Positions 1 through 25,634 of a DNA stretch of 25,634 nt are shown here, piece after piece (position 1 is the first letter of the stretch; every line of letters starts with the position of its first letter). A program made the translations under genes and the position numbers. The DNA lies in the IMG/VR virus record IMGVR_UViG_3300020042_005688, positions 1 through 25,634 of that record; one strand, 5' to 3'. The DNA comes from a virus (Duplodnaviria > Caudoviricetes). The notes under the pieces are model-generated. The model did no database searches and was not told where the DNA came from. It worked only from the letters and a program-made list of their open reading frames with translations.

Positions 1-108
1 TTTGCAGAGGTAAGCTACATCACTGGAGAATTATTGCGAGCAAGCATAGAGCCAATGTTCCACACTGGATATAAAACAACCATTAAAAAATTCATCGAAG
101 AACAATGA
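1..108 (+). CDS. 3' end of a hypothetical protein (partial)
   Basis: Frame 1 is open (FAEVSYITG...KKFIEEQ) to TGA at 106-108, which overlaps the next ATG (ATGA). Confidence 0.6.
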   Translation, partial: FAEVSYITGELLRASIEPMFHTGYKTTIKKFIEEQ

Positions 109-911
109 AAAACGCAACTATTGAATACAACTTGGGCAGAGCTTACTACTCACGCTCCGCATCACCGACGAACCTGTCAGCACCTGTCAGCAAATCACTA
201 CTATGGGATTTCAACCAATCACCCTACAAATGGCGGCACAGCACAGGCAGAGAGTCAACCCGCGCTATGGATCTTGGCACGCTGATTCATGCAGCGATAC
301 TAGAGCCGAATATCCCAATGGATGAAATCGCCGCAGTATCGCCGTTCTCTGATTTCCGCACTAAAGCCGCACAGGAATGGCGTGACGATGCGCGAGCGAT
401 GGGGAAAATGATTGCCACAGATGCCGACATTCGCGCTGCTGGTGGGTGTGAAATGGTTTTCTCCGAGGACTACGCACAACGCTTTGCAGGTGATTACAAA
501 TCCGAGGTGGCAGTCTTTGCCACTATCGGCGCAACAGAGATAAAGGGCATGATTGATCTTGTGCCTGACAATCTCGATTTACTGGTGGATCTGAAAACTA
601 CCGCCAAAATCGGCAGTTTGCGGAACATTACCAATACCATCATCGACCGAGGTTATCACTGGCAAGCTGCGTTATATCTCGACCTGTGGAACGCTGCCAC
701 AGAGGAGAAACGCAAACGCTTTGTAATATGCTTCCTCGAGGTGGATGCACCGCACGAATCGGCATGGGTGGAAGTCTCCCCAGAGCTGATCGAGGCAGGG
801 CGCATCGGATACATGAACGCACTTGCGAAGTGGCAAGCGTGCTGTGCCACGGACACATGGCCGCGACAGCATGAAGGGATTACCACTATCGAGAAGCCAG
901 CTTACTTATGA
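105..911 (+). CDS. RecE/exonuclease VIII-like PD-(D/E)XK nuclease (DUF3799-like)
   Basis: Motifs AMDLGTLIHAAILEP, KGMIDLVP, DLKTT, YHWQAALY, typical of phage ExoVIII C-terminal nuclease domains. Confidence 0.85.
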   Translation: MKNATIEYNLGRAYYSRSASPTNLSAPVSKSLLWDFNQSPYKWRHSTGRESTRAMDLGTLIHAAILEPNIPMDEIAAVSPFSDFRTKAAQEWRDDARAMGKMIATDADIRAAGGCEMVFSEDYAQRFAGDYKSEVAVFATIGATEIKGMIDLVPDNLDLLVDLKTTAKIGSLRNITNTIIDRGYHWQAALYLDLWNAATEEKRKRFVICFLEVDAPHESAWVEVSPELIEAGRIGYMNALAKWQACCATDTWPRQHEGITTIEKPAYL

Positions 912-1210
912 ACAAAGAACTACAAAGAATCAAGATAGCGGAAGCGTGTGGGTGGGAAATCAACAAAAGAAAATTGCTAGCAAAACCACCAAACGATAGT
1001 TGGCAATATTTAGATACAATCCCCGACTATCTCAACGACCTCAACGCGATGCATGAAGCGGAGAAGGTGCTGGACACTACTTCAGATCAAAACACGATTG
1101 GATCATATGCCTCTTATGCTCAATGCCTAGCGTGGGATGGTGGGTATTCAGCAACAGCAGCACAACGCGCCGAGGCTTTCTTGAGAGCACTTAACCTTTG
1201 GGAACCATAA
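908..1210 (+). CDS. Conserved small phage protein (possible phage ABA-sandwich-like)
   Basis: IAEACGW...PDYLNDLNAMHEAEKVL...ATAAQRAEAFLRAL pattern; start overlaps the upstream stop. Confidence 0.65.
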   Translation: MNKELQRIKIAEACGWEINKRKLLAKPPNDSWQYLDTIPDYLNDLNAMHEAEKVLDTTSDQNTIGSYASYAQCLAWDGGYSATAAQRAEAFLRALNLWEP

Positions 1211-1289
1211 ACAATTTCTTGCAAACCATTCTGGAAGCAGGTGGCAAGCCGAAACGGGGGAGCGCATCGTACACGCTCACTATACCACT

Positions 1290-1520
1290 ATGAGAAAAAA
1301 ATATGATGCAGTCGCCACCGTGGGCAAATACACGGCAAAGGATGGAACCGAGAAAAAGCGTTACCTGACCGTGGGAGCCGTCTTCGAGAGCGATGAGGGT
1401 AAACTCACCTTAAAGCTCGAAGGCGTGCCTGTATCGCCCGATTGGAGCGGTTGGATCTCATTCTACGAGCCGAAGTTGGGATACACGGGAACAACTGAAA
1501 ACGATCCACCGCCATTCTGA
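1290..1520 (+). CDS. Small ssDNA-binding-like protein
   Basis: Beta-rich 76 aa (GKYTAKDGTEKKRYLTVGAVF) with an acidic tail ending NDPPPF like SSB tails; lies downstream of the recombination nuclease. Confidence 0.6.
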   Translation: MRKKYDAVATVGKYTAKDGTEKKRYLTVGAVFESDEGKLTLKLEGVPVSPDWSGWISFYEPKLGYTGTTENDPPPF

Positions 1521-1777
1521 TGAGTATTTTTGACGACACACCGCTGGAAATTGGCACGCAATACTACGATAAAGAAATTATCGGGTGGAATCCTGATGAG
1601 AGAAAATACCTAGTTGCTTGTCCACACTTTCGCACTAAGGAGCTTTGGCTTTCTAAAGAGAAGGTAGAGTCTGAATATGGAAACAGTCTCATGGCAGGAG
1701 TAGAGTGCCGTGAGTCGAAGCCAGGCAGTAGCTACAACACCCGATATTTCAGGAGTCGAGTCGATGCTCCAGACTGA
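1520..1777 (+). CDS. Hypothetical protein
   Basis: TGATG coupling with the upstream gene; 85 aa. Confidence 0.6.
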   Translation: MSIFDDTPLEIGTQYYDKEIIGWNPDERKYLVACPHFRTKELWLSKEKVESEYGNSLMAGVECRESKPGSSYNTRYFRSRVDAPD

Positions 1778-1822
1778 AAAAATAAGCTTGCATACCGTCA
1801 CCCAATAACGCAACTTAATTAC

Positions 1823-2023
1823 ATGAAGCAACCACCAACATACACCCCAGAAGAAGCTGATAAAGCTGGATTCAAATCAATCACCACGCTATATTTCTTC
1901 AACGATGAAGCCGATATGCAATATCTATCCGCCGTATTGTCAGACATGGCAAATGTTAAGCATTGCTTAATCAAAACGCTGAAAGGCGTGGAAGTAGGAA
2001 GACTTAAAACTGAGATTTTATGA
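1823..2023 (+). CDS. Hypothetical protein
   Basis: 66 aa ORF in operon orientation; its stop overlaps the next start (ATGA). Confidence 0.6.
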   Translation: MKQPPTYTPEEADKAGFKSITTLYFFNDEADMQYLSAVLSDMANVKHCLIKTLKGVEVGRLKTEIL

Positions 2024-2223
2024 ATTTATTCCCAGAATTACCAGAAGAAGAATCACCCCGCCTGAAATGGATGAAAACAAAAAACATCCACACGTTGAAA
2101 ACCAGAGATAACAGATGGGTAGCCTATAAAAGTGAAACCCAACACAATTTCACCCACGAGGATGAGATTGACGCTGTAGTCGGTCTTGCTAAGAAGCTAA
2201 AGATCAAGCTCTGGAAAGAATAG
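2020..2223 (+). CDS. Hypothetical protein
   Basis: 67 aa, ATGA-coupled, last gene before the terminator. Confidence 0.6.
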   Translation: MNLFPELPEEESPRLKWMKTKNIHTLKTRDNRWVAYKSETQHNFTHEDEIDAVVGLAKKLKIKLWKE

Positions 2224-2247
2224 TCACCACATCACCCGAAGCCAACT

Positions 2248-2284
2248 AACCCTGCTAGAATCCCACTAGCGGGGTTTTTGTTTC
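2248..2284 (+). terminator. Intrinsic terminator at the convergence of two operons
   Basis: Stem AACCCTGCTAG/CTAGCGGGGTT with a 7-nt loop, followed by TTTGTTTC. Confidence 0.75.
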
Positions 2285-2473
2285 TCCTTCCACTAAAAAC
2301 GTGGCATACTCGGCGGTGACGATGCGAGCAGCGGCAAGATTGATGTCTTCAGTGCCTATGCAATGAGCGCACATGGGGGATGCTACATTGATCCAATCGG
2401 CAGGATTTCCATCTCTACACGCTCCAAAATCGACTAATGCAAGAGCGTCTTTTAATTGTTGATTTTCGTTCAT
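2255..2473 (-). CDS. Hypothetical protein
   Basis: 72 aa, ATGA-coupled to the upstream minus-strand gene; 3' end runs into the terminator. Confidence 0.5.
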   Translation of the reverse strand: MNENQQLKDALALVDFGACRDGNPADWINVASPMCAHCIGTEDINLAAARIVTAEYATFLVEGETKTPLVGF

Positions 2474-2784
2474 CTTGTTTCTTTCGTTGTTTGGTTGTTT
2501 TTAGTGTAATATGGTCGAACTTCTTTCTGCCATCGTCGTAAAAATGAATCCTCACCATCGTCACCACTAACAAGCCAATCGACCCGTTGAGCCATTTCAG
2601 CAGCTTGGCGTAAAGTATGAACTGTTTCTCTGAATTTTTCGATCACTTCAGGCGGGTAATTTCTCCCGCGAGTATCACCCCATTCATTTTTTGAATCGTC
2701 ATTGTTCGATTCAATTAATTCGTGAATGTCCCTAGCAATGTCTTCAATTCTATATTGTTGGTATTCGAAATGTCCTCCGCTCAT
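2470..2784 (-). CDS. Conserved phage hypothetical protein
   Basis: MSGGHFEYQQYRI...RVDWLVSGDDGEDSF, a pattern I recognise as recurrent in phages; coupled to genes on both sides. Confidence 0.75.
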   Translation of the reverse strand: MSGGHFEYQQYRIEDIARDIHELIESNNDDSKNEWGDTRGRNYPPEVIEKFRETVHTLRQAAEMAQRVDWLVSGDDGEDSFLRRWQKEVRPYYTKNNQTTKETR

Positions 2785-3047
2785 TTTGTTTCTTCTATGT
2801 TGTTTATTATTTTATCAATTTTTGTTGCCATTTCAATACTTCCACAGCACCCACAGGTTGATGTAGCTTTTTTAATATTATTTATTGCAACTCTCAGAAC
2901 ATCTCGTTGATTTATTGCCTTGGCAAGCTCGCGTTCCATAGATGTCATTAAAGTTAACGCCTCTTGCATTATTGCTGGCAACATTATTGGCTCAATCTCG
3001 TCTGGCCATTGATTGCAAAACGCATCAACTCTCGGTGTGTCACTCAT
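2781..3047 (-). CDS. MSDTP/LEREL-family coiled-coil protein (leftward copy)
   Basis: MSDTPRVD...MERELAKAINQRDVL; SD AAAGGAG; paralogous to the genes at 5082-6334. Confidence 0.75.
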   Translation of the reverse strand: MSDTPRVDAFCNQWPDEIEPIMLPAIMQEALTLMTSMERELAKAINQRDVLRVAINNIKKATSTCGCCGSIEMATKIDKIINNIEETK

Positions 3048-3558
3048 TGGAATCTCCTTTCATTTTATTGTTTGGCAGTAGGATAAATGCCGCAATGTGT
3101 CTACCTGTTCCTTTGCCTTTAGTGCCGTCCTCGGTCGCTAACCATCGAACGTCTCCAAGATTGCGAACATTTGTTGCTCCTGTTGCTTTGAGCATCATCA
3201 GCACCCATTTATCTACAGGATAAACAACCACTGACAGCTTTCCTTTTGCTTGTTCTTCAATGGCTTTTCTCATCCATGCTGTTGGTCCTTTCTTTTTTCC
3301 TTCATGGATAATTGAACCGAATGGTGGATTTACCCAGTTACGTTGCCCCCATTCACAAGTCAATCCGTCAAAATCATGCGGCTTAGGACAAGGGCATGGG
3401 TCGAAATCAAATGGTCCAAACTCTGCGACTAGTTCAGCTATTGCTGGTTCATCCCATGGTGTTAGCCAATAATGCTTACCGTCACTGCCATTTCCTTTGT
3501 GAAACTTGTTTTCTTCTGGACGTATTTGAGATTGATGTTTTTTATTATCTGTATTCAT
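3040..3558 (-). CDS. Phage DNA N6-adenine methyltransferase (Dam-like, phage-type family)
   Basis: WLTP, FDFDPCP, DGL..EW and catalytic NPPF motifs; SD AAAGGAA upstream. Confidence 0.85.
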   Translation of the reverse strand: MNTDNKKHQSQIRPEENKFHKGNGSDGKHYWLTPWDEPAIAELVAEFGPFDFDPCPCPKPHDFDGLTCEWGQRNWVNPPFGSIIHEGKKKGPTAWMRKAIEEQAKGKLSVVVYPVDKWVLMMLKATGATNVRNLGDVRWLATEDGTKGKGTGRHIAAFILLPNNKMKGDSNE

Positions 3559-3584
3559 TCTGTTCCTTTCTTTTTATTTCTGTA

Positions 3585-3915
3585 CACAATACATCTCATA
3601 ACCTCCCTAGAGCACGCACGATGAGAAACAATATCTACCATGCGCTTTTATGATCGAAATCAGCCCCTTAGGAGTCAACCTCCTGCCACCTCTGCTTAGT
3701 CTCATGGTGACAACACGCTGGCAGCTTTCCCGCTTCCCGTGCCTAGTGATGAGTGTGGAAGATTCACGTCTTCTCGCGGTGTCCTTTGTTTTGGTCTGTC
3801 TTCAGAATCGAACAGGGGCAAATGAAAAGCCCGTCCAGGCTACGACCTCTGAACGGGCTTCGTTGCCATTTGAACACACAGCAAGAAAGTTTTGTTTGGC
3901 GGTTGTAGCGCGAAC
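3585..3915 (-). ncRNA. Candidate structured leader or ncRNA
   Basis: No credible ORF on the operon strand between the promoter and the methyltransferase; many nested inverted repeats (see findings). Confidence 0.45.
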
Positions 3916-3921
3916 GAGAGA

Positions 3922-3949
3922 AGAATAAACCAAGATTGAAAAAACGCAA
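3922..3949 (-). promoter_or_regulatory. Leftward sigma70-like promoter
   Basis: TTGCGT-N16-TATTCT on the minus strand with an AT-rich upstream tract. Confidence 0.5.
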
Positions 3950-4079
3950 GCACAAATTTTAATGAGTTTTAGACGGCATCACCAAGCGTAAATAGCGCAA
4001 AATACCTAACATAATGCAAGCTGCAACCATTGATTTTACTTGGGAAATAAAAAAGATTAAAAATAAATGAGAAAAAGTA

Positions 4080-4108
4080 TTGACTGAAGACATAAGCCGA
4101 TGTAGAAA
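4080..4108 (+). promoter_or_regulatory. Rightward sigma70-like promoter
   Basis: TTGACT-N17-TAGAAA preceded by a long A-rich UP-like tract; ATG follows 9 nt after the -10. Confidence 0.55.
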
Positions 4109-4117
4109 TCTCTCGCC

Positions 4118-4318
4118 ATGAATACCAAACAAGAACGAGCGCAGAAGCTCGCAATAATCGAAGCCACAGTGAAAGTGAAAACTCACAAACTTATGCATGT
4201 CAAGATGCCGCTGGAGCTACACGCTAAAATCAAATCTGAGGCAGATGTTTTAGGCATGAAGCTGGGACGTTATGTCTGCGGATTGATCGAGAAAGGTAAG
4301 GAGGCAAGCCGTGATTGA
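4118..4318 (+). CDS. Ribbon-helix-helix (Arc/CopG-like) DNA-binding protein
   Basis: KLMHVKMPLELHAKIKSEADVLGMKLGRYVCGLIE fits a strand-helix-helix pattern; first gene after the promoter. Confidence 0.65.
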   Translation: MNTKQERAQKLAIIEATVKVKTHKLMHVKMPLELHAKIKSEADVLGMKLGRYVCGLIEKGKEASRD

Positions 4319-4430
4319 CTTTATCAAAACTCATCCAGTGTTTGTTGTATTTTGCCTCATCATAGGTTTTTACATGGTAGCTTTTACAATCGGTCTAATT
4401 AACCCACCAAAAGATGACTATGAAGACTAA
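4311..4430 (+). CDS. 39-aa single-TM micropeptide (below ORF-track cutoff)
   Basis: GTG start with SD AAGGAGG; MIDFIKTHPVFVVFCLIIGFYMVAFTIGLINPPKDDYED. Confidence 0.6.
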   Translation: MIDFIKTHPVFVVFCLIIGFYMVAFTIGLINPPKDDYED

Positions 4431-4503
4431 AATACTAGAAGCATTTTACACGCTCGCCACAGCAGTAACAGCGGCATTTATCGTCTGGGTAATTTTACCA
4501 TAA
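4420..4503 (+). CDS. 27-aa hydrophobic micropeptide
   Basis: MKTKILEAFYTLATAVTAAFIVWVILP; fills the gap to the next gene at 4508. Confidence 0.5.
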   Translation: MKTKILEAFYTLATAVTAAFIVWVILP

Positions 4504-4507
4504 CCAA

Positions 4508-4756
4508 ATGAACACACCAACACCATCACACGCAGAGCGTATGCAAGCAATTATTGATCTTGCTTTTGACGCTGAAAACGCACTAGACGATAATGACACA
4601 GTGCAGGTCAAAGTTGTAGAGCTTGCTGACTTTGTTAGGCACTATTGGGAGCTATACCAGGCACTGAAAGATCAAGAGCTTGAATTATTAAGCCAAGCAT
4701 CTGTATTGCAGCAGAGAGGCAACAAGATTGAACGACTACTGAAAGGAAAGCTATGA
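4508..4756 (+). CDS. Hypothetical helical protein
   Basis: 82 aa, ATGA-coupled to the next gene. Confidence 0.65.
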   Translation: MNTPTPSHAERMQAIIDLAFDAENALDDNDTVQVKVVELADFVRHYWELYQALKDQELELLSQASVLQQRGNKIERLLKGKL

Positions 4757-5085
4757 GTGCAAAAATGAAAACATCGCCGACACAGCTGTCCTTGGCGCAC
4801 CTGCGCAAGACCTGTGACTTAGTTGAAGTCGTGGAGAAGTGGAATAGCTTCGTTAAGATACGCCAAGACCTATTCGGCATCATAGACATACTGGCATTGA
4901 GCGGCACTGAGACAATAGCCGTGCAAAGCACCTCATGGAGCAATGTGAAAAGCCGTGTAGACAAGATGAGCGAGTCACCTAACATCTCAGCAATTCGTGC
5001 AGCAGGATGGAAAATCCTCGTTCACGGATGGAAGAAGAACACAAAAACAAATAGATACGAACTGAAAGAAATAGACATATCATGA
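4753..5085 (+). CDS. Small PD-(D/E)XK-fold nuclease (resolvase-like)
   Basis: VEK...QDLFGIIDILAL...IAVQST...ILVHGW resembles restriction-endonuclease-fold phage proteins. Confidence 0.65.
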   Translation: MSAKMKTSPTQLSLAHLRKTCDLVEVVEKWNSFVKIRQDLFGIIDILALSGTETIAVQSTSWSNVKSRVDKMSESPNISAIRAAGWKILVHGWKKNTKTNRYELKEIDIS

Positions 5086-5444
5086 GCAACACACCGAGAA
5101 CAGATAGATACGAACTGCATTACATAGAGAATGGAAATGTAAGCAAATTGATTAACCTAGCTAGAGAACTAGAACGCGAGCTTGCCGACATGACCAAACA
5201 GCGCGATACGTTGGCTGAGGCTATCAAATCAGCGGGGATAACCAAGCAGCGCAATGCGTTGGCTAAGGCTATCAAATCAGCGGGGATAACCAAGCAGCGC
5301 AATGCGTTGGCGGAGGCTATCAAATCAGCGGGGATGATTTATATTCCTAACAGCGGTGGCGCATATCAAGCTGGATGGAGAGATGCTGTCAGTTGGATCA
5401 ATCAGCAAGCCCTAGTTTTCGTGAAAGGAGGATCACATGAGTGA
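5082..5444 (+). CDS. MSDTP/LEREL-family protein 1
   Basis: MSNTPRTD...LERELADMTKQRD...KGGSHE; contains three copies of a 16-aa repeat. Confidence 0.75.
   Translation: MSNTPRTDRYELHYIENGNVSKLINLARELERELADMTKQRDTLAEAIKSAGITKQRNALAKAIKSAGITKQRNALAEAIKSAGMIYIPNSGGAYQAGWRDAVSWINQQALVFVKGGSHE
5193..5336 (+). repeat. 3 x 48-bp in-frame tandem repeat
   Basis: Units start at 5193, 5241 and 5289: ACCAAGCAGCGCAATGCGTTGGCT(A/G)AGGCTATCAAATCAGCGGGGATA with few mismatches. Confidence 0.95.
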
Positions 5445-5979
5445 CACACCGACACCAATAACAGATGAATTAGCAAAAGAATTTGCAGGAAAACGAGTGT
5501 CCAGCAAAGAAGCTGGTGCAGTTTGGAATCTTTGCAGGGATTTAGAACGTGAGCTTGCCGAGGCGAAACAAAAAAGAAGCGATGTTAATAAACACACAAC
5601 AACCAACAACCAACAACCAACAACCAATAAGACTATGAATAATATATTTGAACGAATCGAAATTGCTGAATCCCTTGGCTATATTAGCTACGGAAATTGT
5701 AGTGACACTCCAGAGCAAAAAGCCATTGCGAAATGGTGGAATGCTGAAAACCCTAGCTCATTAGTAGAATTGCCTACGCTCAACGAGTTGACTATTGAGA
5801 AGCTGGAGCGCGAGCTAGCCGACATGACCGAGCAGCGCGATGCGTTGGCTGAGGCTTTAGATACGCTATTGGCTGTTGTTGGACTAACTCCGATTGCAGG
5901 GAATAAGCAAGCATTACAGGAAGCATTTGACCAAGGAAACAAAGCCCTAGCAGCCACGAAAGGAGGGAACGATGAGTGA
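5437..5979 (+). CDS. MSDTP/LEREL-family protein 2 (two LERELA blocks; possible internal start at 5635)
   Basis: SD AAAGGAGG; ATGAGTGA overlap; ends ALAATKGGNDE. Confidence 0.75.
   Translation: MSDTPTPITDELAKEFAGKRVSSKEAGAVWNLCRDLERELAEAKQKRSDVNKHTTTNNQQPTTNKTMNNIFERIEIAESLGYISYGNCSDTPEQKAIAKWWNAENPSSLVELPTLNELTIEKLERELADMTEQRDALAEALDTLLAVVGLTPIAGNKQALQEAFDQGNKALAATKGGNDE
5597..5624 (+). repeat. (CAACAAC)4 microsatellite
   Basis: Four exact 7-mers inside the CDS, ending 10 nt before the in-frame ATG at 5635. Confidence 0.9.
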
Positions 5980-6334
5980 TACACCCCGCACGGACTCGGC
6001 AATCCGCAACTCAGGCGGCCAGTGGAGCTATGGCCTTCGCGAAACATGCGAGCAACTCGAACGCGAGCTTGACGAGGCGAAGGAAAAGATGCTCAACAAT
6101 CCATTTTGCGTGGCATGCAAAGAACCTGATTGCTGTGTTAGCGGCGATGGAACATGCGCGTTGATACGAAAATATTTGACAGTAGACGAAACCACCAAAC
6201 AGCGCGATGCGTTGGCTAATGCTTTGGAATCACTTGCTAAAGCGATCATCAGCGGAGTTCCATACGACATTATTGATTTGCTTGATGATTTAGAGCAAGC
6301 CCTAGCCACACTGAAAGGAGGGAGCCATGAGTGA
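5972..6334 (+). CDS. MSDTP/LEREL-family protein 3 with Cys-rich insert
   Basis: MSDTPRTD...LERELDEAK...CVACKEPDCC...C...TKQRDALA...KGGSHE. Confidence 0.75.
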   Translation: MSDTPRTDSAIRNSGGQWSYGLRETCEQLERELDEAKEKMLNNPFCVACKEPDCCVSGDGTCALIRKYLTVDETTKQRDALANALESLAKAIISGVPYDIIDLLDDLEQALATLKGGSHE

Positions 6335-6530
6335 ACGCGCCTTGGAACTTGCCACCGCGCTGGAGGCTGAGCTTTTGGCGCAGTTTGAAAAGCTCGATGC
6401 AACGATGCAGCGACCAGAGTTTGCATCGTTTCCGATCGATGAGCGCAACAAGATCGAGCGCAAGCACTCAGAGATCAGCGGGTTATTGACCAAATCGGAT
6501 TTTATCAAGTATCAAATATCGAGATTATGA
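6327..6530 (+). CDS. Hypothetical protein
   Basis: SD AAAGGAGG and ATGAGTGA junction; 67 aa. Confidence 0.65.
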   Translation: MSERALELATALEAELLAQFEKLDATMQRPEFASFPIDERNKIERKHSEISGLLTKSDFIKYQISRL

Positions 6531-6796
6531 CACCAGAACAACAACTATCGGAATCCCTGCTTGCAGCCTGCAAAGCGGCGGGGATTGAATCGCCCAGGTA
6601 TATCGCGCAGGATAAAGATGGCGAGGTATGGAGCTTTGATTTGAAACCAAGCAAAAAACAAACGACTTGGGACGGTGATAAGGCACAAAAAATTGATCAC
6701 CCGCCCTACGCCGACGACTGGAAAGAGAGCTTGCTGGAGTGGGTTGAGCCGCAAGAAGAGCCACTAGCGGACGTTCTTGCGCGGCATGGTGACTGA
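6527..6796 (+). CDS. Phage hypothetical protein
   Basis: YIAQDKDGEVW...P...W motif; ATGA-coupled. Confidence 0.65.
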   Translation: MTPEQQLSESLLAACKAAGIESPRYIAQDKDGEVWSFDLKPSKKQTTWDGDKAQKIDHPPYADDWKESLLEWVEPQEEPLADVLARHGD

Positions 6797-6838
6797 AATG
6801 TCGTGGGACGGCATGGCACGACGACATAAACAAAAACA

Positions 6839-7120
6839 ATGAAAATCTCCGACATCATCGAAATAGTCGCGGCAGAAATGGACGTGGATTCAACGCTTGT
6901 GACTAGCAAGACGCGGGTGCAGGCAGTAGCAGACGCTCGCGCAGTCGTGCAGGCAATCATGCGCGACCGTGGTTGGACATACGCTCGGATCGGGCTAGTT
7001 TTCTCTGCCGGTCACGATGCGGTCTGGAACAATTGCCGCAAGATCGAACAGGCACGAGCCATGGTTAAAGCTTACGATGCGGCAAAGACCGCGCTAACAA
7101 TCTCCCAGCCGAGTGGCTGA
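6839..7120 (+). CDS. DnaA domain IV-like HTH protein
   Basis: IIEIVA...V...SKTR.QAVADAR...TYARIGLVF..GHDAV matches the DnaA C-terminal fold pattern. Confidence 0.75.
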   Translation: MKISDIIEIVAAEMDVDSTLVTSKTRVQAVADARAVVQAIMRDRGWTYARIGLVFSAGHDAVWNNCRKIEQARAMVKAYDAAKTALTISQPSG

Positions 7121-7131
7121 CGGGAACTAAT

Positions 7132-7172
7132 GCCTCTAGACCTCGCAATGTTTCAGGCGCGGGGCTAGGGGC
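7132..7172 (+). other. Imperfect GC-rich hairpin at the early/late boundary
   Basis: GCCTCTAG/CTAGGGGC plus CCTCGC/GCGGGG with G-U pairs on the + strand; no U-tract. Confidence 0.5.
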
Positions 7173-7192
7173 GAACTCGCAACATTTGACGC

Positions 7193-7220
7193 TTGCCAAG
7201 CGCGCAAATTTCTGTATGTT
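7193..7220 (+). promoter_or_regulatory. Putative promoter, probably leaderless
   Basis: TTGCCA-N16-TATGTT, 6 nt before GTG 7227. Confidence 0.45.
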
Positions 7221-7226
7221 GCTTCC

Positions 7227-7502
7227 GTGACCACTACCACGGTGCATGCCATTGTTGGCAAAATCTACATGCTCGGAATCGGGATCAGCGAAGCGCAAAT
7301 CTTCGTCATCACCGATGGGAAAACTATGCGCGAAATCGCCACGCAAGCCAAAGCAAGCTTAGTTTTTGTCAACAATAAGCTCTGGAGCCTGACTCAAAAG
7401 GGCTTCATCGCCAAACGTGCAGGCAGACCTTCGACTTACCACCTGACCGCAGCAGGCAAGCGAGCAATCGCCGAACTGACCAGCGCAGAATCCACACGAT
7501 GA
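7227..7502 (+). CDS. Winged-helix (MarR/TrmB-like) DNA-binding protein
   Basis: TMREIATQAKASLVFVNNKLWSLTQKGFI...YHLTAAGK. Confidence 0.75.
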   Translation: MTTTTVHAIVGKIYMLGIGISEAQIFVITDGKTMREIATQAKASLVFVNNKLWSLTQKGFIAKRAGRPSTYHLTAAGKRAIAELTSAESTR

Positions 7503-9130
7503 ACTTATTCCTCCAAGCAATCGAAAACCTATCACGGCGCAAAGTAACGCCTTCGTGGTTCCGGTGGCGTGAGTGGTCAGCGATGGCACCGGCAATCCGC
7601 AATCGTTCGTTTTTCAGCGCCACAGTGACCTCAGCGCGCGTTCTGAACAAGATGCGCAACATGTTGCTGGATTGGCAAGCGGACGCCACAGAGGAGATCG
7701 TGGACGTAAATACGGGGCAGACCGTTACAGCCTACAAAGAAACAGGACTCGCCAAGTTCCGCGAAAAGTCGGCAGAGTTTTTGATCCAAGAAGGATTGGC
7801 AACACCGGCAGACTACAAGGACCAGAAAATCACCAACGTGATTTCAAACGCTCGCTTACAGTTGATTTACAATACCAACCTAGAGCAAGCTTCGACCTTC
7901 GCGCAGTGGCAAGGCAGGATGCGCAATGAGGACTGGCTCAATCTCAACCCCGCAGCACGCTTCGTCCGACGCCCGGGTGCACGCATCAAGCGGCAGCGCC
8001 ATGTCGAAGCCGAGGGCGACGTTCGACGATGGGACGACTTCGCCTATTGGCAGTTCCAAAACGCAGCGGACATTGGAGGCTTCGACGTTCCATGGGGTCC
8101 GTTTGGCTTCAACAGCTACATGATTCAGGAGCCAGTGAAAAGAGCCGAAGCCGAGCGCCGCAAGCTGGTCCGAAAAGGCGAACGAGTCAAAGCTCCGAAC
8201 GTCGCGCAATTCGGCGTTGACCTCGGAAAGCAATTCAATGCCGGTGTCGATGCGAACATTGATGACCTCACGCCCGAACTGGCAAACGAGGCACGGCAGG
8301 CGATCACTGACAGGCTCGGACCGCAGGCAATCGGTCGCGATGGCAAACCCACGCTCGATGCGCTGAAGCAGGCGCTAAGCGGCAACTACAAACCGATTGC
8401 AGCACCAGCGCCAGCGGCTAAGCCATTGCCAGTGCCTAGAAAGCGTGCAACGAAGAAGCCAGAACCAGAGACGGGCGAAACTGTTCCAGAAGGATCGAAA
8501 GTGGCAGACAAGATCGTATTCGGCAGGATCATAGGAAAAGAGAAAGAAGTCAGGAAGAAGTGGGACAAGGTAGCGGAAACAATCGACTCAATTCATGGAG
8601 ACGGTCCATTGCCACCAGCGCCGGTAATACATCAGGAATCTAGGGGATCTGTGAATGGACAATACCGGCGATTCGACAACGAAATAACCACATTCAAAGA
8701 AGAAGCGATCCCGATGACATTGACTCACGAAATCGGGCATTGGATCGATTATAGAGGATTCAGAAACATACCCGGTGCAGAGCCTCCAATGAAGGGAGAT
8801 AAGGTTTTTGCTTCGTATTCTCCACTATTCAAGAATTTCATAAAGATAGCTAAAAACAGCAGCAAGATAAAAGAGATCAAAACAGACTATCTCACTGCAA
8901 AATCTAAAAGATACCTGACATCGAATCACGAAATTTTTGCGCGTGCTTATGCTCAATACATTGCCACAAAGTCGAAGAATCCAGAAATGCTCGAAAACCT
9001 AAAAAATAGGCAGACCGGAGTGAAAGGGAACATCTATCCCGATCAGTGGGATGATGACGACTTTGTTCCGCTATATAACGAAATCGAAACCATATTCAAA
9101 CAAATCGGATGGCTAAAAATATCAAAATGA
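7499..9130 (+). CDS. MuF/gp7-like minor head protein with C-terminal zincin-like metallopeptidase domain
   Basis: N-terminal RSFFSATV, ARLQLIYNTN, R.RH, PWGPFGFNS (MuF-like); Pro/Ala/Lys linker; C-terminal HEIGH and downstream EIFARAYAQY. Confidence 0.75.
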   Translation: MNLFLQAIENLSRRKVTPSWFRWREWSAMAPAIRNRSFFSATVTSARVLNKMRNMLLDWQADATEEIVDVNTGQTVTAYKETGLAKFREKSAEFLIQEGLATPADYKDQKITNVISNARLQLIYNTNLEQASTFAQWQGRMRNEDWLNLNPAARFVRRPGARIKRQRHVEAEGDVRRWDDFAYWQFQNAADIGGFDVPWGPFGFNSYMIQEPVKRAEAERRKLVRKGERVKAPNVAQFGVDLGKQFNAGVDANIDDLTPELANEARQAITDRLGPQAIGRDGKPTLDALKQALSGNYKPIAAPAPAAKPLPVPRKRATKKPEPETGETVPEGSKVADKIVFGRIIGKEKEVRKKWDKVAETIDSIHGDGPLPPAPVIHQESRGSVNGQYRRFDNEITTFKEEAIPMTLTHEIGHWIDYRGFRNIPGAEPPMKGDKVFASYSPLFKNFIKIAKNSSKIKEIKTDYLTAKSKRYLTSNHEIFARAYAQYIATKSKNPEMLENLKNRQTGVKGNIYPDQWDDDDFVPLYNEIETIFKQIGWLKISK

Positions 9131-9270
9131 TCAACAGTATAATCGACGACCTCGCACGCGGAAAATACGACTCTGTCGATGAAGCGGTAGAGGATCTAAT
9201 TTCCTATGGCGAAGATCCAGAGATTGCGCTCAATAGCGTGCTGGCAATGGCACAAGTCGATGTCATCTAA
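9109..9270 (+). CDS. Small acidic protein (candidate immunity/partner); start 9109 or 9127
   Basis: (MAKNIK)MINSIIDDLARGKYDSVDEAVEDLISYGEDPEIALNSVLAMAQVDVI; ATG 9127 overlaps the MuF stop (ATGA). Confidence 0.6.
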   Translation: MAKNIKMINSIIDDLARGKYDSVDEAVEDLISYGEDPEIALNSVLAMAQVDVI

Positions 9271-9309
9271 AATGCAATAACTAGCTGATAAACAAGATTT
9301 TAAAGACCC

Positions 9310-9855
9310 ATGAAAACACGTCAAGCAAAAAAAAATGACCCATTGGAAAATCAAGGGAAAAAGGTTCGAGGGCGTCCAACTTTGGCGAACGATGAGCGCA
9401 AAAATACGATTCTCGATGGCATTTCAAAAGGAACGCCATTGACTGTCATCTGTCGCGATCTTGGCATTGCTGACTCGACAGTGCGGGATTGGATGGGCAA
9501 TGACGAAATCTTTTCACGCGACATCGCGAGCGCGAGAATTCTGGGATTCGACGCAATCGCAATGGAGGCTCTGCGCATTGCTGACACGCCATTAGACGGC
9601 ATCGAACACACCGACACACCAGACGGTCCGAGGATCAAGCGCTCCGATATGCTAGGTCATCGCAAGCTACAAGTCGAGACGCGGCTCAAACTACTCGCTA
9701 AGTGGGACCCGAAACGTTACGGCGACATGATGCGTCAAGAAATCAGCGGACCAGACGGCGCTCCAATTACTCAAGCGACTGTTTCACTTTCACCTGAGCA
9801 GGAAGTCAATCTTGCCGCACTCGTTGAACTAGCCAAGGGCAAAGCGAAAAAATGA
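9310..9855 (+). CDS. terS: Terminase small subunit (Sf6-like)
   Basis: GRPT, HTH (ICRDLGIADSTVRDW), RKLQVETRLKLLAKWDPKRYGD, EISGPDGAPI; coupled to terL. Confidence 0.85.
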   Translation: MKTRQAKKNDPLENQGKKVRGRPTLANDERKNTILDGISKGTPLTVICRDLGIADSTVRDWMGNDEIFSRDIASARILGFDAIAMEALRIADTPLDGIEHTDTPDGPRIKRSDMLGHRKLQVETRLKLLAKWDPKRYGDMMRQEISGPDGAPITQATVSLSPEQEVNLAALVELAKGKAKK

Positions 9856-11201
9856 CCCCGACGGAATTCTGCGTCCGAGTTCTAGGAATCGTGCCATACC
9901 TCTGGCAGTGCGAAGCCATGGAGTCGGTCGCGATGGAACAGCCGACGAGCGTAGTCGCAGCGAACGGCAGCGGCAAGACGGCGCGGCTTGTGGCACCGCT
10001 TGTGCTGTGGTTCCTGCATGAGTTCCCGCGTGGTCAGTGCATCTTCACATCAGGCTCGTGGATGCAGATTGAGAAGCAGCTCTGGGGCGCGGTGAAGGTC
10101 TACCAGCACAGGTTCCCGCATTGGCGATTCATGAGCGAGGAACTGCGCACGCCCGAAGGTGGCTATGCTTTCGGATTCTCGACCGACAACTCAGGACGAG
10201 CCGAAGGACATCACCCGAAGATCGGCGGTGATGTTGATCCAGTTTTTCTCATCATCGACGAAGCCAAGACGGTGCCGGACGCAATCTTCGAGGCGTTCGA
10301 CCGATGCACGCGGAAGTTCGAGCTTTGGGTGTCATCGCCGGGAGCTCCACGCGGTCAGTTCTATGATTCATTCCATAAAAATTCATCGCTCTACAAGACG
10401 ATCCGAGTTCCATCCACGGACTGCGCACACATCAGCGCGGAGAAGCGCGAACTGGATCGCCTGAAATATGGTGAATCTCACCCGCTTTACCGGTCCAAGC
10501 ATCTCGCCGAGTTCACCGAGGACTTCGACCGACTTGTGCTAGCTCCTGACCTTTTGCGTAACGCTCTCGACATTCAGCCTAAACCAGCTCCATTCGGCGA
10601 GGTAGTGGCGTTCTGTGACTTTGCAGCAGGACGTGACGAAAACGTTCTGGCAATCCGACGAGGTAATCATGCTCGCATCGTCCGAGCATGGCAGGAACGG
10701 GACACAGTTCAGGCAGCTCGGGAATTTATACGAATGTTTGAGGCGGAGGGACTAAGCGCTGGGCAGGTATGGGGCGATGCCGACGGACTAGGAACAGGCT
10801 TCTGCGACCAGTTCGCCGAGCTTGGATGGCACATCAACCGCTTCCATGGCGGCAAGCCAGCGAGCGAAAAAGACGAATATGCAAACCTGATTGCGCAGGT
10901 CTGGCACGTTGCTAGTCGTGAGCTGGAGCGCGGGAGAATCCACGTCGGCGAACTCGATCCGATGACATTCTCACAGATCACCACGCGAAAAAGCGAATGG
11001 AACGAGACAGGCAAGTTGAGAGTCGAATCGAAGGAGAAGATGGCAGCGAAAAGCATGAAGTCACCGGACCGTGCAGACGCATTGCTTGCTTGCATTGCAC
11101 TCGGCAGTCGCATCAGCGGCGCCATGACGGGAGCAGCATCGGTTACCACATCACGGAACACATTCGCCAGTCGAACCGTTCGAGGGTTTAACGCTCTGTA
11201 A
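9852..11201 (+). CDS. terL: Terminase large subunit
   Basis: Walker A AANGSGKT, Walker B LIIDEA, motif III SSP, nuclease CDFAAGRDEN and SPDRADAL. Confidence 0.92.
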   Translation: MTPTEFCVRVLGIVPYLWQCEAMESVAMEQPTSVVAANGSGKTARLVAPLVLWFLHEFPRGQCIFTSGSWMQIEKQLWGAVKVYQHRFPHWRFMSEELRTPEGGYAFGFSTDNSGRAEGHHPKIGGDVDPVFLIIDEAKTVPDAIFEAFDRCTRKFELWVSSPGAPRGQFYDSFHKNSSLYKTIRVPSTDCAHISAEKRELDRLKYGESHPLYRSKHLAEFTEDFDRLVLAPDLLRNALDIQPKPAPFGEVVAFCDFAAGRDENVLAIRRGNHARIVRAWQERDTVQAAREFIRMFEAEGLSAGQVWGDADGLGTGFCDQFAELGWHINRFHGGKPASEKDEYANLIAQVWHVASRELERGRIHVGELDPMTFSQITTRKSEWNETGKLRVESKEKMAAKSMKSPDRADALLACIALGSRISGAMTGAASVTTSRNTFASRTVRGFNAL

Positions 11202-11209
11202 ATTTGAGC

Positions 11210-11238
11210 TTGCCATTGGCTCTGTGACGTGCTATTGC
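11210..11238 (+). promoter_or_regulatory. Putative internal promoter before portal
   Basis: TTGCCA-N17-TATTGC with TG extension; if real, it favours the ATG at 11249. Confidence 0.35.
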
Positions 11239-11239
11239 C

Positions 11240-12877
11240 ATGCTCACCATGACCGCAGACGAACGAAAGGGCATCGTAGCGCCTTTGCCAGCTTCCTACC
11301 GCACGCAGGACTATGACCTTGCCAATGTAACACCAGAGCAGGTGCGTAGCATTCTGCGCAACGTGCGCACCGGCAAGCTGGAGGATCAAGATCGGCTTTT
11401 CCGCATGATGGTCGATTCGTGGTCTCGCCTGCGCAAGTGCATCAATGAAGTGGCTGGCAACGTGACGGCTCTCGACATCATCATCAAGCCAGCTATTCGC
11501 GAAGGCGCCGAGGAGCCAACACCGCAGGCATTGCAGATCCACGAGACAGTAGAACGAGCGCTTGAATCGTATGCACCGCGTCCGAGTCATTGGGAACTGG
11601 ACACAAAGGGAATGATGAAGGCGCTCATTGACGCCTACGCGAAAGGCATCAGCGTCGTGGAAATCATCTGGCACACCGAGAACGGCATCGTTTCACCGCG
11701 TTGCTACGCTCCAGTGCCTGCTAAATATCTCGCCTATCCATCCGCATCGAACGAGATCGACAGGCTCATGATGGCACCGAACGGAGTCAACTACGACACG
11801 CTCATTGACTTCCCGCCCGACAAGTTCCTGATCGCCATCTGGCAACAAGGCGGCTGTCACCCGATCCATTCTGCAAACCTCCGCGCTCTCACGAAGTTCT
11901 GGCTCGGTGCAATCTACGGGCTGGGCTGGTTCATGCAATACGCGCAGCTCTATTCGATCCCTTGGCGACATGCGGAAACCGACGGCAGCGATGAAGCGAT
12001 GATGAAGGCGCAGGAGATGCTAGAGAACATTGGCACGAGTGGCTACGCAGTCACAGGACCGGGTGTGAAGTTCTCGATCATGGACGGCATCAAGGGCGGC
12101 GAATCGTTGCCACAGGTGGCGCTCATGAATGAGTCAGACAAAGCTTGCGACATTCTCATGCTCGGACAAACTCTCACCACAGACGTGGGCGACAGCGGAA
12201 GCCGAGCGCTTGGCGACGTCCACGCTACGGTCCGCGGCGACATCTTACAGGCGGTGGCAACATGGATCGGGCAGGTCATCACCACGCAGTTGATCCCAGC
12301 AATCGTGCGCATGAACTACGGTGCCAGCATCGCCAGCGAGGACATGCCTTACGCTGAAATCGTAATACCGAAGCCGAAGGATGAGAAGGCAATCGCAGAG
12401 CGCATCAAGATCGTCACGAAGGACATCGGACTGCCAGTCTCGAACAAGTGGATCTACAACGAACTAGGAGTCGAAGAACCTCAAGAGGGCGAGGCACTAT
12501 TCGGCGAAGTCGAAGATCCGCTTCCGTTGCTTCCTGAAATCACCGAGGCGGCGCGCGCTGACATTGACCTGCGTCCGACCGAGGACATGGCGAAGGCAGC
12601 ACAAGACGCTCTCGAAATCCGCAGGCAGAAGCCAGCATCACAGCGTGGTATGACATCGGTCGGCATCGCACGAGCAAGGGACATCTCCAATCGTTCTGAG
12701 CTATCGCCCGAGACAGTCAAGCGCATGGTATCATTCTTTGCTCGCCATGAAATCGACAAGAAAGGCGAGACATGGGATGAGAAAGGAAAAGGCTGGCAAG
12801 CATGGAATGGATGGGGCGGCGATGCTGGCAGAGAGTGGGCAAACGCAAAGCTTAAGCAAATCGAAAATGGACGATGA
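11240..12877 (+). CDS. Portal protein (Mu gp29/DUF935-like) with extra C-terminal domain
   Basis: DAYAKGISVVEIIW, WFMQYAQLYSIPWR, MLGQTLTT..G.SGSRALGDVH motifs; follows terL. Confidence 0.9.
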   Translation: MLTMTADERKGIVAPLPASYRTQDYDLANVTPEQVRSILRNVRTGKLEDQDRLFRMMVDSWSRLRKCINEVAGNVTALDIIIKPAIREGAEEPTPQALQIHETVERALESYAPRPSHWELDTKGMMKALIDAYAKGISVVEIIWHTENGIVSPRCYAPVPAKYLAYPSASNEIDRLMMAPNGVNYDTLIDFPPDKFLIAIWQQGGCHPIHSANLRALTKFWLGAIYGLGWFMQYAQLYSIPWRHAETDGSDEAMMKAQEMLENIGTSGYAVTGPGVKFSIMDGIKGGESLPQVALMNESDKACDILMLGQTLTTDVGDSGSRALGDVHATVRGDILQAVATWIGQVITTQLIPAIVRMNYGASIASEDMPYAEIVIPKPKDEKAIAERIKIVTKDIGLPVSNKWIYNELGVEEPQEGEALFGEVEDPLPLLPEITEAARADIDLRPTEDMAKAAQDALEIRRQKPASQRGMTSVGIARARDISNRSELSPETVKRMVSFFARHEIDKKGETWDEKGKGWQAWNGWGGDAGREWANAKLKQIENGR

Positions 12878-13106
12878 ACAGATGCGTGAAGTTGCGGGAC
12901 AATGGCTCTCGCCGGTGGATCAGATCTTTGCCGACTTGATCGACAAAAGCTATCGCATGACGGCAGGCGCATTTCAGATCGAGGTCGAGCAAGTCATCGA
13001 GCGCATACCACAGTTGTTTTTCATGCTCGACAAACGAGCGCTTGAAACATCGCTGGAGAATGAGATCGGCGCGGCAATCGTCAAATCACTGGAACGAGAA
13101 CTATGA
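12867..13106 (+). CDS. 79-aa helical protein resembling the Mu-type portal C-terminus
   Basis: MDDEQMREVAGQWLSPVDQIFADLI...IPQLFFMLDKRALETSL; start overlaps the portal end and stop is ATGA-coupled. Confidence 0.65.
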   Translation: MDDEQMREVAGQWLSPVDQIFADLIDKSYRMTAGAFQIEVEQVIERIPQLFFMLDKRALETSLENEIGAAIVKSLEREL

Positions 13107-13708
13107 AAATCACAATCACGGCGACGGGACTCGATCCAGTCAAAGCATCCATAATCCGATTGCAATCGGCATCGGTGCGCAAAATCGCTGTGATGACCGG
13201 AGCGCAGGACGCGCTGGAAGTCGTCGAAAAATACTATAACATGGGTGGGTCAAAGCTTTGGGAAAATCCATCTCTGCCGACTCATGGACCGGGACGTAAG
13301 AAAACTCAATGGTGGCGAAAAGTAGCAGGCTCATGGTCGATCATGGGCGCGAGCGGATCAGGCGTGACGCTGCGCAGCAAGGGTGCCATCGGATTCTCTC
13401 ACAAGGTAACCGGCGGCACGATTACCGCCCGACGTGCAAAGTTCCTCACGATTCCCATCGTGCCAGAAGCGCACGGGCTGACAGCTCGCACATACAGCAA
13501 GACGATTGCCAAGCTATTTGCCGTCAAAGGCGTGCTAGCGCAAGCAGATGAAAACTCACCGACTGGCATCAAGCCGGTATTCTTGTTGAAGAAATCAATC
13601 ACGCAGAAGCCATGGCAAAACGCTCTGCCACCTGAGAAAACATACCTTGATGCGTTCACGAATGGAGCGCTAGAAAGCATCATTGCACAGGTCGAAAGTG
13701 CTACTTAA
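13103..13708 (+). CDS. Virion morphogenesis protein (Mu gpG-like)
   Basis: Basic protein, MKITI start, GGTITARRAKFLTIP; lies between portal and protease as in Mu. Confidence 0.6.
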   Translation: MKITITATGLDPVKASIIRLQSASVRKIAVMTGAQDALEVVEKYYNMGGSKLWENPSLPTHGPGRKKTQWWRKVAGSWSIMGASGSGVTLRSKGAIGFSHKVTGGTITARRAKFLTIPIVPEAHGLTARTYSKTIAKLFAVKGVLAQADENSPTGIKPVFLLKKSITQKPWQNALPPEKTYLDAFTNGALESIIAQVESAT

Positions 13709-13755
13709 AGAAAAGTAATTACAAGCCGAAAGCGAGTGGTAATCTCTTACTCGAA

Positions 13756-14751
13756 ATGGCGAACGAAATTATCAGTGCATCTTTTCAGACCGAGGTTGAA
13801 ACCTTGGCTGAGTGCATTGTTTATCTTCCTGAAGGTGAGCATGAAATCCATGCTACGGTCAATGGCAAGCCTGCCAAGCGCAAGGTCAAGGTCGATGAGT
13901 CGATCCTCGCTTCGTTCACGAACGACTTGCAAGCTCGCCAATCTCGCAACGTGCGACCATTCGCAGGCTTCGACCACAAAGCCGGTCCTGCATCATTCAT
14001 TCCCAAAGAGTTTCGATATGAAACGGGCGTTGGACTTGTGCTGGACATCGAGTGGACACAAGCAGGCAAAAGCGCCATCGAGGGCAAAGACTACTCCTAC
14101 TTCTCTCCTAACTTTCTTCTTGCCAACGGCACGCCAGCAGGTCTGCCGACTCACGGTGAGATCGGCTCACTTGTTAACGAGCCAGCATTCGAGGCGATGG
14201 AAAAGATCGCTGCATCATACAACGAAACCAATATGGACATCAAACCACTAATCGAACTCGGACTTGTTGCCGAGGATGTAGACCCGGAGAAAGCAATGGA
14301 AATTGCCAAGCTCGAAATCGAAGCCATGAAAAGCAAGATCGCTGAGATCGAAGCTGGTTACATGACTAAGGAAGCCGACGCAGTGCAAGCTGCTGCCAAC
14401 CATGCGACCGAGCTTGAAACAGTCGTTGCATCGCGTGACGCACTCGCCAGCGAAGTTGAAACACTCAAAGCATCTCTCGCTGAAATCGAGGATAAAGCTG
14501 CTGACAGCGTGATCGAGGAAGCCGTCAAAGCTGGTCGCATCGCTCCGCAAGATGACAAAGCCAAATCGTTCTGGAAGGCACAAATCAAAGCCGACAAGAG
14601 CAATCTTGAAATTCTCAACGCCATCCCAGCCAAACCAGTCAACGGTGAAACCGTTCTTGCTGGCAAAGCCGAAGAAGGCACCAAGCAAACCGAACTGAAA
14701 GGTCTCGATAAAGTCGAAGCCGCTTTCAAAGCTCAAAAACACTCTCACTAA
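13756..14751 (+). CDS. Mu I-like prohead protease with C-terminal scaffold
   Basis: FDH, IEWTQAG..AI..KDYSYFSP.F, GSLVNEPA; coiled-coil C-terminus with AVKAGRIAP; possible internal ATG at 14233. Confidence 0.88.
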   Translation: MANEIISASFQTEVETLAECIVYLPEGEHEIHATVNGKPAKRKVKVDESILASFTNDLQARQSRNVRPFAGFDHKAGPASFIPKEFRYETGVGLVLDIEWTQAGKSAIEGKDYSYFSPNFLLANGTPAGLPTHGEIGSLVNEPAFEAMEKIAASYNETNMDIKPLIELGLVAEDVDPEKAMEIAKLEIEAMKSKIAEIEAGYMTKEADAVQAAANHATELETVVASRDALASEVETLKASLAEIEDKAADSVIEEAVKAGRIAPQDDKAKSFWKAQIKADKSNLEILNAIPAKPVNGETVLAGKAEEGTKQTELKGLDKVEAAFKAQKHSH

Positions 14752-14763
14752 ACAAACAATACT

Positions 14764-15702
14764 ATGCCAAACAACCTAACTCTGTTAGACCTTGCCAAGC
14801 TCAACGGACATGATCCCATCGTCGGTCTGATTGAGGAAGTCGCCAGTGCCTCGCCCGAGGTGACAACCATCCCAGCACGCACGATCCGCGGCACGTCCTA
14901 CAAGACAGTGACCCGCAACAGTCGTCCTAGCGTTGCATTCCGTCAAGCCAACGAAGGCACGGATGCTACCAAGTCGAACTTCACCGAACGTCTGGTTGAG
15001 TGCTTTATTCTCTCCGCTCGCGTTGAAGTCGATAAGGCTGTTGCTCGCGGTTACGAGGACGGTGCCGAGGCTCTCCAAGCCATCGAGGCAATGGGAGTTA
15101 TGCGCGCTGCTCTGACCACCGTTGGAACACAAACCATCTATGGCGACAACGCAAGCTCGAAAGGCTTCGCTGGTCTGCAAACATTGGTTAGCGCTCTTGG
15201 CAGTGACATCGTAGTTGACGCAGGCGGAACAACCTCTTCGACCGGTTCCTCGGTCTACGCTATCAAGGCTGGCAATACTGGCGTGCAATACGTCTACGGT
15301 AACGGCACGACCTTCGACCTCTCGCCATTCCGCGAAGGCGACGCAGTTGATGCAGACGCCAAACGTTACGCAGCATTCATCGCTGACCTCACCGCATGGA
15401 TCGGCTTCCAGTGCGTTAACAAGCATGCAATCGGTCGTTTGAAAGACCTCACCGCAGACAGCGGCAAAGGATGCACCGACGCCAAGATTGCCGAGCTTCT
15501 CAGCAAGTTCCCAGTTGGCGAGCGTCCGACTCACTTGCTCATGTCGCGCCGTTCCGCATTCCAGTTGCAAATCAGCCGGAACACAACCCCATCCACCAAG
15601 CAGGAAGCCTTCACTGGCATCCTTCCCGGTGTGCCAACGGAATCCTTTGGAGTTCCAATCATCATCACCGACTCGATCGTTGACACCGAAACCCTCAGCT
15701 AA
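14764..15702 (+). CDS. Major capsid protein (HK97 fold, epsilon15/BPP-1-like)
   Basis: LTLLDLAK, P.VAFRQANEG...KS, EVDKA, FGVPIIITDSIVDTE; strong codon bias; follows the protease. Confidence 0.88.
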   Translation: MPNNLTLLDLAKLNGHDPIVGLIEEVASASPEVTTIPARTIRGTSYKTVTRNSRPSVAFRQANEGTDATKSNFTERLVECFILSARVEVDKAVARGYEDGAEALQAIEAMGVMRAALTTVGTQTIYGDNASSKGFAGLQTLVSALGSDIVVDAGGTTSSTGSSVYAIKAGNTGVQYVYGNGTTFDLSPFREGDAVDADAKRYAAFIADLTAWIGFQCVNKHAIGRLKDLTADSGKGCTDAKIAELLSKFPVGERPTHLLMSRRSAFQLQISRNTTPSTKQEAFTGILPGVPTESFGVPIIITDSIVDTETLS

Positions 15703-15720
15703 TTCTAACTAAATCAAATC

Positions 15721-16119
15721 ATGAGCTTTGAATTCAACCGAAACATTCAAGACAAGAATTACACCTCCACTGTGGCTATCGCGCAGGCTGGTGCAAACAC
15801 CGCAGCATTTGACCTTGAGCAAGCAGTTGGTGGCGACATCGAGCGAGTAGTTTTCTCGCTTGCTGCACCGACCGCTGCTGGCATCTCCGACACAAAAGTC
15901 GTGACCTACGCACTGCAAGACAGCGCCGATGGCACTACGTTTGCTGCCGTTGATCCAGCAATCAGCACGACTCAGACCGCTACTGCCTCCGGCATCGTTG
16001 CCAAAGAGGTTCGCTTCCGCGTTCCAGCTAACACCCGTCGCTATGTGCGCATCGCTCAGACGATGACCGCCTCGGCTGGAACTGTTACTGGCAGCATGGT
16101 CGCCAAGCTTTTGTTCTAA
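15721..16119 (+). CDS. Capsid cement/decoration protein (Bbp16-like)
   Basis: Beta-rich 132 aa with LQDSADGTTF and RRYVRI, directly after the MCP. Confidence 0.7.
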   Translation: MSFEFNRNIQDKNYTSTVAIAQAGANTAAFDLEQAVGGDIERVVFSLAAPTAAGISDTKVVTYALQDSADGTTFAAVDPAISTTQTATASGIVAKEVRFRVPANTRRYVRIAQTMTASAGTVTGSMVAKLLF

Positions 16120-16140
16120 TCCGTTGGAACTTGTGTGCAA

Positions 16141-16175
16141 AGGGCGACGGAGTTGGTAGTTTCCTCCGTCGCCCT
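16141..16175 (+). terminator. Perfect 12-bp hairpin after the capsid genes (terminator or stabiliser)
   Basis: AGGGCGACGGAG-N11-CTCCGTCGCCCT; only a weak U-tract. Confidence 0.6.
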
Positions 16176-16198
16176 AAATTCTTGAAACTCATAACACC

Positions 16199-16651
16199 AT
16201 GGCTTGGATCGCGCTTACATACTCTGGACTACGTGACAGACTCTCAACCGAGGAGTTCAATCGCTTGCTTGCCGAATGTCCAACACCCGAGGACAAAGCG
16301 CAGGAGATTCTGACTAGCGTTGCGCAAGACTTTGCCTCACGCGTCAACTCAGGTCGTCGCAAGCGTGGATTGCCACCAGTGGTCAATACTGGCTTGTATG
16401 TGGCACCGGGCGCACGCAGGCACGCATACAATCTATCACGCCAAGAGCTGACAGATTCCTATCCATCGCTCGCAGAATTTAACGGCGACGATCGGCGCAA
16501 AGCAGTCGAGGAAGCTAACAGTTATCTCGATGACCTTGCCAATAACAACGCGGATTCCGATGACACCGGAGCCGAATCATTCGCTGCTACTAGCGGCAGT
16601 TCTTTTCGCTATGGCGGCGCTGCTGTCATGAACTTCTCAGAATCACCATGA
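16199..16651 (+). CDS. Head-tail adaptor (Mu gp36-like)
   Basis: Helical 150 aa with RRKAVEEANSYLDDLA; position after the capsid genes. Confidence 0.6.
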   Translation: MAWIALTYSGLRDRLSTEEFNRLLAECPTPEDKAQEILTSVAQDFASRVNSGRRKRGLPPVVNTGLYVAPGARRHAYNLSRQELTDSYPSLAEFNGDDRRKAVEEANSYLDDLANNNADSDDTGAESFAATSGSSFRYGGAAVMNFSESP

Positions 16652-17133
16652 GCCTCATTCGCCAAATAGTCGAAAGCATGGCAAAGACGCTGAAAGATCA
16701 TGCGTATTTCCGCACCGTGCCGATTATTCCCGTTCTAGTTCAGGACCACAAAGACATCGACCGCGAAATCGAGAACGCAATGAACAAGGCAGGCGCTTTC
16801 GTCATGGTCAACTTCTCACAGAGCGAAGCGTCATCGTCGGACACACCCGGACCATACATGGACTCTGCGACGTTCTCTGTGACATGCTCGGAGATTCCAA
16901 GCGTCTGGAGACAGCAGGCTGGTAACATGTCAAAGCCAAGCGCAACAGAGATCGGCGAGGCAGTGGCTCGCATTCTACACCATCACAAACCACTTGACGC
17001 TAGCGGTGATTCACTCACCGGCGGCGTTCTCACTTTCGATTCCATGCAGGAGGATGCAACACCTCCAATGCTTCAACAAATCATCACTTTCAACTGCCCA
17101 GTGGGGCTACAAAATACAACTCCAACACGATAA
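16648..17133 (+). CDS. Tail completion/terminator-like protein
   Basis: Size, alpha/beta pattern and position between adaptor and tail tube. Confidence 0.5.
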   Translation: MSLIRQIVESMAKTLKDHAYFRTVPIIPVLVQDHKDIDREIENAMNKAGAFVMVNFSQSEASSSDTPGPYMDSATFSVTCSEIPSVWRQQAGNMSKPSATEIGEAVARILHHHKPLDASGDSLTGGVLTFDSMQEDATPPMLQQIITFNCPVGLQNTTPTR

Positions 17134-17136
17134 ATT

Positions 17137-18051
17137 ATGCCAACATTTGATAGAACCACCATCGTTCGCGGTCCTTGCAAAATCACCTATGATTCGCAGA
17201 CATTCTACTCCAAATCAGGAGTAGTGCTGACCACGACTAACTCGACATTCGACAAAGAAACCGATGCTTACGGAGTCGTGAGCAAGTCAAAAACCGACTT
17301 CACCATCGTTGTTGAATTTGAGCCAGTAGGCGAGATCGAGGCGCTCGCAGTTCTTTTCCCGCACGGCAACACCGCAATGGGAGCCAGCATTTACGGCTCG
17401 ACCGACAAGAACCTTGTAATCGTCTCGGCTGACAAAACCTACACGATTCTCAATGCGCAGATCACACAGATGCCGACCATCTCATGCAGCGCGACAAAGA
17501 CCGCATTCGGCTCGGTGCAGTTCACTGGCTTGCTCAAGATCGGTGGCGATCCCGAAAACATCGAGGACTACTACACAACCGCCGGAGGTGCGAGCATCGG
17601 AACATCATTCAGCCCTCAGTTGATTGTTACAGCACCTTACAAAGCAACACTAGGAGCGATGACACCGTTCTTCAGTCAAGACGGATTCGAGATCAGCTTC
17701 GACTTGTCACTCAATCCAGTCATGGTTGACGGCGTTGGAACCGTTGACATGAGCATGGGCAATCTCGGCTGCAACATCACTTGCATTCCGACTGGACCAA
17801 CGCAAACGGACTTCGAAACATTCTTCGACAACCTTAGCGCAGGCGAGGACTTGGCAACAAGCACGCTCGACATCTCGACGTTGACAGTTGGCGGTCTCAA
17901 CTTCGATTGCGCAGCGGTTCAAGTCACCGAGCTTCAACGTAACTTCTCAGCAGCTGATAGTGTTCTCGGCACGCTCACCATGAGCGCCAAGCGGACATTC
18001 AGCGCAGGCGCACCAGTCACTCTATTCCAAATCGCAGCAGTACCCGCATAA
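17137..18051 (+). CDS. Major tail tube protein (putative)
   Basis: 304 aa, acidic and beta-rich, IVRGPCKITY start; synteny. Confidence 0.6.
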   Translation: MPTFDRTTIVRGPCKITYDSQTFYSKSGVVLTTTNSTFDKETDAYGVVSKSKTDFTIVVEFEPVGEIEALAVLFPHGNTAMGASIYGSTDKNLVIVSADKTYTILNAQITQMPTISCSATKTAFGSVQFTGLLKIGGDPENIEDYYTTAGGASIGTSFSPQLIVTAPYKATLGAMTPFFSQDGFEISFDLSLNPVMVDGVGTVDMSMGNLGCNITCIPTGPTQTDFETFFDNLSAGEDLATSTLDISTLTVGGLNFDCAAVQVTELQRNFSAADSVLGTLTMSAKRTFSAGAPVTLFQIAAVPA

Positions 18052-18054
18052 ACG

Positions 18055-18798
18055 ATGTTCGTAAGACTCCAGCGCGGCGCGATTGCTTACGACCTCGCCG
18101 GTGGCGACGGTCAAAGAAGCGAAACGTCCAACTTTCAAATATCGGCTGAGCCGAACTTTCAGCAGGTGCAATACATCGAGGCTGACCAGTTCGATCAGTT
18201 CTTCCGTGGTGGATCCAGCACGACTGTCAGCTTTGACAGCGTGCTGACATTCGCATCACTCACCGACGCCGAGAACTACTTGCTCAACATGCCTCAAGGC
18301 TTGCTCTCACAGGCGACACAGACGGCTACGATTGGCAGGCTGACAGCGGCAGGCACAGTGCAATCCGAGACGCTAACTTGCGTCGGCACAACGACGGGAG
18401 CTGGCAATATCAACTGGTCATTCACAAGCGCGGACGTGACAGCGAGCGGGACTACCGCAGTGCTATCGGGCGACACGCCGACACAATACGCGGCGAAGAT
18501 CGCGACATCGTTGAATGCAAATTCAAGCATCGCTTTTCGCTATGTCATCACCAGTTCAGGTGCGACCGTCATCATCACGAAGCGCCAAGCAGAAGCCAAT
18601 GACGGCACGCTTGCGCTTGTCACGACCAATGGCTCGCCATCGCCGGTCATCACAGGAGCGACGAGCGCAAACACAACGGCTGGAGTAGCACCGACAATCT
18701 CCAACTCAAAAACGCTCTCCAGCGTCTCATGCGTGGTCAATCTTGCGCAAAACGGAGTTTCGATCTTGCAAAACGTAACAATCCTCGGTAAATACTAA
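18055..18798 (+). CDS. Tail protein with inserted Thr-rich beta domain
   Basis: 247 aa; central GDTPTQYAAKIATSLNA...SSGATVIIT segment. Confidence 0.55.
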   Translation: MFVRLQRGAIAYDLAGGDGQRSETSNFQISAEPNFQQVQYIEADQFDQFFRGGSSTTVSFDSVLTFASLTDAENYLLNMPQGLLSQATQTATIGRLTAAGTVQSETLTCVGTTTGAGNINWSFTSADVTASGTTAVLSGDTPTQYAAKIATSLNANSSIAFRYVITSSGATVIITKRQAEANDGTLALVTTNGSPSPVITGATSANTTAGVAPTISNSKTLSSVSCVVNLAQNGVSILQNVTILGKY

Positions 18799-18801
18799 GC
18801 C

Positions 18802-20232
18802 ATGGCAGCGAAGAACGTAGACATCAAGATCAACACGACTGCGAGTGGGACAGGCGCGAAGCAGACGGCGGCTGACATGGACAAGTTAGCTGCGTCATCG
18901 ACAAAGGCAGCGGCAGCGACAAACACTGTCACGACTTCGACAAGCAAGCTTGGCGCACGCGCTGGGGCTATTGGATTGCAGATGCAAGACGTCGCGGTTC
19001 AAGCGCAGATGGGAACGAGCGCAGTCACAATCTTGGCGCAGCAAGGCACGCAGATTGCCAGCATCTTCGGACCACAAGGCGCTATTGTCGGCGCTTTGAT
19101 CGGTGTCGGTGCAGTTGCGGCAAAAGTGTTCTACGACATGGCTGTCGCTGCCGCAGTGACAGGCGAAGCGATGGAGGACGTCGGCGAAACAATCAAGGAG
19201 GCTTTCTCGCAGAATACGACAAGGGAAATCGAAGATTTTAACAAATCTCTGAGTTCACAATCACAATTTGCTGAAACACTACGCCAAGCAGAATACAGCT
19301 TGTATGAAGCTCGTAACTTGAGAGCTGAGGCAGATGCGAGGCTAATCGGATTACAGTTGAAGCTCGACGAAGCATCGATCAATTACCTTTCGTCCACAGG
19401 TCAAATCGTTGACAAAGAGAAGGCATTGCTCGCAGTCAGAACGCAGGCAGCAGAAGCAGAGAAAAAGGCTTCTATTGAGGCAGAGCTAGCACGGGTCGAA
19501 AACGCTCGCAAGAAATACAACTTTTTCGTTGCACAAACTGATAGCGTACTAGCAGATCAAGCCAAAGCCGAAAAACGACTAGCGGAACTTGAAGCACGCC
19601 AAGCTCAACTTTCGTCCGATGTCACATTTCGCAGGGGACAAGATCAAGCGGCAATCAAAGCAGGAGCGCAAAAAGAGGATTATGTAAATCCACAAACTAC
19701 TCTCATCGAGGAGCAGTTGAACGCTGTTACGAAGCAGATTCAGGACGTTAACAACACGCTAAGAAAGATTCCTGATCGGATCAATGAAATTTCACAAGGT
19801 TCGATTGCAGTTGCGACCGAGGTTGACTTGGCAATTCAAGAATCTCAGACGAAAATCAATGAGATCAATCAGAAGTTCAACCTAACGGCAAAAGCGCAGG
19901 CGCTCGGTGCAGCGACAGAAAGCATCACCAAGGGCGCTGCTGAGATTTTCAAAAGAGTCGATGAGATCGAAGCGATCACCCCCCTTGAACAGCAAGCAAA
20001 GGAAGCAATCAAGCAAGCTACCGGCGATTTAAAAATCACAGCAACAGAACAATCAGCTATTTCTGCCAATCTAAAAATTCTCACAGGCTCTCTCAAAACA
20101 GGGCAAGAAGAAAATCTAAAAACGCTTCGTGATCTTTTAACGATCAATGATACGATTGGAACCAAGATGCAACAAATGTCGAATGAGATTTCAGGATTAA
20201 AGCAAAAAATCAATAACATCACAGTGCGATAA
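18802..20232 (+). CDS. Tape measure protein (short)
   Basis: Lambda-like N-terminal motif QMQDVAVQAQMGTS...QQGTQIASIFGP followed by long coiled coils. Confidence 0.85.
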   Translation: MAAKNVDIKINTTASGTGAKQTAADMDKLAASSTKAAAATNTVTTSTSKLGARAGAIGLQMQDVAVQAQMGTSAVTILAQQGTQIASIFGPQGAIVGALIGVGAVAAKVFYDMAVAAAVTGEAMEDVGETIKEAFSQNTTREIEDFNKSLSSQSQFAETLRQAEYSLYEARNLRAEADARLIGLQLKLDEASINYLSSTGQIVDKEKALLAVRTQAAEAEKKASIEAELARVENARKKYNFFVAQTDSVLADQAKAEKRLAELEARQAQLSSDVTFRRGQDQAAIKAGAQKEDYVNPQTTLIEEQLNAVTKQIQDVNNTLRKIPDRINEISQGSIAVATEVDLAIQESQTKINEINQKFNLTAKAQALGAATESITKGAAEIFKRVDEIEAITPLEQQAKEAIKQATGDLKITATEQSAISANLKILTGSLKTGQEENLKTLRDLLTINDTIGTKMQQMSNEISGLKQKINNITVR

Positions 20233-22208
20233 TGCCAGTCTGGACCATAACAGGAGAAGCAGCAAAAGCTTGGGACACAACTTCCAAGACGCTGGCAGAG
20301 CGTGCAGTAGAAAACGCATCGCTCACGTTCCGCAGCGTCGGCACGGATGAATTGGTGCTGAATATCTCACCAGAAAACATTGTCAGCTACACTATTCCGA
20401 CATACGCACAGAGAGTCGATCTTTTCCGCAACGGCTCGCGGTTCTTCACGGGTTACGTCACCAATGTCCGAACGACATCAAACAACTCGATCACAGTCAC
20501 GATCAGTAATGCGTGGTGGTACATGGAACGCATCAATTACGTGACGAGCCAGACCGATGGCGCCGGTGCAAGTGCAAATCGGATCACGGGAGTTTTCGGC
20601 AATGCGACCAGCGGAACGAATCTCACCACTGCGATTCAGACAGCGATTGATACGAGCGTTTCACTTGGCGTGCCGATGGCAAACATCGCAGGCGGCAGCA
20701 CCGTTGGAACGTATTTCGACATTCCACGCGTCACGCTCAATCAGTCAACGTGCGCACAGGTCATCAGCGAGCTTGTGAGGCTTGTTCCTGACACCATGAC
20801 CTATTTCGACTATACGAACTCAACTCCAACATTCAACGTCGTCAGGAGGGCAGCAGCGACGACGCGCACGCTAACGATCGGCACATCACCCGTTGAGGAT
20901 TTCGACGTCAACCCGATGATCGAACTCCAAGTTTCGCAGGTGGTTCTACCATACGTCACCCGTGACACAAACGGATTGACGAGCTATCAGACACAGCAAT
21001 CAGGCACGGCGGCAACTGGCAAGATTCAGGTGCTGACAATCAGCGGACCGGAGCTTGATACCTTCCTGCCTAGCGAATACTTCGACTCTGCCACGCTCAC
21101 TGGTTTTCCGCTCGCTACGCAGTTCGAGGACTATGTTTTATCGTCATCGCAATTCGCTGGAGCGGTGGCAAACGGGCTTCGATTTACTAACATCAACATT
21201 CAGCAAGGGCAACGACAATACAGCGGCTACAATTCAAGCAAAAGTCCTACGACTGGTTCATTCAGTGGAACTCGATCGGTCCAGTACACGCAGCCAGCGG
21301 CAGCGATCACCGATGACACGGGACAGCCTGCTAGTCTTGGATCACAGCTCATTCTCTCCGACAACTTGCCAGAATGGGCGATCACGGCTCACGATTTGAA
21401 GCCTATCGTCATCTCTGGTCAATGGATTTACGAATGGAAAGATCAAGTGTTTGATTTCGGAGTAGGGTATGAGTCGAATGTAGGATTACCATCATGGATC
21501 GCGTCACTGTCAGGAGCGCAGAAAGACTCATTTTGGGATGGCGATTTTCACTACATTCTTATCGGAGGGGAATACACCGTGCAAGGCTACACGACCAGCA
21601 GCTCGACGCTGCCGCACATGTATGGCACCACACGCACTGGCACTGGTTCAGGCGTCTTGATTCTCGCAACGACCGCAAGCTCGATTGATGGCTTTTACAC
21701 AGGCATGAGAATCGCCTACATGCAGAAGCCCGGAACAGGTGGACCAGACGGGGTGAATGATGTTTGGTATATCGCCACGATCACGGGCTACAACGGCACG
21801 ACAAAGGCGGCGACATACACGACTGCAACTGGACCAGCAACAAGAACAGGATTCCCGTATCGAATCCTCGGCACGAAAGTGTTTGCTCCGGCAGACTACT
21901 CTTTCATTTCTCCGCCAGCGAACCTCGCATCGAACTTGCTCACCACCATGAACTTCATTCCCTATGAAGGCACGGTTCGAATCACCGAGGAGACGGCAGG
22001 CGGCACACGATACCGTGGGTGCAAGGTCAATCTTGCAAGCACTCGATCCGAGCTTGCCAGCATGGGCGCGATGGTCGCAGAGGAAACGCTCGACCTCAAG
22101 AACGGCACCACTGATCTAACGCTTGGCACTCCACCGAGGCTCGACTATCGCAGCTTCACCGACAAAATCCGCAGAACGTCACAAGACAATATCGTTTTCA
22201 ATCCATGA
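20232..22208 (+). CDS. Tail tip/hub protein
   Basis: 658 aa after the TMP; FTGYV hub-like start, TTDLTLGTPP end, inserted ASSIDGFYTG...ITGYNGTTK domain. Confidence 0.6.
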   Translation: MPVWTITGEAAKAWDTTSKTLAERAVENASLTFRSVGTDELVLNISPENIVSYTIPTYAQRVDLFRNGSRFFTGYVTNVRTTSNNSITVTISNAWWYMERINYVTSQTDGAGASANRITGVFGNATSGTNLTTAIQTAIDTSVSLGVPMANIAGGSTVGTYFDIPRVTLNQSTCAQVISELVRLVPDTMTYFDYTNSTPTFNVVRRAAATTRTLTIGTSPVEDFDVNPMIELQVSQVVLPYVTRDTNGLTSYQTQQSGTAATGKIQVLTISGPELDTFLPSEYFDSATLTGFPLATQFEDYVLSSSQFAGAVANGLRFTNINIQQGQRQYSGYNSSKSPTTGSFSGTRSVQYTQPAAAITDDTGQPASLGSQLILSDNLPEWAITAHDLKPIVISGQWIYEWKDQVFDFGVGYESNVGLPSWIASLSGAQKDSFWDGDFHYILIGGEYTVQGYTTSSSTLPHMYGTTRTGTGSGVLILATTASSIDGFYTGMRIAYMQKPGTGGPDGVNDVWYIATITGYNGTTKAATYTTATGPATRTGFPYRILGTKVFAPADYSFISPPANLASNLLTTMNFIPYEGTVRITEETAGGTRYRGCKVNLASTRSELASMGAMVAEETLDLKNGTTDLTLGTPPRLDYRSFTDKIRRTSQDNIVFNP

Positions 22209-23143
22209 CACAATTTCTTTGCACAGTTGATTCTAACGGCAACATTCTTTGCAATGGCGGCTATGTCGTGGATCTCAAGGCGGCAACTAGCGCACACTAC
22301 ATCGTGGGTGGCACTCCGACGTCATTACTGACCGCAACGGAGAACATTCGTGAAAGCACTACCGCGCAGGCAATCTTTCTTGGGGGCGGTGGGGGCAGCG
22401 TCAAATCGTCTGGCACGATCACCGCTACGCTGTCACCCGTCGGCTGGTTCGGACAAACGGACACCGACGAATGGACCGACTCAGTGGGAAACAAAGTCGT
22501 TGCAGACTTCGGCGCAGGCACAGCGGAAATCGTTGACCCGTCAAATACGGCAATCGCTACATTCACAGGCTCGTTCACGTTCGCGCCAGTCGGCACATTT
22601 ACAGCTACAACGTTCGGAGAGGACACATACAACGGCGGCACGGCTTTCACCCTCAACATCAGCTACGATGGCGTCAGACGCACCAGCACGGCAAATGTGC
22701 TAGTATCCAGAGGCACGGCGACCGATGGCGAATATACTCTCAATGGCTTCCGCGAATGGTCAAAGACAACATGGCTTCTAACAACGAACTCAGACGGCAC
22801 CGCGCAGATCAATGACGGCACCGATGACGTTGCAACGCGATCCGCAGACTACTCGCCCGATTCACCAAGTGGGACATACACCTCGACTGCTTACGGCGAT
22901 ACAACATACGGAGACGCTCAGCCATTCAACATGGCGGTCACGCTCTCACCGGCATTCCCGAAACTTGGATACGTCTATGTCGAAATTACGAAGTCAGGAA
23001 GCAATTTCACAAGCGTAGCAGGTCCGTTCTTCTCAACTTCACTTCCTGCCAATGCGTCACACCTTGAATACGTGCCGATTGCATACAGCGACGGCAGCGG
23101 CTTACTAATCCAGATCCACGAAGGCTCAATCTTATGGCGATGA
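22205..23143 (+). CDS. Tail-associated protein with internal duplication
   Basis: T/G/S-rich; two similar ~93-aa units. Confidence 0.6.
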   Translation: MTQFLCTVDSNGNILCNGGYVVDLKAATSAHYIVGGTPTSLLTATENIRESTTAQAIFLGGGGGSVKSSGTITATLSPVGWFGQTDTDEWTDSVGNKVVADFGAGTAEIVDPSNTAIATFTGSFTFAPVGTFTATTFGEDTYNGGTAFTLNISYDGVRRTSTANVLVSRGTATDGEYTLNGFREWSKTTWLLTTNSDGTAQINDGTDDVATRSADYSPDSPSGTYTSTAYGDTTYGDAQPFNMAVTLSPAFPKLGYVYVEITKSGSNFTSVAGPFFSTSLPANASHLEYVPIAYSDGSGLLIQIHEGSILWR

Positions 23144-23841
23144 TCCCAGCTTGCATTTTCACCTACTCAGCAGATTCGCTTCCTCTCCGCGAGTGCGTGC
23201 GAGGGGCGAAAATTGCAGGACTTCTGCCAGTCGTGATTGACGACGCAAAGCACCCGATGGGACATGCTGTATGGTCATGGGTAGAATCGCAGGGCGGCTT
23301 GTATTTCCAGAGTGACTTTAACCGCCGCGGCAATCTCAACGGCACAGAATGCGCGGCAGGCATCGCAAAGAGCTTGTATGAGGCAATGAGACTCACACAC
23401 ACGGCGCAGGCATTTAAGCTCGATAGCGACACGATCATTCAACGCGTTGACAGATTCCAAGGCATCAGCACGGGCGTATGCTCAACGACGATGAACCGAC
23501 GCGAAGCTTTCGGGTGTTGCTATTCTCTGACGCGCGACGCAGCTCGCCGGGTGCGTGACGATCTAGCGGCAATGGATGATCCACACGGACCAGAGGACGT
23601 TCTTATCTGGCAATCAATCAAACGTTTGAACATCAGACACAAGCTTCACGACTTCAATCCGAGCGGTGGCGCCTTCTCCGCAGTGCCGAAAACATTCGAT
23701 CCCGTGGACTGCGCTAGGTTCGACGTGCTTACCTTTGGCAATCCACCAGCAGACGGCTGGAAAGATCGGGCGCTTGAAATCACTCTTGCAATGCGACGTT
23801 TGAACGACTTCAATTTTACGCTTGCAAATTCTCAGAAATAA
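23134..23841 (+). CDS. GT-A fold glycosyltransferase (GT31/Fringe-like motifs)
   Basis: VVIDD, FKLDSDTII (DxD), GCCYSL, PEDVLI. Confidence 0.65.
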   Translation: MAMIPACIFTYSADSLPLRECVRGAKIAGLLPVVIDDAKHPMGHAVWSWVESQGGLYFQSDFNRRGNLNGTECAAGIAKSLYEAMRLTHTAQAFKLDSDTIIQRVDRFQGISTGVCSTTMNRREAFGCCYSLTRDAARRVRDDLAAMDDPHGPEDVLIWQSIKRLNIRHKLHDFNPSGGAFSAVPKTFDPVDCARFDVLTFGNPPADGWKDRALEITLAMRRLNDFNFTLANSQK

Positions 23842-23849
23842 AATATAAC
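23822..23849 (+). promoter_or_regulatory. Putative promoter for the fibre module
   Basis: TTGCAA-N16-TATAAC, 11 nt before ATG 23861. Confidence 0.45.
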
Positions 23850-23860
23850 ACGCGAAAGTC

Positions 23861-24178
23861 ATGTTGCCAATATACGAAGTTTATAAAGGAGAGAACATCT
23901 CTATGAGTTTCACAGCGACGCTCGATGGCGCTCCATACAACTTGACGGGAAAAACCGTGCAGGGCGTTATGCGGTCATCGATCAATGGTGAAGTGATTCT
24001 CAACCTTTCACCGACAATCCCGACACCGGCAAACGGAGTGATTCTCATCAATGTTTCAACATCTGCAATACCGGCAGGAATTTACGGTGCCGACGTGCAA
24101 ATCTCGACTAGCACAGTTCCGCAAGTTATCCACCAGTGGACGCAAAAAATCAGACCAAAATACACCCCTAATTTATGA
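23861..24178 (+). CDS. BppU-N-like Ig/beta-sandwich adaptor
   Basis: KGEN..SFT...GAPYNLTGKTV...NGVI...PAGIYGADVQI. Confidence 0.6.
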   Translation: MLPIYEVYKGENISMSFTATLDGAPYNLTGKTVQGVMRSSINGEVILNLSPTIPTPANGVILINVSTSAIPAGIYGADVQISTSTVPQVIHQWTQKIRPKYTPNL

Positions 24179-25338
24179 GCTTTAACAAAGTAGAAGTCCG
24201 CGTGTTCAGCGGTCCAGACGTGGTGCAGGTGGGTAGCAATACCGAGCCTGATCTCATCGTAATCAACAATGGACCGAAAGGCGATACCGGCGCGGCAGCA
24301 ACAATTGCAGTTGGAACAACGACAACGCTCGCACCCGGTTCATCGGCAACGGTCGCAAATGCTGGCACATCAAGCGCGGCGGTGTTTAATTTTGGCATAC
24401 CTACGGGCGCGACAGGAGCAACAGGAGCAACAGGAGCAACTGGTCCGAACAGCGTAACAAGCGCAACGACATCGGACGGCACGGCATCTTTAAGTGTCGC
24501 ATACGTTCAGGTTTACCCAAGTGGATCAATCACTTTGGCAAGTACTAACTCAGGCGGCTTTGTGCAGCTCAGCGGTCAAGCGGCTACCGATGCGAGAATG
24601 ATAGCATTCCCGAACGCAAGCGGGACGTTGGCTCTCACATCGCAGCTTCCAACGCTCGGCACAAACGTAGCAACATTTCTGGAAACGCCAAGCAGCGCGA
24701 ATCTTGCAGCAGCAGTCACAGGCGAGACTGGAACAGGCGCATTGGTTTTTGCTACATCGCCGACAATCGACGCACCAACGATCAGCGGCAGCGCGGCATT
24801 TACATCAACGACTCGCCCGACATCGGCAGGCACTGGAACTCCAGCAGCTACGAGCTTGATAACAACTGCGGATGGAGACAGCCGATACGGAGGTCCTATT
24901 TATGATTTAGATGGATCTGGGTCAAACTCTGAAACAACAGCTACTACTCCAATTAAGACTGTTATTTTGCCAGTCGGAACGTATTTAATCGAATTTGGCA
25001 GATTGACTGCAAGCCACACAGATGCAACGTCGAGAACTGTGTCCTGCACTATTAACTTTTCTGGAGGGACTGCGACAATTCAAGATCGCTATGTAGGCTT
25101 TCAGGGTAATCAAGCATCGCCGGGTGCTGGCGTAAATTTTGCAGGATCAGGAACAAGCATGGTAAACTCTGGAAGCATTGGTAATGCTTCGCCGAATTTT
25201 GGATCAGGTTCGTTTCCTTTTGGTGGACGGATTGTCGTGACAGTCCAAACGACTTTGCGAATTTTTGGTACATGCAGCGTGACTCCGACCAATCCGATAT
25301 CTTACGAGACATCGGGCATTTTGCGAAAAATCATTTAA
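24175..25338 (+). CDS. Tail fibre/receptor-binding protein with collagen-like segments
   Basis: GPKGDTG and (GAT)4GP (ACAGGAGCA x3 at 24412-24438); TPSSANLAAAVTGETGTGALVFATSPT fibre motif. Confidence 0.75.
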   Translation: MSFNKVEVRVFSGPDVVQVGSNTEPDLIVINNGPKGDTGAAATIAVGTTTTLAPGSSATVANAGTSSAAVFNFGIPTGATGATGATGATGPNSVTSATTSDGTASLSVAYVQVYPSGSITLASTNSGGFVQLSGQAATDARMIAFPNASGTLALTSQLPTLGTNVATFLETPSSANLAAAVTGETGTGALVFATSPTIDAPTISGSAAFTSTTRPTSAGTGTPAATSLITTADGDSRYGGPIYDLDGSGSNSETTATTPIKTVILPVGTYLIEFGRLTASHTDATSRTVSCTINFSGGTATIQDRYVGFQGNQASPGAGVNFAGSGTSMVNSGSIGNASPNFGSGSFPFGGRIVVTVQTTLRIFGTCSVTPTNPISYETSGILRKII

Positions 25339-25345
25339 AAACATT

Positions 25346-25634
25346 ATGCTCACACCTAAAACACAACTCGAAAAAGACCTAGCGGAAAAAGACGCTGGCA
25401 TCATCCGTGCAGCAACTGCTTTGCACTACGCTGGAACCGTTATTGCAGCGGAGAACGCGCAGTTCTGGGCTTTACCACAAGATCGTTTGCTTGCCGTTCT
25501 CAATGACAACGTAGAGCGCACTTTGGCAATGTTTGAAGCGAACAGCGTAACGGCTAACGCAATCAATTCATTGCTTGACCAGATCGGCAACGAAGCGTTG
25601 AGTCATCGCGTTCCAATCACCATGCCAGCAAACT
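25346..25634 (+). CDS. Hypothetical protein (5' part, runs off window)
   Basis: ATG 25346, MLTPKTQLEKDLAEKDAG..., open to the window end. Confidence 0.65.
   Translation, partial: MLTPKTQLEKDLAEKDAGIIRAATALHYAGTVIAAENAQFWALPQDRLLAVLNDNVERTLAMFEANSVTANAINSLLDQIGNEALSHRVPITMPAN

Follow-up and report, generated by a model that had tools for sequence, protein, structure and literature searches.

Can a bacteriophage build new genes by joining short coding segments at a handful of fixed DNA blocks, and by which route would these segments then be exchanged? An array of small genes in the contig of a tailed phage from freshwater raises this question. The window that we analysed is the whole virus record, 25.6 kb (25,634 nucleotides) in length and 77% complete as judged by CheckV; its genes comprise small early-type ones and those for an ExoVIII-like nuclease, a terminase, a Mu-like portal, a protease, a capsid and the tail. 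The original prediction, derived from the letters of the window, held that three adjacent genes share short blocks in a fixed order, with unrelated in-frame segments between them, and that these blocks serve as recombination anchors for the swapping of peptide modules on a coiled-coil scaffold. Its reading of the blocks and of the swapped modules is supported by our data, and we regard the combinatorial mosaicism of this gene family as real and very well supported.

The array comprises four gene units (beginning at 5082, 5437, 5635 and 5972), one more than predicted; the minus strand encodes a fifth copy (3047-2781). In the general gene plan, a start block (A) and a head module lead to block B; up to five middle modules, or none, separate it from block C, and a tail module and block J come last, the gene end, an SD and the overlapping stop and next start being combined in block J. 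Blocks A, B and C are intragenic and are read in one frame, while block J connects neighbouring genes. The first gene (5082..5444, plus strand; 120 aa) consists of block A, a head, block B (5172), three copies of block C, a tail and block J, the latter at 5407..5444 (plus strand) with the SD-like GAAAGGAGG. Block C had been assigned to 5193, 5827 and 6194; these positions hold, and its additional copies in gene 5082 belong to a tandem triplication of 48 nt (16 aa) that starts at block C (5190..5335, plus strand). This repeat is present in 3, 2 or 1 copies in the relatives P0187, P0188 and P0189, where the tail of gene 5082 is found behind the head of gene 5635. The extra unit is hidden in the open reading frame 5437-5979, which holds two units in one frame: unit 2a (5437..5634, plus strand; block A, head, block B at 5545), which in the window allele runs in-frame into the 5635 gene, and unit 2b (5635..5979, plus strand; 114 aa), with its own head lacking block A, blocks B and C (5806-5856), a tail and block J (5942-5979). 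The relatives P0187-P0191 begin at the ATG at 5635. An A/C-rich heptamer repeat (5597..5627, plus strand) links the two units, and its copy number toggles their in-frame fusion; in five of eight runs the linker allele is 7 nt shorter, and the 5437 frame then stops after 64 aa. It is possible that this repeat acts as a slippage switch. Gene 5972 (5972..6334, plus strand; 120 aa) contains block A, a head, block B (6059), a Cys-rich middle module (approximately 6080-6193), block C (6194), a tail and block J (6297-6334). Downstream, a conserved 67-aa gene outside the family (6327..6530, plus strand) closes the array in many relatives; upstream, a conserved 110-aa gene (4753..5085, plus strand) precedes it in some of them (L008, L051, L055 and L072).

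The block identities originally counted by eye (46/51, 21/23 and 23/24) were reproduced exactly by our recount. Block J matches the window three times (5407, 5942 and 6297) versus 0.00 matches expected in 100 shuffles, and block C matches five times with at most two mismatches versus 0.00 expected. For block B we found seven matches versus 1.11 expected; five of these, including all four sites of the array named in the prediction and a further copy in the minus-strand gene, reside within family genes, and chance probably accounts for the other two, at 6721 and 11552. Self-BLAST recovered matches at the blocks alone and none between the intervening segments, as the prediction had it. Most genes of the window have A/C-rich leaders without an obvious SD, and GAAAGGAG occurs in the window solely at block J and 5' of the minus-strand copy. 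In several relatives (L001, L003, L007, L014, L051 and others), genes that lie 5' of the arrays and do not belong to the family end in a block-J-like peptide; through block J, unrelated small genes seem to be drawn into this exchange pool as well.

The dispersed copy (2781..3061, minus strand; 88 aa) carries an SD, block A and block B (2936-2924), and its SD, start and block B are identical in kind to those of the array genes. It is part of a group of four genes (2255-3558) on the minus strand, the rest of the genome being read on the plus strand; this group encodes a Dam-like methyltransferase, the family copy, a phrog_6724 gene and a 72-aa gene, and its GC content is 0.41-0.44 versus about 0.52 in the structural part of the window. 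A recent inversion of this group via inverted blocks was considered and rejected, as a gene neighbouring on it has the same orientation relative to the exonuclease in G023. In several related phages, long open reading frames overlap in two frames across DNA methyltransferase genes (L001, 829-1581; L009, 1266-2596; L116, 4030-4998), and in G023 both overlapping frames match methyltransferase PHROGs.

Pattern scans of viral and metagenome contigs yielded 92 loci with 96 distinct genes, those of the window included, and protein searches added first 42 and then 139 further sequences. At 50% identity the family falls into 287 clusters at E<=1e-10 and into 2927 at 1e-3, many of the latter probably being generic coiled coils. 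Its members are 55-309 aa long, and some of them have no tail module (L017). Among 272 distinct proteins we parsed 231 heads of 84 types, 208 middle modules of 105 types and 233 tails of 134 types; in a smaller gene set, different module types were 14-17% identical in the median. With Chao1 estimates of about 330 head, 245 middle and 330 tail types, the module repertoire is far from fully sampled. The family also extends beyond close kin of the window: the carriers G004, G005 and G011, whose DNA resembles that of the window little or not at all, have terminases and replication genes unlike those of the window, and the head genes differ as well in G004 and G011, the former without DNA similarity to the window and the latter with 47 nt in common.

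As predicted, the variable segments reassort among related phages, with breakpoints in the blocks and the frame kept. The 195 genes with both ends parsed form 162 head-tail combinations, and more than one partner was found for 19 of the 21 recurrent heads and for 27 of the 33 recurrent tails. Among the parts of the window, the head of unit 2a occurs with other tails in L006 and L008, and the head of unit 2b is joined to three other tail types and its tail to three other heads; in P0187-P0191, the 5635 head is combined either with the 5082 tail (3, 2 or 1 repeats) or with a 5972-like tail. Four-gamete quartets cannot be obtained by descent without exchange. The 272 proteins contain 25 such quartets for head and tail, 39 for head and middle and 76 for middle and tail, counts to be read with the cluster representatives being enriched for unlike combinations. 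Under complete linkage of 192 genes, seven head-tail quartets persist at 75% identity and three at 80%, one strict quartet being formed by gene 5972 together with P0001, P0016 and P0035. Some linkage remains: same-head pairs share a tail in 50 of 438 cases versus 16 expected, in a sample biased by the queries. The long members P0054 and P0080 stack four or five middle modules; judged by eye, two of these are in opposite order in the two proteins, which points to a non-colinear exchange.

Mosaicism is equally evident at the level of whole genes. At least one fifth of the words of region 4100-7200 are present in 13 public runs, all of them freshwater metagenomes, and contigs from independent runs carry swapped, added or absent arrays; these variants were scored on assembled contigs rather than reads, and joints with short sides were left uncounted. 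Fixed gene order with full-length orthology, named beforehand as a finding that would refute the prediction, is absent in the relatives. The conserved 6327 gene (median DNA identity of orthologues, 86%) is preceded by 19 distinct two-gene arrangements after identical ones were collapsed, with L019 and L034 having the nearest gene in common. L072, with 99.15% identity to the window along 1411 nt, contains an extra 104-aa gene at block J. In all four runs of one set, a contig connects 5451 with 6062 through 75 different letters, creating a form with a new head and without genes 5437 and 5635; this joint is absent among the joints listed for a second set of four runs. In run X20 of this second set, the end of the 4753-5085 gene (5085) is joined to 6292, and the array is missing. 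At least one variant can do without the array, which is what one would expect of accessory host-interaction genes and equally of neutral ones. Exchange of whole modules among relatives was also seen (G013, G023 and G012): G013 has head and tail genes in common with the window (capsid 99%) but possesses RecT, and in G023 the exonuclease and early genes are shared with the window, but the capsid gene is another one.

Where do the exchanged segments end? Internal alignment ends, 227 in total and contributed by 67 of the 96 genes, fall within 6 nt of a block in 175 cases versus 34% expected. Any two genes with a module in common have alignment ends that drift into the blocks they share, and what these data locate is therefore the end of the modules at the blocks, not the exact base of the crossover. 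Copies of the blocks flanked by different modules use the same codon in 0.62 (B, n=22), 0.83 and 0.82 (C, n=7 and n=6) and 0.78 (J, n=13) of the cases versus 0.29-0.33 expected; for this test, loci fetched by the SD/start pattern only were used, with the last codon of J still being part of that query. Constraint on the amino acids alone does therefore not explain the blocks, whose synonymous sites are unsaturated; saturation had been named as a result that would refute the prediction. The notion of the blocks as anchors stands as far as exchange is concerned, but their codon sharing is no higher than that of an ordinary flanking orthologue (0.73). The blocks behave like recently shared DNA; an extra selection on them as recombination sites is not demonstrated with the flank at this value.

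The block-to-block DNA segments are in frame and open in 86 of 91 cases. The spacing from B to C is in the minimal heptad register in 37 of 86 cases, that from C to C is a multiple of seven in 31 of 64, and that from B to B is in register in 8 of 17, counts that contain related alleles not fully collapsed; from C to B, no heptad pattern was seen in seven cases. AlphaFold2 models P0016 (pLDDT 76) as a helix, a 39-residue helix that runs unbroken through blocks B and C, and another helix. The AlphaFold2 model of gene 5972 is all-helical at low confidence (pLDDT 64, pTM 0.33).

Twelve long records were searched for annealing proteins, 11 of them carriers; G024 was left out of the carrier counts as a chance pattern match with 74% GC and no family gene. 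Erf was detected in four and RecT in two, and thus one or the other in 6 of the 11 carriers; neither of these two families was found in the remaining five, including the complete genomes G005 and G011. In G023 and G012, Erf or RecT adjoins an exonuclease. The link originally drawn between the array and the RecE/ExoVIII-like exonuclease of the window (105..911, plus strand; PF12684, phrog_412), which lies outside the array and is a candidate partner of an annealing protein, is indirect. Close relatives pair this enzyme with Erf, whose gene in G023 directly precedes an exonuclease 95% identical to that of the window, but others have RecT, and no annealing protein was seen in the incomplete window record, in which the frame 5' of the exonuclease is unlike the end of Erf in G023. 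A search of 26 records, 21 of them less than 90% complete, gave no tyrosine integrase (PF00589), a serine resolvase (PF00239) in one record and no reverse transcriptase (PF00078), the latter also being absent from the five near-complete records. PHROGs revealed an integrase in G004 that the PF00589 search had missed, so that this search is not fully sensitive; the complete G023 has no integrase by either test. No site-specific recombinase or reverse transcriptase common to the carriers was found among these records. Of the original term 'system', the combinatorial exchange stands, but dedicated machinery was not found.

Since dedicated enzymes of this kind were not detected and Erf or RecT is present among the carriers, we favour general annealing at imperfect blocks of 15-50 nt. 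According to the available part of one study, Rad52-like recombinases act on short, diverged homology, and 23-27 bp are quoted for Red-beta (PMC3945230). Exact runs shared between the window's own genes measure 13-18 nt, and 1312 pairs of genes with different modules have a median exact run of 14 nt, with 14% of the pairs reaching 20 nt; these values lie below those quoted for Red-beta, and single exchange events may therefore be rare. In our model, a crossover would take place within two copies of the same block, either between two phages infecting the same cell or between paralogues within a genome, and would swap, add, duplicate or delete the intervening sequence. Crossovers in B and C would alter modules, those in J and A whole genes, and reading frame and translational coupling would survive both. 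The exchange probably relies on homologous annealing of the Erf/RecT type by the phage, and the predicted coiled-coil scaffold would likely present variable peptides that interact with the host. That the exchange proceeds through general phage recombination we consider likely, and homologous annealing at short blocks, rather than a programmed switch, is our best reading. The enzyme, an oligomeric coiled coil and the expression of these genes are elements of the model that we infer.

How do other explanations fare against these data? Old paralogues, whose blocks are alike through amino-acid constraint only and that never exchanged segments, could account for blocks encoding a heptad-like helix and an SD, both of which are constrained; this explanation, however, is refuted by the four-gamete quartets unless these are assembly errors, and it conflicts with a synonymous sharing two to three times the expectation and with pieces of the window joined to one another in new ways, so that we deem it extremely improbable. 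The proviso leads to the suspicion that the recombinants are chimeras created by assembly at repeats, given that all data are metagenomic assemblies and many of the joints listed have sides below 30 nt. Yet exact repeats reach 30 nt in just 1.7% of the different-module pairs, the same combinations recur in separate assemblies, and the 5451-6062 form with its 75 new letters appears in four studies, in three of which its shorter side measures 80-150 nt; chimeras are accordingly a very unlikely source of the pattern. A dedicated, programmed diversifier resembling a shufflon, an integron or a retroelement, with the blocks as recognition sites, would be in keeping with short, stereotyped blocks that are near-invariant at several synonymous positions and at which breakpoints cluster. 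The recombinase and reverse transcriptase counts given above argue against it, as do the four unrelated block sequences in place of a single site and products that include duplications and deletions, and we assign it a low probability.

More serious is the proposal of nearly neutral churn, in which the blocks are remnants of an ancestral coiled-coil gene between which recombination shuffles segments, most combinations doing little. Such churn fits an array that can be missing altogether (the 5085-6292 join of run X20), members that vary from 55 to 309 aa and may dispense with the tail, and a codon sharing in the blocks that does not exceed that of the flanking gene; moreover, in-frame crossovers at blocks preserve the frame automatically. 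Against it speak the 86 of 91 open segments and the non-random heptad spacing, the recurrence of the same modules as full protein sequences in many assemblies, and the spread of the family over phages unrelated in DNA (G004; G011 with its 47 nt) that have other replication and head genes. We consider neutral churn unlikely, while giving it more weight than any of the preceding explanations. On balance, we favour a module-combining phage gene family whose blocks are joined by annealing of the Erf/RecT type and whose predicted coiled coils would present host-interacting peptides.

The lambdoid Ea22/Ead proteins, to which the original prediction drew a loose analogy, consist of a variable N-terminal part, a central coiled coil and an exchangeable C-terminal domain and are mosaic, as described in the available part of PMC10834534. 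All three parts of this plan, the coiled coil as a prediction, recur in the family studied here, which differs by modules of about 20-45 aa, up to five per gene, and by coupled arrays with a junction block. The analogy does not extend to homology: none of 139 family proteins matched PF13935 at E<=1e-4 (lambda Ea22 as positive control, 1.1e-28), PF13935 was absent among the best five matches of each of 40 more family proteins (E<=0.1), hhalign of the family profile against lambda Ea22 gave a probability of 0.3% (E 0.2), and an Atlas feature score of 0.78 to the Ead_Ea22 cluster is inside the chance range. Ea22 is tetrameric and affects the choice between lysis and lysogeny. Oad2, an anti-OLD protein and relative of EaE, can be fused to Ead/Ea22, according to the available part of 10.64898/2026.07.10.737580. 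It is by analogy with this plan and this fusion that we suggest a host-interaction function for the family. That its modules bind or decoy host proteins, for instance defence factors, is the weakest step of our argument, a tentative idea that we hold to be possible rather than probable.

Adhesin gp38 of T-even phages offers a second parallel, as variable segments from a limited palette are set between its conserved motifs and exchange occurs in or near the motifs (PMC3157838, available part). Variable segments are exchanged at conserved motifs here as well. However, gp38 is a single virion gene with glycine-rich motifs, its segments are constant in number and order and its receptor role is known, whereas our family has several paralogues per genome, a variable number of modules and no glycine-rich motifs, and is located outside the structural module. 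Homology to gp38 was not detected, there being no such PHROG match; the blocks are helical, and the family genes precede the head module. PeSL, which mediate shuffling in the hyperplastic regions of T4-like phages, are short conserved DNA elements that serve as exchange points between sequences without relationship and carry expression signals (PMC4122927, available part), a part that block J plays for translation. PeSL are intergenic promoter-terminator elements, whereas block J is coding sequence that includes the SD, the stop and the start, and B and C are intragenic; between 3500 and 7600 we counted six promoter-like and five terminator-like sites versus 5.4 and 4.6 expected, none at J, using the sigma-70 consensus only. 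Rad52-like recombination (Red-beta, RecT and Erf) would provide the likely enzymology, with Erf or RecT beside an exonuclease in G023 and G012, but the homologies found here are shorter than those assayed in the available part of PMC3945230 and are reused as fixed, typed joints. A shufflon or integron would call for a linked site-specific recombinase common to the carriers, not found in the 26 records, and a diversity-generating retroelement for a reverse transcriptase, likewise absent from these records, and for a template/variable repeat pair; the window has no long near-identical repeat pair beyond the blocks. The family belongs neither to Ea22/Ead nor to gp38 or PeSL, yet the same logic of shuffling is at work.

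No Pfam or PHROG family describes the family proteins; scattered coiled-coil matches, among them bMERB near the cut-off, were rejected as generic. Searched with tblastn against cultured phages, gene 5972 had no match at E<=1 and P0038 gave noise alone (E 4-9), Foldseek against BFVD returned no match for any of 96 proteins at E<=0.001, and the cluster look-up produced 'hypothetical protein' names plus one generic Zn-ribbon name. In the literature covered, with subscription papers mostly outside it and supplements excluded, neither the family nor its block motifs were found described. The family is new; the principle of block-and-module mosaicism is already known. New, too, are the nesting of intragenic joints with those at gene junctions, a module number that varies with the register kept, and the size of the shared pool.

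The best match of the window's capsid among cultured phages, Akkermansia phage Chantilly, is 32% identical and may be taken as a weak hint at a host among the Verrucomicrobiota. GTDB genomes yielded four pattern matches, all of them unrelated proteins, and therefore neither a prophage with the family nor a host assignment; an Atlas look-up likewise yielded no host. Among the structural genes, a minor head protein (7499-9130) weakly matches LPD1 in its C-terminal part, and the Mu-like portal (11240-12877) has a C-terminal phrog_2859 extension.

Most descriptions of phage mosaicism concern exchange between genes, or else the interior of one well-studied gene; in this family it is at work on two nested levels, with a module repertoire common to phages that have different core genes. 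When such genes are grouped by overall identity, a single family breaks up into hundreds of 'hypothetical' clusters (287 at the stringent cut-off). In its most far-reaching form, our reading would amount to a combinatorial peptide library, in which four nested joints are kept for in-frame, in-register and coupled swapping without a dedicated recombinase, and through which several unrelated freshwater lineages share hundreds of host-binding or counter-defence modules on a coiled coil; this we consider rather doubtful, if worth stating. The locus makes a question about linker sequences testable: are short homologies retained for the useful exchange that they promote, or do they simply endure? 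Should the modules bind host proteins, each of them would be a candidate counter-defence or host-takeover peptide from an uncultured freshwater phage-host system, and the scaffold would represent a natural modular display format.
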